Shown here one piece after another: positions 1 through 64,000 of a stretch of 64,000 nucleotides of DNA. Origin of the DNA: Dehalococcoidia bacterium. Its GTDB lineage: Bacteria; Chloroflexota; Dehalococcoidia; UBA2979. The stretch is taken from contig OZ253555.1 in assembly GCA_965262725.1 (NCBI GenBank), forward strand, positions 3,264,001 through 3,328,000, written 5' to 3'. Within the stretch, counting starts at the first letter, position 1. The number at the start of each line of letters is the position of its first letter. Below the pieces are notes generated by a model, which did no database searches, was not told the origin of the DNA, and worked only from the letters and a program-made list of their open reading frames with translations. Both the position numbers and the translations under genes were made by a program.

Positions 1-198
1 TCGAGCTCCGCGTCGCTGGGTGCCGCGGTCCCGATGCGCATCCCGCGGCGCAGCTGGCGCGAGTCGGCGGCGACGACCTCGACGGGAAGCACGCGCGCGA
101 GCGCGACGGCGGCCTCCGTCTTCCCCGAAGCGGTGGGCCCGAGCAGAGCGAGAAGCGGTCCCCGGGCCGGGGCGCGATCGGCGGCCTGCATGGATCAA
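1..198 (-). CDS. miaA: tRNA dimethylallyltransferase, N-terminal part (runs off window)
   Basis: Not in the ORF track. Manual translation from a TTG overlapping the tpiA stop gives [20 protein letters not shown]...[21 protein letters not shown], matching the MiaA P-loop and DSxQxYxGMxIGTAKP motifs. Confidence 0.85.
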
Positions 199-980
199 CC
201 GCCTCCGGCCGCCGCCACCCCGCGGCAGATCGCCGCGAACTCGGCCGCCCTCAGCGAAGCGCCGCCGACAAGCGCACCGTCCACGGAGGAGAGGCCGGCC
301 AACTCGCCAGCGTTCGCCGCGTTCACCGAGCCACCGTAGAGCACGCGGCAGGCAGCCGCCGCTGCCGCGCCGAAGCGCTCCGCCACGATGCGGCGCACGG
401 CCGAGCACCCCTCCCCCGCCTGGGACGCCGTCGCGCTCTCGCCCCTCCCGATGGTCCACACCGGCTCGTAGGCGACCGCCACGCGGCCGTCGGGCCCGCC
501 CACGCCCTCGAAGGCCGCGAGCAGCTGCCTCCGGAGCACTGCCTCGGTCTCGCCGGCCTCCCGCTCGCCGGCGGTCTCGCCGACGGCGAGGAGCGGGCTG
601 AGACCGGCCTCCAGCACCGCGGCGAGGAGGTGCGCGGTCGCCCGGTCGCACTCGTGGAAGAGCTGGCGGCGCTCGGAGTGACCGACGAGGACGTAGTCGA
701 CGACGCCCGCGATCTGCTGCGCGCTCACCGCACCGGTGAAAGCACCCTCGCGCTCCCAGTGCGCGTGCTGGGCGCCCACGCGGAGGGTGCTGCCGGCCAG
801 CAGGTCGTGCGCATCGGCGAGCCACGGCGCGGGCGGGAGGATCACGACCTCGACGCCGGCGAGGCCGTCGAGCTCCGAGCGCAGCTCCCGGAGCAGCGCG
901 CGCGCCTCCTCGCGGGTCGTGTGCATCTTCCAGTTGCCGCCCACGAGCGGACGCCACCCATCCGCCCGGCCGCCCGGCAC
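195..980 (-). CDS. tpiA: triosephosphate isomerase (start approximate)
   Basis: GGNWKM, GHSERR, AYEPVW, YGGSV and LVGGASL motifs. The ORF-track N-terminus overlaps apgM and is probably spurious. Confidence 0.95.
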   Translation of the reverse strand: MPGGRADGWRPLVGGNWKMHTTREEARALLRELRSELDGLAGVEVVILPPAPWLADAHDLLAGSTLRVGAQHAHWEREGAFTGAVSAQQIAGVVDYVLVGHSERRQLFHECDRATAHLLAAVLEAGLSPLLAVGETAGEREAGETEAVLRRQLLAAFEGVGGPDGRVAVAYEPVWTIGRGESATASQAGEGCSAVRRIVAERFGAAAAAACRVLYGGSVNAANAGELAGLSSVDGALVGGASLRAAEFAAICRGVAAAGGG

Positions 981-990
981 CCGCACCCGC

Positions 991-2211
991 CTACGCCCCG
1001 TACTTGGCGAGCCGCCCGGCGTGCGCGAAGGCGAGCGGCAGCACATCGCGCGCGGGTATCGTCCCGAGGCCGCCGCGCGCGCACTCACCCTCGCCGAAGC
1101 CGTGGGAGTCATCGACGCGCACGTGGCGGCCCCACATCAGCAGGGGAACCGGGTGCCATGAGTGCGCCGCCATCGTCGCCGGCGTCGAGTGATCGCCCGT
1201 CACGACGAGCACGTCGGGCCGGAGTTCGAGCAGGCGGGGGAGCACACTGTCGAAGTCATGGATCGCCCGCGCCTTGCGCGCGAAATCGCCGTCCTCCCCC
1301 GCGGAATCCGTGTGCTTCCAGTGCACGAAGAAGAAATCGTACTCCTCCCAGTGGCGGCCGAGCGCCGCGATCTGCGTGTCTATCGATTCTCCGGCGTCGA
1401 GGACGTCCATGCCGACGAGCCGCGCCAGGCCCCGGTACATCGGGTAGGTGGCAACGGCGGCCGCCCGGAGCCTCCACAGATCCGGAAGCTGCGGCAGCTC
1501 CGGGCGCGTCGCCCAACCGCGCAGCGTGAGGGCGTTCGCCCTTTCCCGCGTCCGGAGGAGCCGGCGGGCCTCGGCAACGAAGCCGTTCACGAGCTCCGCC
1601 GTGCGCGTGGCGGCCGGGCGGGCGGCGTCCCCCTCCTCGGCGGTCGGCTCGGCGACGAGCGGCGCCACGCCGACCTGCTGCGGATCGGTCTCCGTGATGG
1701 CAGCCGAGAGCCCCTCGCCGCGGAGCACGAGCACGAAGCGATGCTCGCGCACGGGCTGGACCACGAGATCGACCCCGGGGATCTTCACGTCGGAGAGCAG
1801 GCCGGTGATCTCCGCGGTCACCTCCGTGGCGACGCGACCGGCTCGCCGGTCGACGATGCGCCCTTCGTCGTCGACGGTGCAGAGGTTCCCGCGCGCCGCC
1901 AGGTCGCGCGGGCCGAGCTCAAGCTCGATGCCCGTCGCCTCCAGCGCACCGCGCCCGACCTCGTGGCGCAGCGGATCGAGACCGAACAGCGCGAGGTGGC
2001 CGGGACCGGAGCCGGGCGTGATGCCGATGCCGACCGGGACGCTCCGCCCGACCGCGCCTCGCTCGGCGAGGTGGTCGAGATGGGGGCTGTCCGCCTCTTC
2101 GAGCTCGGTGCGCCCGCGCGGTCCGGGCAGGCCGCCGAGCCCGTCCATGACGCACAGCACGACCTTGGTCGCGGCCGGCATCGCGAGGCGTCGGATCAGC
2201 TCGGGCTCCAT
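991..2211 (-). CDS. apgM: 2,3-bisphosphoglycerate-independent phosphoglycerate mutase (archaeal/ApgM type)
   Basis: DGLGG, PGSGPGHLALFG, GRGALEA, TGDHSTP and HSWHPVP motifs. Confidence 0.92.
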   Translation of the reverse strand: MEPELIRRLAMPAATKVVLCVMDGLGGLPGPRGRTELEEADSPHLDHLAERGAVGRSVPVGIGITPGSGPGHLALFGLDPLRHEVGRGALEATGIELELGPRDLAARGNLCTVDDEGRIVDRRAGRVATEVTAEITGLLSDVKIPGVDLVVQPVREHRFVLVLRGEGLSAAITETDPQQVGVAPLVAEPTAEEGDAARPAATRTAELVNGFVAEARRLLRTRERANALTLRGWATRPELPQLPDLWRLRAAAVATYPMYRGLARLVGMDVLDAGESIDTQIAALGRHWEEYDFFFVHWKHTDSAGEDGDFARKARAIHDFDSVLPRLLELRPDVLVVTGDHSTPATMAAHSWHPVPLLMWGRHVRVDDSHGFGEGECARGGLGTIPARDVLPLAFAHAGRLAKYGA

Positions 2212-2299
2212 GGGTCGATGCTATCAGGGGCGAGGGCTAGACCGTCACCGCGACGGCCCCCGGTTCCCGGTGGCCGTCGCGCGGCCCGGGCCGGCCCCC

Positions 2300-3487
2300 T
2301 TACGCCTCGGCGTCGAGCAGCGCCTCGACGGCGGGCAGCGGGCGCCCCTGCAGGAGCATCAGAGACGCGCCACCGCCGGTGGAGAGGTGCGTGATGCGGT
2401 CGGTGACGCCCGCGCGGTGCACGGCCGCCGCCGTCTCACCGCCGCCGACGACGGTCGTTGCGTCGAGGTCGGCGAGCATGCGTGCCATCGCGAGGGAGCC
2501 CTCGGCGAAGCGATCGTGCTCGAACAGGCCGAGCGGCCCGTTCCAGATGACGGTGTGCATCCCCGTCAGGGAGGCGCGGAAGGCGCGGGTGGTCGCTGGC
2601 CCGGTGTCGAGGATGCGCCAGCCGGCCGGGACCCGCGTGACCGGGAGCGTGCGCACCGAACCCCCGTACGGCGAGCCGAAGGCGGCGACGACGTCGCGCG
2701 GAAGCACGATCAGCACCTGGTGGCGGGCGGCGTGCGCCATGCAGCGGGCGGCGGCATCGAGCCGCTCGTCCTCGACCAGGGAGTCGGCCACGTCTGTGCC
2801 GCCGGCCTTGAGGAAGGTGTTCGCCATCGCGCCGCCGATGCAGACGACGTCGGCCATCTCGATGAGGTTCTCGAGGATGAGGACCTTGTCGCTGATCTTC
2901 GAGCCGCCCAGCACGAGGCCGAGGGGGCGCGCGGGGACGCGCGTCACTCCCTCGAGCATGTCGACCTCGCGCTCGAGCAGCAGGCCCGCGACGGCCGGCA
3001 GGTGCTGCGCGACTCCGACCAGCGAGGCGTGCGCGCGGTGCGCGCTCCCAAAGGCGTCGTTCACGAAGAGATCGCCGAGGCGCGCGAGCGCGGCCGCGAA
3101 TGCGGGATCGTTGGCCGACTCCTCGGGGTGGAATCGGAGATTCTCGAGCATCAGGATCTCGCCGCGGCCAAGAGCCGCGACGGCCTCCTCGACATCGCTC
3201 CCGACGCAGTTGTCCGCCGCCAGCACGGGCGCGTCGAGCAGCCCCCGCAGGTGCTGGGCCACGGGGCCGTTGCGGAGTTCCGGGACGACCTCGCCGCGCG
3301 GGCGTCCGCGGTGCGACGCGATGACGATGCGGCAGCCGGCCGCGCGCAGCAGTTCGATGGTCGGCAGCGACTCCCGCACGCGCAGGTCGTCGAAGACGAC
3401 GCCGTCCTCGACCTGCACGTTGTAGTCGACCCGGAGCAGTACGCGCTTCCCGGCGACATCGATGTCGCGGACCGTCTTCTTCCGCAT
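2300..3487 (-). CDS. pgk: phosphoglycerate kinase
   Basis: RVDYNV, LENLRF, NDAFGSAHRAHAS, WNGPLG and STGGGASL motifs. Confidence 0.97.
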   Translation of the reverse strand: MRKKTVRDIDVAGKRVLLRVDYNVQVEDGVVFDDLRVRESLPTIELLRAAGCRIVIASHRGRPRGEVVPELRNGPVAQHLRGLLDAPVLAADNCVGSDVEEAVAALGRGEILMLENLRFHPEESANDPAFAAALARLGDLFVNDAFGSAHRAHASLVGVAQHLPAVAGLLLEREVDMLEGVTRVPARPLGLVLGGSKISDKVLILENLIEMADVVCIGGAMANTFLKAGGTDVADSLVEDERLDAAARCMAHAARHQVLIVLPRDVVAAFGSPYGGSVRTLPVTRVPAGWRILDTGPATTRAFRASLTGMHTVIWNGPLGLFEHDRFAEGSLAMARMLADLDATTVVGGGETAAAVHRAGVTDRITHLSTGGGASLMLLQGRPLPAVEALLDAEA

Positions 3488-3602
3488 GAGGCGGCTCCCG
3501 TCATCGCAGGGGCGGCGCCCGCCGTCCCGCGACCCGGACCAATCCTCGGAGAGGTCGGGCGCGCACGCAATCGCGCGAGGGGCGTGCCGTGGCTCGGGTT
3601 GG

Positions 3603-4676
3603 TCAGCTCTCGCGGCCGGTCACTGAGTCGGCGAAGCTGCGGCAGAGCGCCACGGCCTCGGCGCCGAGGCCCGACGCCTCGATGGCACCGAGCGCGGAGG
3701 CGCTCTCCTCGGCGGCGAGACGCGTCGCCGCGTCGCGCCCGCCGGCGCGCTCCACAAGCGCGGCGAGGTGTGCGGCCTCGGCGTCCGCGGAGGCCGGGTC
3801 GCCGAGTGGCGGCGTCGCGTAGACGGCGGCGAGCTCCCGAGCGGCCTCCGGATCCCGCTCCGAACCCGACTCCAGCGCCCAGACGACCGGGTAGCTCTTC
3901 TTCCTGGTGCGCAGATCGTCGCCTGCCGGCTTCCCCGTGATCCGCGGATCCCCCCACGCGCCGAGCACGTCGTCGACGGCCTGGAACGCGATTCCCAGCC
4001 GCGCCCCGAACTCGCGGAAGGCGGCGACGATGCGCCCCTCCGCCCCTCCCAGCAGCGCTCCCATCGCGAAGGGGCACGCGAACATGGCGGACGTCTTCCC
4101 GGCGACCATCTCGAGGTAATCGCGCGTCCCGACGTCGGCGCGCTGCTCGAACGAGATGTCGAGGTACTGACCCTCCACGAGACGCAGGCTCCCCTCGGTG
4201 AGCTCGCGCATCGCCTCGAGCACGCGACGCTCCGCGTAGCCGCGCGCCGAGAGGCGATGCATCGCGTAGTGGGCGAGCGTGAAGAGGCCGTCGCCGGTGT
4301 TGATGGCCTGGCCCGGTCCGGCGAACGTCCACAGCGCCGGGCGCTCGCGGCGCAGGCGGCTCCCGTCCACGACGTCGTCGTGTACCAGTGAGAAGGCGTG
4401 CACCAGCTCGGCGGCGGCGGCCGCAGGCGCGGCCGGCTCGGCCTCGCCGCCGACCAGCTCCGCCGCGAGCAGCAGCGCGACGGGGCGCAGCCGCTTCCCG
4501 GCGGAGCCGCCCACGGGGCGCCCCGCGGCATCCTCCCAGCCGAGGTGATAGCGCATCCAGCCGAAGAGCTCGGCTCGCCCCGATCCCACGATGTCGCGCA
4601 TCTCCGCCTCGACCAGGGTGCGGTAGCGATCGGCGCGCTCCGCGAAGGCGGCCGGAGCCTCGTGCGAGGTGCTCAT
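3603..4676 (-). CDS. polyprenyl diphosphate synthase (FPP/GGPP synthase family)
   Basis: GKRLRP, ELVHAFSLVHDDVVD..RR (FARM), GQYLD, KT and FQAVDD motifs. Confidence 0.92.
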   Translation of the reverse strand: MSTSHEAPAAFAERADRYRTLVEAEMRDIVGSGRAELFGWMRYHLGWEDAAGRPVGGSAGKRLRPVALLLAAELVGGEAEPAAPAAAAAELVHAFSLVHDDVVDGSRLRRERPALWTFAGPGQAINTGDGLFTLAHYAMHRLSARGYAERRVLEAMRELTEGSLRLVEGQYLDISFEQRADVGTRDYLEMVAGKTSAMFACPFAMGALLGGAEGRIVAAFREFGARLGIAFQAVDDVLGAWGDPRITGKPAGDDLRTRKKSYPVVWALESGSERDPEAARELAAVYATPPLGDPASADAEAAHLAALVERAGGRDAATRLAAEESASALGAIEASGLGAEAVALCRSFADSVTGRES

Positions 4677-7186
4677 TCCCGATCCTCCACTGCTCGACCC
4701 GTCCCCGCCGCGCCCGGCGGGGCGGGAGCCGGAACGAGCTCCAGCCGCGACTCCGTCGCCGCCTCCACGGCCGGGCGCGAGAAGAGCAGCGGCCGGTAGC
4801 GGCCCGCGAGCATCTCCTCGACGCAGTCATCGTAGCGCGGGTGGCCCGGGATCCCGGAGACGCCGGTGGGGAGCAACGCGAGCGAGCGATCCGGATCCCC
4901 GAGATCGATGATCTGTCGATAGACCGGGACGTTCGCGGTCTGCTCCGGACCGTCGACGAGGCTATAGCCGGCCTGGCTCACGGTGTTGACGTCGCCCCCG
5001 GTCGGGAACGGGCCCCGGGACCAGAGGCGACCGAGGACGGGGACCGCGGCCAGCGCGTGATCCAGCCTCCGGCTGTGGACCGCGCCCCAGCTCCACGCGG
5101 CGGGATCGCCGCCGAGTCGCGCGCGCAGCGCGACGATCGCGCGACCGGACGCCGCGCGCAGCAGCCGGTCGCGGTCGGCCTGATCACGGAAGAGCGGCGG
5201 CCGGGGCGACTCGAGCAGGTCGAGCAGCCAGCCCTGAATCCGGTAGTGGAAGCTCGAGTGCGGCAGGCCGCCGGCGAGGCCCCGGCCGAGAACGACGCTC
5301 GCGGCGGGGCCGGCGGCGCGCGTCGCGACGGAGCGGGCGATCTCGAGGAAGGCGCCCTCGACGATCGCGGCGGCGGCGCTCGAGGCGAGAAGGCGCCCGT
5401 CCCAGGCCTCGAGGATCTCCCGCTCACCGCCGCCGCGCGGCGGCGGTGAGCCAGCGGCGAGCAGCAGGTCGCGCAGGCGCGCCATCGGCTCCGAGCGCAG
5501 GTCGAGCTGGACCGCCGCGAGAGAGGCGGCATCGTGGCTCTCGCGCTCGGCCAGGAGCTCCGCGATGCGCTCGGCGCGCCACGACTCGCACCATTCCTCG
5601 CCGAGCTCGAGCGGCCCTCCTGGCGCCTCGTTGGCGGAGAGCACAACGCCCGAGGCGGGATCGCGCAGCCGCGGCAGCTCCGACGGATCGCGCGACGGCG
5701 GCGGGCCGGGTGACAGATCCCCGGCGCGCGGGAGCAGCCCCTCCCCGAGCTCGCGGCGCTGCACGCGGCCGACCAGGCGGTAGCCGATGTGCCCCTCCGC
5801 GTGCGCATAGACGACGTTGAAGGTCGAGCTCGGCCAGAGGTCGAGCGCCGCGTCGAAGTCCCCGATGTTCCGCGCCCGCGCCAGCGCGAGCAGCGGGCCC
5901 ACTACATCACCGGGAGCGAGAGGCGTGGCGTGGAGTGCGATCGCCCGCTCCTCGCCGGGGAGCGCCGGCCCCACGACCGGACCGTGCCGCGTCTCCAGGA
6001 CCCGCTCGACGACCGGCTTGCCGCCGCGCACGCCGATCGTCTCCACGCGCCAGCGGCCGCGCGCCCACCCCTCGGGCGTCCGGTAGCGGCCGGGATCGTC
6101 CGGGTCCACCCGCTCGACATAGCAGTCGGCGACGTCGGCGAGGCCCGCCGTGAGCCCCCATGCGAGGGCGCCGTTGTGCCCCAGGGCCACGCCGGGAAGA
6201 CCCGGGATGTCGGCTCCCGCGACCCGCAGCGTGCCTCCCTCGAGGTGCACAAGGTGGAAGAACCCCGGGAGCCGGGGCGCGAGGTGCGGATCGGCAGCGA
6301 GCAAGGGCGCCCCCGTCTGGCTGCGACCGGCCGCGACGGCGAAGGCGTTGGAGGCGCCGCCGACCGCGGGGAGGCCGGCCGCGACGCCGGCCTCGCGCGC
6401 GGCGGCGTACGCGGCTAGCAGCCGCGCGAGGGCGCCGGGAGCCTCCGCGCCCGTCACGGTGCGTCGGGCGCCCGCGGAAGCGCCCCCGCCCGGCGGAGGG
6501 AGCGGTCCGGGTTCGGCGGCGGCGGCGCCGGCGGGTCCGAGCAGCCGCAGCAGCTCTGCGCGCAGCAGCTCGGTCTCCCAGTTCGTCGCGAACGTGAAGA
6601 GCAGGAGGCGCCCGACGAGCGTCGAGTGCCACGCGCGCCAGGGCTCCGGGCGGATGCCGAGCAGCGTGAACTCGGGCGGGAGGGCCGGCAACGTCGAGAG
6701 CCCGGCGTTCACGCCACCCGCGTATGCCGCGAGCGAGGCGCGATCGAGGGAAGAAGCGGCGTCGACATCACGCTGTGCGAGCTCGGCGAGGCCGAGTCGA
6801 CGCTGGAAGCGATCGGCCTGGAGCGCACGCGCGCCGAACACCTCGGCGAGGCGTCCCGCCGCCAGCCGGCGCAGCAGCTCCATCTGGAAGAGCCGGTCCT
6901 GCGCGTGCACCAGACCCTGTCCGAAGAGCGCGTCCTCCTCCGACGAGGCGAAGAGATGCGGTACGCCGTGCCGGTCCCGGAGCACCTCGACCGGCGTGCG
7001 GAGGCCCGCCACGGTGAGGCGGCCGGAGACGATCGGGTGCGACCGCTGGCTCGCATGGCGCACGGAGGCGGCGCCGAGGCGGGCGGCTCCCAGCACGCCG
7101 GAGAGAATCGCACCCAGCGTCTGCCCGGCTCCACCGCGACGGCGCCGCTCCGGCACCGCCCTCCGCTCCGACATCGACGTCCCCAC
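4673..7186 (-). CDS. penicillin acylase family (Ntn hydrolase)
   Basis: [17 protein letters not shown], beta-subunit start SNAFAV, and DPHL. Confidence 0.9.
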
Positions 7187-7273
7187 CCCGCGACCGCTCG
7201 TGGCGGGCGAGGGTACCCGGTCCGGGGCGGCGTCATCCCGCCGGCCCCGCGCCTGACCCGGCCGATCTCCCCC

Positions 7274-7813
7274 CTAGCGTCCTCCACCCGCCCCGCGGCC
7301 GAGGACGGAGGCCAGCTCCGCGAGCACGCGGTGCACGTGCCGGCGGGAGCCGGCGGCGCGACCCGAGGTGGAGGGCATGACCCAGAGCGAGGCGCCCTCG
7401 AGCTCAGAGGGCTGCCGGCCCCAGCTCCCCGCGGGGCGGAGCCCCGGGAACAGCACGTCAAACGCCCGGCCGCTCGTCAGGCAGACCGCCCGGGGCGGGG
7501 CGGCGGCGATCCGGGCGCGAAAGCCGGGCTCGGCCGCGCGCAGCTCCTTGTCGCTGACCTGGGTGCTGTCGGTGACGACCCGCTTCACGACGTCGGTGAA
7601 GCCGATCCCCTCCGAGGCCGGAAGCGAGCGATCGTCCACGGGCGCGAGGGTTCGCGCGACCAGCGGGGAGGCCGAGAGGGCGGCCCAGAATCCGTTGCCG
7701 CGGTGCGCATAATAGTGACCGCGCTCGGCCGATCGCTCGCCCGGATTGATCCCGACAAAGACCAGATCGAGCCCGGGCGCGAGGAGGTCGGGAAGGGTCT
7801 CTCGCTCCGCCAT
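7274..7813 (-). CDS. mug: G/U mismatch-specific DNA glycosylase
   Basis: FVGINPG, HYYA.RGNGFW and MPSTSG motifs. Confidence 0.88.
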
Positions 7814-7879
7814 CCGGCCCTCCCTTGCCCGATCCACGCGCCCGGATCCGGCACGGCCTGGTGCGCCCGGCCCGCCGCC

Positions 7880-8497
7880 TCAGGCGGGAGGAGACCCGCC
7901 CGTTTCGGCGATCCCGAGCTCCCCGGCGGTGATCGGCCCCTCGCGCAGGAGCACCGGCGGGTCGCGCGTGAGGTCGACGACGGTGGAGGGGCCGAGGCCC
8001 GCGCGCTCGCCGCCGTCGAGGACGAACAGCTCGTCGCCGAAGCTCCGGGCCACGCCGGCCGCGCTCGTCGCCGGCGCCTCGCCGCTGAGGTTCGCCGAGG
8101 TCGCCGCGATCACGCCACCCGCCGCGCCGATCACGGCGCGCGCGAGCGCGTCGTCGGGCTGCCTCACGCCGACCGTCCCCTCTTCCGTGACGACCGCGAT
8201 CCCGGCTCCCGCCCGTGCGCGCACGACCGCAGTCAGGGCGCCCGGCCACAGGGCGCGTACGCGATCGAGTGCGCCCGACTCGGCCAGCAGGGGCAGCACC
8301 GCCTCCACCGACTCGACGAGCAGCTGGAAGGGCTGGCCGGGGGGGCGGCCCTTGAGCGCCGCCATCCGCTCCACGGCCTCCCGATCGTCGGCCCGCGCGG
8401 CGAGTCCGTAGACCGTCTCGGTCGGGATCGCAACCACCTCACCGCGCGCAAGGGCCGACGCCACCTCCCCGAGACGATCCGGCCCGACGATCGGCAT
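7880..8497 (-). CDS. tsaC: L-threonylcarbamoyladenylate synthase (TsaC/YrdC)
   Basis: C-terminal part of ORF 7880..10621: [35 protein letters not shown]. Confidence 0.9.
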
Positions 8498-8599
8498 GAA
8501 CCGGCTCCGTGTTCCCCGCCCCCGGGGCGGCGGCGCGTCTCCCCGGGCCCATGCTACGATGCGCCCGTCGACGGTCCTCCCCCGAGCCACCGGAGCCCG

Positions 8600-10264
8600 A
8601 TGGTCGAGCAGACCGACGTATCCGCCCCTGCGGATCGGATTCGCATCTCCGGCGACAACGAGGTGTCGACCTATCTGGAGATCGCCGAGGCGCGCGAGCC
8701 CGGCCAGCTCCTGACCCCGGCGCCCAACGCCCCCGAGGCGGTCGTCGTGGTCGACTACGGCTCGCAGTACTCCATGCTCATCGCCCGGCGCATCCGTGAG
8801 GCGAACGTCTACTCCGAACTCGTGCCGTGGCACGCGGGACCGGAGGCCCTGGCGCATCTGCGCGTCAAGGGTTTCGTGCTCTCCGGCGGCCCCGCCTCGG
8901 TCTACGCCCCGGGCGCTCCGTCCCTCCCCTCCTACGTGCTCGCCTCGGGGTTGCCGGTGCTCGGCATCTGCTACGGGATGCAGCTCTTGACCCACGCGCT
9001 CGGCGGGCGTGTCGCACCCTCCTCCTCGCGGGAGTACGGGCACGCCGTCATTACCGTCTCCGACCCGTCGAACCCGCTCCTCGACGGGCTCCCGGCCTCG
9101 CTTCCGGTCTGGATGTCGCACGGTGACCGCATCGTCGACCTGCCTCCCGGATTCCGCTCGATCGCGCACTCCGAGAACAGCCCCGTCGCTGCGATGGCGA
9201 ACGAGACGGGCTACCTCGGTCTGCAGTTCCACCCCGAGGTGGTACATACGCCCGAGGGCGATCAGCTGCTGCTCAACTTCCTCACCAACATCGCGGGCTG
9301 CGCCGGCGACTGGACGCCCGCCTCCTTCGTGGAGGAGTCCATAGCAACGATCGCCGACCAGGTGGGTACGGGGCGGGTCATCTGCGCGCTCTCCGGCGGC
9401 GTCGACTCGGCGGTGGCGGCGACGCTCGTCCACCGCGCCGTCGGCGACCAGCTCACGTGCATCTTCGTGGACAACGGCCTGCTGCGCGCCGAGGAGGCGG
9501 AGCGGGTCGTCTCGACGTTCCGCGAGCACATGGCGATCAATCTCATCCACCTCGAGGCCCAGGAGCGCTTCATCAGCGAGCTCGGCGGCATCACCGACCC
9601 CGAGCGGAAGCGCCGCCAGATCGGCGAGACCTTCATCCACGTCTTCGAGGAGGAGGCGGCGCGCCTCGGCGAGGTCGACTTCATCGTGCAGGGGACGACA
9701 TACCCCGACGTGATCGAGTCGGCCTCGACGGGTTCCGCGGCGGCGAAGATCAAGACCCACCACAACGTCGGCGGGCTCCCCCCCGATATGCGCCTCTCGC
9801 TCGTCGAGCCGCTGCGCAACCTCTTCAAGGACGAGGTGCGGCGCGCCGGCAAGGAGCTCGGTCTCGTCGACGAGATCGTCTACCGGCAGCCCTTCCCGGG
9901 CCCCGGCCTCGCGATCCGCGTGATCGGCGAGGTGACGACTGCGAAGCTCGACATCCTCCGCCGCTGCGATTGGATCGTGATGGACGAGGTGAAGCGCGCC
10001 GCCGTCTACTACGACCTGTGGCAGGCGTTCGCCGTGCTGACCGACACGCGCACGGTCGGCGTGCAGGGCGATCACCGCACCTACGGCTACTGCGTCGCGC
10101 TGCGCTGCGTGACGGCCGAGGATGCGATGACGGCCGACTGGGCGCGTCTCCCTTACGACCTGCTCGCTCGCATCTCCTCGCGCATCGTGAACGAGGTGCC
10201 GGAGGTGAACCGCGTCGTGTACGACATCACCTCGAAGCCGCCGGGCACGATCGAGTGGGAGTAG
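8600..10264 (+). CDS. guaA: GMP synthase (glutamine-hydrolysing)
   Basis: [35 protein letters not shown] and [10 protein letters not shown] motifs. Confidence 0.97.
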
Positions 10265-10268
10265 CGGC

Positions 10269-11582
10269 GTGAGGGTGCTGCTGCTGGGCTCCGGCGGCAG
10301 AGAGCACGCGATCGCCTGGGCGCTGGCGCGCTCGGCGCGGCTTGCGAAGCTGTGGACGGCTCCCGGCAACGCCGGCACCGCCGACTTCGGCGAGAACGTC
10401 CCGGGCGTCCCCGTCGCCGATCCCGAGGCCGTGGCGACGCTCGTGCGCCGACTGCGCCCCGATCTGGTCGTGATCGGACCCGAGGATCCGCTCGGCGCCG
10501 GCGTCGCCGACCGCCTCGTGGTGGAGGGCGTGCCGGTCTTCGGACCCACGGCGGCTGCCGCCGAGATCGAATCCTCCAAGGCCTTCGCCAAGGGCCTGAT
10601 GTCCCGCGCCGGCATCGCCACCGCTGCGGCGCGCTCCTTCGCCGACGCGGCCGCCGCCGTCTCCTACCTGCGCGAGCTCGCTCCCGGCGACCGGGCCGCG
10701 GGTTCGGGCGTCGTGGTCAAGGCGGACGGCCTGGCCGCCGGCAAGGGCGTCACCGTCTGCGACACGCTGGCCGAGGCGGAGGCCGCCGTCGAGTCGGCGT
10801 TCTCCGGCGTCTTCGGCGCCGCCGGGGAGCGCGTCCTGATCGAGGAGCGGCTCAGCGGCCGCGAGACCTCGGCCCACGCCTTCACCGACGGAGCGAGCGT
10901 CGCGCACATGCCGTTCTCCTGTGATCACAAGCCCGTCTTCGACGGCAACCGCGGGCCGAACACGGGCGGGATGGGCTGCTACTCGCCCCCGGGCTGGCTC
11001 GACGCAGGCGATATCGAGCGAATCGAGCGCGACGTGACGGAGCGGGCCATCGCACAGCTGGCGGCGGAGGGGCGGCCCTACCGGGGCGTGCTCTACCCCG
11101 GCTTGATGATGACTGAGGAGGGCCCGCGCGTCATCGAGTTCAACAGCCGCTTCGGCGACCCGGAGACCGAGGTGCTGCTCCCCCGGCTCCAGACCGAGTT
11201 GCTCGCGATCTTCGAGGCGGTCACCGCGAACCGGCTCGGCGAGCTCGAGGTGGAGTGGGATGAGCGCGCCACGGTCGGCGTGATGATGGCCTCGCCCGGC
11301 TACCCCGGCTACTACCCGCGCGGCGCCGAGATCACCGGCACCGACGCGGTCGACCCCGAGGTCCACGTCTTCTTCGCCGGCGCCGAGCGCGCAGAGAGCG
11401 GCCGACTGGTGACGGCCGGCGGCCGCGTGCTCTGCGTCGTCGCGGCGGGCGACACGCTTCGGGAGGCGCGCGCGCATGCCTACGACAATGTCGCACGCAT
11501 CTCCTTCGACGGCGCCCACTACCGGAGTGACATCGCTCTCGACGCGGGGCCCGTTCAGGTGGGCAGCGGCGCCTCGTCGTGA
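10269..11582 (+). CDS. purD: phosphoribosylamine-glycine ligase
   Basis: [27 protein letters not shown] and [10 protein letters not shown] motifs. Confidence 0.97.
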
Positions 11583-12046
11583 GCGACGGCGGGGCGGCGG
11601 CGCCCGCCGTGCGCTGCCCGATGCGGGAGTGCCGCCGGGCCATCTCGCTCGGCGCCCTGCCGGCCTTCCCGGAGCCGGTTCCGCGCGCGCCCTGCCTGCA
11701 CTTCATCGCGGCGTGGGGGCCAGCTCCCGATCGCGCGCCGCTCGCCGAGGAGGCGCTCTTCGCCCTGGAGGGAAACCGCGAGTTCGTGATCCGCAGCCTC
11801 AGAGCCCGGGACGTCGCCCCGCGAGCGCTCGACGCGCGCCGCCTCGAGATCGAGGCGGCGTGCCGCCGCTTCGCCCACGCCATCGACGCCGATGGGTGCC
11901 CTCACCCATCCGGTGACGTACCATCCAAGGGTTCCGCAAGTTGGGGCGTGCTCTTCGGGGACCCCTACGAGCGCGACGCGGTCGCCCGGGAGTTTGCGCG
12001 GCTGCTTCTGGGTGCTGCCCCGGACGGCCGGGGAAGCTGGCCATGA
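11579..12046 (+). CDS. hypothetical protein, Cys/His-containing, coupled to purD and purB
   Basis: Fills the purD-purB gap exactly, with GTGA and ATGA start/stop overlaps. Contains CPMREC...CLHF. Confidence 0.6.
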   Translation: MSDGGAAAPAVRCPMRECRRAISLGALPAFPEPVPRAPCLHFIAAWGPAPDRAPLAEEALFALEGNREFVIRSLRARDVAPRALDARRLEIEAACRRFAHAIDADGCPHPSGDVPSKGSASWGVLFGDPYERDAVAREFARLLLGAAPDGRGSWP

Positions 12047-13428
12047 TCCCCCGCTACTCCGTGCCCGAGATGACCGCCGTCTGGAGCGACGAGCAGAAGT
12101 TCCAGCGCTGGCTCGATGTCGAGATCGCGGTCGTCGAGGCGTGGGCCGAGGCCGGCGCCGTCCCGCCGGAAGATGCGCGCACCATCGCCCGCGATGCCCG
12201 TGTCCATGTCCCCGACGTGCTCCGCTATATCGACGAGACGCACCACGACGTGACCGCCTTCCTGCGCTCGGTCGCCGACTCGCTGGGACCCGAGTCGCGC
12301 TGGGTGCACTACGGGCTCACCTCGCAGGATGTCTGGGACACGGCGACCAGCCTGCAGCTCCGAGCGGCGCTCGATCTCCTCGAAGCTGACCTCTCGCGGC
12401 TGTGCGACGTCGTGGCGAGGCGGGCGCTCGAACACCGCGGCACCATCTGCGTCGGCCGCACGCACGGGGTGCACGCGGAGCCGACGACCTTCGGGCTGAA
12501 GCTCGCGGTCTGGTTCGACGAGATACGCCGCCAGCAGGAGCGGCTCGGGAGCGCGCGCGCAACGGTCTCCGTCGGCCAGATGTCCGGCCCCGTCGGGACG
12601 CACGCCACCGTGCCGCCGGCCGTCGAGGAGGCGGCCTGCCGACGCCTCGGGCTCGCCGTGGCGCCCGTCACGACGCAGGTGCTGCAGCGCGATCGGCACG
12701 CGCATCTCGTCTCCGTCCTCGCGGGCGTCGGAGCCTCGCTGGAGCGCTTCGCGACCGAGATCCGCGGGCTCCAGCGCACGGAACTGCGCGAGGCGGAGGA
12801 GCCGTTCGAGGAGGGGCAGACGGGCTCCTCCTCGATGCCCCACAAGCGGAACCCCGAGCTCTCCGAGCGGGTCTGCGGTCTCGCACGCCTGCTGCGCGGC
12901 TACGCCCACGTCGCCCTGGAGAACGTGGCGCTCTGGCACGAGCGCGACATCTCGCACTCGAGCGCCGAGCGGATCGTCCTCCCCGACGCGACGGGACTCC
13001 TCTCCTACGCGCTCCGGCTCTTCACCGGCGTGATGGAGGGGCTACGGGTCTACCCGGAGCGGATGCGTGCCAACCTCGAGTCGACGCGGGGGCTCGTCTA
13101 CTCGCAGCGGGTGCTGCTGGCTCTGATCGAGAGCGGGCTCGCGCGCGAGGAGGCCTACGCCGTCGTACAGAGGCATTCGATGGCAGTGTGGGACGCGCCT
13201 GCGGGCGCATTGGTCGGCCCGCCGACCCTGCGGGAGCTGCTCGCCGCCGATCCCGCGGTCAGGGGGCGCCTCGACGAGGCGCGGCTCGACGAGATCTTCG
13301 ACCCGCGCGCCTACCTCGTGCACGAGGACGAGTCGTTCCGCCGTCTCGGCCTCCTGCCTGAGGCGGCGGCGCCCTCCCCGGGCGCGGACGCCTCACGTGA
13401 CGGAGCCGGGGACCGCGAGGCGTCGTGA
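12043..13428 (+). CDS. purB: adenylosuccinate lyase
   Basis: MIPRYS, HDVTAF, GRTHGVHAEP, GSSSMPHKRNP and WHERDISHSS motifs. Confidence 0.97.
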   Translation: MIPRYSVPEMTAVWSDEQKFQRWLDVEIAVVEAWAEAGAVPPEDARTIARDARVHVPDVLRYIDETHHDVTAFLRSVADSLGPESRWVHYGLTSQDVWDTATSLQLRAALDLLEADLSRLCDVVARRALEHRGTICVGRTHGVHAEPTTFGLKLAVWFDEIRRQQERLGSARATVSVGQMSGPVGTHATVPPAVEEAACRRLGLAVAPVTTQVLQRDRHAHLVSVLAGVGASLERFATEIRGLQRTELREAEEPFEEGQTGSSSMPHKRNPELSERVCGLARLLRGYAHVALENVALWHERDISHSSAERIVLPDATGLLSYALRLFTGVMEGLRVYPERMRANLESTRGLVYSQRVLLALIESGLAREEAYAVVQRHSMAVWDAPAGALVGPPTLRELLAADPAVRGRLDEARLDEIFDPRAYLVHEDESFRRLGLLPEAAAPSPGADASRDGAGDREAS

Positions 13429-14375
13429 CGCTCCCGGAGAACCCGGTCGCCGGGCCGCCGCCCATGCTGGAGAGCCCGCCGGGCGGCGTACGCGCGCCGC
13501 GGCTCGCGAGTGGCAAGGTGCGCGAGATCTACGAGCTCCCCGGCGACCGGCTGCTCCTCGTGGCCACCGACCGCATCTCGGCCTACGACGTGGTCCTGCC
13601 GCAGGGGATCCCGGGCAAGGGGGAGGTGCTGACGCGCCTCTCGGCGCACTGGTTAGAACGGACCCGGGCGGTCGTACCGACCGCCTTCGTCGCCGTGCTC
13701 GATCAGTCGAACGCGAGGGCCCTCGGCGTCGACGCCGACCCGGCCTTCTTCGGCCGATCGATGGTGATGCGGCGGGCCGAGCCGCTCCCCGTGGAGTGCG
13801 TCGTTCGCGGCTACCTCGCGGGCTCGGGGTGGACCGACTACGAGCGTTCGGGCTCCGTCTCCGGGATCGAGCTGGCACCCGGGCTGCGCCACGCCGACCG
13901 CCTCTTCGAGCCGATCTTCACGCCGTCGACGAAGGCCTCCAGTGGGCACGACGAACCCATGACGCTCGAGCAGGTGCAGAGCGCGGTGGGTGCGCAGCGC
14001 GCGGAGGTGCTGCGGCTGCGCTCGCTCGCCCTCTACCGCTACGGGGCGGAGCGCGCGGCGGAGCGCGGTATCCTCGTCGCCGACACGAAGTTCGAGTTCG
14101 GCCTGATCGACGGGGAACCAGTCTTGATCGACGAGGTGCTGACGCCCGACTCCTCGCGATTCTGGCCCGCCGACAGCTACCGACCCGGGGCTCAGCAGGA
14201 GTCGTTCGACAAGCAGCCGTTGCGCGACTGGCTCCTCGCCAGCGGCTGGGATCGGTCGCCGCCTCCGCCCGATCTCCCCCCCGACGTCGTGCGCGCGACC
14301 GCCGATCGCTACCGGCGCGCCTACGAGCTCTTCACCGACCCACCCCCGGCCCGAGCGGCGGGGGCCCTCGCGTGA
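13425..14375 (+). CDS. purC: SAICAR synthetase
   Basis: GKVREIY, TDRISAYD, DTKFEFG and DEVLTPDSSRFW motifs. Confidence 0.96.
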   Translation: MTLPENPVAGPPPMLESPPGGVRAPRLASGKVREIYELPGDRLLLVATDRISAYDVVLPQGIPGKGEVLTRLSAHWLERTRAVVPTAFVAVLDQSNARALGVDADPAFFGRSMVMRRAEPLPVECVVRGYLAGSGWTDYERSGSVSGIELAPGLRHADRLFEPIFTPSTKASSGHDEPMTLEQVQSAVGAQRAEVLRLRSLALYRYGAERAAERGILVADTKFEFGLIDGEPVLIDEVLTPDSSRFWPADSYRPGAQQESFDKQPLRDWLLASGWDRSPPPPDLPPDVVRATADRYRRAYELFTDPPPARAAGALA

Positions 14376-14656
14376 GCCGCTACGTCGCGCACGTCACGGT
14401 GATGCTCAAGCCGCTGGTCAACGATCCGGCGGGGCTCGCTGTGCGCGACGGCCTGCACGCGCTCGGCTTCGACGGCGTCGAGGCGGTCCGCGTGGGCAAG
14501 CGCCTGGAGGTGACTCTCAGCGCCCCCGGCGCCGACGAGGCGACCCGCCGCGTGCGCGCGATGTGCGACCAGCTGCTCGCCAACCCCGTGATCGAGGACT
14601 TCCGCGTCGAGATCGACGGGGCACCCGATACCACCGCGACCCCACACCCGGCCTGA
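14372..14656 (+). CDS. purS: FGAM synthase subunit PurS
   Basis: V.LKP.V.DP.G, VRVGK and LLANPVIEDF motifs. GTGA overlap with purC. Confidence 0.92.
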   Translation: MSRYVAHVTVMLKPLVNDPAGLAVRDGLHALGFDGVEAVRVGKRLEVTLSAPGADEATRRVRAMCDQLLANPVIEDFRVEIDGAPDTTATPHPA

Positions 14657-14753
14657 GGCTGCCGCGGCGCTCCCCCACCCTCCCGCGGATCCGTCGCGTG
14701 CTCCGTGGCGCCGTGTTGAAGCGCGCACTCGGGCCGCGTATCGTCGCGCCACG

Positions 14754-15632
14754 ATGCTCGCGGGCAGCCCCTCCCCCCTGTCGGTCGAGGAGAGCTACGA
14801 GCGGTGCGCGGCGCTCGCCCGATCGCACTACGAGAATTTCACGGTCGCCTCCCGCTTCCTCCCCGTGGAGATGCGCAGGCACCTCTACGCAATCTACGCC
14901 TTCTGCCGGACCGTGGATGACCTCGGCGACGAGCATCCGGGCGACCGGATCCACGCCCTCGACCTCTGGGAGCAGGACCTCCTCCGGTGCTACGGGGGGA
15001 CGCCGCGTCACCCCTACCTGGCAGCCCTGAAGGCGACGGTCGCGCGCTTCGACATCCCCGAGGAGCCGTTCCTGCGGTTGATCGAGGCCAACCGCATGGA
15101 CCAGCGGGTGACCAGGTACCGCACCTACGGCGACCTCGAACGCTACTGCGAGAACTCGGCGAATCCGGTGGGGCGGCTCGTCCTCTACGTCAGCGGCTAC
15201 CGGGACGAACCGCGGCAACTCCTCTCGGACGCCACGTGCACGGCGCTGCAGCTCACCAATTTCTGGCAGGACATCGCCCGCGACCACGAGATGGGTCGCA
15301 TCTATCTCCCGCTCGCGGATCTGGAGCGCTTCGGCTACACCGAGCACGATCTCGACCGCCGCGTCGTCAACGACGCCTTCCGGGAGCTGATGGCGTTCCA
15401 GCTGGAGCGGACGCGGGCGCTCTTTCGCCGGGGTGGGGAGCTCCTCGAGACGCTCGACGGGTGCGTCAGGCTGGACGTGGCGCTCTTCTCCGCGGGTGGC
15501 CTCCGCGTGCTCGAAATGATCGAGGACCGAGGCTACGATGTCCTGAGCAGCCGTCCCGCCCTCTCGGGCACGGCGAAGCTCATCCTGATGGCGAAGACGC
15601 TCGCCAGGCTGAGCGTCCTGCGCAGGGTCTGA
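14754..15632 (+). CDS. hpnC: squalene synthase HpnC
   Basis: HYENF.VAS, YAFCR..DDLGDE, SANPVGRLVL and QLTNFWQD motifs. Confidence 0.92.
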   Translation: MLAGSPSPLSVEESYERCAALARSHYENFTVASRFLPVEMRRHLYAIYAFCRTVDDLGDEHPGDRIHALDLWEQDLLRCYGGTPRHPYLAALKATVARFDIPEEPFLRLIEANRMDQRVTRYRTYGDLERYCENSANPVGRLVLYVSGYRDEPRQLLSDATCTALQLTNFWQDIARDHEMGRIYLPLADLERFGYTEHDLDRRVVNDAFRELMAFQLERTRALFRRGGELLETLDGCVRLDVALFSAGGLRVLEMIEDRGYDVLSSRPALSGTAKLILMAKTLARLSVLRRV

Positions 15633-15643
15633 CGGGCGGTCGC

Positions 15644-16537
15644 ATGGACCCCGCCGAGCGACTCGATCTCAGGCAGGCGTACGATCACTGCCGGCTCATC
15701 ACCAGGACGCACGCGCGCAACTTCTACTACGCCTTCCTGACGCTGCCGGCGCCGAAGCGGCGCGCCATCTATGCGACGTACGCGTTCTGCCGGCTCTGCG
15801 ACGACATCGCCGACGATGACATTCCCGCTGCCAGAAAGCGGGAGATGTTCTCCGACACGAGGCGCCGCCTCGAGCGGATGCTCGAGGCGGACGCGGCCTC
15901 ACCACACCCGATCTTCGATGCCCTGGCCGACACCGCCAGGAGGTACGGGATCCCTGTCGGCTACTTCGAGGAGATACTCGAGGGCGTCGAGATGGACCTG
16001 ACCCAAAGCAGGTTTCGCACCTTCGACGAGCTGAAGGCCTACTGCTACAAGGTCGCCTCCGTCGTCGGCCTGGTGTGCATCGAGATCTTCGAGTACGACG
16101 ACGCGAGGGCCAGGGACTACGCGGTCGCCCTCGGCATCGGAATGCAGCTGACCAACATCATCCGGGACGTTCGGGAAGACGCCGACATGGGTCGGATCTA
16201 TATCCCCGCCGAGGAGATCGCGCTGTACGGCTACTCGGAGGCGGAACTCTTCCGGGGTGTGGTCAACGAGCCGTTCCTCCGGCTGATGAGATTCCAGGCG
16301 GACCGGGCCCGGGAGTACCTGCGCGAGGGACGGCGCCTGCTTCCGCTCCTGGCGGGCCGCTCCCGGGCCTGCCCGGCCGTGCTGCACGACATCTACAGCG
16401 CGGTGCTCGACCGCATCGAGGCGAGCGGCTTCCGGGTGTTCGAGGGGCGCATCGCGCTCAGCACGCGCGAGAAGCTCCTTATCATGGCCAGGACATGGAC
16501 GAGGACTATGCTGCCGCTCCCCGCCCGCGCTCCGTAG
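15644..16537 (+). CDS. hpnD: presqualene diphosphate synthase HpnD
   Basis: NFYYAF, YAFCR.CDD.AD, YCYKVASVVG and QLTNIIRDV.ED motifs. Lies between hpnC and hpnE. Confidence 0.88.
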   Translation: MDPAERLDLRQAYDHCRLITRTHARNFYYAFLTLPAPKRRAIYATYAFCRLCDDIADDDIPAARKREMFSDTRRRLERMLEADAASPHPIFDALADTARRYGIPVGYFEEILEGVEMDLTQSRFRTFDELKAYCYKVASVVGLVCIEIFEYDDARARDYAVALGIGMQLTNIIRDVREDADMGRIYIPAEEIALYGYSEAELFRGVVNEPFLRLMRFQADRAREYLREGRRLLPLLAGRSRACPAVLHDIYSAVLDRIEASGFRVFEGRIALSTREKLLIMARTWTRTMLPLPARAP

Positions 16538-17886
16538 CGGTCCTCGGCGGCGGGCTCGCCGGCCTCTCGGCGTCCCGCACCCTGATGGATCGCGGGCACC
16601 ACGTCACGCTCGTCGAGAAGCGCCGCTTCCTTGGCGGACGGGCCTTTTCGTTCTACGACGAGCAGGCCGGCTCGGAGGTCGACAACGGGCAGCATCTCTT
16701 CATGGGCTGCTGCGACTTCTACCTCGACTTCCTACGCTGGGCGGGCACGCGCGAGCAGGCGTACCTCCAGCCCAGCCTGCGGGTCGATGTCGTCCGCGAC
16801 GGCACGAGCGGGACGATCACGAGCACGCCCGGCCTCGGCCCGCTGCACGTTCTCCCGTCCTTCCTGCGCTACCCCCACCTGAGCGCCCGGGAGAAGCTGC
16901 TCGCGGCCTACGCGCTCCTGCGCATGAAGTACACCGACCGCGCCCGCCACCGGGAGCGGCTGGACGCGGAGAGCGCGTACGACTGGCTCAAGCGGCACCA
17001 CCAGAGCGAGCGGGCCATCGCCAACCTCTGGAACCTGATCATCCTGCCGACTCTGAACGACGACGCGCGAGAGGTCAGCGCGGAGATGGCCCTGATGGTC
17101 TTCCAGGCGGGGCTGCTCCGGACGCCGGCGGACGCCGCTCTCGGCTGGTCCCGGGTGGGCCTCACCGCGCTCGCCGGAACGCCGGCCCACGCTAGGCTCA
17201 GCTCCGGCGGGCACGACGTCCTCGTGGGCGAGACCGTGAGGTCCCTCCGCATCGACCGGGGTCGCGTCGCCGGCGTGGAGCTGGCCGGAGGACGGATCAT
17301 CGAGGCGGACGCGTACGTGAGCGCCCTGCCCTTCGACGTCCTGCTCGACGTTCTCCCGGCCGACGTGGCCTCCGATCCGTTCTTCTCCCGCGCACGCGGG
17401 CTGAGCTTCTCGCCGATAGTCGGCGTCCATCTCTGGTACGACAGGAAGGTCATGGACGGGGACTTCGTCGCCTTTCTCAACAGCCCCGTGCAGTTCGTCT
17501 TCAACAAGAGCGCGATGCAGAAGGCCCCCGCCCGGGACGGGCAGTACGTCTGCATCTCCCTAAGCGGCGCGTGGGAGTTCGCGGGCCTTCGCGCGGAGCG
17601 TCTGCGGGAGATCTTCTCCGGCGAGATGGAGCGGCTTTTCCCGAGGGCACGCGGAGCGCGGATCCGCCGCTACCGCGTCGTGAAGCAGGCGCAGGCGACC
17701 TTCCGTCCCCGGCCGGGGTCCGCCCGGTGCCGGCTCCCCCAGGCGACACCGATCCCCAATCTCTTTCTCGCGGGTGAATGGACTGACACCGGCTGGCCGT
17801 CGACGATGGAGGGGGCCGTGCGGAGCGGGGTGCTCGCCGCCGATCTCGCCGGTGGCGCTCTCCCAGCCGAACACCGCGCCAGCTGA
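16495..17886 (+). CDS. hpnE: hydroxysqualene dehydroxylase HpnE
   Basis: GGGLAG FAD motif, GGRAFS, DNGQH and TGWPSTMEGAVRSG. Confidence 0.9.
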   Translation: MDEDYAAAPRPRSVAVLGGGLAGLSASRTLMDRGHHVTLVEKRRFLGGRAFSFYDEQAGSEVDNGQHLFMGCCDFYLDFLRWAGTREQAYLQPSLRVDVVRDGTSGTITSTPGLGPLHVLPSFLRYPHLSAREKLLAAYALLRMKYTDRARHRERLDAESAYDWLKRHHQSERAIANLWNLIILPTLNDDAREVSAEMALMVFQAGLLRTPADAALGWSRVGLTALAGTPAHARLSSGGHDVLVGETVRSLRIDRGRVAGVELAGGRIIEADAYVSALPFDVLLDVLPADVASDPFFSRARGLSFSPIVGVHLWYDRKVMDGDFVAFLNSPVQFVFNKSAMQKAPARDGQYVCISLSGAWEFAGLRAERLREIFSGEMERLFPRARGARIRRYRVVKQAQATFRPRPGSARCRLPQATPIPNLFLAGEWTDTGWPSTMEGAVRSGVLAADLAGGALPAEHRAS

Positions 17887-18002
17887 CGTCGCCGCCACGC
17901 GGGCGGCGCCGCACAGCGGGGTCGGCGAGGGCTCGCCACGCTGGACGCGCATTTCCGGGCCATGCGACACTCTCCGTGGCGCGCACCGACTCCGAGGAGC
18001 TC

Positions 18003-18908
18003 ATGAAGGTCTATCTCGCCTCACCGCGTGGCTTCTGCGCAGGCGTTGACAGGGCGATCGAGATAGTCGAGATCGCGCTGAGGCGCTTCGGGGCACCCGT
18101 CTACGTCAAGCACCAGCTCGTGCACAGCCCGCACGTTGTCGGCGCCCTGGAGGCGAAGGGGGCGGTCACCGTCGAGGACGTTCGTGATATCCCGGAGGGG
18201 TCGAACGTCGTGTTCTCGGCGCACGGCTCGCCGCCGGATGACTTCGCGGTCGCCCGTGAGAGAAGGCTGAACGTCATCGACGCGACCTGCCCGCTCGTGA
18301 CCAAGGTGCACAACGAGGCGAAGAAGTACAGCCGCACGGGCCGCAACATCATCCTCGTCGGACACGACGGCCACCAGGAGGTGAAGGGGACGATGGGCCA
18401 GGCGCCGATGTTCTTCCTGGACGATCAGGACGGCGCCGGCCTGCCCGGATGGGACGAGGATTCCGAGGTTGCCGTGCTCACGCAAACGACGCTCTCGGTC
18501 GAGGACACGCGCCGCTCCGTCGAGGCGATCCGGGAGCGCTTCGCCAACACCATCGTCCGCGACGACATCTGCTACGCCACCACGAACCGCCAGGACGCCG
18601 TGAAGGCACTATGCGCCCGCGTGGACGCCGTCATCGTCGTCGGCTCGCAGCACAGCTCGAACTGCAACAGGCTGCGCGAGGTGGCCCAAGCCCATGGCAT
18701 CGCGGCGTACCTGATCGGGAGCCCCGAAGAGCTCGACCACGCCTGGCTGCGCGGTGTCGAGTCCGTAGGCGTCACCTCGGGAGCATCCACGCCCGATCAC
18801 CTCGTCCACGGGCTCATCGATGCGCTGGCGCCCGATGAGGTCGAGATCGTCCAGACCGCCGAGGAAGACGTGAGCTTCATCCTGCCGCGCGGGCTTCGCG
18901 AGACGTAG
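18003..18908 (+). CDS. ispH: 4-hydroxy-3-methylbut-2-enyl diphosphate reductase
   Basis: PRGFCAGV, SAHG, DATCPLV, TQTTLS, ICYATTNRQ and SSN motifs. Confidence 0.96.
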   Translation: MKVYLASPRGFCAGVDRAIEIVEIALRRFGAPVYVKHQLVHSPHVVGALEAKGAVTVEDVRDIPEGSNVVFSAHGSPPDDFAVARERRLNVIDATCPLVTKVHNEAKKYSRTGRNIILVGHDGHQEVKGTMGQAPMFFLDDQDGAGLPGWDEDSEVAVLTQTTLSVEDTRRSVEAIRERFANTIVRDDICYATTNRQDAVKALCARVDAVIVVGSQHSSNCNRLREVAQAHGIAAYLIGSPEELDHAWLRGVESVGVTSGASTPDHLVHGLIDALAPDEVEIVQTAEEDVSFILPRGLRET

Positions 18909-18977
18909 TCTGAGGGCACCGACCGCGCTCCCGCGGGATCGCCCCGGGACGTTCGCCGGTCGCGCGGGAGGAGACTC

Positions 18978-20429
18978 CTAGCTCGGGCCCGCCACCGGGA
19001 TGCTCAGCTCGTCGCGTGACCAGGGGCTGCCCGGAATGGACAGCATCTCGCGCAGTTCGCTCTCGAAGAAGAACTCGGATGCACCGAAGGCAGGCTCGAG
19101 CGCGTCGAGCCAGCTCGCGGTGTCGCTGTAACGCGCGAAGAAGGGGCGCCCGACCCAGTCGGGGTTGCGACCCTGCAGCATGCGCAGCGCGATCACGCGC
19201 TCGCCTGCGAACTCCGTGACGCCGAGCACCTGGACCTTCCCCGGCGTCGCCGACATGCTCGGCCCGCGAACCGTGCGCGAATTCCCCCCGACCGCGGCGT
19301 AGGCCTCGCGGAAGATCTCCCAGCACCGCACGAGCGGGAGCTCGAAGTAGCGCCGGGCGCCGGTGTCCCGCTCCACGAAGAGGTAGTACGGGATGCAGCC
19401 GAGCTGCGTCTGGAGCCGCCACATCTCGGCCAGCGTGCCCGCGTCGGCGTTGATGTGCCTGAGCAACGGCGTCTGCGTGCGGATCTGCGCCCCCGTCTCC
19501 CGGACCAGCCGGATCGCCTCCCGGACGATCGGCGTCTCCAGCTCGGTCGGGTGGCTGAAATGGGCCATGAGCGACAGCTGCCGACCGGAGTCGACGACCT
19601 CGCGGAAGAGTGCGAGCAGGTCCTCCGCGTCGTCGTCGGAGACGAAGCGGTGCGGCCAGTAGGCCAGGGCCTTCGAGCCGATTCGGATCGTCGTGATATT
19701 GGGAGCCGCACCGGGCTCAAGCAGCGGAGCAACGTAGCGGCGGAGCACCCGTGTCTTCATGATCAGCGGGTCGCCGCCCGTGAAGAGGATGTCCGACACG
19801 TCCGGGTGCACCTGCACGTAGTCACGCAGGAGGGAGGCCTCGCGCATCGCGAACTTCATCCCAGCGAGGCCGACGAACTGCGGCCAGCGAAAGCAGAACG
19901 TGCAGTAGGCGTGGCAGGTCTGGCCCTGGCTCGGGAAGAAGAGCACGGTCTCGCGGTACTTGTGCTGCATCCCGGGGAGCCGCTTCCCATCGAGGGACGG
20001 AGCGTTGTGGTCGAGCTGGCCGGCGGGGTGTGGATTGAGCGTCATGCGTATCTCGTTCGCCGCCGCCACGACCTCCTCGTGGGGGGCCTTCCGGTGCAAG
20101 AGGCCCTCGAGGCGAGCGTAGGCCTCCGGGGTGAGCATCTCGCGCTTGGGGAACGTGAGCCGGTACATGGGGTCGTCGGGGACCTTGCTCCAGTCGATCA
20201 GGTGATCCACGACGTAGCGATTCGACTTGAACGGGAGCACGTTGCCGACGACCTTGATTTCGTCGCGCAGCTCGGCGGGGAGGCTCGCGAGCTGCGGTAC
20301 CTCCTCGAAGTTGTGGATATTGATCGTCTCGTACGGCTCGTCCGCGTGTTGCTGGAGCGAGAGGGCTCCGCTCTCGCGGTGAGCGGTGTGATCCGAGTGT
20401 CGGGACGGACCGGCGTGGTGGATCGTCAT
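18978..20429 (-). CDS. KamA-family (lysine 2,3-aminomutase-like) radical SAM protein
   Basis: HKY..TVL, CHAYCTFCFR (CxxxCxxC), LFTGGDP, PYYLF and GPSMSA.PGK motifs. Confidence 0.85.
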   Translation of the reverse strand: MTIHHAGPSRHSDHTAHRESGALSLQQHADEPYETINIHNFEEVPQLASLPAELRDEIKVVGNVLPFKSNRYVVDHLIDWSKVPDDPMYRLTFPKREMLTPEAYARLEGLLHRKAPHEEVVAAANEIRMTLNPHPAGQLDHNAPSLDGKRLPGMQHKYRETVLFFPSQGQTCHAYCTFCFRWPQFVGLAGMKFAMREASLLRDYVQVHPDVSDILFTGGDPLIMKTRVLRRYVAPLLEPGAAPNITTIRIGSKALAYWPHRFVSDDDAEDLLALFREVVDSGRQLSLMAHFSHPTELETPIVREAIRLVRETGAQIRTQTPLLRHINADAGTLAEMWRLQTQLGCIPYYLFVERDTGARRYFELPLVRCWEIFREAYAAVGGNSRTVRGPSMSATPGKVQVLGVTEFAGERVIALRMLQGRNPDWVGRPFFARYSDTASWLDALEPAFGASEFFFESELREMLSIPGSPWSRDELSIPVAGPS

Positions 20430-20502
20430 AGAACCCCCTGGTGCAAACGTCGCACATCCGACCTTGCACCCAGGCGGGCAAGAAGAGACATCGTCCCAAG
20501 TG

Positions 20503-20624
20503 CGCCTACGGGGTTAGCTGACGGGTTCGGCGCTTAGGTCGCCTACCGGCACCGCTCGCGGCTCCGGATTCACCCCAACTTCCTGGGTCCCCCGCCCCCG
20601 TCCCGGCGAGACGAGGTTCGGCAC
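20503..20624 (-). ncRNA. cyclic di-AMP (ydaO/yuaA) riboswitch
   Basis: Minus strand reads GCCGAACC...GGGGGACCCA...TTGGGGTGAATC...GTAGG...CCGAACCCGTCAGCTAACCCCGTAGGC, the hallmark conserved blocks of this class. Located in the 5' UTR of the KamA-like gene. Confidence 0.9.
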
Positions 20625-20746
20625 GTCGCACCGTGCGGCGCCTTCACATTGGAGCAGTCCGCGGGCTCCGCCGTCAAGGCGACTCGCGCCGCTTGGATAC
20701 GGCACGGGCGGTGCGGGCGCGCGACCGGGGCCCCACCGAGCGGCCG

Positions 20747-21514
20747 CTAGCGATCCGCGCCCGCCCGACCCAGGAAAACGTCGCGCAGGATGTCGCTCTC
20801 CTCAACAGAGCGGGGCGTGCCCTCGTAGGCGAGGCGCCCCCGATTGAGCACGTAGGCGCGGTCGACGATCTCGAGGACGCCCTTGATGTTGTGCTCGACG
20901 ATCAGGATCGTCGTCTGGAGCCGTTCGCTGATCTCGGCGACCGTCCGGAACACCTCCTTGACCACGATCGGCGCGAGACCGAGCGTGGGTTCGTCGAGCA
21001 GCAACACCTCCGGCCCGGCCATCAGCCCCCTCCCCAGGGCAAGCATCTGCTGCTGGCCGCCGGACATCTCGCTGGCCGAGTCCCTTCGCCTCTGCCGCAG
21101 GATGGGGAAGAGCGCCATCACCGACTCCATCCGGCGCTCCTTCTCCTCGGGATCGTGCACGTGCAGGCACCCCATCTCCAGGTTCTCTTCGATGGAGAGG
21201 TGCCCGAACACACGACGACCTTGAGGGACGTAGGCGATTCCCCGTCTCACGATCTCGTGGGTGGGGCCGAGGAGGCGATCCTCGCGCCAGTAGATCGCTC
21301 CCGAGACCACCGGCGCGAGCCCCATGATCGCCCTGAGCACGGTGGACTTCCCGGCCCCGTTGGGACCCAGCACGGCCACGACCTCGCCCTTCCGGACTCC
21401 CAGGGAGACGTCGTCGAGCGCGACGACCGACCGGTAGCGCACGGAGGTGCCGACCAGCTCCAGGAGCATCGACCCCGCCGCCTGGCCCCCGCCACGACTC
21501 CGCCGCACAGCCAT
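20747..21514 (-). CDS. branched-chain amino acid-type ABC transporter ATPase (LivF-like; start may be 21469)
   Basis: GPNGAGKST, MSGGQQQML and LLLDEPTLGLAP motifs. Confidence 0.9.
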   Translation of the reverse strand: MAVRRSRGGGQAAGSMLLELVGTSVRYRSVVALDDVSLGVRKGEVVAVLGPNGAGKSTVLRAIMGLAPVVSGAIYWREDRLLGPTHEIVRRGIAYVPQGRRVFGHLSIEENLEMGCLHVHDPEEKERRMESVMALFPILRQRRRDSASEMSGGQQQMLALGRGLMAGPEVLLLDEPTLGLAPIVVKEVFRTVAEISERLQTTILIVEHNIKGVLEIVDRAYVLNRGRLAYEGTPRSVEESDILRDVFLGRAGADR

Positions 21515-21539
21515 CGCGATCGCCTGCTCCCGCCGCCCG

Positions 21540-22292
21540 CTACAGCCCCAGGTAGGCGTCGATCACCTCGGGACGACTCAGGACCTCGCCCACCTCCCCC
21601 GCGGCGAGGAGCTCGCCGCTATGGAGCACGATCAGGTGATCGGTCAGCTCGCGCACGATATCCATGTTGTGCGAGACGAAGACGACCGTCCGCCCGTCAT
21701 CCCGCATCTCCCTGAGTATTCCCTTAACCCTCTCCAGCATCTCGGGAAAGAGCCCGGCGAACGGTTCGTCGAAGAGGTAGGTGTCCACCTCCATGGCGAG
21801 GGCGCGGCCGATCTCGAGGAGCTTCCTCTGCCCGTACGAGAGATCCATCGCCAGCGCACGGCGCTTCTCCCACATCCCGACCCGCTCGAGGATCTCGCGC
21901 GCCCTCTCCCGCCGGGCGCCCCGTCGCCGCTCGACGAGCGCCCACAGGAGGCGCCGCTCCGCCAGGACCACCAGGATGTTGTCCAAGACGCTGATCTGGT
22001 CGAAGAGCCGGATCTCCTGGAACGTGCGGGTGATGCCGTGGGATGGATTGTCGTACGCCTTCACGACCGTGAGGCCGACGCCGCCGATGACGACGATCCC
22101 TCCGTCCAGGCTCAGCGTGCCGCTCAGGAGGTTGATGAGCGTCGATTTCCCGGAGCCGTTGGGCCCGACGATGCTCGTCATGCCTCTCCGCGGAATGGAG
22201 AGGCTGAGCTCGTCGATCGCCTTGACTGCGCCGAAGCGCTTCGAGATCCCGATCGTCTCCAGCGCGGCCGCCGGACCCCCGGTGGCGCTCAC
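21540..22292 (-). CDS. ABC transporter ATPase (LivG-like)
   Basis: GPNGSGKST, RTFQ, LSYGQRKLLE and AYLG motifs. Confidence 0.9.
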   Translation of the reverse strand: MSATGGPAAALETIGISKRFGAVKAIDELSLSIPRRGMTSIVGPNGSGKSTLINLLSGTLSLDGGIVVIGGVGLTVVKAYDNPSHGITRTFQEIRLFDQISVLDNILVVLAERRLLWALVERRRGARRERAREILERVGMWEKRRALAMDLSYGQRKLLEIGRALAMEVDTYLFDEPFAGLFPEMLERVKGILREMRDDGRTVVFVSHNMDIVRELTDHLIVLHSGELLAAGEVGEVLSRPEVIDAYLGL

Positions 22293-23344
22293 AGCCTGTA
22301 CTTCCCGACCAGGCCCTGCGGCCGGAACAGCATCAACAGCACCAAGAGCACGCCCAGCACGGCCTGCCGGGCCTGGCCGATGGACTCGTTCGGAAGGAAC
22401 GGGACGAAGCGCATCCCCTCCTCGAGCAGGACGAAGGTCATCACCCCGAGCAGGGAGCCCCAGATCGTGGCCAGCCCGCCGAGGATGACGACGGAGACGA
22501 GAAGGATCGATTCCAGCAGCACGAAGGAGTACGGATCGACAAACCGCGCCCAGCTGCTGAACAGCCCGCCCGCGACCCCGGCCATCATCGCCGAGATCAC
22601 CCAGATCACGAACTTGTAGCGCGACACCCGATACCCGAAGACCTCGGTCGCGCGCTCATCCTCGCGTATCGCCAGCAGCACGCGGCCGAACGAGGAGGTT
22701 ACGACAAGCCACGACACGAGGGCGACGAGAGCAAGACAGAGAAGGGCGAATGCGAGGAACTCGGCGTCCGAGTCGAGCACCAACCCGCCCACCTCGGGCC
22801 TCGCGATGTCGTGGATGCCGAAGGCGCCCCTGGTCAGCTCAGTCCAGTTCAGGAAGACGTTGTAGCTGATCGTGGCGAAACCGAAGGTGACGAGCACGAA
22901 GATGTCGTCCCGGAAGCGGTTGAGCACGAGCCCGACCACGACCGCCGCGAGGCCTGCTGCGGCCGCACTGACGGGAAGCGCGGCGAAGAACGGCCACCCG
23001 AAGGTCGGGATGGCCTCCGTCCGGAGCTCCTCGTACGAGGTGCCGGAGGTGAGGATGGCCATCGCGTAGGCGCCGATGCCGAAGAATCCTACGTGCGCGA
23101 TCGAGAGCAGGCCCGTAAAGCCGACGACGAGATTAAGGCTGACCGCCAGGATCGCCCAGATCGCGAAGACGGTGCCCAAGGTCACGGCGAAGCCGGGGCC
23201 CTGCCACAGCAGGAACGCCGCCGCCCACGTGAGTATCACGAGGTTCGCCCACAGCTCGACGTTCCGCCCCTTCGCTGCGAGGAGCGCGGTCGGAACGCGC
23301 GTGGCCCCGACGATGCGCCGGAGGGGGTTCGTGCTCACGGCCAT
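22289..23344 (-). CDS. ABC transporter permease (LivM-like)
   Basis: SLNLVVGFTG, GR...AIREDE, ILGG and RPQGL motifs; hydrophobic. Confidence 0.9.
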   Translation of the reverse strand: MAVSTNPLRRIVGATRVPTALLAAKGRNVELWANLVILTWAAAFLLWQGPGFAVTLGTVFAIWAILAVSLNLVVGFTGLLSIAHVGFFGIGAYAMAILTSGTSYEELRTEAIPTFGWPFFAALPVSAAAAGLAAVVVGLVLNRFRDDIFVLVTFGFATISYNVFLNWTELTRGAFGIHDIARPEVGGLVLDSDAEFLAFALLCLALVALVSWLVVTSSFGRVLLAIREDERATEVFGYRVSRYKFVIWVISAMMAGVAGGLFSSWARFVDPYSFVLLESILLVSVVILGGLATIWGSLLGVMTFVLLEEGMRFVPFLPNESIGQARQAVLGVLLVLLMLFRPQGLVGKYRL

Positions 23345-23348
23345 CCCC

Positions 23349-24713
23349 CTAGCGCCTCGGCAGGAGGCCCGTGGGCCAGAACGAGAGGAAGAGAATCAGG
23401 ACGGCGAACGAGATCAGGTCCCTCCACTCGCCGGCGAGGTCCCAGATGCCGAACTGCTCGACCAAGCCCAGGGCGAACCCGCCGACCATCGCGCCGTAGA
23501 GATTCCCGATGCCGCCGACCACGGAGGCGATCCACCCCTTTATCAGCAGCAGGAGCCCCATCCGGGGCTGCACGGCGGTGTCGTGGCCGCTCAGCACGCC
23601 AGCCAGGGCGGCGAAGACCGCGCCGATGAAAAAGACGGTCGCGATCACGACCGTCGTGTTGATCCCGACGACCTTCGCCACCTCCTCGTCGTCGCCGACG
23701 GCGCGCACGGCCCTCCCGAAGGAGGTCGCGCTGAGGAGGAAGCGCAGGACGACGAGCCCGGCGATCGCCACCCCGATGGTGAAGAGGTTGAAGCCCTTGA
23801 TGCTCGCGCCGCCGATCACCTGCGGATCGCTGCCGAAGGCCTCCGGGAGCGGACGCGGCGCGCTCTGGAAGACCAGGGTGATGGCGGCGGTCGCGGCCAG
23901 CAGGACCCCCAGGGAGGCGACGAGCATGACGAGTGGCGAGTGGGCCCGCTCCCGCATGTAGATGTAGAGGCCCCGGTAGAGGGCGAGCCCGACCATTCCC
24001 GCCATCAAGCAGGAGACGGCCCAGCTCAGGTAGAGGCGCGAGCCCTCCTCGCCGGCGATCAGGAGCGCACAGTAGAGCCCCGCGATCCCCGATGCGGGCG
24101 CTGCCGCGGCGGCGAACGGCGCGAGGCCCCCGCGGGGGCGAAGGGAGCGGTAGGTCCGGTGGAGCGCCCAGGACGAGAGGAGCGCCACGGCCCCGCCCAC
24201 TGCCGGACTGAGCAGGACGTTGATCTCGCCGGGGAAGGCGAGGACGACGAGCGTGTAGAGGCCCGCGGCGGCGGAGACCACGCCCCCGGCGACGAGCAGC
24301 GTCGTCCGGCCGAACCGGCCCCGGAGCCGCCCGTAGAGCCAGGCGTGCAGTGTCCACGCCACCACCCCCGCGGTCACCGCGCCGAAGGCCACGTTGACGA
24401 ACGGGTTGTTCACCTCGTACTGCCCGCCGAGCGCCTCCTGGGACCTCAGGTAGAAGACCCCGTAGGCACCCATCGCCGCGGCCGCCCCGTAGGAGAGATC
24501 GAAGAACCACACGGTGCTGTAGACGACGGTGAATCCCATTGCGAGCAGCGCATAGACGGCGCCGACCGAGAGGCCGTTGAAGGTGAACTGCAGGGCCTGG
24601 TCCGGGGACTGGAGCACCTTCCACGAGACGTATCCGACCACCAGCGCCGCCAGCGCGATCGCCAGCGTCCGCTGATGGTCGCGGCGGCGGACGAACTGGT
24701 CCGGCAGCGGCAT
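23349..24713 (-). CDS. ABC transporter permease (LivH-like, extended)
   Basis: GAVYALLAMGFTVVY, GRAVRAV, VVGGIGN and PTGL motifs. Confidence 0.88.
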   Translation of the reverse strand: MPLPDQFVRRRDHQRTLAIALAALVVGYVSWKVLQSPDQALQFTFNGLSVGAVYALLAMGFTVVYSTVWFFDLSYGAAAAMGAYGVFYLRSQEALGGQYEVNNPFVNVAFGAVTAGVVAWTLHAWLYGRLRGRFGRTTLLVAGGVVSAAAGLYTLVVLAFPGEINVLLSPAVGGAVALLSSWALHRTYRSLRPRGGLAPFAAAAAPASGIAGLYCALLIAGEEGSRLYLSWAVSCLMAGMVGLALYRGLYIYMRERAHSPLVMLVASLGVLLAATAAITLVFQSAPRPLPEAFGSDPQVIGGASIKGFNLFTIGVAIAGLVVLRFLLSATSFGRAVRAVGDDEEVAKVVGINTTVVIATVFFIGAVFAALAGVLSGHDTAVQPRMGLLLLIKGWIASVVGGIGNLYGAMVGGFALGLVEQFGIWDLAGEWRDLISFAVLILFLSFWPTGLLPRR

Positions 24714-24848
24714 TCCTCACCCGCCCCGCACACAACGGCGCCCGCCGCCTCCGGCGGCCACGCCGACCCCGCGTCCCGATGCGACCCCGGGGTCGTCCCC
24801 ACCGTGCCGTCCCGGCGCTGGAGGCGTCCAGCGCCGCTCGAAGCGAAC

Positions 24849-26036
24849 TCAGTTCGTCGGGGCAGGACCCAGGACTTTGTAGCCGAAGTTCTCGTCGGTC
24901 CGCTCGGCGGTCGGGAGCACCTCCGCGACGATGTTCGTCAGCCCCACCACCTCGCCGTCCTCGTCGAAACTGTAACCCTGACCAATCGCGCCGCTCCACG
25001 TGATCTCGTAGAGGCAGTCCCGGAACCCGGCCGCGTCCTGGTCGTCGTTGGTCCTGCGGAGACACTCGGCGGTGATGTAGACGTCATCGTAGGCGGAGCC
25101 GACGTACCAGGGGAGCGTCACGTAGCCGTAGCGGTCCAGGAACCTTGTGAGCACCTCGGTGCCCCTCTCGTTAGCGGGATCGATGTCCGGCGTGATGACC
25201 TTCATACCCGTCGCTGCGTCGCCGGCGATCTGGAGCGCCGTCGTCCCGGCGGCGACCACCTCGCCGTAGATCGGTCCGCGGTAGCCGATCTCCCGCAGCT
25301 GCTTGACGATCGTCCCCCCCGCGAACTCGGACTGCGCGGCGACGTGGAGGGCGTCGGGGCCCGCCTCGACCAGCTTGGTCAGCTGAGTCCGGAAGTCGGT
25401 CGTGTCGGAGACGTATCGTTCAGCTCCGACCACCTCCCCGCCGAGCGTCTCGAACCGGGCGACGGTCGTTCGCCTCACGCCCTCGGCGTAGTCCGTCGCC
25501 TCCGTGATGGTCGCCAGGCGGCGGACCCCGTCGGCCCACATCACGTTGCCGGTGTCGATCCCCACCTGGGTGTCGCTGATCGCGGTCCGGAAGATGAAGT
25601 CCCCGGCACCCGCGATGTCCGGGTTCGTAGCCAGCCCGGAGAAGAGGACGACGCCGTCCTCCTCGGCGAGCGGCGCTGCGCCGAGCATCGCGCCGCTGCA
25701 CGACGTCCCGAGGATGATCTTCACGTCGTCGACGTCCGTCAGCTTGTGATAGGCCGTGATGGCGTCCTGTGCGTTGCACTTCTCGTCCTCGACGACGAGC
25801 TCCAGCGGACGCCCGTTGATGCCGCCCGCGGCGTTGATCTCGTCGACGGCCATCTGCTTCGCCTGCACCGACACCGTGCCGTACGTCTCCCCGGGACCGG
25901 TGACCGATTCCATCACGCCGACCCGGAACGGCTCCTCCCCGTCGCCCTCCTGATCGCTACCGCAGGCGATCGTCCCGCCAATCAGGAGCAGCGCACAGAC
26001 CAGCCACACCAGAGAGCGCCTCGTCAGGGTCCACAT
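24849..26036 (-). CDS. ABC transporter substrate-binding lipoprotein (LivK-like)
   Basis: Lipobox IAC, AVDEINAAGGINGRP, and position at the head of the liv-type operon. Confidence 0.9.
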   Translation of the reverse strand: MWTLTRRSLVWLVCALLLIGGTIACGSDQEGDGEEPFRVGVMESVTGPGETYGTVSVQAKQMAVDEINAAGGINGRPLELVVEDEKCNAQDAITAYHKLTDVDDVKIILGTSCSGAMLGAAPLAEEDGVVLFSGLATNPDIAGAGDFIFRTAISDTQVGIDTGNVMWADGVRRLATITEATDYAEGVRRTTVARFETLGGEVVGAERYVSDTTDFRTQLTKLVEAGPDALHVAAQSEFAGGTIVKQLREIGYRGPIYGEVVAAGTTALQIAGDAATGMKVITPDIDPANERGTEVLTRFLDRYGYVTLPWYVGSAYDDVYITAECLRRTNDDQDAAGFRDCLYEITWSGAIGQGYSFDEDGEVVGLTNIVAEVLPTAERTDENFGYKVLGPAPTN

Positions 26037-26159
26037 CGCACCGCTCCTTCCCGGGGACTGGCCACGCCTCCTCCAAATCCTAGCCCCGAGCCGCGGACGA
26101 TGGCGACTTCCACCACGGCGAATCTTTTCTAATTCGTAAGGATCGCCGTCTACCGTGAA

Positions 26160-28040
26160 GTGAGCGCGGGGCGATCGGCGCCCGCCGGCGGTGGTGTGAG
26201 GGACGGGACAGCCGTGCTGCATCAGCTTCGCGAGCTTCGTGCGCAGTGGCCCGGTGCTGTGGCAGGGGTGGTCGGCGCCGCGACGGCGCTGGCCATCGGC
26301 GATCTCGCGGCGCGCCTCCTCGAGGGGGCGTCGCTCATCGTCGCCATCGGCGACGTCATCATCGACCGCTCGCCGAGCGCCGTTACCGGCGCGGCGATTG
26401 AGATCTTCGGCACGAACGACAAGCCCGCTCTGATCGTCGGCATCATCGCCACCTCGCTGCTGCTCGGAGCCCTCCTTGGCATGCTCTCGATGCGCTCGCG
26501 CGCGATCGGCGTCCTGACCCTGGCGGCCTTCGCGTTCGTCGGCGGACTCGCCGCGGCCCACGATCCCCTCACCTCGGGCGCGCAGGCCTGGATCACGGCT
26601 GCCGCCGCCGGCGGTGCGGGCACCGCGGCGCTCCTCGGCCTGCTCCACCTATCCGCCGCGGCCGGCACGGCGGCCGACGACTCGTTCCCCGACCCGGCCG
26701 TGAAGCGCCTGGGGCGCCGGCGGTTCCTCTCCGTCGTCGGCGGCGGGCTGGCGGCGGCGGCGATCTCGGTGCCCCTCGGACGGCGTCTGATCGGACCGGC
26801 AGTCGACGTCGAGGCACAGCGGGCCGCCATCGTGCTGCCCCCGCCGAGTGCCTCCTCGCGGGCGCGGCCCCCGGCGACCCGGACCGCCCCGGCGCCCTCG
26901 GCGACCCCGGCAGCCGGCGGCACACCCGGCGTGGGAGCGACCGCGACGCCCGCCCCCACGCCGGCGGCGGCAGCCGAGTCCCCCGGCCCCGAGGCAACGG
27001 CGACCGGGACCGCGCCCGAGGCGACGCGCCAGCCCACCCCGGATCAGACGCCCGAGCCGACGCCCGAACCCACGCCCGCGCCCACACCCACGCCCGCGCC
27101 GGTCGTCCGCGGCCCCGAGGCAGTCCCGGGGATCTCGCCGCTCGTCACGCCGAACAGCGAGTTCTACCGGATCGATACGGCGCTCGCGGTGCCGCGCGTC
27201 GACAGCGCCCAGTGGCGGCTCCGGATCACCGGAATGGTCGACCGCCCGGCGGAGTTCACCTTCGACGACCTGCTCGCCATGAACCTCCGCGAGGAGTCAG
27301 TGACCCTCGCCTGCGTCTCCAACGACGTGGGCGGCAGCCTCGTCGGCAACGCCTACTGGCTTGGCGTCCCACTGCCCACGCTGCTGCGCGCGGCCGGCGT
27401 CCAGGCCGGAGCCTCGCAGGTGATCGGGCGCTCCGTCGACGGTTTCACCGTCGGCTTCCCGACCGACGTCGCGCTGGACGGGCGCGAGTCGATGGTCGTG
27501 GTCGGCATGAACGGCGAGCCCCTCCCGGCGGAGCACGGCTTCCCGGCCCGCCTGATCGTCCCGGGACTCTACGGCTACGTCTCGGCGACGAAATGGCTCG
27601 GTGAGATCGAGCTCTCCACGCTCGAAGGCTTCGACGCGTACTGGGTGCGGCGAGCGTGGGCCAAGGAGGCTCCGATCAAGCTCCAGTCGCGCATCGACGT
27701 GCCGGAAGCGGGCGGCGGGCTCAGGGCGGGCAACGTCCGCGTCGCCGGCGTGGCCTGGGGCGGTCTGCGGGGCGTGAGCGGCGTTCAGCTTCGGGCGAGC
27801 GATCTGGCAGGGGGTGCGCGTTCGCAGGAGGAGGGGTGGATCGGCGCCGTCCTCAGCGAGGAGCTCTCCGACAGCAGCTGGCGCCAGTGGGTCGTCGACT
27901 GGCCGGCCACCGCCGGAAGCTTCGAGCTCGAGGTCCGCGCGATCGATCGCAGCGGAGTGGTGCAGACCGCGCAGGTGCGGCCCAAGCAGCCGGACGGCGC
28001 CACCGGACACCACACGATCCGCGTCACCGTGAACGCGTAG
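26160..28040 (+). CDS. membrane-anchored molybdopterin oxidoreductase (sulfite oxidase family)
   Basis: N-terminal TM region, Pro/Thr/Ala linker, FYRIDTAL, TLACVSN (Mo-ligand Cys) and HGFPARLIVPGLYGYVSATKW. Start uncertain. Confidence 0.88.
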   Translation: MSAGRSAPAGGGVRDGTAVLHQLRELRAQWPGAVAGVVGAATALAIGDLAARLLEGASLIVAIGDVIIDRSPSAVTGAAIEIFGTNDKPALIVGIIATSLLLGALLGMLSMRSRAIGVLTLAAFAFVGGLAAAHDPLTSGAQAWITAAAAGGAGTAALLGLLHLSAAAGTAADDSFPDPAVKRLGRRRFLSVVGGGLAAAAISVPLGRRLIGPAVDVEAQRAAIVLPPPSASSRARPPATRTAPAPSATPAAGGTPGVGATATPAPTPAAAAESPGPEATATGTAPEATRQPTPDQTPEPTPEPTPAPTPTPAPVVRGPEAVPGISPLVTPNSEFYRIDTALAVPRVDSAQWRLRITGMVDRPAEFTFDDLLAMNLREESVTLACVSNDVGGSLVGNAYWLGVPLPTLLRAAGVQAGASQVIGRSVDGFTVGFPTDVALDGRESMVVVGMNGEPLPAEHGFPARLIVPGLYGYVSATKWLGEIELSTLEGFDAYWVRRAWAKEAPIKLQSRIDVPEAGGGLRAGNVRVAGVAWGGLRGVSGVQLRASDLAGGARSQEEGWIGAVLSEELSDSSWRQWVVDWPATAGSFELEVRAIDRSGVVQTAQVRPKQPDGATGHHTIRVTVNA

Positions 28041-28224
28041 CGAGCCTCGCCCGGGGCGCCCGAACGACGGTATCCATCGTGTCGCGCGCCCGGCGCGTAC
28101 CGCGCCGAGGCCGGATGCTATGCCCGGACGTCGGGGCCATACTACGATCCGGCGGGACACCGGCTGACGACGGAGGGCCCGGCGCCCCGGGGCGTGGGCG
28201 AGGCCGGGTGGGAGGAAATCGCAG

Positions 28225-29163
28225 ATGAGTCGACCGGGGCTTGAGCCGCTCGTGCGGTCGCTGCTCGTGCTCGCGCCCGCCGTGCTCGCCGGCGTGCTCG
28301 CCGTCCAGGCCGGCTGGTTCGGCGGCACCGGCCACCCGTCGGCCGTGGTCGGCGGGGGGACGGCGGCATCCGCCCGGGCGACGGTCCCGACGGCCGGACT
28401 TCCGTCCCCGGAGGCGCTCGACGAGGTGGTACGCGCCCTGCTCGCCGCGATGAGCGGCGACGGCGCCGACCTCTTCTCCGGGGCGCCCGCCGAGCTGCCG
28501 CCGGCGCTCCGCACGTTCTTCCGCGAGTCGGGCGCCGACCTGCTGCTGGGCGTCGCGGTTGCGGACGTCGGCGGCACGGTCACAGTGGCGACCGTCTTCC
28601 CCGGGGCGCCCGCCGAGCGCGCCGGGCTCGAAGCCGGCGACGTGATCACGGCGCTCGACGACGTGCCGATCGCGAGCGGCTCCGAGCTGCGCGCCGCCGT
28701 CGAGGCGGTGGAGCCGGGCACGACGTACGCGCTGACGCTCCGCCGCGTGGGCGCGGTCGAGGCGGTCGAGATCGTGCGGGAGGCACCGCCCGGCGGCGAC
28801 GCCTGGCGCGCCGAGCTGCTGAGAACGCTCGCACTGGGACTCATGCTTGCCGACCGTCCGTCCGGCCCGGCCCTCCCCCCCTCGCTGCTCGGCGAACTGG
28901 TCGAGGAGACGCCGGACGGCCTGCGTGTCTTCGCCGTCTTCCCGGGATCTCCGGCGGATCAGGCGGGGCTCAGGCCGGGCGATCTCCTGATAGCGGTCGA
29001 CGGCCACGAACTGTCGACGCTCGCCGACGTCCGCTCCGTGACCCGCCTCCCCTTCCCCGCCTCGGGCGACATCGAGGTCACCCTCGAGCGGGACGGTGAG
29101 CGAATGACGCTCCTCGTCGGGTTCGCGGTCGGCGGAATGTTCGGGCAGCCGAGCGAGTCGTAG
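28225..29163 (+). CDS. membrane/secreted protein with two PDZ domains
   Basis: Two VFPG[A/S]PA..AGL..GD motifs and an N-terminal hydrophobic segment; no protease domain seen. Confidence 0.75.
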   Translation: MSRPGLEPLVRSLLVLAPAVLAGVLAVQAGWFGGTGHPSAVVGGGTAASARATVPTAGLPSPEALDEVVRALLAAMSGDGADLFSGAPAELPPALRTFFRESGADLLLGVAVADVGGTVTVATVFPGAPAERAGLEAGDVITALDDVPIASGSELRAAVEAVEPGTTYALTLRRVGAVEAVEIVREAPPGGDAWRAELLRTLALGLMLADRPSGPALPPSLLGELVEETPDGLRVFAVFPGSPADQAGLRPGDLLIAVDGHELSTLADVRSVTRLPFPASGDIEVTLERDGERMTLLVGFAVGGMFGQPSES

Positions 29164-29313
29164 CAGCAGCACGCCCGGGCCACCGGGTGTCGCCTCTCCG
29201 CCGCCCCCGACGCGGCAGCCGAGCCCTGCGAGAGACGCCGGGCGGGGTTCGCGGCGGATCGCCTCGCCCTCCTGCCCCGCATGCGTGAAAGAGCGACCGG
29301 TTCGGGACGGGGC

Positions 29314-30588
29314 CTAGGCCTCCGCGACCGCGGTCACCGGCCGCTGGAAGCGCCCCCGGACGAGCACGTCCCGTAGGTCGGAGAGCAGAAACGCGGCGAC
29401 CACGAAGATCACGATCCAGAGCAGGGCCGGGATCGCCATCAGGGGCCGCACGCCCACCGTGTCGGCGAGGGCGCCGAAGCCGAGATTCACTACCGCCATG
29501 TGGCCGGCGGCCATCATCATGTAGATCGCAAGGACGCGCCCGCGCAACGAGTCGGGCACGATCTCCTGCACCAGCATCTGCGAGATCGCCATGAAGGTCG
29601 CCTGCGTGCCGCCGGCGAGGACGGCGCCGATCACCGCGACGGCGGGGGAGTCCGCCGCGCCCATGACCAGCATCGCGAGGCCGCTGCCGGCACCGGTGAC
29701 GATCAGGGCGAAGCCCCGGGGCGCATCGCGGTGCACCATCGAGATGGCGAGCGTGCCGACGATCGCCCCCGCGCCGATGCCCATGACCAGCGCGCTGAAG
29801 GTGCCGCTGCCGCCGCCGAGATCGGTGGCCAGCCTCGGGAGCAGCGCGTTGAAGGCCATCGTGAACGAGCAGTGGAAGACGACGAGGCCGATCACGAGCC
29901 GCAGGCGCTGATCTTCCCAGGCGTGGGCGAAGCCGCGGCCGACGTCGGTGACCACCCCGCGTGTGCCGAGAATCCCCTCGCCCAGCTCCGAGCGATACGC
30001 GACGCGGGCGAGCGAGGCGATCGCGACAGAGAGGACCGCCGCGGAGAGCACGAACACCGAGGCGGCCCCCAGCGTTGCGAGCAGCACGCCGCCGAAGAGG
30101 GGCCCCGCGATCCGCGACCCGTGGACGGTGATACCCCCGAGGGCCACCGCGTTCATCAGGTGCTCGCGCGGCACCAGGTTGGCCAAGAGGGCACGCTGCG
30201 CCGGCATCGCCGCGGCCTGGCCCCAGCCCTGTACCGCCGCGAGCAGCACGACGTGCCAGACCTCCACGAGGCCCGTGAAGGTCAGCAACGCGAGCACGAG
30301 CGACGCCGCCAGCGAGAGCATCAGTGCCGCCAGCGCGAGCTTTCGGCGGTCGACGCGGTCGGCGACCGCCCCGGCGAACGGGCCGACCACCACGAACTGC
30401 ACCGCGCCCGCGAAGAAGGTGAGCCCCACCGCGAAGGAGGAGCCGGAGAGATCGAAGACGAGCCAGCTCTGCGCGAGGACGAGCGCCCAGCGCGAGGCGG
30501 AGGCGAAGAAGAAGCTGATGAAGAGGCGGCGAAAGTCCACCGACTGGAAGGCCGGCATGCGCCTCAGGAGGACCGACTTGCTGCTCAC
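29314..30588 (-). CDS. MFS transporter
   Basis: GAVADRVDRR motif A, about 12 hydrophobic segments, and PDSLRGRV. Confidence 0.9.
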   Translation of the reverse strand: MSSKSVLLRRMPAFQSVDFRRLFISFFFASASRWALVLAQSWLVFDLSGSSFAVGLTFFAGAVQFVVVGPFAGAVADRVDRRKLALAALMLSLAASLVLALLTFTGLVEVWHVVLLAAVQGWGQAAAMPAQRALLANLVPREHLMNAVALGGITVHGSRIAGPLFGGVLLATLGAASVFVLSAAVLSVAIASLARVAYRSELGEGILGTRGVVTDVGRGFAHAWEDQRLRLVIGLVVFHCSFTMAFNALLPRLATDLGGGSGTFSALVMGIGAGAIVGTLAISMVHRDAPRGFALIVTGAGSGLAMLVMGAADSPAVAVIGAVLAGGTQATFMAISQMLVQEIVPDSLRGRVLAIYMMMAAGHMAVVNLGFGALADTVGVRPLMAIPALLWIVIFVVAAFLLSDLRDVLVRGRFQRPVTAVAEA

Positions 30589-30606
30589 GGCGACAGCCTA
30601 CTGTAT

Positions 30607-32251
30607 CCCTGATCCACCGAAGAAGAGTGCGCGAGCGGCTGGGGTTGGGTGCTCCGCTGTAGCTGGGACAATGGTTTTTGACCGAATCACGTCACAGCCA
30701 CAGGGAGCACCCATTCGATGTTAGCAACGAGCAGCCCCGACCGGATACACATCGCCTTCGACGACGACCGCCTCGTGGACCACGCGGGCCTGCTGCTCCC
30801 GGCCACGCTCGCTGGCCGGCTCGGCCTCCGTGAACTGGCAGACGCCCACCTCGACCTCGGTGACGCAGCGGGGCGGGCGAACGTCGGCGACAAGCTGATG
30901 ACTCTCATCGCCTCGGCGCTCGCGGGCGGCGACTGCATCGATGACGCCGATGCCATGCGCTCAGGCGGCGCCGGGCGCGTGCTCGGCTGCACGGTGAAGG
31001 CGCCGTCCACCCTCGGGACGTTCCTGCGCAGCTTCCGCTGGGGCCACGTCCGCCAGCTCGACCGCATCAGCCGCGAGTTGCTGGCCCGCAGTTGGGCGGC
31101 CGGGGCGGGACCCGGCGCGGCGCCGTTCACGATCGACCTCGACTCGACGCTCTGCGAGACCTACGGACTGGCGAAAGAGGGCGCCCGGCACCACGGCTAC
31201 ACGGGCGTGCGCGGCTATCACCCGCTGCTCGCGGTGGCGGCCGGGACGGGTGAGGTGCTGATGGCCCGGCTGCGCGGGGGCCGTGCCAACACCGCTCGGG
31301 GGGCCGCCCACTTCCTGCGTGAGACGGTGGGCCGGGTGCGCGACGCCGGGGCGAGCGGGCAGCTCACGGTGCGCGCCGACAGCGGCTTCTACAACCACGC
31401 TGTCGTCGCCGTCTGTCGCAAGCAGGATGTCCGCTTCTCCATCACCATTCGCCAGCAGCCGAACGTACGCCGGCTGATCGAGGCGATACCGGAAGAGGAC
31501 TGGACGCCGATCCCGTACTGGCAGGACGACGGCGCCGCTGTCGCCGAGACGACCTACACGCCGTTCCAGCACACGAGGGACGCCACCGCGGTGCGGCTCA
31601 TCGTGCGGCGCGTCAAGCCGACGCCCGGCTCACAGCTCGCGCTCTTCGTGAACTACAGTTACCACGCCTTCATCACCGATCGCGCGGGGGAGATGATGGA
31701 GCTGGAGGCCGACCATCGCCGTCACGCCGAGATCGAGAACGCGATCCGCGACCTCAAGTACGGCGTCGGGTTGAACCATCTCCCCTCGGGCCGCTTCGCC
31801 GCGAACGCGGCGTGGCTCGCGGTGCAGGTGATCGCGCACAACCTCGCCCGCTGGACGGCACGCCTCGGGCTCGGCGAGGGGATCGTGACGACCAGGACGC
31901 TCAGGCGGCGCTACTTCTCTCTCGCCGGACGGCTCACCCACTCTGCCCGGCGGTGGACCCTGCACCTCCCGAAGCGCTGGCCCTGGGCCGGGCAGCTGGC
32001 AGCCGCGCTCGCGCGACTACGGGCGATACCGCTCCCGACCTGACGCCCGCTCACAGCGCCGAACCGGAGCCGAAGCTCGCGCCAGCATGCCCGCGCACGC
32101 CTCGCGCACCCTCAGCGCCCCCGAGCGGCGCTGAGCGACGACTCCTGGCTCCGGCCCGCCCCCGGCGCCGCCCGGCGAACGCCGACACACCCGTCGAACT
32201 CTCCGGCAGCCCGGCACCCCGCCTCGTCAAGCTTCGTTCGGTGGATTCGAG
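30607..32251 (+). mobile_element. IS1380-family insertion sequence, intact copy 1
   Basis: Ends CCCTGATCCACCGAA and TTCGGTGGATTCGAG (imperfect IR). 5-bp TSD TGTAT at 30602-30606 and 32252-32256. Confidence 0.93.
30718..32043 (+). CDS. IS1380-family DDE transposase
   Basis: IDLDST, GYHPL, RADSGF, HAEIEN.I.DLK and PSGRF.ANAAW motifs. Confidence 0.93.
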   Translation: MLATSSPDRIHIAFDDDRLVDHAGLLLPATLAGRLGLRELADAHLDLGDAAGRANVGDKLMTLIASALAGGDCIDDADAMRSGGAGRVLGCTVKAPSTLGTFLRSFRWGHVRQLDRISRELLARSWAAGAGPGAAPFTIDLDSTLCETYGLAKEGARHHGYTGVRGYHPLLAVAAGTGEVLMARLRGGRANTARGAAHFLRETVGRVRDAGASGQLTVRADSGFYNHAVVAVCRKQDVRFSITIRQQPNVRRLIEAIPEEDWTPIPYWQDDGAAVAETTYTPFQHTRDATAVRLIVRRVKPTPGSQLALFVNYSYHAFITDRAGEMMELEADHRRHAEIENAIRDLKYGVGLNHLPSGRFAANAAWLAVQVIAHNLARWTARLGLGEGIVTTRTLRRRYFSLAGRLTHSARRWTLHLPKRWPWAGQLAAALARLRAIPLPT

Positions 32252-32385
32252 TGTATTCAGGTCCCGCGGCGCGTACGAGTCAGGACGGGGCAAGCCGGCG
32301 GGCGCGCTCTCCCTTCGGTCCCGTCGCGGGGACGGTCCCCTGGCGCCGAGCGGGCGCCCGCGCAGACCGTTGCGGGCGCGGCGCT

Positions 32386-33987
32386 ATGATGGCCGCGCAG
32401 CCGCGGGGGTCCCCGATGCCGAGCAGCCCGTCTCCGAAGAACCTCGTCTGGCCGGTGGACCGCGGGGGCGGCATCCAGGCCAGCTGGGATCCCGACCAGC
32501 CGCACATGGAGGGCTCCGCGCAGCCCGCGCCCTACCACACGATCCATCTCCCGTACGAGCCCCTGACCACCCCGCGCATCGCCACCGACGACGAAGGCGT
32601 CCTCTACCCGGTCGCCGGCGATCTCCAGAAACGGCTCGCCGAGAGCTGGGAGTCGGCGGACGGCGATCGGACGTGGACCTTCCGGCTGCGCGCCGGACTG
32701 CTGAGCCATGCCGGCAACGAGCTGACCGCCGACGACGTGGCGTGGATGGTGGAGCGCGTCTTCGCGCTGCGCGGCGTCGGGCTCTGGCGATTGCGGCGCC
32801 TCGCCGGGATCAACGCCCCGTCGGACGTGGAGGCCCTCGACCGGCACACGGTGCGCTTCCGCCTCCGCGGCGCCAACTCGCAGTTCGCGGCGTACTTCGT
32901 CTTCGCGACGGGCAACGTCGTCGACTCGACGGAGGCCCGCCGCCACGCCACCGACGAGGATCCGTGGGCGACTGAGTGGCTCTCGAAGAACGCCTGCGGC
33001 TTCGGCCAGTTCTCCGTCGTGCGGCACGACGATCACGAGATCGAATACGCGGCCCGCGACGAACACTGGATGGGGCGCCCGGGGATCGACTCGATCGTGC
33101 AGGTCGGCGTCGACTCCCGCTCCGAGGCCCTGCGCATGCTCACCTCGGGGCACGCCAACATGGCGCTCGGCCTCTACCCGGAGGAGCTCGCGCGCTTCGA
33201 GGGTCGGCCGGAGTTCACGACGCGCCGCATGCGGGCCAACCACTCGACGCTCGAGTTCAACTGGGCCGAGCCGCCGTTCGACGATCAGAAGGTGCGCCAG
33301 GCCGTCTGCTACGCCCTTCCGTACGACCTCATTCTCGACTCCGTCTACGCCGGCCGCGCGCGGCGCAGCCACAGCCCGATCTGCTCCACCTCGGAGTTCC
33401 ACACCGCCGAGTTCGATCCCTACGTGTACGACCTCGAGCGCGCCCGGGGCCTGATGAGGGAGAGCGGCCAGCCCGACGGCTTCGACACGGAGCTGTGGGT
33501 GAAGGGCTCGTACGAGTGTCTGCGGCTCGCGCACATCGTCCGCAACTCCCTGGCGGCGATCGGGATCGGGGTCGAGGTGCGCCTGGACACGCGCGTCCCC
33601 TTCGGGACAAAGGTTCCGATGTGGATCAAGGAAGAATGCAGTCACGCCCTCTACGAGCCGATGTACGACGTCGCCCACGACTACGATCCGCCGCTCGGAA
33701 TGTGGGGCGGGAAGATTAACGTCGACCGGGAGTGGAGCACTCGGATCCGCGCCATCCACTCCGCGGACTCGGCGGAGCAGCCCCGGATCTACCGGGAGAT
33801 CCAGCGCGACCTGATGGAATTCGCGGCCTGCGCCCACATCGCCGAGATCGAGACCGGCTGGGTGTTCCGCGCCGATGTCGACCCGTGGGCGCTCGACCCG
33901 TCCTTCCTGGGCGCCGCCACGACCGTCTGGTCGGCGCACCGCCCGATACTCGGTCTGCGCGAGCTCGACGACGAGTACGAGTGGTAG
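32386..33987 (+). CDS. family 5 (peptide/nickel) substrate-binding-like protein with no evident signal peptide
   Basis: LAESWE...TWTFRLR, ADDV and PFDD.KVRQA motifs. Start at 32386 or 32416. Confidence 0.8.
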   Translation: MMAAQPRGSPMPSSPSPKNLVWPVDRGGGIQASWDPDQPHMEGSAQPAPYHTIHLPYEPLTTPRIATDDEGVLYPVAGDLQKRLAESWESADGDRTWTFRLRAGLLSHAGNELTADDVAWMVERVFALRGVGLWRLRRLAGINAPSDVEALDRHTVRFRLRGANSQFAAYFVFATGNVVDSTEARRHATDEDPWATEWLSKNACGFGQFSVVRHDDHEIEYAARDEHWMGRPGIDSIVQVGVDSRSEALRMLTSGHANMALGLYPEELARFEGRPEFTTRRMRANHSTLEFNWAEPPFDDQKVRQAVCYALPYDLILDSVYAGRARRSHSPICSTSEFHTAEFDPYVYDLERARGLMRESGQPDGFDTELWVKGSYECLRLAHIVRNSLAAIGIGVEVRLDTRVPFGTKVPMWIKEECSHALYEPMYDVAHDYDPPLGMWGGKINVDREWSTRIRAIHSADSAEQPRIYREIQRDLMEFAACAHIAEIETGWVFRADVDPWALDPSFLGAATTVWSAHRPILGLRELDDEYEW

Positions 33988-34024
33988 CGCGCCCTCGCGA
34001 GGCGCGCCGGCCGCGCGGCGGCCG

Positions 34025-35110
34025 TCACTCGCGGATCGGCCGATAGAGGCGGAAGCCGCGCTTCGCGATCCCCGCAGCGATCGGACCGTACGCGGGGCCC
34101 ATCGGATCCATGCTCCTCATCCGCATCGTCCCGCGCTGGATCATGATGTCGGCCGGAGCCAGCTCCGTCGCGCTCTCGAAGTGCCGCGCCGCCGCCTCGC
34201 TGCGCCCGCGCTCCCACAGCCACTGCCCGAGCGCGAACTCCGCGCGCGCCTGCTGCTCCCCGGCCGTCGGCAGCCGCTCCCGCATGAGCTCGCGCGCCCG
34301 CTCCTCGGAGGAGAGCGCCGGCGCCTCACCGCGGGCCCACGCGCGCACGCGCTCGAGATAGGCATCGGGATCGACCCGGACCAGCTTCGCGCCGCCGGGG
34401 TTCATGACCGCGACGTCGTTGGGGCGCGCGATCCGTCCCTCCTCGTCGATCCAGACGATCGTGGGGACGTTGAACATATTGTAGAGCTCGGGCACGCGGT
34501 GGTGCGTATCGATGACGATGGGGTAGCTCGCCCCGGCCGCCTCGATCCAGGGCAGCGCATCGCCGCGGTCGCGGTCGGCCATCACGCCGAAGACCGTGAA
34601 CGGCAGCGCCTCCGCCTCGGCCAGCTCGTGGTGGAGCGCCTGCCACACGGGCAGGTCCTCGCGGCAGCCTCACCAGGAGGCGTGAACGGCGAGGAGCACC
34701 TTCTTCCCGCGGTGATCGGAGATCCTGTGCAGCCGCCCGGCCGCATCGGGGAGTTCGACGTCGGGCGCCTCGAGGCGCGCCAGGGGCGCGGAGCGCTCGG
34801 CGACGGAGGCTCCGAGGGCCGCCGCCCCCTCGGCGAGGTCGACGACCAGCGGGCGGTCGAGCGCCTCGGCGAGCGCGACGAGGTCGAAGCCGTCATCGGT
34901 GGCGAGCGAGGCGGCATCTCGAACCGGGACGCAGAGGGGGCCGCGGCAGAGCCCCTCGGGCTGAAGCGTCCAGCCGAGCTCGCGGGCGACGGCCTCGGCC
35001 GGGAGGTACACCGATTCGCCGCCGACGGTCGCAGCGATCCGGACCTCGCGCGGGGCGGGACCGGCGCTCTCGCCGTCGAGCAGCGTGAGGAGCCCGGCAC
35101 CTGGCACCAT
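34025..35110 (-). CDS. probable selenoprotein: ResA/TlpA-like redoxin with HASW-U-GC motif
   Basis: ORFs 34670..35257 and 34025..34648 are in one frame, separated only by TGA (34670-34672) in ...HASW*GCREDLPVWQ. RBS GGAGGAG precedes ATG 35110 and a SECIS-like hairpin follows the TGA. Confidence 0.82.
34634..34660 (-). promoter_or_regulatory. candidate bacterial SECIS hairpin
   Basis: GAG-GA-CCTGCC-CGTGT-GGCAGG-CG-CTC. The apical loop starts 20 nt after the UGA and has G in its second position. Confidence 0.65.
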
Positions 35111-35259
35111 GTCGTCGCTCCTCCCGGCGGACCGCGCTCCGGCCCGCGCCGATGGTAGCGGCTCGGCGCCGATCGCGGGGGTGGCGCTGGCCATTTCGGA
35201 TGTTGTAGGGTCCACCCGAGCACCACCTCCGTGGTGCCTCGGAGAGGGGGGTTTCACCG

Positions 35260-36921
35260 ATGACAGAATGGCTTGTGCGCGGAGCGATCTCGAGGCGGAG
35301 CCTCCTGCGAGGCGGGGCGCTGGGGGGGCTCGGCCTCGCCACGGCCGCCGTGATCGGCTGCGGCGACGACGACGAGGAGGCGGCGGCGCCGGCGGCGACC
35401 CCGGTGGCCACCGTTGCGGCGGCCGCGACTCCGGAGCCGGCGAAGACGGCGACGCTGCGATTTGCAGCCACCAACCCGATTCCCACGCTGAGCCCGAACT
35501 CGACGGCAGCGAGCGAGTCCGATCTCCACGCCATCTACGACGCTCTCACGCGCCAGCACGCGAACGACACCGGCGGTGCCATCGAGCCGGGGCTCGCCAC
35601 CAGCTGGGAGACGCCGTCGGGCGACGGCCGGACGTGGGTCTTCAACCTGCGCGAGGCCGAGTGGTCGGACGGGACCAAGTTCACGGCCGAGGACGTGGCC
35701 TGGGTCCACGACTTCTACAAGAACCCGGACAGCCAGTCGCGACTGTTCTCGCGCGTCGGCACATATGAGTCCTCGAAGGTGATCGACGACCGGACGATCG
35801 AGATCACGACAGACTACGACCCCATCTTCCCGAAGCGCGAGGGGATCGTCTTCATCCTGCCGAAGCACATCTTCGAGGATGGCTCGATCGACGCCGAGGC
35901 ATTCATGGGGGAGACACCGGTCAGCACCGGCGCCTACATCGGCACGAACTTCCTGCAGGGGCAGCGTGTCGACCTCGTCCAGTCGCCGGCCACCTGGCAC
36001 ACCAACGGCGGCTTCACCAAGGTCGAGTACAACTGGCTCACGGAGACCACGACGCGCGTCGCGGCCTTCGAGACCAACGAGATCGACTTCATTCTCGGCG
36101 TTCCGGACATCGACACCGAGCGGGTCCGGGGCTTCAACAACGTGACCACCGGCGGATCGCCGGGCAACACCAACCGGGCGTGGGACTTCGCCAACATGCC
36201 CGACAAGGATCCGTCGCCGACCAACGACCCCCGCGTGCGTGCGGCGCTCAACCACGCACTCGACCGCGACGGGATCATCCGGACGGCGTACGGCGGCAAC
36301 GGGGTCCCTGCGAAGGACCAGCTGCTCGCGCAGGCGGTCTTCGGCCACCAGCCCGACTGGGCCGTGCCGGCCTACGACTCGGATCTCGCGCGTCAGTACC
36401 TCAGGGACGCCGGCTTCCCCAACGGCACCAACATTTCGATCGACGCGCAGATCCTGACCGCCGCGTCGGGGAAGCCGATTCTCGAGGCGACCATCGGACT
36501 CTGGGACGATGTCGGCGTCACGTCGGACGTCCGCACCATCGAGGTGAACGTCTGGCGCGACCGGCTCTACGGCCGGGCCACGGAGGGACGCCCCGGCGCC
36601 TTCCTGATGGGCTGGTCCTCGTTCCTCTACGAGGGGGCGCTCGCCCTCCAGTGGCACGAGAGCTCGAACCCGTACGGCCTCTGGGACAACCCGGAGTTCG
36701 ACCGGCTCTTCGAGGCCGTCAACAAGGAGGTCGACGGCGAGGAGCGCTTCAACCTCTACCGCCAGCTGATGGAGACGGAGCGGGTGGAGAACGGCGGGCC
36801 GTCGGCGTTCATGAACGGGTCGGACGGCACCATCGCCTGGTACCACACCGTGCTCGACAGCTCGAGCTACACCCCGTGGACGACGCCGACGATCTTCTTT
36901 TCGGAGGTGTCGCCGGCGTAG
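35260..36921 (+). CDS. family 5 ABC substrate-binding protein, Tat-exported lipoprotein
   Basis: SRRSLL twin-arginine motif, lipobox IGC, LATSWE, FTAEDV and DPRVRAALNHALDR. Confidence 0.9.
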   Translation: MTEWLVRGAISRRSLLRGGALGGLGLATAAVIGCGDDDEEAAAPAATPVATVAAAATPEPAKTATLRFAATNPIPTLSPNSTAASESDLHAIYDALTRQHANDTGGAIEPGLATSWETPSGDGRTWVFNLREAEWSDGTKFTAEDVAWVHDFYKNPDSQSRLFSRVGTYESSKVIDDRTIEITTDYDPIFPKREGIVFILPKHIFEDGSIDAEAFMGETPVSTGAYIGTNFLQGQRVDLVQSPATWHTNGGFTKVEYNWLTETTTRVAAFETNEIDFILGVPDIDTERVRGFNNVTTGGSPGNTNRAWDFANMPDKDPSPTNDPRVRAALNHALDRDGIIRTAYGGNGVPAKDQLLAQAVFGHQPDWAVPAYDSDLARQYLRDAGFPNGTNISIDAQILTAASGKPILEATIGLWDDVGVTSDVRTIEVNVWRDRLYGRATEGRPGAFLMGWSSFLYEGALALQWHESSNPYGLWDNPEFDRLFEAVNKEVDGEERFNLYRQLMETERVENGGPSAFMNGSDGTIAWYHTVLDSSSYTPWTTPTIFFSEVSPA

Positions 36922-36944
36922 GAGCGTCACAGACGACCACGCAC

Positions 36945-36975
36945 GGAAGGCCCGGGCCGGTAGCCCGGGCCTTCC
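36945..36975 (+). terminator. hairpin after SBP gene (terminator-like or stabilising)
   Basis: Perfect 13-bp stem GGAAGGCCCGGGC/GCCCGGGCCTTCC; lacks a U tract. Confidence 0.55.
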
Positions 36976-37054
36976 TGCATCTGCGCACCGCGCCCGAACG
37001 GCCCATGTCCGCTCACGGCGGCGCCGCGCCGCCTCGCGCCGAGAGGAGAGAGCG

Positions 37055-38683
37055 ATGATCCGCCCAGAGGCCGCCGACTACCAGGGCCACCGCGTGGTGG
37101 GGGCGCGGCTGGCGGAGCCGGTGCTCGACGATGAGATCGGCTTCCACTCCTCCGAGCGCGAGCGCCTGCTGCTTCCCCACTATCACGCGCTCGACCGCGC
37201 GCAGCTCGTCATGCTGGTCGAGCGCGGGCTCGTCACGCGTACTGACGGAGTGAGCATGGCGGCGGGGCTCCGCCGCTTCGTCGAGCCCGGGATCGAGGCG
37301 GGCTACATCTCAGTAGGCGCGGGAATGCACTCTGGCGAGGTCGCCCTCATCGCAGAGCTCGGCGAGGAGGTGGGCGGGCGCCTCGAGATCGGCCGCGCCT
37401 CCGGCGAAGTCGTGCAGGTGGCGTGGCGCCGGATGGAGGCCGCGGCGCTGCGCTCGCTGCTCCATACGCTCGCGGAGGCGCGCGCAGCAATCCTCGAGGT
37501 GGCGGCGGCGCACACCTCGAGCGTGATGCCTGGCTACACGCACAGCCAGCACGCACAGGTCGTGACGCTCGCGCACGTGCTGCTGGCGTGGGAGGCGGGG
37601 CTCGCCCGCTGCTTCGCACGGGGCGCGGAGACGCACGCCCGCGTCAACTGGAGCGCGGCCGGGAGCGGGAACATGAGCGGCAGCGACGCCCCGCTCGATC
37701 GGGCGCGCACGGCCGAGCTGCTCGGATTCGACGGACCGCTCGACAGTACGTACGACGCGATCCAGCACAACGATCACGCGATCGAGTGCCTCGGCCTGCT
37801 CGCCACGCTCGGATCTCTCGTCACGCGCTGGGCGCAGGACCTCTATCTCTACGGCTCGCAGGAGGTCGGTGTCCTTGAGCTACCCGACCGCTTCTGCGGG
37901 ACGAGCGCCCTCATGCCGCAGAAGAAGAACCCCCGCCTGCTGGAGTACCTGCAGGGCGCGTCGGCCTCGGCGCTCGGCGGCCTGGCCACGGCGCTGATGG
38001 TGGAGAAGACACCCTCGGGCGGCGCGATCGTCGAGCGCACCCTCTTCGTCGAGGCGCTCGCTCGGGGCTTTCGCGAGGCGGAACGCAATCTCGGATGGCT
38101 CGCCCTGGCCGTCTCGGAGTCGCAGTGGGACCTGGAGCGGATGCGCTCGCTCGCGCGCACGCACGGGGCGACGTCGAGCACGCTCGCCGCCGCGCTCGCC
38201 CGCGAACGCGGGTGGGCGTGGCGGACCGCGCACGAGGTCGTCGGCACCGCCGTGCGCATCGCGAGCGAGCGCGGCGTCGCGGCCGGCGACCTCACCCCCG
38301 CCCTCCTCGACGAGGCGTCGGAGCTCTACTGCGGGCAGCCGGCGGGGCTGAGCGCCGAGAGCGTCGCGAGCGCCCTCGATCCGCTGGAGGCGGTGAGGCG
38401 CCACGCCCTGCTCGGAGGACCGGCGCCGGAGGAGAGCATCCGGCTGCTCCCGGAGCGCCGCGCCGCGCTGGCCCGCGACCGGGAACGCCTCTCTCAGCTC
38501 ACCGCTCACGCGGAGTCGGCCGCACGGACGCTCGAGGCCACCTTCGATCGGGTCGCGCGGGGGGAGCCGTCCGGCCGCGCGAAGGGGCGCGCGCGCGCCA
38601 CGGGAGTCGCACACCCGGTACCCGCCGGGGCGTCGGACAAGAGCGCCGACGGCCGGCCAACGCCGCGCCCCGACCCCCCTTAA
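37055..38683 (+). CDS. argininosuccinate lyase-like protein (fumarase/ASL superfamily), divergent
   Basis: MPGYTH.QHAQ and signature variant GTSALMPQKKNP. Stop codon TAA lies in the IS1380 TSD. Confidence 0.8.
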   Translation: MIRPEAADYQGHRVVGARLAEPVLDDEIGFHSSERERLLLPHYHALDRAQLVMLVERGLVTRTDGVSMAAGLRRFVEPGIEAGYISVGAGMHSGEVALIAELGEEVGGRLEIGRASGEVVQVAWRRMEAAALRSLLHTLAEARAAILEVAAAHTSSVMPGYTHSQHAQVVTLAHVLLAWEAGLARCFARGAETHARVNWSAAGSGNMSGSDAPLDRARTAELLGFDGPLDSTYDAIQHNDHAIECLGLLATLGSLVTRWAQDLYLYGSQEVGVLELPDRFCGTSALMPQKKNPRLLEYLQGASASALGGLATALMVEKTPSGGAIVERTLFVEALARGFREAERNLGWLALAVSESQWDLERMRSLARTHGATSSTLAAALARERGWAWRTAHEVVGTAVRIASERGVAAGDLTPALLDEASELYCGQPAGLSAESVASALDPLEAVRRHALLGGPAPEESIRLLPERRAALARDRERLSQLTAHAESAARTLEATFDRVARGEPSGRAKGRARATGVAHPVPAGASDKSADGRPTPRPDPP

Positions 38684-38794
38684 CCCTGATCCACCGAAGA
38701 AGAGTGCGCGAGCGGCTGGGGTTGGGTGCTCCGCTGTAGCTGGGACAATGGTTTTTGACCGAATCACGTCACAGCCACAGGGAGCACCCATTCG

Positions 38795-40120
38795 ATGTTA
38801 GCAACGAGCAGCCCCGACCGGATACACATCGCCTTCGACGACGACCGCCTCGTGGACCACGCGGGCCTGCTGCTCCCGGCCACGCTCGCTGGCCGGCTCG
38901 GCCTCCGTGAACTGGCAGACGCCCACCTCGACCTCGGTGACGCAGCGGGGCGGGCGAACGTCGGCGACAAGCTGATGACTCTCATCGCCTCGGCGCTCGC
39001 GGGCGGCGACTGCATCGATGACGCCGATGCCATGCGCTCAGGCGGCGCCGGGCGCGTGCTCGGCTGCACGGTGAAGGCGCCGTCCACCCTCGGGACGTTC
39101 CTGCGCAGCTTCCGCTGGGGCCACGTCCGCCAGCTCGACCGCGTCAGCCGCGAGTTGCTGGCCCGCAGTTGGGCGGCCGGGGCGGGACCCGGCGCGGCAC
39201 CGTTCACGATCGACCTCGACTCGACGCTCTGCGAGACCTACGGACTGGCGAAAGAGGGCGCCCGGCACCACGGCTACACGGGCGTGCGCGGCTATCACCC
39301 GCTGCTCGCGGTGGCGGCCGGGACGGGTGAGGTGCTGATGGCCCGGCTGCGCGGGGGCCGTGCCAACACCGCTCGGGGGGCCGCCCACTTCCTGCGTGAG
39401 ACGGTGGGCCGGGTGCGCGACGCCGGGGCGAGCGGGCAGCTCACGGTGCGCGCCGACAGCGGCTTCTACAACCACGCTGTCGTCGCCGTCTGTCGCAAGC
39501 AGGATGTCCGCTTCTCCATCACCATTCGGCAGCAGCCGAACGTACGCCGGCTGATCGAGGCGATACCGGAAGAGGACTGGACGCCGATCCCGTACTGGCA
39601 GGACGACGGCGCCGCTGTCGCCGAGACGACCTACACGCCGTTCCAGCACACGAGGGACGCCACCGCGGTGCGGCTCATCGTGCGGCGCGTCAAGCCGACG
39701 CCCGGCTCACAGCTCGCGCTCTTCGTGAACTACAGTTACCACGCCTTCATCACCGATCGCGCGGGGGAGATGATGGAGCTGGAGGCCGACCATCGCCGTC
39801 ACGCCGAGATCGAGAACGCGATCCGCGACCTCAAGTACGGCGTCGGGTTGAACCATCTCCCCTCGGGCCGCTTCGCCGCGAACGCGGCGTGGCTCGCGGT
39901 GCAGGTGATCGCGCACAACCTCGCCCGCTGGACGGCACGCCTCGGGCTCGGCGAGGGGATCGTGACGACCAGGACGCTCAGGCGGCGCTACTTCTCTCTC
40001 GCCGGACGGCTCACCCACTCTGCCCGGCGGTGGACCCTGCACCTCCCGAAGCGCTGGCCCTGGGCCGGGCAGCTGGCAGCCGCGCTCGCGCGACTACGGG
40101 CGATACCGCTCCCGACCTGA
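38795..40120 (+). CDS. IS1380-family DDE transposase (near-identical to copy 1)
   Basis: 441 aa; an I/V difference (LDRIS versus LDRVS) is seen relative to copy 1. Confidence 0.93.
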   Translation: MLATSSPDRIHIAFDDDRLVDHAGLLLPATLAGRLGLRELADAHLDLGDAAGRANVGDKLMTLIASALAGGDCIDDADAMRSGGAGRVLGCTVKAPSTLGTFLRSFRWGHVRQLDRVSRELLARSWAAGAGPGAAPFTIDLDSTLCETYGLAKEGARHHGYTGVRGYHPLLAVAAGTGEVLMARLRGGRANTARGAAHFLRETVGRVRDAGASGQLTVRADSGFYNHAVVAVCRKQDVRFSITIRQQPNVRRLIEAIPEEDWTPIPYWQDDGAAVAETTYTPFQHTRDATAVRLIVRRVKPTPGSQLALFVNYSYHAFITDRAGEMMELEADHRRHAEIENAIRDLKYGVGLNHLPSGRFAANAAWLAVQVIAHNLARWTARLGLGEGIVTTRTLRRRYFSLAGRLTHSARRWTLHLPKRWPWAGQLAAALARLRAIPLPT

Positions 40121-40404
40121 CGCCCGCTCACAGCGCCGAACCGGAGCCGAAGCTCGCGCCAGCATGCCCGCCCACGCCTCGCGCACCCTCGCGCCCGCAC
40201 CCTCAGCGCCCCCGAGCGGTGCTGAGCGACGGCTCCTGGCTCCGGCCCGCCCCCGGCGCCGCCCGGCGAACGCCGACACACCCGTCGAACTCTCCGGCAG
40301 CCCGGCACCCCGCCTCGTCAAGCTTCGTTCGGTTCGCGGTAGGGATGCCGGTTGCCCGGCACCCCCCGCACAGATCCGGACGTGCCCTCTCGGGCATCCG
40401 GCTC

Positions 40405-41733
40405 CTACCTCAAGTGCGTGACGGCAAATCGCTCCGCAGGCCACGGGTGAAGGATGGAGATTCGGGGCCAGTGTCCCTGGCACAGGGCAAGGATGCGCTC
40501 CCACGTGAAACGGTCGCGCTGCGACCGCCGTCGGAGAACGCGCAGCCAGAGCCGCTTCACGAAACGGACAAACCGCGTGAGCGCCGGCGAGCTGGTCGGC
40601 ACCGCGTAGTAGCCAAGCCACCCACGCAGTACCCGCCCCAGCCACTGCCCCGTCGTCACGGGGTTGTCGTGCATGCGCCGCCACAACTCGGCCTTGATGA
40701 CCTTCAGCGTCCGGCGCATCCGCTTCGCAACGGGCTTGCGCCCCAGCCCGAATCTCCCGTCGCGTCGGGTCCGGCAGTAGTGCGTCATGCCGAGAAAGTC
40801 GAACGTTTCCGGTCGGCCCTCCCCGCGCTTCCGCCTGTTCGCCAGCGCGAACCTGCCGAACTCAAGTAGACGGGTCTTCTCCGGGTGCAGCTCCAGCCCG
40901 TAGGCCGCGAACCGCTCCCGGAGTGCCTCCATGAACCGCACCGCATCGCTGCGGTGCTGGAACCCCAGGACGAAGTCATCGGCATACCGCACGATGTACG
41001 CCTCGCCCCGGACCTCCCGCGGTCGCCACTCGCGCGCAAACCAGTCGTCGAGCACGTTGTGCAGGTACACGTTCGCAAGCAGCGGCGATATCGGCGCCCC
41101 CTGCGGCATCCCCCGCACGAAATCGACTTCCGGCTCCGCGTCCATGACGCCGACGCTCAGCCACTTTCGTATCAGGCGCAACACCCGCTGGTCCCCGATG
41201 CGCATCTCCAGAAACGACATCAGCCGCCCCCGGTCGATGCTGCCGAAGAACTCCCGGATGTCCACCTCGACAATCCAGCTGACCTTGCGCCGTTCGACCG
41301 CGTAGGCCAGTGCGTCCAGCGCGTCATGCGCCGAACGCCCCGGCCTGAAGCCATGCGAGAAGCCGTAGTAGCCCGACTCGTAAATCGGGTTCAAAAGATT
41401 GTCCACCACCGCCCGCTGAACGATCTTGTCCTCCAGCGAGACGATACCGAGCGGCCGTATTCCCCCGTCCGGCTTGGGTATCTCTACCCGCCTGACGGGC
41501 TTCGCCCGGTACGCTCCACGGTGTACGCGGCCATGCAGGTCGAGCAATCGCTCGTCCAGCCCGTCCCCGTATTCTCGCCACCTCACCCCGTCCACGCCCG
41601 GAGCCGCATCCCGCTTCAACGCGAGATACGCCTCCCGCAGCGCCTCCGGCGTGATGTGGTGCAAGAGCGCGGTGAGTTTCTCTCCCGGCTTCCGTTCCAC
41701 GAACTGCCGTATCCTCTCCGCTCCGGGTGACAC
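40405..41733 (-). CDS. ltrA: group II intron reverse transcriptase/maturase, no endonuclease domain
   Basis: APGVDG, IPKPDGG.RPLGI, GFRPGRSAHDA, PQGA.ISPLLAN.YLH, RYADD and FDFLG motifs. Confidence 0.95.
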   Translation of the reverse strand: MSPGAERIRQFVERKPGEKLTALLHHITPEALREAYLALKRDAAPGVDGVRWREYGDGLDERLLDLHGRVHRGAYRAKPVRRVEIPKPDGGIRPLGIVSLEDKIVQRAVVDNLLNPIYESGYYGFSHGFRPGRSAHDALDALAYAVERRKVSWIVEVDIREFFGSIDRGRLMSFLEMRIGDQRVLRLIRKWLSVGVMDAEPEVDFVRGMPQGAPISPLLANVYLHNVLDDWFAREWRPREVRGEAYIVRYADDFVLGFQHRSDAVRFMEALRERFAAYGLELHPEKTRLLEFGRFALANRRKRGEGRPETFDFLGMTHYCRTRRDGRFGLGRKPVAKRMRRTLKVIKAELWRRMHDNPVTTGQWLGRVLRGWLGYYAVPTSSPALTRFVRFVKRLWLRVLRRRSQRDRFTWERILALCQGHWPRISILHPWPAERFAVTHLR

Positions 41734-41844
41734 CGCACCCCGACTCTGCGTCCGGACCGTGCCGGTGCTTTGAGGATTCCTCTCGGTTGGGGCCCTTTGC
41801 TCCAGCGACTCCGCCGGGGCTCGCGCCCCCTTCTATGAGGGTCG

Positions 41845-42178
41845 TCTGATCCGCAAGGCCGACGTGGCGGCCTTCTGCACCGTTCTACCGATCGCGCCTC
41901 CCGTCCGCAGCCCTGTGGTGGTTGTCGGTGCCGATGCGAGTGGTGCCGCCGTCTTGTCCCCGGGACGTTGTGGTGACCGTGCTTCTATTCGCACTCGTCG
42001 AGGGGCCGCTCCGGGCCCGGTGCATGATGATCAGCCTGTCTCCAGGGTGTGGGCGCTGCCATCTTGTTCCCGTCCTCGTTGGGACCAGGGGGTTCCGCAG
42101 TCGCCCGCGTGTCGGCATCTCTCGTATCCTCCGAAGCCCACCGGCCGCCCGGTCGCCTCGCTCCTCGCGTGCTGTCTG
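41845..42178 (-). ncRNA. candidate bridge/seekRNA region of the IS1111-type element
   Basis: Carries CCCCCT-hairpin-GAACAAG matching the target site and TCATC-hairpin-ATAGAAG matching the circle junction. Exact RNA ends unknown. Confidence 0.7.
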
Positions 42179-43270
42179 CTACGCCGCCTCGGCCGCGCGC
42201 GCGTGGCGCAACGGCTCGTAGACCTCCCCGCTCTTCCAGAGCGCAAGCATCAGCACCGCCAGTCGCCTCGCGACCGCGACGACGGCACGCTTCTTCGCAT
42301 TGCCGGCCCCCGACTCCGCGTAACGCAGCCCCCACCTGCGGAGGTCGCTGTCGGGGCCGAAGGGGCCCAGGATGTAGTGCGCGGCCTGGTTCAGCACCCG
42401 GCGCAGCGCCACGTCCCCTTCCTTCGTGATCCGCAGCTGGGGCTGCCGATCACCGGAATCGCGGCTCCGGGGCACCAGCCCCAGGTAGGGCCCCACCTCC
42501 CTGTTCTTGGGGAAGCGGGCCGGGTCCTCGATGGTGAGGATGAAGGTGAGCGAGGTGATCGGGCCGACGCCCACGATCTGCCGCAGCGCGCCGGTCTCCG
42601 CGTAGCGCTCGCACATCGCGGCGAGCTTCTTGTCGGCCTGGCGGATCTCCCCGGTCAGCTGCTCGATCTGGTGGAGCACCGGCAGCAGCGCCGGGCCCAG
42701 CTCCTCGGGGATGTGCTCTCTGACCGCGCGGTGGAAGGCCGGCGCCGTGCAGCCCGGAAGCGCCGCGCCCCACGCCTTCACCGCGCCCCGGACGTGGTTG
42801 ATGAACATCGTGCGCGCCCGGACCAGCGCCTCGCGGCTGCGGAGCACCTGGAGGTCCGCCTGCGCCATGGCGCTTCGGTGCCGGATGGGGAAGAGGAGCG
42901 CCGGGTCGAATCGGCCGAGCCGTGCGAGGTGCTCGGCATCGGAGCGGTCGGTCTTGCGCTGGCTGCGCGCGATCAGCCTGACCTGCCTCGGGTTGGCGAC
43001 GATCACGTCGTGACCGAGCTCCGCGAACATCCGGCTCAGCCACGGGGAACGCGGCCCCACCTCCATCACCACCCGGGCGCCCTGCAGTGGGGTGAGCGCC
43101 CGCGTGAGCGCCGCGGTCGTGGTGCGGACTCGCTCCTCCCGCACGATCTCCCCGTCGCCACCGAGGACGCAGAGGTGGCTGTAGCGGTCGCTGACGTCGA
43201 TGCCGACAGTCACGAGCTCCGCATCCCCCACCTTCCTGCTCTCTGTGACATCTGATGTACGCTGTGCCAC
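42179..43270 (-). CDS. IS110-family DEDD recombinase/transposase
   Basis: VGIDVS, VVME, KTDRSDA, GVGPIT, YLGLVP...DSG and KRAVVAVARRL motifs. GTG start with AGGAG RBS (alternative start 43231). Confidence 0.93.
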   Translation of the reverse strand: MAQRTSDVTESRKVGDAELVTVGIDVSDRYSHLCVLGGDGEIVREERVRTTTAALTRALTPLQGARVVMEVGPRSPWLSRMFAELGHDVIVANPRQVRLIARSQRKTDRSDAEHLARLGRFDPALLFPIRHRSAMAQADLQVLRSREALVRARTMFINHVRGAVKAWGAALPGCTAPAFHRAVREHIPEELGPALLPVLHQIEQLTGEIRQADKKLAAMCERYAETGALRQIVGVGPITSLTFILTIEDPARFPKNREVGPYLGLVPRSRDSGDRQPQLRITKEGDVALRRVLNQAAHYILGPFGPDSDLRRWGLRYAESGAGNAKKRAVVAVARRLAVLMLALWKSGEVYEPLRHARAAEAA

Positions 43271-43849
43271 GGTCGGTCTCCTACCTCTCTCGGCTCGCCT
43301 GAGCCGTTCTCCTGGGCCACCACGTGAGCCCGTGCTTGGAGGGGAAGTATCCCCTCTGAGGAGGGGACCGACCCTCATGTCATCTTGTTCGCCGCCTTCA
43401 TCGCTCGTACGGCCCCATCAGACTGCTGCGCATCGTTCATCATCGGCTACGGTTTACGTCCCTTCCCGACGCGGTCCCGGCGTACGACTCGTCGGGACAA
43501 CGCGCAGCTCTCCCAAGTCCCGGCGATAGACGTGTGTGCGTGCATGGGGTCTTCGACACCGTGGGGCCCGACCACGACTCGCCAGTAGCGCCGTCGCCGG
43601 TATTGCCTTCGACCAATCCAAGAGCCTCGGCACCCCAAATGGCCCTTTCGATGCTCATTAGCCCCGCCCGCACACCCCGCTGCCGACGCTTCACAAGCCG
43701 CCTCGCGACGACCCGCGCACGGCTCGCGGAATGACATGAGTGGCTAGCTCTTTGCCATAGAGGACTTCCACCTCCTGCCTACTCGCCAGTTAGCCTGGCG
43801 CTCTGGATTCGAGCTTAAGGGCGGGGACGCCCGATGCTAGACTGCGGTC

Positions 43850-44341
43850 ATGCAACCCCTCGCCGGCATCATCATGGGCTCCTCCTCCGACTGGGAGACG
43901 ATGCGCCTCACCGCCGACGTGCTCGAGGAGCTCGGCGTGCCGCACGAGGTACGCGTGATCTCCGCGCACCGGACGCCGGACCTCCTCTTCGAGTACGCGT
44001 CCACCGCCCGGGAGCGTGGGCTCCAGGTGATCGTGGCCGGCGCCGGGGGCGCGGCGCACCTGCCGGGAATGACCGCCGCCAAGACGGCCCTGCCCGTGAT
44101 CGGCGTGCCGGTCGAGTCGAAGGCGCTGAGCGGACTCGACTCGCTGCTCTCGATCGTCCAGATGCCGGCAGGCGTACCGGTGGCGACGGTGGCGATCGGC
44201 GCGGCCGGGGCCCGCAACGCCGGCCTGCTCGCCGCAGCGATCCTCGCCCCGGGCCGCCCCGCCATCGCCGAGGCGCTCGATAGCTACCGCACGCGTCAGA
44301 CCGACGGCGTCCTCGCGCAGCCGGATCCCCGCCAGGGCTGA
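43850..44341 (+). CDS. purE: N5-CAIR mutase
   Basis: [21 protein letters not shown] and SIVQMP.GVPVATV motifs. Confidence 0.97.
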
Positions 44342-44344
44342 GGC

Positions 44345-45484
44345 GTGCGGATCGGCGTAGTCGGGGCCGGCCAGCTCGGGCGCATGCTCGTGCTGGCCGG
44401 TCGGCCGCTCGGCATCGACTTCCTGATGTACGACCCGGCGCCCGACGCCTCGGGCGGGCGCGTCGCGCCGCTCGTCGTCGGGGACTTCGACGACCGGCGC
44501 GCGCTCGAGCGCTTCGCCTCAGAGGCGGACGTGGTGACCTTCGACTGGGAGAACGTCCCCGCCAACGCCCTGAGAACCCTCCGCGGCCGCGCCGCCGTGC
44601 GGCCGCCGGCGCGTGCGCTCGCGCTCTCGCAGGACAGGCTCGCCGAGAAACGGATCTTCCGGCGGCTCGGCATCGCCACGGCGCCGTTCGCGGCCGTGAA
44701 CTCGCTTCAGGGGCTGCGGCGCGCCGTTGGCCGCGTCGGCCTGCCGGGCGTGCTGAAGACGCGACGGCTCGGCTACGACGGGAAGGGCCAGGCGTGGCTG
44801 AAGCACCCCCGCGACATCGGGACGGCCTACGAGGTCCTGGGCGGGCGGCCGCTCATCTACGAGGCGCGCGTCCCCTTCACGCGCGAGCTCTCGCTGCTCT
44901 CGGTGCGGGGTGCCGACGGCGCGATCGCCCACTACCCGCTCGCCGAGAACCGCCACGAGCGGGGGATCCTCAGGCTCACCACCGCCCCCTACGTCGACCG
45001 CGCGCTGCAGGCGGAGGCGGAGGCGTACCTGGAGTCGCTGCTCCGGCGCCTGCGCTACGTCGGCGTGCTGGGCGTCGAGTTCTTCGAGGCGGAGGGGCGT
45101 CTCGTCGCGAACGAGACGGCCGCGCGCGTGCACAACTCCGGCCACTGGACGATCGAGGGCTCGGTGACGAGCCAGTTCGAGAACCACATCCGGGCCCTCG
45201 CGGGGCTGCCCCTCGGACGCACCGACGCGCGGGGCTACGCAGCGATGGTCAACTTCATCGGCCGCCTCCCCGACGCCGCGGAGGTGCTCGCGGTGCCGGG
45301 TGCCCACTTCCACGACTACGAGAAAACCCCGCGCCCCGGCCGCAAGGTCGGCCACGCCACCCTCGTCTCGCGGAGCGCCCGCGAGCGCGACCGCGCGGCC
45401 AGACGCCTGCTCGAGCTGGGACGGCGCGCGGCCGGTGAGGAGCTGCCCCCCGCCGGGCGCGGCGGGAGGCCCCGGCGTCAGTAG
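44345..45484 (+). CDS. purK: N5-CAIR synthetase
   Basis: GAGQLGRM, GYDGKGQ, HNSGHWT, SQFENH and RKVGH motifs. Confidence 0.96.
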   Translation: MRIGVVGAGQLGRMLVLAGRPLGIDFLMYDPAPDASGGRVAPLVVGDFDDRRALERFASEADVVTFDWENVPANALRTLRGRAAVRPPARALALSQDRLAEKRIFRRLGIATAPFAAVNSLQGLRRAVGRVGLPGVLKTRRLGYDGKGQAWLKHPRDIGTAYEVLGGRPLIYEARVPFTRELSLLSVRGADGAIAHYPLAENRHERGILRLTTAPYVDRALQAEAEAYLESLLRRLRYVGVLGVEFFEAEGRLVANETAARVHNSGHWTIEGSVTSQFENHIRALAGLPLGRTDARGYAAMVNFIGRLPDAAEVLAVPGAHFHDYEKTPRPGRKVGHATLVSRSARERDRAARRLLELGRRAAGEELPPAGRGGRPRRQ

Positions 45485-46158
45485 GTGCCGACGAGCGGGT
45501 CGGGCGGACCGAGGCTGAGCACGTCGAGTCGGGCACGGAACGCGTCGACATCGAGGCTCATGATCTGCAGGTCGTGCAGCACGCCATCGCGGTCGATCGC
45601 GTGGCGCGCCAGCCGCGCCTCGCGGCGGAAGCCCATGCGCGAGAAGACGGAGATCGCGGCGCGCTGGTCGGTCGTCATCTGCGCCACCATCTTCTTGACG
45701 CCCAGCTGCCGCGCGAGCGCGAACGCCTGCTCGGTGAGCAGACGGCCGAGGTGCTTTCCGCGCATCGACTCCGCCACCAGCACGCGCAGCTCCGCGACGT
45801 GGCGGGTCCAGTGGAGCCCCTCGCGGCCCACGGTCGCGACGCCCACGACTTCGTCGCCGCGGAGGCCGAGTACCGTGACGTACTGCCCCTCCTCCACGAG
45901 TTCAAGCCAGGCGCGCACATGATCCGGGTTGGTGATGTCGCGCCTGAGGAAGAGCAGGTCGTGCTCGGGGAGCTCGCGAGCGAAGGCGAGCAGCGCCTCC
46001 TGATCCGCGGCGGTGGCGAGACGCAGCGTGAGCGTGGCCTCGCCCAGGGCGATCTGCGCCGGGTAGTCCAGGGGCTCCTGCGCCTGAGCCTCCACCTGCT
46101 CCGAGACGACCCACGCGTGGCCGCCGAGGAGACGGCCCAGGAGGCTACCTATGCCCAT
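45478..46158 (-). CDS. GNAT-family N-acetyltransferase
   Basis: RGKHLG acetyl-CoA motif and F.RMGF. Confidence 0.8.
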   Translation of the reverse strand: MGIGSLLGRLLGGHAWVVSEQVEAQAQEPLDYPAQIALGEATLTLRLATAADQEALLAFARELPEHDLLFLRRDITNPDHVRAWLELVEEGQYVTVLGLRGDEVVGVATVGREGLHWTRHVAELRVLVAESMRGKHLGRLLTEQAFALARQLGVKKMVAQMTTDQRAAISVFSRMGFRREARLARHAIDRDGVLHDLQIMSLDVDAFRARLDVLSLGPPDPLVGTY

Positions 46159-46243
46159 CGCACACGCTCCACCTCATCACCCTCCCATGGTAGGGCAGAG
46201 GCACGCGCCGCGACACCCCGCCCCCGACCGTCGTCCGCCCGGC

Positions 46244-47059
46244 TCAGGGCCGGCAGTAGGCGGCGACCTCGCGCGCGAAGGTCTCCTGCTGGTAGAGCGG
46301 GTGTGGCTCCCCGCCGGCGACGATCTTGAGCTCGGCGTTCGGGATCAGATCGGAGACGTGCGCGATGTTCTTGACGAAGGTGTCGGCCTCGCTGCAGAGG
46401 ACCAGAGTCGGCACGGGGACGAGCGGAAGCCTCGCCTTCGAATCCCAGCGGAAGAGGGCGCGCAGCGCCATGCTCGTCCTGGGCCCGGGCTTGATGTAGT
46501 CGATGAAGAGCGCCGTCGACCCGCCGGCGCCGTAGCGCTGCACCCCGGCGTGGCTGTTCCACGCCTCGAGCAGCCCCGATCCGTCCTCGCCCGCGGACCA
46601 GTCGGCGAAGAAGGGCGCGTCCACCTGCGTCAGCCGCGTCGCGGGGTTGCGCCAGAACGGCATGCCCGAGATCACGAGCTTGCGGAAGCGCTCCGGCTGC
46701 TGGATCGACGCCTCGGCGGCGATCACCGACCCCGTGTGATGGCCGACCACGGCCGGCTCGTCCAGCCCCAGCGAGTCGAGCGCCTCGAGCAGAACCCGGG
46801 CGTAGTCCGGGATCTCCAGCACGCGGTCCGCGGGCGCCGGGTCGGAGTCGCCCTGCCCGAGCGTATCGAGCGCGTAGACCGTGAAGTCGCGGGCGAGATC
46901 GGGGATCACCCCGAAGAACATGCGCGAGGAGAGCCACGTGTTGTGCAGAAGCACGAGCGGCGGGCCGCTGCCGACCGTGCGGTAGTGGATCTGCCCGAGC
47001 GAGGTGTCGGCAAAGGCGCGCTTCAGCGTCGCTCCCTCCGCCAGTACGCCGTAGGTCAC
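46244..47059 (-). CDS. alpha/beta fold hydrolase-like protein (GHHTG elbow)
   Basis: GQIHY..GSGPPLVLLH, D.LGQGDS and VPTLVL motifs. Confidence 0.82.
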   Translation of the reverse strand: MTYGVLAEGATLKRAFADTSLGQIHYRTVGSGPPLVLLHNTWLSSRMFFGVIPDLARDFTVYALDTLGQGDSDPAPADRVLEIPDYARVLLEALDSLGLDEPAVVGHHTGSVIAAEASIQQPERFRKLVISGMPFWRNPATRLTQVDAPFFADWSAGEDGSGLLEAWNSHAGVQRYGAGGSTALFIDYIKPGPRTSMALRALFRWDSKARLPLVPVPTLVLCSEADTFVKNIAHVSDLIPNAELKIVAGGEPHPLYQQETFAREVAAYCRP

Positions 47060-47193
47060 CGCTCACTCCCTCCGCGCCGCGCGCGTCCGTCTCGGCCGCG
47101 CCTCCGTATTGCGCATGGCGCATAGGTAGTGCAGGCGACGCCGCTTGTCCAGTCCGGCGCCGACGGCGGGCCCGCCGGCCAGGTGTCCTGGTG

Positions 47194-48144
47194 TCAGCGC
47201 GCGGCGGCGGGTCGCGCTCGCTCGTTCCAGCCGGCGACCACCGGGAGCACCTCCTCGACGAGGCGACGGCTCTGATCGAGCATCCCCCGGTCGTCGTCGG
47301 CGAGCGGCCGCAGCACGAACTTCGAGACGCCGGCCTCCACGAACGCCTCAAGGCGCCGCACGATCGCCTGCGCGTCGCCGACGGCGAGATAGCTCTCGAG
47401 CACCTCCTCGCCGAGCCGGCGGAGCGGCGCCACGGCCCGCTCGACCGGAGCGTCGTCCCTGCTCCCGAAGCGGAAGGCGAAGGTCGCCCCGTAGTGGTCC
47501 TCGTCGATGGGACGGCCGGCCTCCGCGGCGGCGCGCCGAATGGCGGAGACGGTTTCCCGCGTCTGCGCCACCGTGTGCAGGCCGCCCAGCCAGCCCGTCC
47601 CGACGCGCGCCGTGCGGCGGATCGCCGCCTCCGAGGCGCCGCCGATCCACAAAGGCAGCGGCTGCTGCACCGGACTGGGCTCGATGGTGAGGCCCCGCGC
47701 CGAGTAGTACTTACCCCGGAAGCTGACGTCGCGCTCCGACCACAACCGCGCCAGGAGATCGAGCGCCTCGTCGGCGCGCGCGCCGCGGGAGCGGGAAGAG
47801 AGTCCCGCCGTCTCCCAGTCCGCCGACCGGGCGTTGCCGACGCCGAAGGCGGGAAGCAGGCGCCCGTTCGAGAGGTGGTCGATGCTCGCGCACTGCTTCG
47901 CGACGAGCAGCGGATCGCGTAGCGGAAGGACCACCACGTTCATGCCGAACTTGAGGCGCTGCGTGCCGCCGGCGAGCGCCGCCATCAGCGCCATCGGCTC
48001 AAGCGCCGGCTGGGGCGAGACGAGGCGATCGCTCTGCCATATCGAGTCGACGCCGCCGTCCTCGCAGAGCTCGATCCAGCGCCAGAAGGCACGCGCGCCG
48101 GAGAACGGGTAGGCGGCGAGCCCGAGACCGACGCCGATGCTCAT
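47194..48144 (-). CDS. LLM-class flavin-dependent oxidoreductase
   Basis: LPLRDP..VAK..ASID.LSNGR and P.PVQ.P.PLWIGG motifs. Confidence 0.88.
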   Translation of the reverse strand: MSIGVGLGLAAYPFSGARAFWRWIELCEDGGVDSIWQSDRLVSPQPALEPMALMAALAGGTQRLKFGMNVVVLPLRDPLLVAKQCASIDHLSNGRLLPAFGVGNARSADWETAGLSSRSRGARADEALDLLARLWSERDVSFRGKYYSARGLTIEPSPVQQPLPLWIGGASEAAIRRTARVGTGWLGGLHTVAQTRETVSAIRRAAAEAGRPIDEDHYGATFAFRFGSRDDAPVERAVAPLRRLGEEVLESYLAVGDAQAIVRRLEAFVEAGVSKFVLRPLADDDRGMLDQSRRLVEEVLPVVAGWNERARPAAAR

Positions 48145-48178
48145 CCTGCCCCCTCCCCCCCGGCGCCCCCGCCCGCGG

Positions 48179-48496
48179 CTACTCCTCGGGCGTCTCCCCG
48201 ATCTCATAGTCAACGCCGGAGATTGCGGACACGATTGGCACCAGCTTCTCCGCGACGATGCGGTCGTGCTGCTCGCCCTGCGAGTACTCCCGGTAGGCTG
48301 CCCGGGTGGCGAAGTCCATCGTCATCACCCAGTCGTAGCGCCGGGAGCGACGCGACTCCGAGATGTTGCGGCCCATCGAGATCGCGATCATCCCCGGCAT
48401 GCTGTCGTGGATCGCCTGGAAGCCCTGCTCGACGTCGGCGATCTGCTCGGGCGTCGTGCCCTCCTTGAAACCCAGGTTGATGATGTGGCGGTGCAT
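48179..48496 (-). CDS. Dabb-family (stress-responsive A/B barrel) protein
   Basis: M.RHI...FK...G.N....YD......F......Y.....H pattern; 105 aa with an RBS. Confidence 0.75.
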   Translation of the reverse strand: MHRHIINLGFKEGTTPEQIADVEQGFQAIHDSMPGMIAISMGRNISESRRSRRYDWVMTMDFATRAAYREYSQGEQHDRIVAEKLVPIVSAISGVDYEIGETPEE

Positions 48497-48733
48497 CGTT
48501 CCTCCCTTCCCGTCGGGGGCGCATGCTACGGCCCACGGCTGCCGCGCGGCGAGCGAGGGCGCGCGGGGCCGGCCTCCGGATCTCGGGGTACGGTGGTTCG
48601 GTTCTCTCTACAATGGGGCTGCGCCCGAGCCGAGTGCTGGGGCCGATCCACCGCGGCGGGCCCGAGGTCGCCTCCCCGGGCCCGCGGAGCCGCGTGATGG
48701 GAGACGGGCCGTGGTGACGACGAGCAGCCGCCC

Positions 48734-50182
48734 GTGACCTCGGCCCCCGCCGGCGCTCCCGGCGGTCGGGGATACGATCTCTTCGTGATCGGGTCGGGCC
48801 CCGCCGGCCAGCGCGGGGCCATCCAGGCGGCGAAGCTGGGGGCGCCGCGTCGGCCTCGCCGAGGTGCAGGGCACGCTGGGCGGCGTCTGCTTCAACACCG
48901 GCACCATTCCGAGCAAGACGCTCCGGCAGGCCGTCATGGAACTCTACTCCGCGCGCGCGCGGAGGAGGGCCACGCCCTCAGCGCGGGCTCCGTGGAGATG
49001 GGCGGCCTCGTGTCGCGCGTCAACCACGTCATGGAGAACGAGCAGGAGCTGGCGAGGCGCCAGCTCGAGCGCAACGGCGTGGAGGTGCACTGGGCGCGCG
49101 CCTCGCTCGTCGGACCGCACCGCGTGCGGCTGGAGCCGGCTCAGCCGGGGGGCGGCCCCGCTGTCGAGGTGCACGCCGACCACGTCCTCATCGCCACCGG
49201 CTCCACCGCCACTCGCAACCCGGAGATCCCCTTCGACGGCGAGTACGTGCTGACCAGCGACGACGTGCTGGGGCTCGATCGCGCGCCGCGATCGCTCGCG
49301 GTGGTCGGCGCCGGCGTGATCGGGACGGAGTACGCGAGCATCTTCGCCGCGCTCGGGGTGCGCGTCGCGCTGATCGACAAGGGCCCGACCCTGCTTCCCT
49401 TCGTCGACGGCGAGATCGTCGCCGCGCTCACCTACCAGCTGCGCCGCCGCCGCGTGAGGATGCGCCTCGGCGAGGAAGTGTCCCGGGTCGAGATCGTGGA
49501 GCGAGACGGCGAGACGCACGTGCGCCTCGGCCTCGCCTCCGGGAAGCAGATCATCACAGAGCGAGTGCTCTACAGCATCGGGCGCTCCGGGACGACGGCC
49601 GGTCTCGGGCTCGAGGCGCTCGGCATCGAGCCCGATCCTCGGGGGCGGCTCGCCGTCGACGCGTACTGCCGGACCGCCGTCCCGCACATCTACGCGGCCG
49701 GCGACGTGATCGGCTTCCCCGCGCTCGCCTCCACGTCGATGGAGCAGGGGCGGCTCGCCGCGGCCCACGCCTTCGGCGGCGCGATCCACTCGCAGCCGGA
49801 CCTCCTGCCATACGGGATCTACACGGTGCCGGAGATCTCGATGGTCGGACGCACCGAGGCCGAGCTGACCGAGGCAGGCGTCCCCTACGAGGTCGGGCTC
49901 GCCCGCTACAGCGAGATCGCGCGCGGGCAGATCGTCGGCGACATCTCGGGGCTCCTCAAGCTGATCGTGCACATCGAGACGCACGAGGTGCTCGGCGTGC
50001 ACATCATCGGCGAGGGGGCATCGGAGCTCGTCCACATCGGGCAGGTGGTGATGGGTCTCAGGGGCGTCGTCGACTACTTCTCCGAGACCGTCTTCAACTA
50101 CCCGACCTTCGCCGAGTGCTACAAGACCGCCGCCCTCGACGTGCTCAACCGCCTCGCGGTGGTGGATTCCCTCGAGCTGTAG
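48734..50182 (+). CDS. sthA: soluble pyridine nucleotide transhydrogenase, with two compensating frameshifts near the N-terminus
   Basis: IGSGPAGQ..A.QAAK, GAGVIG.EYAS, GFPALASTSMEQGR and FNYPT. The GGVCFNTGTIPSKTLR segment is in the adjacent frame. Confidence 0.88.
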   Translation: MTSAPAGAPGGRGYDLFVIGSGPAGQRGAIQAAKLGAPRRPRRGAGHAGRRLLQHRHHSEQDAPAGRHGTLLRARAEEGHALSAGSVEMGGLVSRVNHVMENEQELARRQLERNGVEVHWARASLVGPHRVRLEPAQPGGGPAVEVHADHVLIATGSTATRNPEIPFDGEYVLTSDDVLGLDRAPRSLAVVGAGVIGTEYASIFAALGVRVALIDKGPTLLPFVDGEIVAALTYQLRRRRVRMRLGEEVSRVEIVERDGETHVRLGLASGKQIITERVLYSIGRSGTTAGLGLEALGIEPDPRGRLAVDAYCRTAVPHIYAAGDVIGFPALASTSMEQGRLAAAHAFGGAIHSQPDLLPYGIYTVPEISMVGRTEAELTEAGVPYEVGLARYSEIARGQIVGDISGLLKLIVHIETHEVLGVHIIGEGASELVHIGQVVMGLRGVVDYFSETVFNYPTFAECYKTAALDVLNRLAVVDSLEL

Positions 50183-50284
50183 CCGGATCGCCCTGCGGCC
50201 AGCCGCCACCGGGGCGGCCCCCTTACCTTCTTTCTGCGGCCTGGGTAGCTTCCCGGGCCGGGAGTCCGGCCGTGCCGGCATGGC

Positions 50285-50395
50285 TCAGTGCCCCCTGTCG
50301 CTTGACGGCCTGGGGGGTGTTGCCACCGGCACTGCTCGGTGCGTGAACCTCTGATAGGGACATGCGAGCTGATCGCTGATTCGTAAGGTGGATGA
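50285..50395 (+). ncRNA. candidate bridge RNA (target and donor loops) of the second IS110
   Basis: GCCCCC/GGGGGG match the target; GATAGGGACA and GTAAGGTG match the donor junction. Confidence 0.7.
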
Positions 50396-50453
50396 CGGCG
50401 CGCGCACCTGCGGCCTTCCGGACGAGTGGACGGAGCACCCGAGAGGAGCCGCA

Positions 50454-51669
50454 GTGGGAACGCCCGATGACATCGACGTGTGGATCGGCCTCGACATCGG
50501 CAAGGCAGAACATTTCGCTGACGCGCGGGACGCCGCGGGCGAGTCGCTGTTCGCCGGCGCCGTGGCCAACGACGAGGCCGACATCGAGACGCTCCTCGGC
50601 CGTGCCCAGGCCCTGGGTGCCCCTGCCCTGGTCGTCGACCAGCCCGGCTCGCTCGCCAGCCTCGTGCTCGCCGTCGCTGCGCGCCTCGGTGTGCCGGTGG
50701 CGTACGTGCCCGGCCTGATAATGCGCCGCGCCGCCGACCTCTACCCGGGCGAGGCCAAGACCGACCGCCGCGACGCCTTCGTCCTCGCCGACACCGGCCG
50801 CATCCGGCGCCACCAGGTGCACTGGCTCGACGCCGGCAACGACGAACTGCTCGCACAGCTCCGCGTCTTGAACGGTTACGACGCCGACCTCGCCACGGAC
50901 GCCAACACGGCTGTCGAACCGGCTCCGGGACGCGCTCACGGGCATCTCCCCGGCGCTGGAACGCGTTCTGGGCCCGAGGCTGCACCATCCGGGCGTCCGG
51001 GATCTCCTGGCACGCTACCCGGCTCCCCAGGCACTGGCGAAGGCCGGCCGCGGCCGCATCGAGAGCACGATCCGGAAGCGCTCGCCGCGGCTGGCGAAGG
51101 CCCTCACCGTCGCCGTGACGCAGGCGCTCGGAGCTCAGAGCGTCGTCGTGCCGGTCGAGGCCGTGATGGGGCGCGTGATCTCCGAGGTCGTTGTCGAACT
51201 CGACCGCACGCTGGAGCGACGGAAGCGGCTCGCGGCCGACATCGAGGAGCTCTTCGAGGCACACCCTTTCGGACGCATCCTCGGCACGCTCCCGGGCATC
51301 GGCCCCCGGACCGGGTCGAGGATCCTCGCTGAGATCGGCGACGGCGCCCGGTTCGCGAACGGATCGAGGCTCGCGAGCTACGCCGGCCTCGCTCCGGTGA
51401 CCCGCCAGTCCGGGTCGAGTCTCCGCGGCGAAGTGCGCAGCCGGCGCGGGAACCACCGCCTCAAGAACGCGATGTTCCTGGCGGCCTTCGCCTCGCTGCG
51501 CGATCCCGCATCGAGGGCCTTCTACGACCGGAAGCGGGCCGAGGGGAAGAAACACAACGCCGCCGTCATCTGCCTCGCGCGCCGGCGCTGCGACGTCATC
51601 TTGGCCATGCTTCGCTTGCGCCAGCCCTACCGAGCCACGCAATCCCGCCACAACGCGGCAGCCGCCTGA
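50454..51669 (+). pseudogene. IS110-family transposase with a +1 frameshift at about 50904
   Basis: IGLDIGK and AKTDRRDA in one frame; RLSNRLRD, PGIGPRT, YAGLAP..RQSG and LARRR in the next. Confidence 0.85.
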
Positions 51670-51795
51670 TGGCCTCCGGCCACCTCGACTCACAACCTCG
51701 AGGCCCTTGACAGAGAAGATAGGGACACCCCCCCCCCCTTGACGCACGGGAGCGGCGGACGCCGATAATCGGCCTCCCAACGGGGCCACGGGGAG

Positions 51796-52332
51796 GTGGC
51801 GATGGAGGCCGGTGGCGCGCGACCGTTGGTCACGCCCGAGATGGAGGCGCGCCGGGGCGTGTGGGGGTCGCCGCGGGCCTCGCCCCCCGTCGAGCGCTAC
51901 GACATCCGCGTCTGGGCGATCGCGGCCTACTGGCCAGAGACGCCGCCCCGTCTCTACTGGAACGACGAGTACGCCCGGACGACGCGCTGGGGCGGCATCG
52001 TCGCCCCGCCGGACTTCAATCCCTTCGGCTGGCCGGTCGGCGAGCGCGGCGGCGCGGAGAGCCCGGCCGGCTTCTCGGCGCCGGGCATGCCCGCGATCAA
52101 CGGCGGGCAGAGCGACGAGTACGGCGTCCCGATACGCCCGGGCGACTGGATCACGGAGCGCTCGCGGCTGCGCGGCTGGGAGCACCGCCGCACGCGGATG
52201 GGGCCGACCGCCTTCGTGACCACCGAGGTGGTGTGGCTCAACCAGCGCGCCGAGTTCGTGCGCAGGCGGCTCTCGACCAACATTCGCTACCAGTCGGACG
52301 CCGGCACCCCGGAGGGCGAGGCCTCCCCGTGA
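51796..52332 (+). CDS. MaoC-like dehydratase, N-terminal-type subunit
   Basis: VE..DIR.WA.A, YA..TRWGGIVAPP, NGG...EY..PIRPGD.I and NQR.E motifs. Confidence 0.78.
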   Translation: MAMEAGGARPLVTPEMEARRGVWGSPRASPPVERYDIRVWAIAAYWPETPPRLYWNDEYARTTRWGGIVAPPDFNPFGWPVGERGGAESPAGFSAPGMPAINGGQSDEYGVPIRPGDWITERSRLRGWEHRRTRMGPTAFVTTEVVWLNQRAEFVRRRLSTNIRYQSDAGTPEGEASP

Positions 52333-52811
52333 CCTACCGTGTGACCTTCGACGAGGTGCGCGTGGGGCAGGAGATCCCGCCCTGGTCACGCACCACCGGG
52401 CTCATGCACTGGAACCGCTACGCCGCCGCCAACGACGAGTTCGTGCCGTTCCACATGGAGGACGCCGCGGGCCTCGAGGCCGGGGGGAGGGGTGCCTTCG
52501 GGATGGGAAACCTGCGCCACACCTACCTCGTGAACGCCGTGCGCGAGTGGGCCGGCGACGAGGCGGAGATCCGCGAGGTCGGCTGCCAGTACCGCGCCTT
52601 CAACTACCGGGGCGACACGCTCACCTGCTCCGGCCGCGTCGTCGAGATGAGCGTGGGGTCGGGGCGAGGCGGGGTGGTCGGAGTCGTCCGGCTCGAGCTC
52701 GCGGTCACCAACCAGGCAGGCGCCGTGGTCTCCCCCGGCCACGCGCTGGTCGCGCTCCCGCTCTCGCGCGAGGCCATTCTCCCGGGCGCCGCCCACGGCG
52801 ATCGGCTATAA
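52329..52811 (+). CDS. MaoC-like (hotdog) dehydratase subunit
   Basis: F..V.VG.EIP, RYAAANDEFVPFH, GDTLTC.G.V and NQ.G motifs. GTGA overlap with the upstream gene. Confidence 0.8.
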   Translation: MTYRVTFDEVRVGQEIPPWSRTTGLMHWNRYAAANDEFVPFHMEDAAGLEAGGRGAFGMGNLRHTYLVNAVREWAGDEAEIREVGCQYRAFNYRGDTLTCSGRVVEMSVGSGRGGVVGVVRLELAVTNQAGAVVSPGHALVALPLSREAILPGAAHGDRL

Positions 52812-52841
52812 CGCGGAGCGAGCCGCCCCGGGAGGTGCACC

Positions 52842-53825
52842 GTGATCGACAGCCAGGTCCACGTCTTCGCGCGCGAGAACCTGCCCGACGGCAACCGGGC
52901 CGAGTTCGCGCGCCGCGCCGCACGCTCCCGGCTTCCCTACCGCGACCCGCAGGAGATCCTCCCGCGCGTGGGCCGCGGCACCTGGGATCCGGAGGGAGCA
53001 GCGGTGATCGAGTTCCTCGATCAGGCCGGGGTCGAACTCGGCGTCAATGCCACCTGCGACTTCGGCCCCTGCTTCGGCGAGGAGGCGGAGTGGGACGGCC
53101 TGCGGATCCATGAGCACGCCTACGAGGTCGCGCAACTTCACCCGGGGCGGATCGCCTTCCTCTGCGGCGTCGACCCGAGGCGCCACGACGCTCTCGAGAT
53201 CCTCGACCGCTCCGTCACGGAGTGGGGCGCGGTCGGCTGGCAGTGCTTCCCGGCGAACGGCTACGCCCCGACCGATCCGCTCTGCCTGCGGCTCCTCGAA
53301 CGCTGCCTCGCGCTCGGCGTACCCGCCGTGATCCGCACCGGCTCCGGCGACATCGGGCCCTACACCGCCTATTCGCATCCCTACTACGTCGAGGACGTCG
53401 CGCGCCTCTTCCGCGACCTCGAGATCATCGACGAGCACGCCGGCGGCGGCCTCGACGGCCTCTGGCGCGAGTCGCTGCTCGTGGCGAGCACCAACCCCAA
53501 CGTCTCCCTCGGGCTCGGCCTCTGGCAAGGCGCGGCGCTCTTCGGCTCGCCACGAGCCCCGGACCGCATCGCCGAGTTCGTGCGCATCCTGCACACGATG
53601 CGCGAGCAGGTCGGCGCGCACCGGCTGCTCTGGGCCTCCGACTACATGCGCGGCTTCAACGTGGATCACACGGTGCGGTGGGCGGAGCTCTTCCGAGATC
53701 TCCCCGGCGTCGCGCGCGAGCACGGCTTCCTCTTCGACGAGGACGAGGTCGATCTGATCACCGACCGGAACGCGCGACGCCTCTTCGGTCTCCCGACCGG
53801 TGGCGAGGCCCCGGGGAGCCCGTGA
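52842..53825 (+). CDS. amidohydrolase_2 family protein
   Basis: IDSQVH (first metal His replaced), EHAGG and LLWASDY motifs. Confidence 0.8.
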   Translation: MIDSQVHVFARENLPDGNRAEFARRAARSRLPYRDPQEILPRVGRGTWDPEGAAVIEFLDQAGVELGVNATCDFGPCFGEEAEWDGLRIHEHAYEVAQLHPGRIAFLCGVDPRRHDALEILDRSVTEWGAVGWQCFPANGYAPTDPLCLRLLERCLALGVPAVIRTGSGDIGPYTAYSHPYYVEDVARLFRDLEIIDEHAGGGLDGLWRESLLVASTNPNVSLGLGLWQGAALFGSPRAPDRIAEFVRILHTMREQVGAHRLLWASDYMRGFNVDHTVRWAELFRDLPGVAREHGFLFDEDEVDLITDRNARRLFGLPTGGEAPGSP

Positions 53826-54733
53826 GCCTCCCGGCCGGGGGGGAGGGCGCGCCCGCCGGGCCGCCGCCCCGCTACACGCCGGACGGGGAGCTCGTCCCCC
53901 CGCCCTCCGCCTCCGACGTGCTCTACGAGCCGGCGGACGGCTTCGCGTGGATCACGCTCAACCGCCCGCGCGTCCTCAACGCGATCGACTGGTCGGTGCG
54001 CCGCCACCTCGCGCGCGCCATCGAGCAGGCGGCCTCAGACGATGGGGCGCGTGCCATCGTGCTGCGCGGCTCGGGCCGCTCCTTCTGCGCGGGCGGTGAC
54101 ATGCAATCCTCGCCCGAGCCCGACGACGGGGTGACGACGCCCGGCTTCCTCCACCTCGTGCTCGCGCTGTGGTCGCTCGACAAGCCGGTGATCGCGGCGG
54201 TGCAGGGGCACGCCGTCGGCCTCGGCTGCGAGCTCGCCGGCGTGTGCGACCTCGCGATCGCGGCTGAGGACGCGCGTCTGGGCGAGATCCAGATCCGGCA
54301 CGGCTACCGACCGCCGGTCCTGATCACGCCGTTCCTCACCGGTCTCCGGGGCGCGAAGGAGCTGCTCCTGCTCGGCGGGCTCGTGGAGGCGGAGGAGGCG
54401 GCGCGGCTCGGGCTCGTCAACCGCGTCGTTCCCCGCGAGCGCCTCGAGGAGGAGGCTGCCGCCCTGGCGCTCCGGATCGCGGCGCTGCCGCAGGCGACGG
54501 TGCGGCTCAACAAGCTGCTCGTGAACCGCGTCTACGAACTCGCCGGCTTCCGGGAGGCGCTCGGTTACATGGAGGAACCCGGACTCGCCGCGCTCGCCGA
54601 GGCGACGGCCGGCGACCCGCTCGGCGAGGAGCGGCTCGCCGTGCTCAGGGAGCGGGGGTGGCGCGCTTTCGTCGAGCACCGCGACGCCTCCGCCGACGGC
54701 GGGCGCGGGACGGGAGAAGAGACTCCCTCCTGA
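53822..54733 (+). CDS. enoyl-CoA hydratase/isomerase family protein
   Basis: ITLNRP..LNA, FCAGGD, KPVIAAV.GHAVG.G.EL and GLVNRVV motifs. Confidence 0.9.
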   Translation: MSLPAGGEGAPAGPPPRYTPDGELVPPPSASDVLYEPADGFAWITLNRPRVLNAIDWSVRRHLARAIEQAASDDGARAIVLRGSGRSFCAGGDMQSSPEPDDGVTTPGFLHLVLALWSLDKPVIAAVQGHAVGLGCELAGVCDLAIAAEDARLGEIQIRHGYRPPVLITPFLTGLRGAKELLLLGGLVEAEEAARLGLVNRVVPRERLEEEAAALALRIAALPQATVRLNKLLVNRVYELAGFREALGYMEEPGLAALAEATAGDPLGEERLAVLRERGWRAFVEHRDASADGGRGTGEETPS

Positions 54734-54874
54734 TCGGGGCCGCGCGATGACCGCCCGAGCCGGAGGGCTACTCGGGCCGCGCGCCCGGGGCGGATGACAG
54801 GCGGCGCGGTCGGCGCGATAGTACGGGTGGCGGCTGGCCTCTCCACCGCCGGACCACGAGGCACGAAGAACGGG

Positions 54875-56020
54875 ATGAGCATGCGCTGGGGCATCTACCT
54901 GAACCCGCAGACGCCGGGACCCGACGATGACGGCCGCATCATCGACGAGGTCCTGGGGCAGACCGATCTCGCCGAGCGGCTCGGCGCCTCGCACGTCTGG
55001 CTCACCGAGCACTACTTCACGGGCTACAACGCCTTCTCCGACCCGATGCTGCTCGCCGCGGCGATCACGCAGCGCAACCACCGGCTGCGCATCGGCTTCT
55101 CCGTCACGGTCGCCCCCTTCGCCCACCCGATCCGCTTCGTGACGCAGTGCAACCTCCTCGACCAGCTCTCCGGCGGGCGCGTCACGATCGGCGTCGGGGC
55201 GGGGAACTCGCCCGACGAGTACGCGGGCTGGGGCCTCGATCGCGAGAACCGGCATCAGCGCATGAACGAGCTGATGGATGTCGCCGAGCGCGCCTGGAGC
55301 GCCGGCCCCGGCGGGTTCGACTACGACGGCGAGCATTTCCACGGCTCGGTGCGCGGCCGCATGATCCCCGCGCCCGTGCAGAAGCCGCACCCGCTCATCG
55401 CCTACGCCACGGCGACGCCGGAGCGGCTGCGGATGGTCGGGAGCAAGGGCTGGGCGCTGCTGCTCGGCCCGCAAACGGCGGAGCTGCTCGCGGCGAGGCT
55501 GCACCACTACGTCGCCGGCATGGACGAGACCGGGCTGAGCGAGGAGCAGCGCGCCCGCGCCTGGGGGAACAGCGCCGTGCTGCGCCAGATCTACGTCGCC
55601 CGGCCCGGCGAGGACTGGCGCTCGACAATCCGCCCCGCGATCGAGACGTACGTGCGCAAGAGCGCGCTCGCCAACACCGGCATCGACGAGCTCCCGACCG
55701 ACGACATGGAGCGCCGCGCCGAGCGGCTGATGGAGGTGCAGCTCTTCGCGGGGCAGCCCGAGGAGATCGTGGAGCGGATCCGCCCCTTCGCCGAGCTCGG
55801 TATCGACCAACTGATGTGCTGGTTCACCTTCGGCCACATGCCGGACGAGCAGGCGCGCGGCTCGATTCAGCGCTTCGCCGAGCAGGTCGCGCCCCGCATC
55901 GCGGAGATCGCGCCGGACGAGGGGCTGTTCGAGCGTATCGTCGCGCGCGCCGGGTCGGAGACGCGCACGTCCGCGCAGATTACCGAGCGCGGCGGCGTGC
56001 GATCCGGCGGCCGCGGCTAG
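54875..56020 (+). CDS. LLM-class flavin-dependent oxidoreductase (luciferase-like)
   Basis: W.TEHYF, HPIR......LDQLSGGR and P.PVQKPHP motifs. Confidence 0.88.
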   Translation: MSMRWGIYLNPQTPGPDDDGRIIDEVLGQTDLAERLGASHVWLTEHYFTGYNAFSDPMLLAAAITQRNHRLRIGFSVTVAPFAHPIRFVTQCNLLDQLSGGRVTIGVGAGNSPDEYAGWGLDRENRHQRMNELMDVAERAWSAGPGGFDYDGEHFHGSVRGRMIPAPVQKPHPLIAYATATPERLRMVGSKGWALLLGPQTAELLAARLHHYVAGMDETGLSEEQRARAWGNSAVLRQIYVARPGEDWRSTIRPAIETYVRKSALANTGIDELPTDDMERRAERLMEVQLFAGQPEEIVERIRPFAELGIDQLMCWFTFGHMPDEQARGSIQRFAEQVAPRIAEIAPDEGLFERIVARAGSETRTSAQITERGGVRSGGRG

Positions 56021-56081
56021 CGGGGCGAGAGCCATCTCAGCCGGCGCTCCGGCCGGGATCACCTTCCTCGCACCGACGGGG

Positions 56082-57425
56082 ATGCTCGGCACGGGCTTCC
56101 CGGAGGCGTCGCTTCAGGCAGGCCTCGCGCGCCGGCCGGCCTTTCTCGGGGTCGACGCCGGATCCACCGACCAGGGGCCTCAGGCGCTCGGCACCGGGCA
56201 GCCGCTGCTCTCGCGGGAGGCGATCAGGCGCGACCTCTCGCTGCTGCTCCCGGTGGCGCTCGCCCACGGGATACCGCTCCTCGTCGGCTCGGCCGGCACC
56301 TCGGGCTCCGACGACGCGCTGGACTGGCTCTGGGACGTGCTGCGCGACGTCGCGGCCGAGCAGGGGCTTCACCCGCGCGTCGCTCTCATCCGCGCCGAGC
56401 AGGAGGCGGATCACCTCGCACAGGAGCTGCGCTCCGGGCGCATCCACCCGCTCGGGGGCGCTCCCCCCCTCGAGGAGGCGACGCTGCGCCGCGCGCGCCG
56501 CATCGTGGCGATGATGGGGCCCGAGCCCTTCCAGGCGGCGCTCGACCAGGGCGCCCAGATCGTGCTCGCCGGGCGTTCCACCGACGCGGCCATCTTCGCG
56601 GCGCCGCTCCTGCGCGCCGGGGCCGCGCCCGGGCCCGCGTGGCATGCCGGCAAGATCCTCGAGTGCGGCGCCGCCGCCGTGACCGCGCGCACCGCCCCCG
56701 ACGGGATGCTGGCGTACGTCGATGCCGATGGCTTCACGGTTGAGCCCCTGAACCCCGGGATGCGCTGCACGCCGCTCTCGGTCGCGGCGCACGCGCTCTA
56801 CGAGACCGCCGATCCGACGCGCCTAGTCGAGCCGCCAGGGACGCTCGTCACCTCGGCCTGCCGCTACGAGCAGGCGGAGGACGGGCGCTCCGTCCGCGTG
56901 ACCGGCAGCGCCTTCGAGCCGGCTGAGCGCTACACGGTGAAGCTCGAAGGGGCGGAGTTCGTCGGCTACCAGACGATCGTCCCAGCCGCGGTGCGGGATC
57001 CGCTCCTGCTCGCGCAGCTCGACGTCTGGACGAGCACGCTCGTCGAGAAGATCCGCGAGCGCGCACAGAGCATCCTCGGGGGGGCGCTCATGCCGGGATC
57101 GTGGTCGGTCGGCGTGCGCGTCTACGGCCGGGACGGCGCGCTGGGGTCCCTCGAGCCCGAGCCACGCCTGGAGGGGCACGAGGCGATGCTGCTTTTCGAG
57201 TTCACCACGCCCGAGCAGGAGCAGGCCACGGCGATCGCGAAGAGCGCGGGGCTCCTCGCGATGCACCACCCGATCGAGGGGTGGGAGGGTTTCGTGAACG
57301 CCGTCGCCTTCCCCTACGCCCCCTACGAGATCGAGCGCGGCGCCGTCTGGCGCTTCTCGCTCAACCACATCTGGGAGCTCGACGACCCGCTCGCGCCCTT
57401 CCCCATCGCGATCACGGAGCTCTAG
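56082..57425 (+). CDS. AtuA-like (acyclic terpene utilisation) family protein; true start probably upstream
   Basis: DAGSTD.GP..LG, GSAG..G, AGR.TD.A and WH.GKILECG motifs. Confidence 0.8.
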   Translation: MLGTGFPEASLQAGLARRPAFLGVDAGSTDQGPQALGTGQPLLSREAIRRDLSLLLPVALAHGIPLLVGSAGTSGSDDALDWLWDVLRDVAAEQGLHPRVALIRAEQEADHLAQELRSGRIHPLGGAPPLEEATLRRARRIVAMMGPEPFQAALDQGAQIVLAGRSTDAAIFAAPLLRAGAAPGPAWHAGKILECGAAAVTARTAPDGMLAYVDADGFTVEPLNPGMRCTPLSVAAHALYETADPTRLVEPPGTLVTSACRYEQAEDGRSVRVTGSAFEPAERYTVKLEGAEFVGYQTIVPAAVRDPLLLAQLDVWTSTLVEKIRERAQSILGGALMPGSWSVGVRVYGRDGALGSLEPEPRLEGHEAMLLFEFTTPEQEQATAIAKSAGLLAMHHPIEGWEGFVNAVAFPYAPYEIERGAVWRFSLNHIWELDDPLAPFPIAITEL

Positions 57426-57427
57426 GC

Positions 57428-57781
57428 ATGGCGCGGCTGCACGAGCTGGCGCGGCTGGTCCGCAGCAAGAACGCGGGGCCCTTCGCCCTCACCTTCGACC
57501 TGCTCTTCGACGACCGCGCCACCTTCGAGGCGGTCCGCGACGCCGGGGTCGTGACGCCGGAGCTCTTCGCCCGGCTCTACGGCGTGGCGGAGGAGATGGT
57601 CATGCTCGTCGCCTACGACCCGGCGCTCGCCATCAAGGCGACGATCCCGCGGCCGGTCGCCTCGGGCGACCTCCGGGACACGGACGTCTTCGGCGCGCAG
57701 TTCTACGGTCCGCTCGTGGAGCTGGAGGTGCCAGGGGTGGCCGTGCCGCCGAGCCGGGCCCCCGGCCGCCGGCGTTCCTGA
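57428..57781 (+). CDS. DUF4387-like small protein
   Basis: L..LA..VRSKNAGPF.LTFD and D.DVFGAQ motifs; usual partner of AtuA-like genes. Confidence 0.8.
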   Translation: MARLHELARLVRSKNAGPFALTFDLLFDDRATFEAVRDAGVVTPELFARLYGVAEEMVMLVAYDPALAIKATIPRPVASGDLRDTDVFGAQFYGPLVELEVPGVAVPPSRAPGRRRS

Positions 57782-57804
57782 GAAGGTCAGGGGGGGAGGC
57801 ACGC

Positions 57805-58773
57805 GTGGAGTGGGCGGTCTTCTCGCTCGCTGAGCGGGCGAGCTGGGTGGTGCGGGAGATGGCGGCCGTCCGGCCCGGGGAGCAGGTGCTCGTCGCCGCG
57901 GACTACGCCTCCGACTTCGCCGTCGTCGAGGCGCTCACCGCCGCGGTCTCGGCGGCCGGCGCGGAGCCGACGGTCGCCGTCATGCCGCCGCGCCCGCACG
58001 CCGGGGCGCCGGCGACCCGGGTGATGTGGAACGCGGCGAACGGCGCCGACGTCGTGATCTGCCCCTCCACCACGGTGCTCCACTTCACGCGCGAGATCCG
58101 GCAGGCGCTGACGGAGGAGCGTATTCGCCTCGTCTCGATCTCGATCGGGCGGGAGGAGATGCTCCACGGCGCCGGCTCAGCCGACCCGGCGGAAGTGCGG
58201 GCACTGACGCAGCGGGTCTACGACGTCCTCGCCCCCGCGCGGGGGCTGCGCATCGCCTCAGAGAACGGCACCGACTTCAGCTGCTCCGTCGAGGGACGGC
58301 TCCCCAACCTCTCCGTCGGCCGCGCCGACGAGCCTGGGCGCATCGGGACCTTCCCCTTCGGGGAGGTGCCGCACGCGCCGATCGAGGGGACGGCCGAGGG
58401 GACGGTCGTCTTCGACGGCCCGATGCACACCGTGGGCCAGCTGATCGAGCCGGTCCGCTACACGGTGCGCGCGGGGCGCGTCGTTGAGGTCGCGGGCGGC
58501 GAGCAGGCCCAGCGCCTCAGCCGCCTGATCGAGACGACCGAGAACGCCGACGTGATCGGGGAGGTCTCGGTCGGGACGAACCCCGCCGCCCGCTTCGACG
58601 GCGACGTCCAGGAGGCGAAGAAGCGGCTCGGCTGCGTGCACATCGCCGTCGGCGACGCGACCGGGCTGCGCGGGCTCACGTGGAGCCCGCTCCACATCGA
58701 CGGCGTGATCCGCCGTCCGACCGTGTGGGCCGACGGGAGGCTCGTCGTCGAAGACGGCGCGCTCGCCCTGTGA
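57805..58773 (+). CDS. M29 aminopeptidase-like / NicX-like metalloprotein
   Basis: GTDF, P.GEV..AP, E.SVGTNP, H.AVG and HID motifs. Confidence 0.72.
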   Translation: MEWAVFSLAERASWVVREMAAVRPGEQVLVAADYASDFAVVEALTAAVSAAGAEPTVAVMPPRPHAGAPATRVMWNAANGADVVICPSTTVLHFTREIRQALTEERIRLVSISIGREEMLHGAGSADPAEVRALTQRVYDVLAPARGLRIASENGTDFSCSVEGRLPNLSVGRADEPGRIGTFPFGEVPHAPIEGTAEGTVVFDGPMHTVGQLIEPVRYTVRAGRVVEVAGGEQAQRLSRLIETTENADVIGEVSVGTNPAARFDGDVQEAKKRLGCVHIAVGDATGLRGLTWSPLHIDGVIRRPTVWADGRLVVEDGALAL

Positions 58774-59657
58774 GGCGCGGCTTCGTCGACACGCCGGACG
58801 GGCAGCTCCACTACTGGGAGCACGGACCGCGGGGAGCGTCGGCTCTCCTCCTGATCCACCTCACGCCGGATGCGCGCTGCTTCCTGGACGCCATGCTCCA
58901 CCTCGGCAACCGCGACGTTCGCGCGATCTCGGTCGACATGCCGGGCTACGGCGATTCGGAGCGGCCCCCGCGCCCCTACGAGCAGATCGCCGAGTTCGCC
59001 GACCAGGTGGCGCGGGTCCCCCACGCGCTCGGGATCGAGCGCTACGACCTGCTCGGTCACATGACCGGCGCGAACGTCGCGGCGGAGCTCGCCGCGCGCC
59101 ATCCCCAGGCAATCCGGCGCCTCGTTCTCTCCGAACTCGTCGACTGGCGCGCGCACGCCGAGCACCGGGGCTCGCACGCGCGTCGCTTCCCCGCCCCCCC
59201 GCCGGCCCGAGACGGTTCGCACCTCCTCGCGCTGTGGAACCAGTACGCCCCGATGATCGAGGAGGAGCGGGGCGAGGTTCGTATCGAGGACGCACAGCGC
59301 CGCTTCCTCGCGCTCTGGCTCGCGACCTACCAGGGCCCGCCCACCGGGGCTCTCGGCACCGACGCCACCGCTCTCTACGGCGCGGCCGGGTGGGCGGCCG
59401 CCGCAGCGCACACGATCGAGAGCCAGGTGCTCAGCGAGCGGCTCGCGGCGATCCCGGCGCCCACGCTCGTGCTCTGCGCCGGCGAGGGGCTGCTCAGGAC
59501 TGGCGCCGACCCGCGCGCCGACCGCGATCGCCTCGCCCGGCTGATGCGGCGGGCGACGACGCGGACGGTGCCGGGCGTCTCCCACGTCTGGCCGCACACG
59601 CGCCCCGCGGCGTTCGCGGAGGCGGTCGTGGAGTTCCTGAAGAGCGCCGACCCGTAG
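58770..59657 (+). CDS. alpha/beta fold hydrolase-like protein (GHMTG elbow)
   Basis: GQLHY.E.G, DMPGYGDS and PTLVL motifs. GTGA overlap with the upstream gene. Confidence 0.8.
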   Translation: MRRGFVDTPDGQLHYWEHGPRGASALLLIHLTPDARCFLDAMLHLGNRDVRAISVDMPGYGDSERPPRPYEQIAEFADQVARVPHALGIERYDLLGHMTGANVAAELAARHPQAIRRLVLSELVDWRAHAEHRGSHARRFPAPPPARDGSHLLALWNQYAPMIEEERGEVRIEDAQRRFLALWLATYQGPPTGALGTDATALYGAAGWAAAAAHTIESQVLSERLAAIPAPTLVLCAGEGLLRTGADPRADRDRLARLMRRATTRTVPGVSHVWPHTRPAAFAEAVVEFLKSADP

Positions 59658-59673
59658 ACGCTCCCGGCTGCGA

Positions 59674-60669
59674 TCAGCCGAGCCCGGCGAGCTCCCGCAG
59701 CGTGCCCCCGAGGATGCGCTCGCGATCCCCGGGCGAGAGACCGGGCGCGCGATTCAGCCACTCGACCGGGGATTCGTAGCCCATGTCGAAGGGGAAGTCG
59801 CTGCCGAGCACGACGTGATCGGCGCCCATCGTCTCCACCACGTACCGGAGGGCGGCGTAGTCGTGCGTGATCGTGTCGACGTAGAGGAGCCGGAGGTAGT
59901 CGCGCGGCGGGCGCGCGATGCGGGCCCGCGGCTCGCGGCGGACGCCGAACCCGTGATCCCAGCGCCCGATGGCGAAGCAGGCGTAGCCGCCCGCGTGTGC
60001 GAAGACGAGCTTGAGCGAGGGGAGCCTGTCGAGCACGCCGCCGAAGATGAGACTCGCGATCGCGATCGTCGAGTCGAGCGGAAAGCCAACGAAGTTCTCC
60101 AGGTAGTAGGTCCGGCCCCGCCCCGACGCCTGCGTGGCCGGCGCGTGCGGGTGGAAGAAGAGCAGCGCCCCCAGCCGCTCGGCCGCCTGGAAGAAGGGGA
60201 AGAGCGCCGGGTCGTCGAAGTCGCGCCCGTCGGCGTGTGTGCCAAGAGCAGCGCCCTGAAAGCCGAGCGCCATCGCGCGCTCGAGCTCGGCGACGGCGCG
60301 GGCGGGCTCCTGAAGCGGCACCGTGGCGAGGCCGCCGATGCGCGTCGGCGCCTCCCTCATCGCCTGTGCGATCTCGTCGTTGAGCTCGCGAGCGGCGCCC
60401 TCCGCCTCCCCCGCCGGGAGGTGGTAGTTGAAGAAGTACGGGGGCGAGGAGAGCAGCTGCATGTCAATGCCCTGCCGGTCCATGACGGCGAGGCGCTCCT
60501 CCAGCGATGCACGCCACAAGGGCTCCTGCGGTCCGGCCAGCCGGTCGCGCGTGACGATATAGCGCTCCCCGTCGCGCTCGCGCTGCGAGGCGCGATACCA
60601 CTCGCCACCCCCCTCGGTCGCGCGCCAGAAGGCCTGCGGGATGAGGTGGGCGTGGACATCGACGTTCAT
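59674..60669 (-). CDS. ACMSD-like amidohydrolase/decarboxylase
   Basis: DVHAH, FFHP, AHAGG and GSDFPFDMG motifs. Confidence 0.85.
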   Translation of the reverse strand: MNVDVHAHLIPQAFWRATEGGGEWYRASQRERDGERYIVTRDRLAGPQEPLWRASLEERLAVMDRQGIDMQLLSSPPYFFNYHLPAGEAEGAARELNDEIAQAMREAPTRIGGLATVPLQEPARAVAELERAMALGFQGAALGTHADGRDFDDPALFPFFQAAERLGALLFFHPHAPATQASGRGRTYYLENFVGFPLDSTIAIASLIFGGVLDRLPSLKLVFAHAGGYACFAIGRWDHGFGVRREPRARIARPPRDYLRLLYVDTITHDYAALRYVVETMGADHVVLGSDFPFDMGYESPVEWLNRAPGLSPGDRERILGGTLRELAGLG

Positions 60670-60783
60670 GGGTGCTCCGCTCGCGGGCGCGGGGTCGACG
60701 GCTGAGAGCCTAATCGATCGCCGGCGTGGGGCCGAGCACCGCCCGGGAGGGTTTCCGGCGGGGGCTGGAGGGTGGGGCGGGCG

Positions 60784-61827
60784 CTAGCCCCGCTCGGGGA
60801 CCTGCGAAGGCTCGGCGTCTTCCGCGGCCTCGTCGCTCCGGGAGGCGAGGAGGTCGCGCGGACCGACGTGGAGCGTCCACATCGCGGCGACGCCGGTGAT
60901 GCTGATCCACACGATGAGCAGGAGGTGCGATCCGACCGCGTAGGCGCCGGCCTCCGACAGCCCAAAACCCATGAACGCGAGCGCCTCGGTGACCGCCACC
61001 TCGTAGGGACCGATGTCCCACGGCGTCAAGGGCAGCGAGACGATGACGTTCGCAGCGATGGTGACGAGCACCGCCTCCGAGAACCCCATCTCCAGCGCGA
61101 AGGCCCGGCCCATCATCCAGTAGACGGCGACCTCGGCCGTCCACGCGACGACGGAGAGGGCGATCGCGATCCCCATCCCCCGGCCTCCGCGCAGCACGCG
61201 CATCCCGTTCATGAACGAGGGGACGATCGCGGCGACGCGGTCGCGCAGGGCGGGCGGAAGCCACCCCACCAGGCGCCAGCGGTCGACGGCGACCCCGACC
61301 TCGAGACGCGCGATAAGCAGCGAGGCGGCGAAGGCGCCGAGCACGATCGCGCCGATGAGAGCCGCCGTCGGCGTCCGGAGCGCACCGGGGTCGAGGAGCA
61401 GGAGCGCCGGAAGCAGCAGCGCGACGAAGGCGACGCCGTCGAGCACCGACTCTACGAGAAAGACGCTGCTGGTCAGCTCGGCGCGCGGGATGCCGAACCG
61501 GCGGCGCGTCAGTTCGACGCGCAGCACGTCGCCGGCACGCAGCGGCACCACGGCGTTGGCGAGATTCGAGACGAGGAAGACGGGGAAGAGGTCGCGGCCC
61601 CGCAGCCCGCTCCGGTGGCGGAGCAGCACGCGCCAGCGGTAGGAGTGGATCGCCTTCGACAGCGTGAAGGCGACGAGTCCCGCAACTGCCCAGCCGAGGC
61701 GAACCTCGGTCAGCTGCTCCACCGCCCGGGGGAGATCCACACGGAGCGCCAGAAACGTGAAGGAGCCCGTCGCGAGCGCCGCCTGCAAGAGCACCCACCG
61801 GCGGCGACGGCGCAGATACCCGCCCAT
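60784..61827 (-). CDS. lysylphosphatidylglycerol synthase TM-region / flippase-like membrane protein
   Basis: RWRVLL, N.VVPLRAGD and P.TP..IGPYE motifs; multiple TM segments. Confidence 0.8.
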   Translation of the reverse strand: MGGYLRRRRRWVLLQAALATGSFTFLALRVDLPRAVEQLTEVRLGWAVAGLVAFTLSKAIHSYRWRVLLRHRSGLRGRDLFPVFLVSNLANAVVPLRAGDVLRVELTRRRFGIPRAELTSSVFLVESVLDGVAFVALLLPALLLLDPGALRTPTAALIGAIVLGAFAASLLIARLEVGVAVDRWRLVGWLPPALRDRVAAIVPSFMNGMRVLRGGRGMGIAIALSVVAWTAEVAVYWMMGRAFALEMGFSEAVLVTIAANVIVSLPLTPWDIGPYEVAVTEALAFMGFGLSEAGAYAVGSHLLLIVWISITGVAAMWTLHVGPRDLLASRSDEAAEDAEPSQVPERG

Positions 61828-62013
61828 CGAGTCTCCCCGCTGCGCCGAACGGCCCGCGGCTCAGCGGGCATCCCGAGCCGAGAGTGTACGGCGTGGGGGG
61901 CAGGAGGCCACGCACGGACCGCGCCGGGCCGGCGTGCGTCCCGCCGGGTGTCCGATGGCGGTACGCTGGAGGGAGGAGCGCGCGAGAGCGCGCCGCGTGG
62001 TTGGAGGTGAGCC

Positions 62014-62859
62014 GTGGCCGTGGTCGAGGTAGGCGAGGCGAGCTTTCAGGACGAGGTCCTTGAGTTCTCGCACCAGCAGCCGGTCGTGGTCGACTTCTGG
62101 GCTGCCTGGTGCGAGCCGTGCCGCATCCTGGGTCCCACGCTCGAGACGGTGACCGAGGAGTACGGCGGCGCCGTCCGTCTCGCCAAGGTCGACGTGGACG
62201 CCCACCCCACCCTCGCCTCGCGCTACGGGATCAGCGGGATTCCGGCCGTGAAGGCGTTTCGGGACGGCGAGCTGGTGAACGAATTCGTCGGCGCGCTCCC
62301 GGAAGCGCAGGTGCGCGCCTTCTTCGCCTCGCTCGTGCCGACCGCCGCCGACCGCGCCGCGGAGGCGGCAGCCGCCGCCCACTCGGCGGGGAGGCTACTC
62401 GAGGCGCGCCGACTCTTCGACGAGGCGCTCGCCGCCGCGCCCCGGCACGAGGAGGCCGCGCTCGGTCTCGCGGAGCTCCTCGTCGAATCGGGAGCGCCGG
62501 CCGAGCTCGAGCGCGCGCGCCAGCTCGTCGCCCCGTTCGGCGCCTCGACGCGGTCGCGCCGCGTCGAGGCGCTCGCGCGCTTTCGCGCGCTGGGCGCAAC
62601 GCTCGAGGAAGGCGACCTGCTCGCTCGCATCGCCGCGGACGAAGCCGACGCGGCGGCGCACTATGGCCTCGGCACGCTCCTCGCCGCGCGCGGCCAGTGG
62701 GAGGCAGCGCTCGAGGAGCTGCTCACCACGGTCCGCCTCGACCGCGCCCTCGACGACGACGGCGGCCGGCGCGCGATGCTCGATATCTTCAACGTCCTCG
62801 GCAATCGCCACGCCCTGACCGAAGAGTACCGCCAGAGTCTCGCCTCGCTCATCTTCTAG
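62014..62859 (+). CDS. thioredoxin-TPR co-chaperone (CnoX/YbbN-like)
   Basis: VVVDFWAAWCEPC, IPAVKAF.DG, a TPR region and C-terminal YRQSLASLIF. Confidence 0.88.
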   Translation: MAVVEVGEASFQDEVLEFSHQQPVVVDFWAAWCEPCRILGPTLETVTEEYGGAVRLAKVDVDAHPTLASRYGISGIPAVKAFRDGELVNEFVGALPEAQVRAFFASLVPTAADRAAEAAAAAHSAGRLLEARRLFDEALAAAPRHEEAALGLAELLVESGAPAELERARQLVAPFGASTRSRRVEALARFRALGATLEEGDLLARIAADEADAAAHYGLGTLLAARGQWEAALEELLTTVRLDRALDDDGGRRAMLDIFNVLGNRHALTEEYRQSLASLIF

Positions 62860-62934
62860 GCGGCAGGCGGGCCGGCGACGCACCGACGGGGCGTCGTCCC
62901 GACGAGGCGCGACGGGGGGAGAGGGGAGCGGGAG

Positions 62935-64000
62935 ATGGACGAGGGCTTTCCGAGCTTCCGGGCGGCGGCCGTGCAGGCCGCGCCGGTCTTCCTCGACCGC
63001 GACGCGACGCTCGACAAGACGCTGGCGCTCGCCGCGGAGGCGGCGCGGGGAGGCGCCGAGATCGTCGTCTTCCCGGAGGTCTACATTCCCGGATACCCGT
63101 ACTGGAACCGTCTGGAGAACGTCTTCCGCACCACGGGCTACTACGAGGAACTGCTCCGGAACGCGGTGCGTGTCCCCGGCCCGGAGACCGAGCGGCTCTC
63201 AGACGCCGCGCGCCGCGCCGGGATCTACCTTCTGGTCGGGATCAATGAGCGCGTGCCGGTGACCGTCGGCACGCTCTACAACACCAACCTCCTCTTCGGT
63301 CCCGCCGGCGAGCTCTTGCTGCGCCACCGCAAGCTGATGCCCACCTACGCCGAGAAACTGACGTGGGGCTTCGGGGACGGGAGCTCCCTGCGCGTCGTGG
63401 AGACGCCACTCGGCGGTCTCGGCACGCTGATCTGCGGTGAGAACGCGAACCCGCTCTATCGCTACGCCCTGCTCGCGCAGGGGGAGCAGGTGCACCTGAC
63501 CAACTACCCGGCGCTCCCCGGGGGCGATCCGGGCGGCTACGACATCGGCGAGGAGATCCGCCTCCGCTCCGCGAACCACTCCTTCGAGGGGAAGGTCTTC
63601 ACCGTCACCGCCTCCGCCGTGATCGACGAGAGCGTCATCGCGCGTGTCGCCGACACCGACGAGAAGCGTGCCGCGATGGGCGGACCGCAGGCGGCGTTCA
63701 GCGGGATCTTCGCGCCCGGCGGGAGGCTCATCACGGAGCCTCTGCCGCCCGGCGAGGAGGGCATCCTCTACGCCGACTGCGACCTCAGGGAGCAGGTGGG
63801 CCCGAAGCTGCGCCACGACGTCATCGGTCAGTACCACCGCCCGGACGTGGTCGCGCTGCTGCTCAACCGCGCACCGCGCTCGCCGCTGATCGAGGTGGGG
63901 GGGCAGGCGGATAAGGAGGAGTCCACAGGAGCGGACGACGCCGCCGTGGCGTCGCGCAACGGACGCGGCACCGGCGCCTTCGGGCCGGCCGCCCTCGCAC
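62935..64000 (+). CDS. nitrilase (carbon-nitrogen hydrolase), 3' end off window
   Basis: Not in the ORF track. Manual translation gives AAAVQAAPVF, FPEV, HRKLMPT, LICGEN (E-K-C triad) and D.IGQYHRPDV. Confidence 0.88.
   Translation, partial: MDEGFPSFRAAAVQAAPVFLDRDATLDKTLALAAEAARGGAEIVVFPEVYIPGYPYWNRLENVFRTTGYYEELLRNAVRVPGPETERLSDAARRAGIYLLVGINERVPVTVGTLYNTNLLFGPAGELLLRHRKLMPTYAEKLTWGFGDGSSLRVVETPLGGLGTLICGENANPLYRYALLAQGEQVHLTNYPALPGGDPGGYDIGEEIRLRSANHSFEGKVFTVTASAVIDESVIARVADTDEKRAAMGGPQAAFSGIFAPGGRLITEPLPPGEEGILYADCDLREQVGPKLRHDVIGQYHRPDVVALLLNRAPRSPLIEVGGQADKEESTGADDAAVASRNGRGTGAFGPAALA

Follow-up and report, generated by a model that had tools for sequence, protein, structure and literature searches.

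Terminal repeats of other transposons are known targets of IS1111-family members, and IS4321 and IS5075 are IS1111-group elements that reportedly reside in the terminal repeats of Tn21. In Sinorhizobium meliloti, the intron RmInt2 is found in the repeats of ISRm17 and RmInt1 in ISRm2011-2; RmInt2 targets both the left and the right ISRm17 repeat, at two sites on opposite strands, tolerates weaker EBS2/IBS2 pairing, and is thought to block the spread of the IS by its insertion (PMC4615759, PMC5894124). For the IS110 family, the bridge RNA of IS621 and the seekRNAs of ISEc11 and ISXne4 are described as having two loops, one for the target and one for the donor, each with one sense and one antisense guide and a common core; natural reprogramming between close relatives is reported, and IS1111-type elements carry the RNA downstream of the transposase, with the guide order reversed (PMC11208160, PMC11187229).

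The window analyzed here is a 64,000-nucleotide stretch of the chromosome of a Dehalococcoidia bacterium. At 38684–43813, it contains a three-layer nest in which an IS1380-family element harbors a group II intron that in turn harbors an IS1111-group element (Table 1). The coordinates and sequences match those of the original prediction base for base, its three family assignments hold by profile matches, and all three protein genes in the nest are intact. The intron, 1917 nt on the minus strand, splits the right terminal repeat of the IS1380 element after base 10, and the 1554-bp IS1111-group element splits the intron at nt 417/418, in predicted domain III. As had been claimed, excision of 41833–43386 gives a continuous intron. 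The flanks of the excised piece match uninterrupted intron copies elsewhere in the genome at 1500/1500 and 417/417 nt (100%), e.g., G000:C1:3359602-3361518, in which the IS-free site reads ...CCCCCTT/GTTCGCC...; the boundary is ambiguous by the common trinucleotide CTT (window plus strand). Excision of 40333–43803 likewise yields CTTCGTTCGG/TGGATTCGAG, with an ambiguity of 1 nt (A), the right-end sequence of uninterrupted IS1380 copies. One of these, copy 1, lies in the same window (genome coordinates 3294607–3296241); its last 10 bp, TGGATTCGAG, are at 32242–32251, its flanks are TGTAT, and both of its terminal repeats are without an intron. The whole unit is indeed bounded by a CTTAA target site duplication. 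For the IS1380 family, a duplication of 4–5 bp is expected (ISfinder), and 5-bp duplications were found in 8/8 IS1380 copies with both ends uninterrupted.

Table 1. Positions, in window coordinates, of the nest, its parts, and its surroundings.
Feature	Position	Strand	Evidence or remark
Upstream Lyase_1/ASL_C2 gene	37055–38683		TAA stop inside left CTTAA duplication
Left CTTAA duplication copy	38679–38683		contains TAA stop of upstream gene
IS1380-family element, positions 1–1649	38684–40332	+	comparison with other copies
Left terminal repeat CCCTGATCCACCGAA	38684–38698	+	unoccupied intron target
IS1380-family DDE transposase gene, 441 aa, intact	38795–40120	+	PF13701, E=1.5e-58; NF033539, 338 bits
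Outer 10 bp of IS1380 right terminal repeat, TGGATTCGAG	43804–43813	+	3471 bp away from remaining IS
Right CTTAA duplication copy	43814–43818		purE start codon 31 nt downstream (43850)
Copy 1, uninterrupted IS1380, main body (query positions 1–1649)	30607–32241	+	98.8% identical
Intron 5′ segment, nt 1–417	43387–43803	−	RF02005; domain I, domain II, proximal half of predicted domain III
RF02005 match	43547–43768	−	170 bits (gathering score 49)
EBS1	43615–43620	−	in intron 5′ segment
EBS2	43642–43646	−	in intron 5′ segment
Intron 3′ segment, nt 418–1917	40333–41832	−	100% identical to uninterrupted copies; folds
Distal half of predicted domain III	41789–41832	−	in intron 3′ segment
Intron reverse transcriptase/maturase, 442 aa, intact	40405–41733	−	PF00078; TIGR04416
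Intron domains V/VI	40332–40406	−	RF00029, 39.9 bits, E=2.4e-5
IS1111-group (IS110-family) IS, 1554 bp	41833–43386	−	same strand as intron; filled/empty comparison
Right-end subterminal inverted repeat CGACCCTCAT (IS sense)	41835–41844	−	
Left-end subterminal inverted repeat ATGAGGGTCG (IS sense)	43369–43378	−	10 bp
DEDD transposase ORF, 399 aa as listed	42179–43378	−	PF01548, PF02371; NF033542
Predicted bridge/seekRNA core	41975–42106	−	in 346-nt 3′ non-coding end; covariation in four lineages and consensus fold
Target loop: right-target guide; left-target guide	42087–42092; 42063–42069	−	
Donor loop: right-donor guide; left-donor guide	42026–42030; 41982–41988	−	

The outer element occupies the short spacer between the lyase gene and purE. 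Its transposase matches the NF033539 profile over positions 1–419 of 419 with a score well above the cut-off of 180 bits, and the first 15 nt of its two ends agree at 12/15 positions. The statement that no chromosomal gene is touched applies to the two inner elements; the outer IS, however, has close neighbors on both sides, with the TAA stop of the upstream gene falling within the duplication and the purE start codon only 31 nt farther on. Three runs, each belonging to a different other study (X5, X6, and X10), have contigs with the empty chromosomal site; these join 38678 to 43814, omit 5135 bases with 5 letters in common, and carry a single CTTAA. Contigs of run X1 cover both outer filled junctions (37600–38713 and 43788–44900) with 0 differences, while the whole nest is spanned by none of the contig pieces listed. 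The inner junctions are also present at other loci and, therefore, reads are not uniquely assignable to them at this locus. The joint of an IS-free intron (41829 to 43384) occurs in contigs with only 20–21 letters on one side; it is expected from other loci and is thus uninformative on this one. With its terminal repeat split, the IS1380 copy is probably no longer able to transpose.

The intron comprises a ribozyme and a protein-coding gene. Besides the distal half of predicted domain III, its 3′ segment holds the ORF-bearing domain IV, followed by domains V and VI. RF00029 is matched at the expected 3′ position, with a score 0.1 bit under the gathering score of 40. The assignment of domain III is based on position and the MFE fold, not on a curated class model. 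Covariation backing for this fold was sought in lineages A2 and A3, which show only one-sided G-C to G-U changes, and was discarded. The protein scores 326 bits against the TIGR04416 cut-off of 300, with residues 30–403 covered, and solved group II reverse transcriptases match it at E=1.9e-45. The best solved relatives (420–430 aa) are of the IIC type, yet the ribozyme has an EBS2. No match to an endonuclease domain was reported in the protein. Group II introns generally begin with GUGYG and end with AY. The ends found by the filled/empty comparison, GAGCG...GCGAA (1 nt ambiguous), depart from this consensus, whereas the related lineages A3 and B begin with GUGCG. Despite its non-consensus ends, the lineage has 14 near-identical copies. 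In the window, the ribozyme is split, which would leave this copy unable to splice or home.

Throughout the genome, the intron is associated with the ends of IS1380-family elements. Its 5′ junctions are located at one position of the terminal repeat, left or right and always reading inward, in 14/14 cases, and all 14 read ...ATCCA/GAGCGCC within the repeat tips (nine of left type, three of right type, and two in more distant family members). The sequence [AG]ATCCACCG has 108 matches in the genome, of which 28 were classed by eye as IS1380-family ends; the roughly 80 outside IS ends are empty, every one. EBS1 (UGGAUU) pairs with IBS1, (A/G)AUCCA, and EBS2 (AGGGC) with GCCCU, the EBS2 pairing being imperfect at the right-repeat site (one mismatch and one G-U). 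Intron lineage B has different guides, EBS1 CCCAUU and EBS2 GAUGC, and occupies a different IS1380 site, GCAUC-G-AAUGGG, to which they pair at 6/6 and 5/5 positions; in lineages A2 and A3, pairing with the site is only partial. The duplications match across the IS1380–intron composite in 4/5 checked cases. Like RmInt2 and RmInt1, this intron appears to encode a protein without an endonuclease domain and has an IS as its natural homing site. It differs from RmInt2 in the target, an IS of the IS1380 family, in the host lineage, in the non-canonical GAGCG 5′ end, and in an occupancy that favors the left repeat (9 filled and 8 empty sites) over the right (3 filled and 15 empty).

The innermost element has an NF033542 score of 216.6 bits, compared with a cut-off of 140, and IS621 and ISCro4 are the solved structural relatives of its transposase (E about 1e-9 to 1e-10). 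The family profile begins at residue 57 of the listed ORF, and the true start is likely the GTG at 43231, giving a protein of about 350 aa. The right end has 346 non-coding nt downstream of the transposase and the left end has ≤155 nt; for the IS1111 group, PMC11208160 gives subterminal inverted repeats of 7–17 bp, a short left end, and a long non-coding right end. The insertion shows no target duplication, and comparison of filled and empty sites reveals only a common AAG. This AAG makes the boundaries ambiguous; the rule for IS1111-type ends, extensions of 7 nt on the left and 3 nt on the right (PMC11187229), fits the window’s element and places it at 41832–43385.

All full IS1111-type copies of the genome (4/4) occupy one intron site in one orientation, and they are 99.7–100% identical. 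Three of the host introns are intact and represent three SNP haplotypes; the fourth host is an intron derivative that has diverged, with flanks about 88% identical. Among the 11 variable sites, a single one separates each of two haplotypes from its nearest IS-free copy; the third (3507931) has 3 differences from its closest IS-free copy and likewise 3 from the IS-bearing copy at 339648. The 11-mer target is empty in ten intron copies and in one copy outside introns, so its occupancy is partial. Related IS1111-type copies, 80–94% identical, occur in genomes G003 and G008 outside introns; intron targeting is therefore lineage-specific.

The 3′ non-coding region of the element folds, by consensus, into two loops of the bridge/seekRNA type, with guides on both sides of the internal loops and conserved stems closing the loops. 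Four guide blocks covary with the target flanks and the IS ends across four lineages. The 5-nt left-target block agrees with the left flank at 5/5, 5/5, 4/5, and 5/5 positions, complementarity between the right-target block and the right flank extends over 6, 8, 9, and 7 nt, with a register off by one nt among lineages, and both donor guides switch A/G and T/C together with the IS ends. The guides are thus predicted to match both strands of target and donor. In the window’s element, an AG core is combined with short guides (5+2 nt left, 2+4 nt right), and the antisense guide precedes the sense guide, the order given for IS1111-type seekRNAs in PMC11187229. A bridge-RNA family was not found in an Rfam scan of 38000–44500 at E≤1; matches to sR41 and mir-375, far under their thresholds, were set aside as chance.

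Taken genome-wide, the constancy of the sites (14/14 and 4/4), which counters chance placement, and the natural covariation of the guides support the view that both inner insertions were targeted. The original prediction had proposed RNA pairing for both elements, through EBS1 and through bridge-type guides. The former is supported by the intron’s constant site and the EBS covariation in lineage B, and the latter by the single IS1111-type site and guides covarying in four lineages. Mapping of filled and empty copies, as it had suggested, shows that the other copies of both elements have a common target motif rather than unrelated sites.

Three other explanations were considered. The same-site insertions might, instead of being separate targeted events, all descend from one composite that multiplied through segmental duplication, through transposition of IS1380 together with its load, or through retrohoming of an intron carrying the IS. 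Some composites were duplicated or rearranged: the arrangement IS1380::intron B::intron A is common to three loci, one composite has unequal duplications (GTAAG vs CTTAG), and the IS1111-type copies are nearly identical. However, the intron occurs in left and right repeats, in 82%-related and other family members, and with differing 5-bp duplications; the IS-bearing introns fall into three haplotypes, two of them just one SNP from an IS-free copy; one IS lies in the 88%-related derivative; and copy history has no bearing on guide covariation. The argument from haplotypes could be obscured if gene conversion took place among the copies. Composite duplication was rejected as the main cause, and this explanation is improbable overall.

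Recognition by protein or by DNA structure, such as the palindromic GGGGC-GCGA-GCCCC hairpin or the repeat, would make the complementarity incidental. IS1111-family targets are reportedly often palindromic repeats (Tobes & Pareja, Post & Hall), and the right half of the target is a hairpin arm in the MFE fold. Group II intron proteins also read distal exon positions (PMC4615759). Against this, variable blocks in conserved RNA scaffolds covary with the flanks in four IS lineages and in intron lineages A and B, a scope that the partial pairing in A2 and A3 narrows; a chance match of one 5-mer was calculated at about 1 in 1000, and RNA guidance is experimentally established for IS621, ISEc11, and others (PMC11208160 and PMC11187229). 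We regard this explanation as very improbable. Slighter still is the probability that the nest is an assembly artefact of collapsed or mis-joined repeats, even though all three elements are multicopy, short-read contigs break in repeats, and no listed piece spans the nest: the genome assembly is a single 3.67-Mb contig, the X1 outer junctions are free of differences, the matching empty site is seen elsewhere, the inner junctions recur at at least three other loci with different outer contexts, and the CTTAA duplication is intact.

The nest is, therefore, read with considerable confidence as three successive insertions, the two inner ones RNA-guided. An IS1380-family element would have transposed into the lyase–purE spacer, duplicating CTTAA. 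The intron, apparently without an endonuclease domain and using both terminal repeats of this IS family genome-wide, would then have retrohomed into the antisense strand of the right repeat, between bases 10 and 11 from the tip, with EBS1 UGGAUU recognizing AAUCCA and EBS2 AGGGC the GCUCG of the repeat. Finally, the IS1111-group element would have recombined into intron nt 417/418, parallel to the intron, directed by a bridge/seekRNA that its 3′ non-coding end encodes. Of the target guides, one repeats the left half-site plus core (GAACA-AG), and the other would be complementary to core plus right half-site (AG-GGGG), a stretch that makes up the 5′ strand of the apical hairpin, with its GNRA cap, in predicted domain III. 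Given the presumed loss of function of both hosts, the three elements would form a chain of parasites on parasites.

Each layer of this chain has a precedent, in RmInt2/ISRm17 and in IS4321/IS5075, and to this extent the arrangement is less unprecedented than the original prediction implied; the mechanism itself is not new, and the nest consists of parasites of parasites from known element types. As reported for IS4321/IS5075, the innermost element has subterminal inverted repeats and takes up one position, in one orientation, within a conserved functional stretch of a different mobile element, but its target is DNA encoding a ribozyme domain of a group II intron. It shares with IS621, ISEc11, and ISXne4 the two loops, paired guides, natural reprogramming, downstream RNA, and reversed order, here predicted from sequence, and differs in the AG core, the short guides, and the lack of an Rfam family match. 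Our literature search found no IS110-family element aimed at a group II intron, although the target tables of PMC11208160 and PMC11187229, which cover hundreds of IS110/IS1111 elements, might list one; in PMC11187229, the word “intron” occurs 0 times.

The locus would bring two RNA-guided mechanisms, EBS/IBS pairing and the IS110-family bridge RNA, to act in series on other mobile elements, and a ribozyme gene would be a new kind of natural target among bridge-recombinase sites. If the intron-directed guides are an evolved specialization, group II introns would be a previously unrecognized “safe harbour” class for bridge recombinases. More tentatively, in a reading that we hold to be slightly less probable than its opposite, the genome contains a self-limiting network of RNA-guided parasites, with introns on IS1380 repeats, at least two IS1111-type elements on intron nt 417/418 (predicted domain III) and nt 287/288 (domain II base), and IS1380 occasionally inserting back into the intron; each tier could then curb the tier beneath. 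The genome and its relatives provide natural guide swaps, with four combinations of target and guide in the case of the IS and two in that of the intron, and filled and empty sites numerous enough for study. The system is suited to asking whether the intron in a terminal repeat silences the IS, whether the IS in domain III silences the intron, and how IS load is affected.

Relative to the replication fork, 9/14 introns are co-directional, 3 are opposite, and 2, too near the terminus, are ambiguous. The dnaA gene is at 478 kb; cumulative GC skew is lowest at 410 kb and highest at 2.52 Mb, and the skew is flat from 1.6 to 2.6 Mb. This strand bias, as expected for an intron without an endonuclease, is suggestive but not significant. 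In another genus (G008), a 95% identical intron likewise has CCCGAATCCA as its 5′ exon; this exon is of the IS1380 type, but the 3′ exon resembles the A3-type site.

The nest at 38684–43813 comprises an IS1380-family element whose right terminal repeat is split by a group II intron (lineage A), which is in turn split by an IS1111-group element. The window (G000:C1:3264001-3328000, G000 being its own genome and C1 the contig) belongs to a genome assembled as a single contig of 3.67 Mb with 70.6% G+C. Every testable defining feature of the three families was found, except consensus intron boundaries. The original prediction placed the inner cuts at 41833–43386 and 40333–43803, and BLAST searches of five pieces of the nest against the whole genome, together with inspection of the junctions, bear these positions out. 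Uninterrupted intron copies are 100% identical to both flanks of the former interval, with CCCCCTT/GTTCGCC as the empty site, and removal of the latter gives CTTCGTTCGG/TGGATTCGAG, which is how IS1380 copies without an interruption end on the right, including that at 30607–32241 in the window. The whole unit is bordered by CTTAA, and 5-bp duplications likewise flank 8 of 8 IS1380 copies in which neither end is interrupted. In three runs from as many other studies, contigs pass straight from 38678 to 43814 and lack the 5135 bases in between, with 5 letters shared at the joint; this is an unoccupied chromosomal site. Both outer filled junctions are covered by contigs of a fourth run with 0 differences. 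None of the contig pieces listed spans the whole nest, whose inner junctions occur in several copies.

Protein-coding and RNA features of the nest (window positions), relatives used in the right-end alignment, and the second IS1111-type element of the genome
Feature	Position	Strand	Details
IS1380-family DDE transposase gene	38795-40120	+	PF13701 E=1.5e-58; NF033539 338 bits vs cut-off 180; intact
Group II intron domains V/VI	40332-40406	-	Rfam RF00029, 39.9 bits, 0.1 bit below gathering score
Group II intron reverse transcriptase/maturase gene	40405-41733	-	PF00078; TIGR04416 326 bits vs cut-off 300; intact
IS110-family DEDD transposase gene	42179-43378	-	PF01548 + PF02371; NF033542 216.6 bits vs cut-off 140; intact
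Group II intron domain I	43547-43768	-	Rfam RF02005, 170 bits
Right-end relative 1	G000:1707872-1712034		92-96% variant, other target
Right-end relative 2	G003 (a relative's genome)		88%
Right-end relative 3	G003		81%
Second, different IS1111-type element, ~2095 bp	L014:6804-8898 (G000:C1:1956503-1958597)		other copies ~G000:C1:1952029-1954120, 1921491-1923460, 2020834-2026850

The composite sits in a 36-nt spacer between a Lyase_1/ASL_C2 gene and purE (38679–38683, 43814–43850). The TAA stop of the upstream gene falls within the CTTAA duplication, and the start of purE is 31 nt past its right copy. The 5.1-kb insert in this spacer therefore cuts purE off from what precedes it, which could have a polar effect on purE-purK.

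Comparison of filled and empty sites defines an intron of 1917 nt with the ends GAGCG...GCGAA (1 nt ambiguous). All 14 intron 5′ junctions in the genome read ...ATCCA/GAGCGCC and lie 10 nt inside an IS1380-family terminal repeat, reading inward: nine in the left-type repeat (CCCTGATCCA), three in the right-type repeat (CTCGAATCCA), and two in those of more remote members of the family. Empty main-family repeats number 8 left and 15 right. The motif [AG]ATCCACCG has 108 matches in total, 28 of them classed by eye as IS1380-family ends; the ~80 away from IS ends are all empty. Among the intron-containing composites checked, the 5-bp duplications agree in four of five. The available portions of PMC4615759 and PMC5894124 describe exactly this pattern, homing into both repeats of one IS, for RmInt2 in ISRm17; this pair is a close precedent for the intron layer. 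The start GAGCG is seen in this proliferating 14-copy lineage (window 43799–43803, minus strand) and in lineage A2, and GUGCG in the related lineages A3 and B; all four end in ...CGCGAA.

Pairing between the intron and its 5′ exon is consistent with these sites. The domain I loop UUGGAUU (nt 184–189) is complementary to AAUCCA and, with one G-U pair, to GAUCCA. AGGGC (nt 158–162) is complementary to GCCCU, and against the right-repeat version GCUCG it shows one mismatch and one G-U. The intron of lineage B, 81% identical in domain I, lies in antisense orientation near position 100 of IS1380, preceded by ...GCAUC-G-AAUGGG; its counterparts of the two pairing segments are CCCAUU and GAUGC, which give 6/6 and 5/5 pairs with its site. 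Lineages A2 and A3 show only partial pairing with their own sites. An intron with 95% identity, in another genus (L019, G008:C1:2447494-2450910), is preceded by CTTAG-CCCGAATCCA, an IS1380-type 5′ exon, and retains UGGAUU, and its IS1111 target in domain III is empty. Because its 3′ exon (AGAACCGCATG...) resembles the lineage A3 site, this intron may be a recombinant, judging from sequence.

The intron-encoded protein has 442 aa, and the family profile match stops at residue 403. Domain-profile searches of this protein reported no endonuclease domain, which fits an intron of the kind without one. Relative to replication, nine of the 14 introns are co-directional, three opposite and two ambiguous (dnaA at 478 kb; GC skew extremes at 410 kb and 2.52 Mb), which is only suggestive of the expected orientation bias.

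The innermost element, 1554 bp long, lacks a target duplication and carries a 10-bp subterminal inverted repeat (ATGAGGGTCG); its left end spans no more than 155 nt and its right end 346 nt. Its terminal extensions match the 7-nt/3-nt rule if the shared AAG is split as A and AG. These features match the IS1111-group hallmarks as given in the accessible text of PMC11208160 and PMC11187229. Four full copies, 99.7–100% identical, all occupy one intron site, GGCGAACA-AG-GGGGCG, and run in the same direction as the intron; elsewhere the 11-mer GAACAAGGGGG is unfilled, in 10 intron copies and one unrelated place. Across 11 variable sites, the three intact IS-bearing introns represent three distinct haplotypes. 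Two differ from the nearest IS-free copy at 1 of the 11 sites, and the one at 3507931 has three differences each from its nearest IS-free copy and from the IS-bearing copy at 339648. The fourth copy resides in an intron derivative with flanks only ~88% identical. The insertions, or precise excisions, were therefore independent. In the MFE fold, the domain that separates domain II from domain IV, which bears the ORF, is predicted to be domain III (nt 387–461); the site occupies its apical internal loop, directly 5′ of a GGGGC-GCGA-GCCCC hairpin.

Alignment of the right end with those of the three relatives revealed differences gathered in four short blocks within an otherwise conserved scaffold. 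Block 1 shows complementarity to AG and the adjoining right flank, with 6, 8, 9 and 7 contiguous nt in the respective lineages and a register that moves by one nt between them. Block 2 has the sequence of the 5 nt preceding the site (5/5, 5/5, 4/5 and 5/5), followed by AG. Blocks 3 ([U/C]CAUC) and 4 (AAU[A/G]GAAG) track A/G differences in the left and right IS ends, respectively. In the consensus fold, blocks 1 and 2 face each other across an internal loop closed by GGGCG-CUGC/GCAGCGCCC and capped by a GUCCC...GGGAC hairpin, and blocks 3 and 4 surround a second hairpin, GGGCC...GGCCC. In both predicted loops the antisense guide precedes the sense guide, the reversed order of IS1111-type seekRNAs in the portions of PMC11187229 available. 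No Rfam family matched this predicted bridge/seekRNA region.

The IS1380 element arrived before the intron and the IS1111-type element last, both inner insertions being very probably RNA-guided. Given what is generally known of transposase end recognition and ribozyme architecture, this IS1380 copy is likely immobilised by its split repeat, and this intron copy is likely disabled. To judge from their intact reading frames, the products of the three protein genes could act on other copies. IS4321 and IS5075, which reportedly insert in the repeats of Tn21-family transposons, are a close precedent for the IS1111-type layer. A literature search, with published supplementary target tables outside its scope, found no account of an IS110/IS1111 element that targets a group II intron, and "intron" occurs 0 times in the available text of PMC11187229. 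These are members of known element kinds with an apparently unreported target class.

Further nests occur in the genome, involving a second IS1111-type element, IS5- and IS21-family insertions in intron and IS, and IS1380 in an intron; they point to mutual targeting as a general feature of these elements in the organism. The second IS1111-type element encodes a 370-aa IS110-family transposase (NF033542 235 bits), has the subterminal repeat ATGGATGCCTCG and lies antisense at intron nt 287/288 (CCGGGAC/TGGGAG) in 4/4 copies, three of which may represent one event inside a duplicated IS1380 composite. Candidate guides lie in its right end: CGGGACC is the complement of right-flank sequence, and TCCCAGA matches the left flank exactly. 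This end is also partly duplicated internally, and the duplication has guide-like blocks that differ. Nesting is reciprocal at L014:95-490 (G000:C1:1949794-1950190), where the right end of an IS1380 copy cuts intron A at nt 387, in predicted domain II; its flank ATCAG has no match on the other side, so this region is rearranged. At L015 and L016 (G000:C1:1521800-1526700 and 1875100-1880300), an IS5-family element (354-aa transposase, NF033581 271 bits) interrupts the reverse transcriptase gene of two intron A copies ~1036–1060 nt from the intron 3′ end, at most ~25 nt apart. At L017 (G000:C1:1707700-1712200), the other-target IS1111-type variant is split by an IS21-family element with IstA- and IstB-like ORFs. 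The chromosome is heavily IS-loaded, and the DnaA-profile search also picked up identical IS21-type frames for an IstB-like ATPase at many places in the genome. GC skew is flat over ~1.6–2.6 Mb of the contig, the same megabase that holds most of the nested or rearranged elements.

What the first reader, a model, noticed from the sequence alone, without database searches (positions are those of the whole stretch)
40321..43818. Group II intron whose EBS1 matches the IS1380 terminal inverted repeat; an empty homing site lies 8 kb away
Seen: the 5' exon ends ...CTCG-AATCCA (IBS1). Domain I contains TGGATT (minus strand, 43620-43615) just before the GAAGGCAA motif, where EBS1 is expected, giving a 6/6 match. 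The same unoccupied site exists in copy 1 (junction 32241/32242), and the left IRs offer GATCCA (one G-U wobble). The intron is antisense to the transposase and its protein lacks an endonuclease domain. Established: introns often insert in IS coding regions. Inference: targeting the terminal IR gives a multicopy site that also immobilises the IS, which is less usual.
Basis: partly seen in the sequence, partly recalled or inferred. Interest (0 to 1): 0.75.

Follow-up and report, generated by a model that had tools for sequence, protein, structure and literature searches.

The report
Intron that homes into IS1380 ends
A mobile group II intron in this actinobacterial genome has copied itself at least 14 times into the tips of IS1380-type jumping genes by RNA-DNA base pairing, a strategy already shown experimentally for one rhizobial intron, and the copy in this window has itself been split by a third mobile element.

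Summary
An endonuclease-less group II intron lies on the minus strand at 43803-40333, ten bases inside the right inverted repeat (IR) of an IS1380-family element. TGGATT (43620-43615) sits in the terminal loop of the Id3 hairpin and pairs 6/6 with the last six exon bases. The genome holds 14 near-identical intron 5' junctions. All 14 follow the same 10-nt IR tip, at left and right ends alike, always reading inward.

Three amendments:
- **EBS2 reaches outside the IS.** GGGC (43645-42) pairs with IR bases 1-3 plus one flanking G. Thirteen of 14 occupied ends have that G, against 14 of 27 empty ends. The "empty site" at 32241/32242 lacks it and is only near-cognate.
- **The 3.47 kb is composite.** It is a 1917-nt intron plus a 1554-nt IS110-family element that splits the intron's protein gene, so this copy is probably non-autonomous.
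- **IR targeting is published.** RmInt2 in ISRm17 (PMC4615759) uses it, so this is a new member of a known kind, in a new IS family and phylum.

Immobilisation of the IS remains untested. The newest lead is apparent reciprocal targeting between the IS110 element and this intron clade.

The parts
40333..43803 (-). Whole insertion in the IS1380 right IR: group II intron (1917 nt when intact) carrying a nested IS110-family element. Starts GAGCG, ends ...CCUACCGCGAA.
   Evidence: Copy 1 versus copy 2 alignment. Seven intact 1917-nt copies and three 3471-nt copies elsewhere in the genome.
43384..43803 (-). Intron nt 1-420: domains I-III, the start of domain IV, and the first ~20 codons of the IEP (ATG at 43443).
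   Evidence: RF02005 hit 43768-43547, 170 bits. 100%/99.8% identity to intact copies over nt 1-420. The N-terminal ~55 residues are conserved in Klebsiella and Sinorhizobium homologues.
43615..43620 (-). EBS1, UGGAUU, in the 8-nt terminal loop of the Id3 hairpin.
   Evidence: Covaries with the exon in sister lineages.
43642..43646 (-). EBS2, (A)GGGC, in the internal loop just after CGAAA.
   Evidence: Positional homology to GAUGC<->GCAUC in the C-type subfamily and AGGGC<->GCCCU in the IS110-end lineage.
43804..43809 (-). IBS1, AAUCCA (exon -6..-1), IR positions 5-10.
43811..43814 (-). IBS2, GCUC (exon -11..-8): IR positions 1-3 plus the first flanking base (G at 43814).
   Evidence: 13 of 14 occupied versus 14 of 27 empty IS ends have G at -11.
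41830..43383 (-). Nested IS110-family element (1554 nt including one copy of AAG). Longest ORF 43378-42179; the likely start is GTG at 43213.
   Evidence: Pfam DEDD_Tnp_IS110 + Transposase_20. NF033542, 216.6 bits. Junctions. Contig joint 41829->43384 in runs X1, X6, X7.
40405..41733 (-). Body of the intron-encoded reverse transcriptase/maturase (442 aa from an internal GTG), with YADD present and no endonuclease domain. Cut off from its native start by the IS110.
   Evidence: TIGR04416, 326 bits, cut-off 300. RVT_1 and weak GIIM only.
40333..40404 (-). Domain V (40404-40373) and domain VI, with the candidate bulged branch A at 40340. The last intron base is 40333.
   Evidence: RF00029, 39.9 bits (gathering 40), E 1.1e-6. 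Read from the sequence.
38684..40332 (+). IS1380-family copy 2, from the left IR to the intron insertion point (transposase ORF 38795-40120).
   Evidence: NF033539, 338 bits, cut-off 180. Alignment with copy 1.
43804..43813 (+). Displaced 10-bp tip of the right IR of copy 2 (TGGATTCGAG).
   Evidence: Contigs of runs X5, X6 and X7 match the flank only from 43814 onward.
43814..43818 (.). Target-site duplication CTTAA of copy 2 (partner at 38679-38683).
30607..32251 (+). IS1380-family copy 1, uninterrupted (transposase 30718-32043; duplication TGTAT at 30602-30606 and 32252-32256). Near-cognate empty intron site at 32241/32242.

Best explanation
A 1917-nt group II intron of the IIB type, whose protein has reverse-transcriptase and maturase domains but no DNA endonuclease, retrohomes into the terminal inverted repeats of IS1380-family insertion sequences.

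The spliced intron RNA recognises a short DNA site:
- EBS1 (UGGAUU) pairs with IR positions 5-10 (AAUCCA in the right IR; GAUCCA with a G-U wobble in the left IR).
- EBS2 ((A)GGGC) pairs with IR positions 1-3 plus one G of the flanking target duplication.

The intron reverse-splices ten bases inside the IR, always reading from the flank into the IS. It is therefore sense to the transposase at left ends and antisense at right ends.

Lacking an endonuclease, it most likely uses the lagging-strand template and nascent DNA at replication forks for priming, as shown for RmInt1 and RmInt2. This step is inferred here.

Because the two IRs are inverted, each IS offers one site on each strand. Which end is taken appears to depend on the flanking G and on orientation to replication.

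The window copy was later hit by an IS110-family element at intron nt 420, inside the IEP's N-terminal codons. It probably cannot make full-length IEP and would depend on the intact copies.

Shown here: site, pairings, copy number, covariation. Inferred: replication-fork priming, current activity, and the effect on IS transposition.
For: 1. **Anatomy.** RF02005 domain I hit of 170 bits. D5/D6 hit at the 3' end. TIGR04416 RT/maturase, 326 bits. Exact excision footprint against the uninterrupted IS copy.
2. **Copies.** Of 21 intron-5' BLAST matches in the genome, 14 are >=97.9% identical. All 14 follow C[C/T]C[T/G][G/A]ATCCA. Of 12 paired copies, 7 are intact at 1917 nt and 99.7-100% identical to the reference copy. 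The host IS right-end regions differ by up to ~10%, so the intron spread after the IS copies diverged.
3. **Both ends, several IS subtypes.** 3' exons are CCGAAGAAGAG (left IR) or CCGAACGAAGC (right IR), plus an 82%-identical IS subtype.
4. **Structure.** 95.4% of 604 cells paired. Id3 helices 100% paired with G-U/A-U/G-C exchanges.
5. **Covariation of EBS with exon.**
   - C-type: CCCAUU/AAUGGG and GAUGC/GCAUC.
   - A 74%-identical lineage in G078/G079: GUGGAU/AUCCAC, the same IR one base further in.
   - L018: CACCAC/GUGGUG.
   - 5 of 6 IS110-end loci: UGGUAU/AUGCCA.
6. **Flank G at -11.** Occupied 13 G/1 non-G versus empty 14/13, Fisher p=0.014. Type-1 ends only (classified by hand) 12/0 versus 12/11, p=0.0055.
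7. **Orientation.** Occupied sites are co-oriented with the locally G-rich strand in 12 of 14. Base-pair-matched empty IS ends are co-oriented in 5 of 14 (+-50 kb, p=0.018).
8. **Orthologous pair.** The same flank carries an empty left IR in G078 (L187) and an intron-occupied one in G079 (L047).
9. **Precedent.** RmInt2/ISRm17 (PMC4615759).
Against: - **No experimental or read-level evidence** of splicing or mobility. Only assembled contigs were available.
- **Unusual boundaries.** GAGCG...AA instead of the usual GUGYG...AY (consensus recalled). RF00029 scores 39.9, just under its gathering score of 40.
- **The orientation signal is weak.** It depends on window size: 10 of 14 versus 5 of 14 at +-100 kb, p=0.13. 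Local skew values in the 1.7-2.6 Mb plateau are near zero.
- **Many matched ends stay empty.** Fourteen IS ends with a G at -11 are empty in this genome. Most left IRs of related IS copies listed in G077 and G078 are empty as well.
- **Rearranged copies elsewhere.** In G004 and G077 the closest relatives have the IR-tip 5' exon but non-IS 3' exons. No IS1380 transposase was found in the 7.5-kb stretches fetched around them (L045, L046). I read these as recombinant or rearranged copies; L045 is a 95%/89% hybrid. That reading is inference.
- **One odd fragment.** One orphan 3' intron end (genome 3381100) is followed by CAGCCG..., not an IR.
- **EBS3 was not identified.**
Confidence: 0.85

Rival explanations
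1. The intron entered one IS1380 copy once and was then multiplied passively, carried along when the IS transposed.
For: Intron copy number (14) is close to IS copy number (17 full-length transposase matches). Every near-identical copy is at an IS tip.
Against: - The intron is found in left IRs, in right IRs and in an 82%-identical IS subtype. A single carried insertion would stay in one end of one lineage.
- Intron copies are 99.7-100% identical to the reference copy, while their host IS right-end regions are 90-95% identical.
- Occupied ends have G at -11 in 13 of 14, against 14 of 27 empty ends. Passive carriage would show the IS's own flank distribution.
- An IR split by 1.9 kb is unlikely to be a transposase substrate (inference).
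Confidence: 0.05
2. The intron spreads among IS copies by homologous recombination or gene conversion between IS copies, not by RNA-guided retrohoming.
For: Recombination among these repeats clearly occurs. There is a hybrid intron in L045 (95%/89% halves). One occupied end carries a type-1 IR tip joined to a type-2 interior (3361518/3359602). The GC-skew plateau lies where the repeats cluster.
Against: - Conversion needs homology on both sides. Outside the intron only 10 bp of IR are shared, and the flanks are unique.
- It cannot move an intron from a left IR to a right IR in inverted orientation.
- It does not explain the flank-G preference or the EBS/IBS covariation in sister lineages.
Confidence: 0.05
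3. Site choice is made mainly by the intron protein or by a DNA structure at IS ends. The EBS1 match would be necessary but not the main determinant.
For: None of the 8 non-IS sites matching G-C-Y-C-N-R-ATCCA|C is occupied, against 13 of 27 IS ends with that rule (p=0.015). A at -12 is invariant in all 14 occupied sites. For RmInt1 and RmInt2, distal exon positions are read by the IEP (PMC4615759).
Against: Only 2 of the 8 non-IS sites also match +2/+3, so a slightly longer pairing or IEP-read site explains the result. This view complements the base-pairing model and does not replace it.
Confidence: 0.3

Closest known systems
RmInt2 of Sinorhizobium meliloti GR4 (ORF class D, IIB3) in the inverted repeats of ISRm17
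   Same: - IEP without an endonuclease domain.
- All genomic copies sit inside the left or right IR of one IS type, giving two sites per IS on opposite strands.
- Short, tolerant EBS2/IBS2 pairing (four pairs suffice).
- About seven near-identical copies, suggesting recent spread (PMC4615759, passages; PMC5894124).
- The window's IEP is 50% identical to a Sinorhizobium medicae plasmid intron lying among IS66 genes. Both ribozymes match RF02005.
   Different: - The host IS is IS1380 family here. ISRm17 is ISNCY family (PMC10194956).
- Actinobacterial host, not alphaproteobacterial.
- Here the site is 10 bp from the tip and IBS2 reaches one base into the flank. I could not see where RmInt2 sits within the IR, because that is in Fig. 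S1/S2 and supplements are closed.
- The 5' end is GAGCG.
- Mobility and lagging-strand bias were shown by assay for RmInt2 and are only inferred here.
RmInt1 in ISRm2011-2, and E.c.I4 in IS3-like transposase genes
   Same: Bacterial group II introns whose natural homing site is a multicopy insertion sequence. Occupancy is partial, as here (PMC3522654, passages; PMC4615759).
   Different: Those sites lie in the IS interior or transposase ORF and have one orientation. They are not in the terminal repeats.
Class C (IIC) introns behind terminators and attC sites
   Same: They use a repeated, non-essential genomic motif as a safe multicopy site (PMC7306698, PMC3522654, passages).
   Different: IIC introns lack EBS2 and read a DNA stem-loop. 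This intron has EBS2 and matches a IIB-type domain I model.

Membership tests
Group II intron (mobile, ORF-containing) | Domain I with exon-binding sites complementary to the 5' exon | tested here: met
   RF02005, 170 bits. EBS1 6/6 and EBS2 4/4 (one G-U) with the exon. Covariation in sister lineages.
Group II intron (mobile, ORF-containing) | Domain V with the AGC triad, and domain VI with a bulged A near the 3' end | tested here: met
   RF00029 aligned at 40406-40332, E 1.1e-6, but 39.9 bits against a gathering score of 40. GAGCCGG...CCGGAUC and a bulged A at 40340 read.
Group II intron (mobile, ORF-containing) | Consensus boundaries GUGYG...AY (consensus recalled) | tested here: not met
   GAGCG...AA in all 12 paired copies. 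Sister subfamilies C and D have GUGCG, and D also ends in AA. This is a variant, not a disqualifier, given 14 near-identical copies.
Group II intron (mobile, ORF-containing) | RT/maturase ORF in domain IV | tested here: met
   TIGR04416, 326 bits > 300. In the window copy the ORF is split by IS110 after about codon 20.
IR-targeting, endonuclease-less introns of the RmInt2 kind | IEP lacks the En domain | tested here: met
   No HNH/En hit at E<=5. About 30 residues follow the X domain.
IR-targeting, endonuclease-less introns of the RmInt2 kind | Copies lie in both terminal IRs of an IS | tested here: met
   14 of 14 5' junctions are at the IR tip. Both left-IR and right-IR 3' exons are seen.
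IR-targeting, endonuclease-less introns of the RmInt2 kind | Bias to the lagging-strand template | tested here: inconclusive
   12 of 14 occupied versus 5 of 14 matched empty sites are co-oriented with the G-rich strand at +-50 kb (p=0.018). At +-100 kb the counts are 10 versus 5 (p=0.13). No replication assay was done.
IR-targeting, endonuclease-less introns of the RmInt2 kind | ORF class D by IEP phylogeny | not tested
   Indirect only: 50% identity to a S. medicae intron among IS66 genes, and a shared RF02005 ribozyme model. No tree with classified references was built.
IS1380 family | Transposase matching the family model; terminal IRs; short target duplication | tested here: met
   NF033539, 338 bits, cut-off 180. 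16-bp IRs with 12 matches, and 5-bp duplications TGTAT and CTTAA.
IS110 family | DEDD transposase; site-specific insertion without long IRs | tested here: met
   NF033542, 216.6 bits. 4 of 4 complete copies lie at the homologous CGGCGAACAAG|GGGGCG site. No bridge or guide RNA was identified.

The most novel reading that the evidence does not exclude
This is a three-tier, partly reciprocal parasitism among selfish elements.

- The intron clade specialises on the extreme tips of insertion sequences together with a base or more of their flank. Those flank bases are semi-constant because of the IS's own target preference.
- An IS110-family, presumably RNA-guided, element specialises on a conserved stretch of the intron's protein gene, the codons for ...AANKG..., at intron nt 420.
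- A sister intron lineage in related genera in turn homes to the left-end tip of that same IS110 family.

The elements would then limit one another's spread.
Probability: 0.45. Interest if true: 0.65.

Novelty: new member of a known kind. Interest (0 to 1): 0.45.

Why it matters
This is a second, independent natural case of a group II intron using IS terminal repeats as its homing site, after RmInt2/ISRm17. It involves a different IS family and a different phylum, which suggests the strategy is general for endonuclease-less introns.

The genome is also a natural experiment, with 14 occupied and 27 empty ends that differ in flank and orientation. From these one can read target rules: a site that straddles the IS-flank junction, and a possible replication-strand effect.

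If splitting the IR disables transposition, the intron would dampen IS1380 activity in this genome.

The nested IS110 and the sister introns at IS110 tips make interactions among three classes of mobile element directly testable.

Tried and rejected
- **MFE fold of domain I.** z = -0.81, with 42 of 200 shuffles as good. It is uninformative for this GC-rich RNA and was replaced by the covariance-model alignment and pair counts.
- **GGGCUAA as EBS2.** I first took GGGCUAA (about 43665-43659), which could pair with UUAGCCC, for EBS2. I rejected it because GCUA(U/A) is conserved in subfamilies with unrelated exons and in the Rfam consensus. It may be a tetraloop-receptor-like motif (recalled, untested).
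- **Low-frequency insertion at 32241/32242.** This could not be tested. All runs found are held as assembled contigs, which drop rare variants. IS-interior sequence is also multicopy, so loose ends at 40333 only reflect other IS copies.
- **Exact 16-mer scan of genome contigs.** All 119 of 119 listed matches lack intron sequence downstream and are chance hits.
- **Class-level BLAST survey.** 4 of 401 genomes matched, all in the window's own family. This is 'not found in those searched', not absence.
- **Intron ORF class.** Not obtained. The papers read did not give the class of the Klebsiella relative, and no reference tree was built.
- **EBS3/IBS3.** Looked for by eye and not assigned.
- **IS110 guide-like 7-mers.** Four shared 7-mers were found between the target and the element's non-coding ends. 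My own estimate is about two by chance (no call), so this is not evidence.
- **B-type introns.** Loops CUCCAUUU and the like, with exons ending YUGG, show only 3-bp EBS1 matches. They were left unexplained.
- **Promoter/terminator scan of 43300-44400.** Nothing found.
- **The search of earlier findings.** Closed.
- **Literature.** Searches for the intron with IS1380, terminal IRs, Actinobacteria or IS110 found no report of this system. Only the RmInt2 precedent turned up.
- **Supplements.** Those of PMC4615759 (Fig. S1/S2, exact RmInt2 sites) and PMC7306698 were not visible and may bear on novelty.

Full report
**What is in the window.** The region holds two copies of a 1.65-kb IS1380-family element. 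Its transposase scores 338 bits on NF033539 (cut-off 180) and matches Pfam DDE_Tnp_1_4.
- Copy 1 (30607-32251) is uninterrupted and flanked by the duplication TGTAT.
- Copy 2 starts at 38684 and is flanked by CTTAA (38679-38683 and 43814-43818).

Aligning the copies shows copy 2 is identical in layout up to ...TTCGGT at 40332/40333. It resumes with GGATTCGAG at 43804-43813. The 3471 nt between these points are an insertion ten bases inside the right inverted repeat (IR). Contigs from three other public runs match the right flank only from 43814 onward, which independently fixes the IS end.

**The insertion is a group II intron plus a nested IS.** Read on the minus strand:
- It begins GAGCG at 43803.
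- It matches the Rfam domain-I model RF02005 at 43768-43547 (170 bits, gathering 49).
- It carries an RT/maturase ORF at 41733-40405 (TIGR04416, 326 bits, cut-off 300).
- It ends with domains V and VI at 40404-40333 (RF00029, E 1.1e-6, 39.9 bits against a gathering score of 40).

Comparison with other genomic copies shows the intact intron is 1917 nt. The window copy carries an extra 1554 nt at intron nt 420 (window 41830-43383). This extra segment encodes an IS110-family transposase (NF033542, 216.6 bits). Contigs joining 41829 to 43384 exist in three runs, which fits the intact intron copies elsewhere.

The intron's reading frame is open from nt 358 in intact copies. The ~55 residues upstream of the internal GTG are conserved in the Klebsiella and Sinorhizobium homologues (40-41% identity over 121 aligned residues). 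The native start is therefore the ATG at intron nt 361 (window 43443), and the IS110 splits the gene after about 20 codons. The window copy is probably not autonomous.

TGGATT is at 43620-43615. The covariance-model alignment puts it in the terminal loop CUUGGAUU of the hairpin that precedes GAAGGCAA. I projected that structure onto an alignment of 20 related introns (19 distinct rows) from this and eight other genomes.
- 95.4% of 604 cells are standard pairs, against 28-48% when partners are slid by 1-3 columns.
- 7 pairs show changes on both sides.
- The two helices of this hairpin are 100% paired, with G-U/A-U/G-C exchanges.

The loop is complementary 6/6 to the last six exon bases, AAUCCA. 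A single-sequence MFE fold was not informative.

**Genome-wide test.** The window lies in a 3.67-Mb single-contig genome. BLAST finds 21 intron-5' matches, of which 14 are at least 97.9% identical. It finds 15 intron-3' matches, of which 13 are at least 98.3% identical.
- All 14 5' junctions read C[C/T]C[T/G][G/A]ATCCA|GAGCG.
- 12 of the 13 3' junctions continue CCG... These are CCGAAGAAGAG (left IR interior), CCGAACGAAGC (right IR interior), or the ends of an 82%-identical IS1380 subtype.
- One 3' junction, CCGATCGACGCC, has no transposase next to it.
- One orphan 3' fragment is followed by CAGCCG.

The intron thus occupies both left and right IRs and always reads inward.

Of 12 copies whose two ends I could pair, 7 are 1917 nt, 3 are 3471 nt, and 2 carry other insertions near nt 860-885. 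These copies are 99.7-100% identical to the reference copy. The IS right-end regions are only 90-95% identical to one another. This points to recent, independent insertions, not passive carriage.

**EBS2 and the flank.** A sister subfamily (81% identical, three copies) sits antisense at about base 104 of the same IS. Its Id3 loop reads CCCAUU against the exon AAUGGG. The internal loop after CGAAA reads GAUGC against the exon GCAUC at -12..-8. By position, the window intron's EBS2 is (A)GGGC (43646-43642), pairing with GCCC or GCUC at -11..-8. That is IR bases 1-3 plus the first flanking base.

The flank matters:
- 13 of 14 occupied ends have G at -11, against 14 of 27 empty IS ends (Fisher p=0.014).
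- For the main IS type alone (my hand classification), the counts are 12 of 12 against 12 of 23 (p=0.0055).

The IS's own target preference (duplications such as CTTAA, CTTAT, CTAAG) supplies that G at one or both ends. Copy 1 in the window has ...ATACA|CTCG and ...TGTAT|CCCTG. The site at 32241/32242 therefore matches IBS1 and the 3' exon but has only three of four IBS2 pairs, which makes it near-cognate.

None of the 8 non-IS genomic sites fitting the 12-base rule is occupied, against 13 of 27 IS ends (p=0.015). Only 2 of those 8 also match +2/+3, so a slightly longer site may explain this.

**Replication orientation.** Cumulative GC skew has its minimum near 0.4 Mb and a plateau at 1.7-2.6 Mb. 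The table counts sites co-oriented with the locally G-rich strand, comparing occupied sites with matched empty IS ends.

| Window | Occupied | Matched empty | Fisher p |
|---|---|---|---|
| +-25 kb | 11 of 14 | 4 of 14 | 0.021 |
| +-50 kb | 12 of 14 | 5 of 14 | 0.018 |
| +-100 kb | 10 of 14 | 5 of 14 | 0.13 |

This fits insertion into the lagging-strand template, as established for RmInt1 and RmInt2, but it is only suggestive.

**Other genomes.** In 99 genomes of the same family (G000 included), 10 have DNA matches. In a 401-genome sample of the class, 4 have matches, all in that family.
- Relatives at 93% identity in two other genera (L010, L011) have the same EBS1 and the 5' exons TTAG-CCCGAATCCA and TAAG-CCCTGATCCA. 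A truncated copy (L031) has the same kind of junction.
- The 3' sides of L010/L045 and L011/L046 are not IS1380. One intron is a 95%/89% hybrid, and the other is followed by an IS110-family gene. I read these as recombined copies.
- A 74%-identical lineage (L025, L036/L047) has EBS1 GUGGAU and sits after IR base 11 (exon AUCCAC), with GGGU opposite GCCC. Its flank in G079 matches the flank of an empty left IR in G078 (L187), giving an occupied/empty pair for one locus.
- Most left IRs of the related IS copies listed in G077 and G078 are empty.

**The IS110 layer (side finding).** All 4 complete copies of the IS110 element in this genome lie at the homologous intron site CGGCGAACAAG|GGGGCG. Three are in the main intron and one is in a diverged intron. 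The same arrangement occurs in G079 in the 74% lineage.

Conversely, six loci in G078, G079 and G081 have a related intron whose nt 1 abuts the left end of a related IS110. The 5' exon is ...CTCATGCCA, antisense to the IS110 tip. In 5 of the 6 the Id3 loop reads UGGUAU, complementary to AUGCCA with one G-U. Behind that intron, the IS110's outer flank resembles the IS110 target in the window intron. This suggests reciprocal targeting, but I did not identify the IS110 guide RNA.

**Comparison with what is known.** Group II introns often reside in mobile elements (PMC7306698, passages). Examples include sites in transposase genes of IS3-like elements (PMC3522654).

IR targeting itself is published. 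All seven RmInt2 copies in S. meliloti GR4 lie in the IRs of ISRm17, giving two sites on opposite replication strands. Retrohoming and bias to the lagging-strand template were shown by plasmid assay (PMC4615759, passages; PMC5894124). ISRm17 is ISNCY family (PMC10194956).

The window's IEP is 50% identical to a S. medicae plasmid intron among IS66 genes, and both ribozymes match RF02005. A class D-like affiliation is therefore likely but was not tested by phylogeny.

My searches found no report of this intron or of IS1380 IRs as a target. Supplements that could show RmInt2's exact position in the IR were closed.

**Verdict.**
- the target straddles the IS-flank junction;
- the nearby empty site is near-cognate;
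- the window copy is broken by a nested IS110;
- there is a published precedent.

This is a new member of a known kind, with an interesting and only partly explored interaction with IS110 elements.

Noticed in passing
window 41830-43383 (-): An IS110-family element is nested in the intron at nt 420, splitting the IEP gene after about 20 codons. All 4 complete copies in the genome are at the homologous intron site (3 in the main intron, 1 in a diverged one). The same arrangement occurs in G079 (L047).
   Followed up: partly
L013, L015, L021, L028, L034, L017 (G079, G081, G078); L043:4112/4113, L044:3761/3762: A sister intron lineage starts exactly at the left-end tip of a related IS110 element, in divergent orientation. 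In 5 of the 6 loci the EBS1 loop UGGUAU is complementary to the tip (AUGCCA). This suggests reciprocal targeting between IS110 and this intron clade.
   Followed up: partly
window 30710-30725 and 38787-38802 (site read on the minus strand): Both IS copies hold an unoccupied near-cognate site for a second intron subfamily (81% identical, EBS1 CCCAUU). That subfamily occupies this position in three other IS copies whose exon has GCAUC where the window copies have ACAUC.
   Followed up: partly
window 43799-43803 and 40333-40334 (-): The intron boundaries are GAGCG...AA instead of the usual GUGYG...AY (consensus recalled). They are present in all 12 paired copies, so they are presumably functional.
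   Followed up: no
window 20488-20633 (-): A c-di-AMP riboswitch (ydaO type), RF00379, 81.4 bits against a gathering score of 38.
   Followed up: no
window about 40183-40196: A 14-nt insertion (a local duplication of CGCACCCTCGCGCC-like sequence) in the non-coding right part of IS copy 2 relative to copy 1. Most other genomic copies share the longer form (314 against 300 aligned bases).
   Followed up: no
genome G000 1.7-2.6 Mb; L045 (G004): The cumulative GC skew is flat where IS1380, intron and IS110 copies cluster. Hybrid introns and mismatched 5'/3' exons point to recombination among intron copies reshaping the chromosome.
   Followed up: partly
window 43814-44300: In contigs of runs X6 and X7 the flank continues leftward past 43814 with unrelated sequence (858 and 2854 further bases). 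This locus therefore seems to lack the IS in related organisms.
   Followed up: no
G000 1682715; L012, L014, L016, L020, L022, L027, L033: A 'B-type' subfamily (about 82% identical, 5' exon ending YUGG) shows only about 3 bp of EBS1 complementarity. Several of its exons share GGGAATGACAAC, so its target rule is unexplained.
   Followed up: no

Follow-up and report, generated by a model that had tools for sequence, protein, structure and literature searches.

The insertion sequence and its host intron

The window, i.e., the whole stretch of 64,000 nt that was analysed, is G+C-rich and belongs to a Dehalococcoidia bacterium (NCBI GenBank assembly GCA_965262725.1, contig OZ253555.1, positions 3,264,001 to 3,328,000). 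On its minus strand it carries a group II intron with its own reverse transcriptase/maturase gene, interrupted by an IS1111-type insertion sequence (IS) that consists of a transposase gene and a long downstream region in which a guide RNA is predicted. The parts of the intron and of the IS are listed here with their positions in the window:

40332..43803, minus strand: host group II intron, from 5' GAGCG at 43803 to 3' ...CGCGAAC at 40332; 1918 nt without the IS
40405..41733, minus strand: intron-encoded reverse transcriptase/maturase ORF of 442 aa (PF00078, 1.6e-36; TIGR04416, 326 bits, cutoff 300)
43386..43416, minus strand: 5' part of intron domain III (nt 388-418), with the left target half GAACA at its end
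41789..41831, minus strand: 3' part of intron domain III (nt 419-461), starting with the core AG and the right target half GGGG, then the GCGA tetraloop
41832..43385, minus strand: IS1111-type insertion sequence, 1554 bp
43385-43379, minus strand: left terminal extension AGATGAC, 7 bp, outside the left repeat
43369..43378, minus strand: left subterminal inverted repeat ATGAGGGTCG (IS sense)
42179..43270, minus strand: transposase gene, with a likely GTG start at 43270
41855..41874, minus strand: conserved hairpin AAGGCCGCCACGUCGGCCUU just inside the right end, kept across the aligned variants except those at loci L032 and L034
41835..41844, minus strand: right subterminal inverted repeat CGACCCTCAT (IS sense)
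41834-41832, minus strand: right terminal extension AGA, 3 bp, outside the right repeat

The IS boundaries are ambiguous within the common CTT (41830-41832 and 43384-43386), and the core is CT on the plus strand, i.e., AG in the sense of the transposase. The open frame of the transposase continues upstream of the likely start to an ATG at 43378, within the inverted repeat, and has zero stops in all four full-length copies found in the genome. The encoded protein was assigned to PF01548 (DEDD_Tnp_IS110, the RuvC-like, N-terminal domain; 2.7e-19) and PF02371 (Transposase_20, C-terminal; 7.2e-18), and reached 217 bits against the NCBIfam model NF033542 'IS110 family RNA-guided transposase' (cutoff 140). 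The repeats ATGAGGGTCG / CGACCCTCAT form a perfect 10-bp pair, and the asymmetric extensions of 7 and 3 bp outside of them hold if the common core AG is assigned to the left end, an assignment that is ambiguous by the 3 common nt. Subterminal repeats of the IS1111 group usually measure 11-13 bp in the account of PMC11187229 and 7-17 bp in that of PMC11208160 (the consulted parts of both), which places the repeats of this IS one base below the former range and within the latter. The non-coding sequence amounts to 347 bp downstream of the gene (41832-42178) and ~115 bp upstream of it (43271-43385). These repeats, the 7/3-bp extensions and the long downstream non-coding region are IS1111-group features as described in the same parts of the two papers, and together with the Pfam and NCBIfam matches they uphold the original prediction of an IS1111-type element with a predicted guide RNA encoded downstream of the transposase. 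The two alignment rows (L032 and L034) without the hairpin near the right end diverge from the IS sequence before reaching it. A scan of 41700-43500 for promoters found no promoter-like site, and for terminators a single terminator-like site within the same interval, on the opposite strand within the gene, a yield no higher than that of shuffled sequences.

Domain I of the host intron was recognised by RF02005 (170 bits at 43768-43547, gathering score 49), and domains V-VI by RF00029 with 39.9 bits at 40406-40332, just under the gathering score of 40 (E = 3e-5). The layout in between was obtained from an alignment of 11 related introns from seven genomes. A D2 helix (nt ~291-384) and the two-base linker GA precede a domain spanning nt 388-461, which is composed of a basal stem (GGGGCC/GGCCCC), a large internal loop and a distal hairpin (GGCGGC-GAACAAG-GGGGC-GCGA-GCCCC-GGCGGA-GUCGCU), with compensatory changes at four of its pairs; it is followed by one A and by the D4 basal stem (nt 463-471 with 1836-1845), which co-varies in two diverged copies. 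Because of its place in the order from D2 to D4 and of the co-variation, we identify nt 388-461 as domain III, an assignment made by these two arguments and not from a curated structural model. The IS divides domain III between the internal-loop strand and the distal stem, and the insertion probably disables the intron.

The target comprises 11 nt, GAACA-AG-GGGG, within the distal hairpin of domain III (nt 414-424 of the 1918-nt intron), and the landing sequence expected for the IS in the window is GAACAAGGGGG. Removal of the IS rejoins the flanks into an empty intron site, and the reconstructed empty target put forward earlier, GCGCCCCCTTGTTCGCC, does occur in the genome, where this 17-mer has 10 uninterrupted sites, all of them within copies of the intron. 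For the 11-mer core, an additional site exists that is unoccupied and not in an intron; with the four occupied sites included, 14 of its 15 genomic copies lie in the intron, and 10 of these 14 intron sites remain empty. With almost every target copy of this genome residing in it, the intron serves as a landing site that is present many times and lies outside host genes. The target had also been described as a conserved domain III motif. Its location in domain III was borne out and its 5' half, GAACAA, is invariant in all 11 aligned introns, but within this intron clade the core G is replaced by A in 7/11, and these seven introns would therefore not be targets.

The genome (3.67 Mb) contains 10 near-identical, full-length intron copies of 1918 nt that share the exact boundaries. 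Other insertions interrupt two further copies (near 1522773-1524988 and 1876116-1877443), another two have 87-88% identity, and there are also several fragments. The homing-site motif TAAGCCCTGATCCA|CGAAG is common to most of them. In the window, the intron is adjoined by the gene of a 441-aa DDE_Tnp_1_4 transposase (38795-40120, plus strand), and the 84 nt flanking its 3' end (40250-40333) recur at 16 other genomic places, which puts the intron itself within or next to another repeated element.

The predicted guide RNA and its pairing

The guide RNA was located by the conservation of the non-coding region among 15 variants, in which a scaffold is interrupted by hypervariable guide segments. 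Its predicted parts in the window are:

about 41975..42119, minus strand: predicted scaffold of a two-loop guide RNA (seekRNA / bridge RNA)
42087..42095, minus strand: predicted target-loop 5' guide GAACCCCCU, 9 nt, of which CCCCCU pairs with AGGGGG of the top strand (intron nt 419-424)
42063..42070, minus strand: predicted target-loop 3' guide GGAACAAG, of which GAACAAG equals intron nt 414-420 and so complements the bottom strand
42026..42032, minus strand: predicted donor-loop 5' segment GAUCAUC, of which UCAUC complements the left IS end (AG)ATGA(C), a partial match of 5 nt
41982..41988, minus strand: predicted donor-loop 3' segment AUAGAAG, the same sequence as in the right IS end CATAGA-AG

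The segments of both predicted loops are in place as they had been claimed from the letters of the minus strand, the first one with CCCCCT at 42092-42087, a GUCC/GGAC hairpin and GAACAAG at 42069-42063, and the second one with TCATC at 42030-42026, a GCACC/GGUGC stem and ATAGAAG at 41988-41982. The target loop complements both strands of GAACA-AG-GGGG, by a short pairing of 6 + 7 nt that overlaps at the core. The donor segments differ in how well they follow the IS ends: the 3' segment changes (A/G) together with the right IS end in each of the 15 rows where a right end is present, whereas the co-variation of the 5' segment, with its match of only 5 nt, fails in L052 and in the group of relatives with ~70% identity. 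The left donor match is thus as partial as had been stated at the outset, and it is imperfect among the relatives as well.

In the consensus fold of the 15 variants, the first loop is closed by the stem GGGCG.CUGC / GCAG.CGCC and holds the GUCC/GGAC hairpin with one target guide on either side. A small CCUG/CAGG hairpin is also present, the GCACC/GGUGC stem is capped by a GGGCC hairpin and has one donor segment on each side, and an outer GCCG/CGGY helix encloses the whole structure. The guides are left single-stranded around the conserved stems. Folding thus agrees with the proposed two-loop layout at the level of the consensus, but the fold of the single sequence is not more stable than those of its shuffles (z = -0.34). 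Compensatory changes were seen in just 2 of the 31 scaffold pairs because the scaffold barely varies, and a Rfam scan of the non-coding region gave no family at E ≤ 10. The guide order, with the top-strand complement CCCCCU located 5' of GAACAAG, is the same in the relatives and in the IS1111 elements treated in the consulted part of PMC11187229, and the location of the donor bases in a multiloop agrees with the description of IS1111 orthologues in that of PMC11208160.

We consider it very probable, judging from sequence comparison, that the element is an IS1111-type IS with a DEDD recombinase and a downstream-encoded guide RNA, the target loop of which is programmed for GAACA-AG-GGGG in domain III of the multicopy intron. 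By analogy with ISEc11 and IS621, the IS would leave its site as a circle with the junction ...CATAGA-AG-ATGAC..., the recombinase would bind the RNA transcribed from the downstream non-coding region, and the excised circle and the RNA-loaded recombinase would then form a synapse with the intron DNA. In this complex, the 5' guide CCCCCU would pair with AGGGGG of the top strand and the 3' guide GAACAAG with CTTGTTC of the bottom strand, overlapping at the core, while the donor loop would pair with the IS ends, and strand exchange at the core would insert the IS in a single orientation.

Copies of the insertion sequence in the genome

With regard to copies and INDEPENDENCE, the genome has four full-length copies of the IS (A to D), each spanning all 1556 query bases and listed at 100% identity, and all four are found at the identical intron position in the identical orientation. 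Compared over 1554 bp, A and B have the same sequence, and D deviates at four positions. The host introns of A, B, and D are ≥ 99.6% alike. Copy C has a different kind of host, namely a diverged, ORF-less, 5'-truncated intron fragment, the flanks of which differ within 9-17 nt of the IS.

Such a distribution could also arise if the IS had been inserted once and the other introns had then acquired it passively, either through retrohoming of an intron::IS composite or because introns underwent gene conversion or recombination with one another, in which case the occupied sites would show no RNA-guided targeting. For copies A, B, and D, the high similarity of the introns speaks for this scenario. 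The nearest variable intron position is 44 nt away from the insertion site, so that gene conversion between these introns, with a short conversion tract, is possible; moreover, one intron with chimeric flanks was encountered in relatives, which suggests that their intron copies recombine. On the other hand, each of these occupied introns is 1 nt away from a different empty copy and 3-8 nt away from the other occupied ones, and copies A and B are identical even though their host introns differ at seven sites; retrohoming of one intron::IS composite therefore does not fit. The presence of copy C in a diverged fragment would be hard to explain except by a true insertion. Passive spread predicts neither that the guides of the IS in the window match its site nor that those of its relatives match theirs. 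We hence regard passive spread as very improbable, and favour the reading of an RNA-guided insertion into domain III.

No sequencing run recorded as RNA was listed as containing this stretch. A joint that skips the IS (41829 to 43384) was present in the short assembled contigs of three of four sequencing runs (X1, X2, X4, X6), but it shows neither excision nor polymorphism, because the genome's own empty intron copies would yield the same joint. Loose contig ends at 43385 place the left end of the IS beside other sequences, as would be expected from other copies or from relatives. Non-intron sites with other flanks (G000:C1:1681873-1681990, 256474-256517, and 423997-424533) carry solo end fragments from related IS variants, which are likely remnants of earlier, differently programmed IS copies.

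Guide turnover among relatives

A fifth copy in the same genome, copy E, has 93-96% nucleotide identity to the IS in the window and is split by a 2.6-kb element. It sits in an IS3-type orfA (translation ...LREAERLLGEGQTIAEAAKQ..., then rve-domain sequence), at the target GCGGAAG-CT-GAGGG. The target guides are ACGGAAGCU and GCCCUCAG in copy E vs. GAACCCCCU and GGAACAAG in the window copy, the rest of the scaffold is conserved, and each guide pair matches its own flanks on both arms. Between the two copies, 12/17 target-guide positions differ, and the differences comprise 14 of 31 guide positions as compared to 30 of 322 other non-coding columns (Fisher p = 1.7e-6). The donor segments shift together with the IS ends (window/E), AUAGAAG/AUGGAAG along with the right ends CATAGAAG/CATGGAAG for the 3' segment, and UCAUC/CCAUC along with the left ends ATGAC/ATGGC for the 5' segment. 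The region G000:C1:1707874-1712033 (L005, L006) is a set of three nested mobile elements, with the IS3-type element on the outside, copy E within it, and the 2.6-kb transposon innermost. The latter (G000:C1:1708743-1711348) is of the same type as the rve/Mu-type transposon that is the target at locus L031.

Homologous proteins (E ≤ 1e-40) were collected from 10 of the 99 genomes of the same family, this genome included, as well as from 22 genome-collection loci and 27 metagenome loci. The downstream regions of these relatives align as one scaffold with hypervariable guide segments. Pattern searches recovered 43 scaffold copies with 15 guide pairs in eight genomes; in this count the ~70% identity group was covered through five of its genomes, without G079 and G083. 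Among the collected loci, the patterns matched 14 of the 22 from the genome collection and 2 of the 27 from metagenomes, more distant relatives being missed. Further guide pairs were present in L031, L052, and L058, and two in L107, which brings the total to at least 20 guide pairs on one conserved scaffold.

The agreement of guides and flanks was evaluated by a register-free measure, the longest word shared by guide and flank, which suits variants with a guide shifted by 1 nt. The data set contained 26 locus/site rows with 15 distinct guide pairs; loci lacking the scaffold pattern or a recognisable right end were omitted, and so were duplicates with identical guides and flanks. For the right arm, the mean longest shared word was 6.42 with the own flank (n = 26) and 3.21 with the flanks of other variants (n = 622), and for the left arm, scorable in only 15 of the 26 rows, the corresponding values were 5.8 (n = 15) and 3.06 (n = 354). 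Both arms change along with the target in copy E, L052, L021, L023, L024, L031, and L107, and the flanks fail to match their own guides in L019, L029, L062, and L065. In L052, which is located in another genome and has a 95%-identical transposase, the guide GCGCGAACU matches its own flank AG|TTCGCGC over 9 nt.

A second alternative, and a very improbable one, is that of an IS lineage specialised on group II introns, in which the relatives would be inserted in domain III as well and their guides would track intron variants; the original prediction had raised it as a possible intron-specific IS lineage. The IS and the intron do share hosts, as each is present in 10 of the 99 family genomes, nine of which hold both, and the two are often adjacent. 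However, the adjacent cases in the relatives consist of an intron 5' end against an IS left end, and no related locus examined is inserted in D3. The intron-programmed loop was found in four copies, all of them in this genome, that is in 1 of the 99 family genomes, and in none of the metagenome contigs, whereas the other guide pairs, at least 20, target other sequences, be it other mobile elements or ordinary sites. The closest relatives (the sister copy with 93-96% nucleotide identity, a relative with 95% and others with 88-89% amino acid identity) have other guides at other sites. The collection of homologues thus confirmed the expected co-variation of guides with their own flanks, but not the expected insertion of relatives in intron domain III. 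Since the intron loop is confined to one genome and the relatives are otherwise programmed, the lineage is not intron-specific, and the IS in the window is one programmed variant among many.

That the short matches are due to chance and the protein alone picks the site has next to no credibility, for even though each match measures only 5-7 nt and the z-score of the fold is not significant, the own-vs-cross flank comparison, the concentration of the window/E substitutions in the guides and the joint change of both arms with the target in the variants named above argue against it, and the matches exceed chance.

Several of the related loci have peculiarities of their own. On a metagenome contig (L107, 1922-3559), an 87%-identical IS variant interrupts a sibling IS in its guide-RNA gene, at a point that separates the target loop from the donor loop; the guides of the inserted variant, GAACCUGUC and GCCUGGAG, match this site, and therefore one IS is programmed against the seekRNA scaffold of another. 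In L031 (genome G083), the guides of a variant with 77% amino acid identity match a site in the terminal repeat region of a transposon with rve and Mu-transposase C-terminal domains. Two or three tandem right-end units of ~60 nt (the conserved hairpin plus ...CCCTCATAGAAG) were observed in L057, L059, L061, and L041, and in L059 the whole guide scaffold is present twice. In L032, L034, and L044 the sequence leaves the IS exactly inside the donor-loop 3' segment (GGAUAG|...), which suggests another insertion or a rearrangement there.

A related intron has its 5' end directly against the left end of a related IS in three sister genomes, at a fixed position (...CTCATGCCA|GAGCGCC, intron sense) and in opposite orientation (L078 in G079; L087, L094, and L100 in G081; L090 in G078), and the same junction is found in L105 (3940-3976) and L106 (2790-2827). 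It occurs in 5 of the 25 intron rows examined and looks like intron homing into an IS end, i.e., the reverse of the case in the window. A simple 'intron inside IS' arrangement was ruled out at G081 and G079, where the 3' exons are not IS sequence and the loci are therefore rearranged.

One could go further and propose an ongoing contest among mobile elements, in which a pair of RNA-guided selfish elements target each other inside a single family and rapid guide turnover is selected to disable or exploit competitors and not to find neutral sites. This proposal draws on the IS guide being programmed to split the intron domain III here and the related intron 5' end abutting the IS in sister genomes, as well as on other IS variants with guides for an IS3 transposase gene, for the end of a transposon, and for a sibling IS at its guide-RNA gene, but we hold it to be rather unlikely.

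Among known systems, the nearest to the programmed variant described here are the IS1111-family seekRNA elements ISEc11, ISKpn4, ISPst6, and ISPa11 (Siddiquee et al. 2024, PMC11187229). The consulted part of that paper also describes natural reprogramming among close relatives. The target of the IS in the window, a ribozyme domain of a group II intron, differs from those given there; the word 'intron' occurs zero times in that paper. Its predicted RNA scaffold also stands apart in matching no Rfam family at the above threshold. Compared with the transposases of a plasmid collection, the transposase is at most 36% identical to any. With IS621 and the bridge RNA of the IS110 group (Durrant et al. 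2024, PMC11208160; structures 8wt6, 9t56), the IS in the window shares, as far as the consulted part of the paper goes, the two-loop RNA (here a predicted one) with guides for target and donor, the CT core, and the co-variation of guides with targets. In comparison to the IS621 described there, the predicted RNA is encoded downstream of the gene, in the right end of the element, its guides come in the reverse order, and the donor bases flank a stem in a multiloop in place of the simple internal loop of IS621. The protein resembles the solved structures of IS621 and ISCro4 weakly (E = 2e-9 to 3e-10) and in the C-terminal domain only. Other IS1111-family members land in mobile elements or repeated sites (cited in the consulted parts of PMC11187229 and PMC11208160; PMC3001079), with hosts and targets that differ from the present ones, a distinction drawn by their descriptions only. 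Full-text searches of the literature, which covered main texts, did not turn up any IS110/IS1111 element aimed at a group II intron; the supplementary target tables of PMC11187229 and PMC11208160 may still list one. The proposed mechanism is that already known for seekRNA / bridge RNA, and what is new is the type of target, the extent of the natural guide series on a single scaffold, and the host clade.

This family thus offers a clean case of natural guide reprogramming, with at least 20 guide pairs on one scaffold and two differently targeted variants within one genome, and such a guide series could show which scaffold positions tolerate change and what the natural guide length is. The catalytic RNA gene of a group II intron is an added type of target, not found reported, and, with the other variants, IS elements are often seen landing in other mobile elements.
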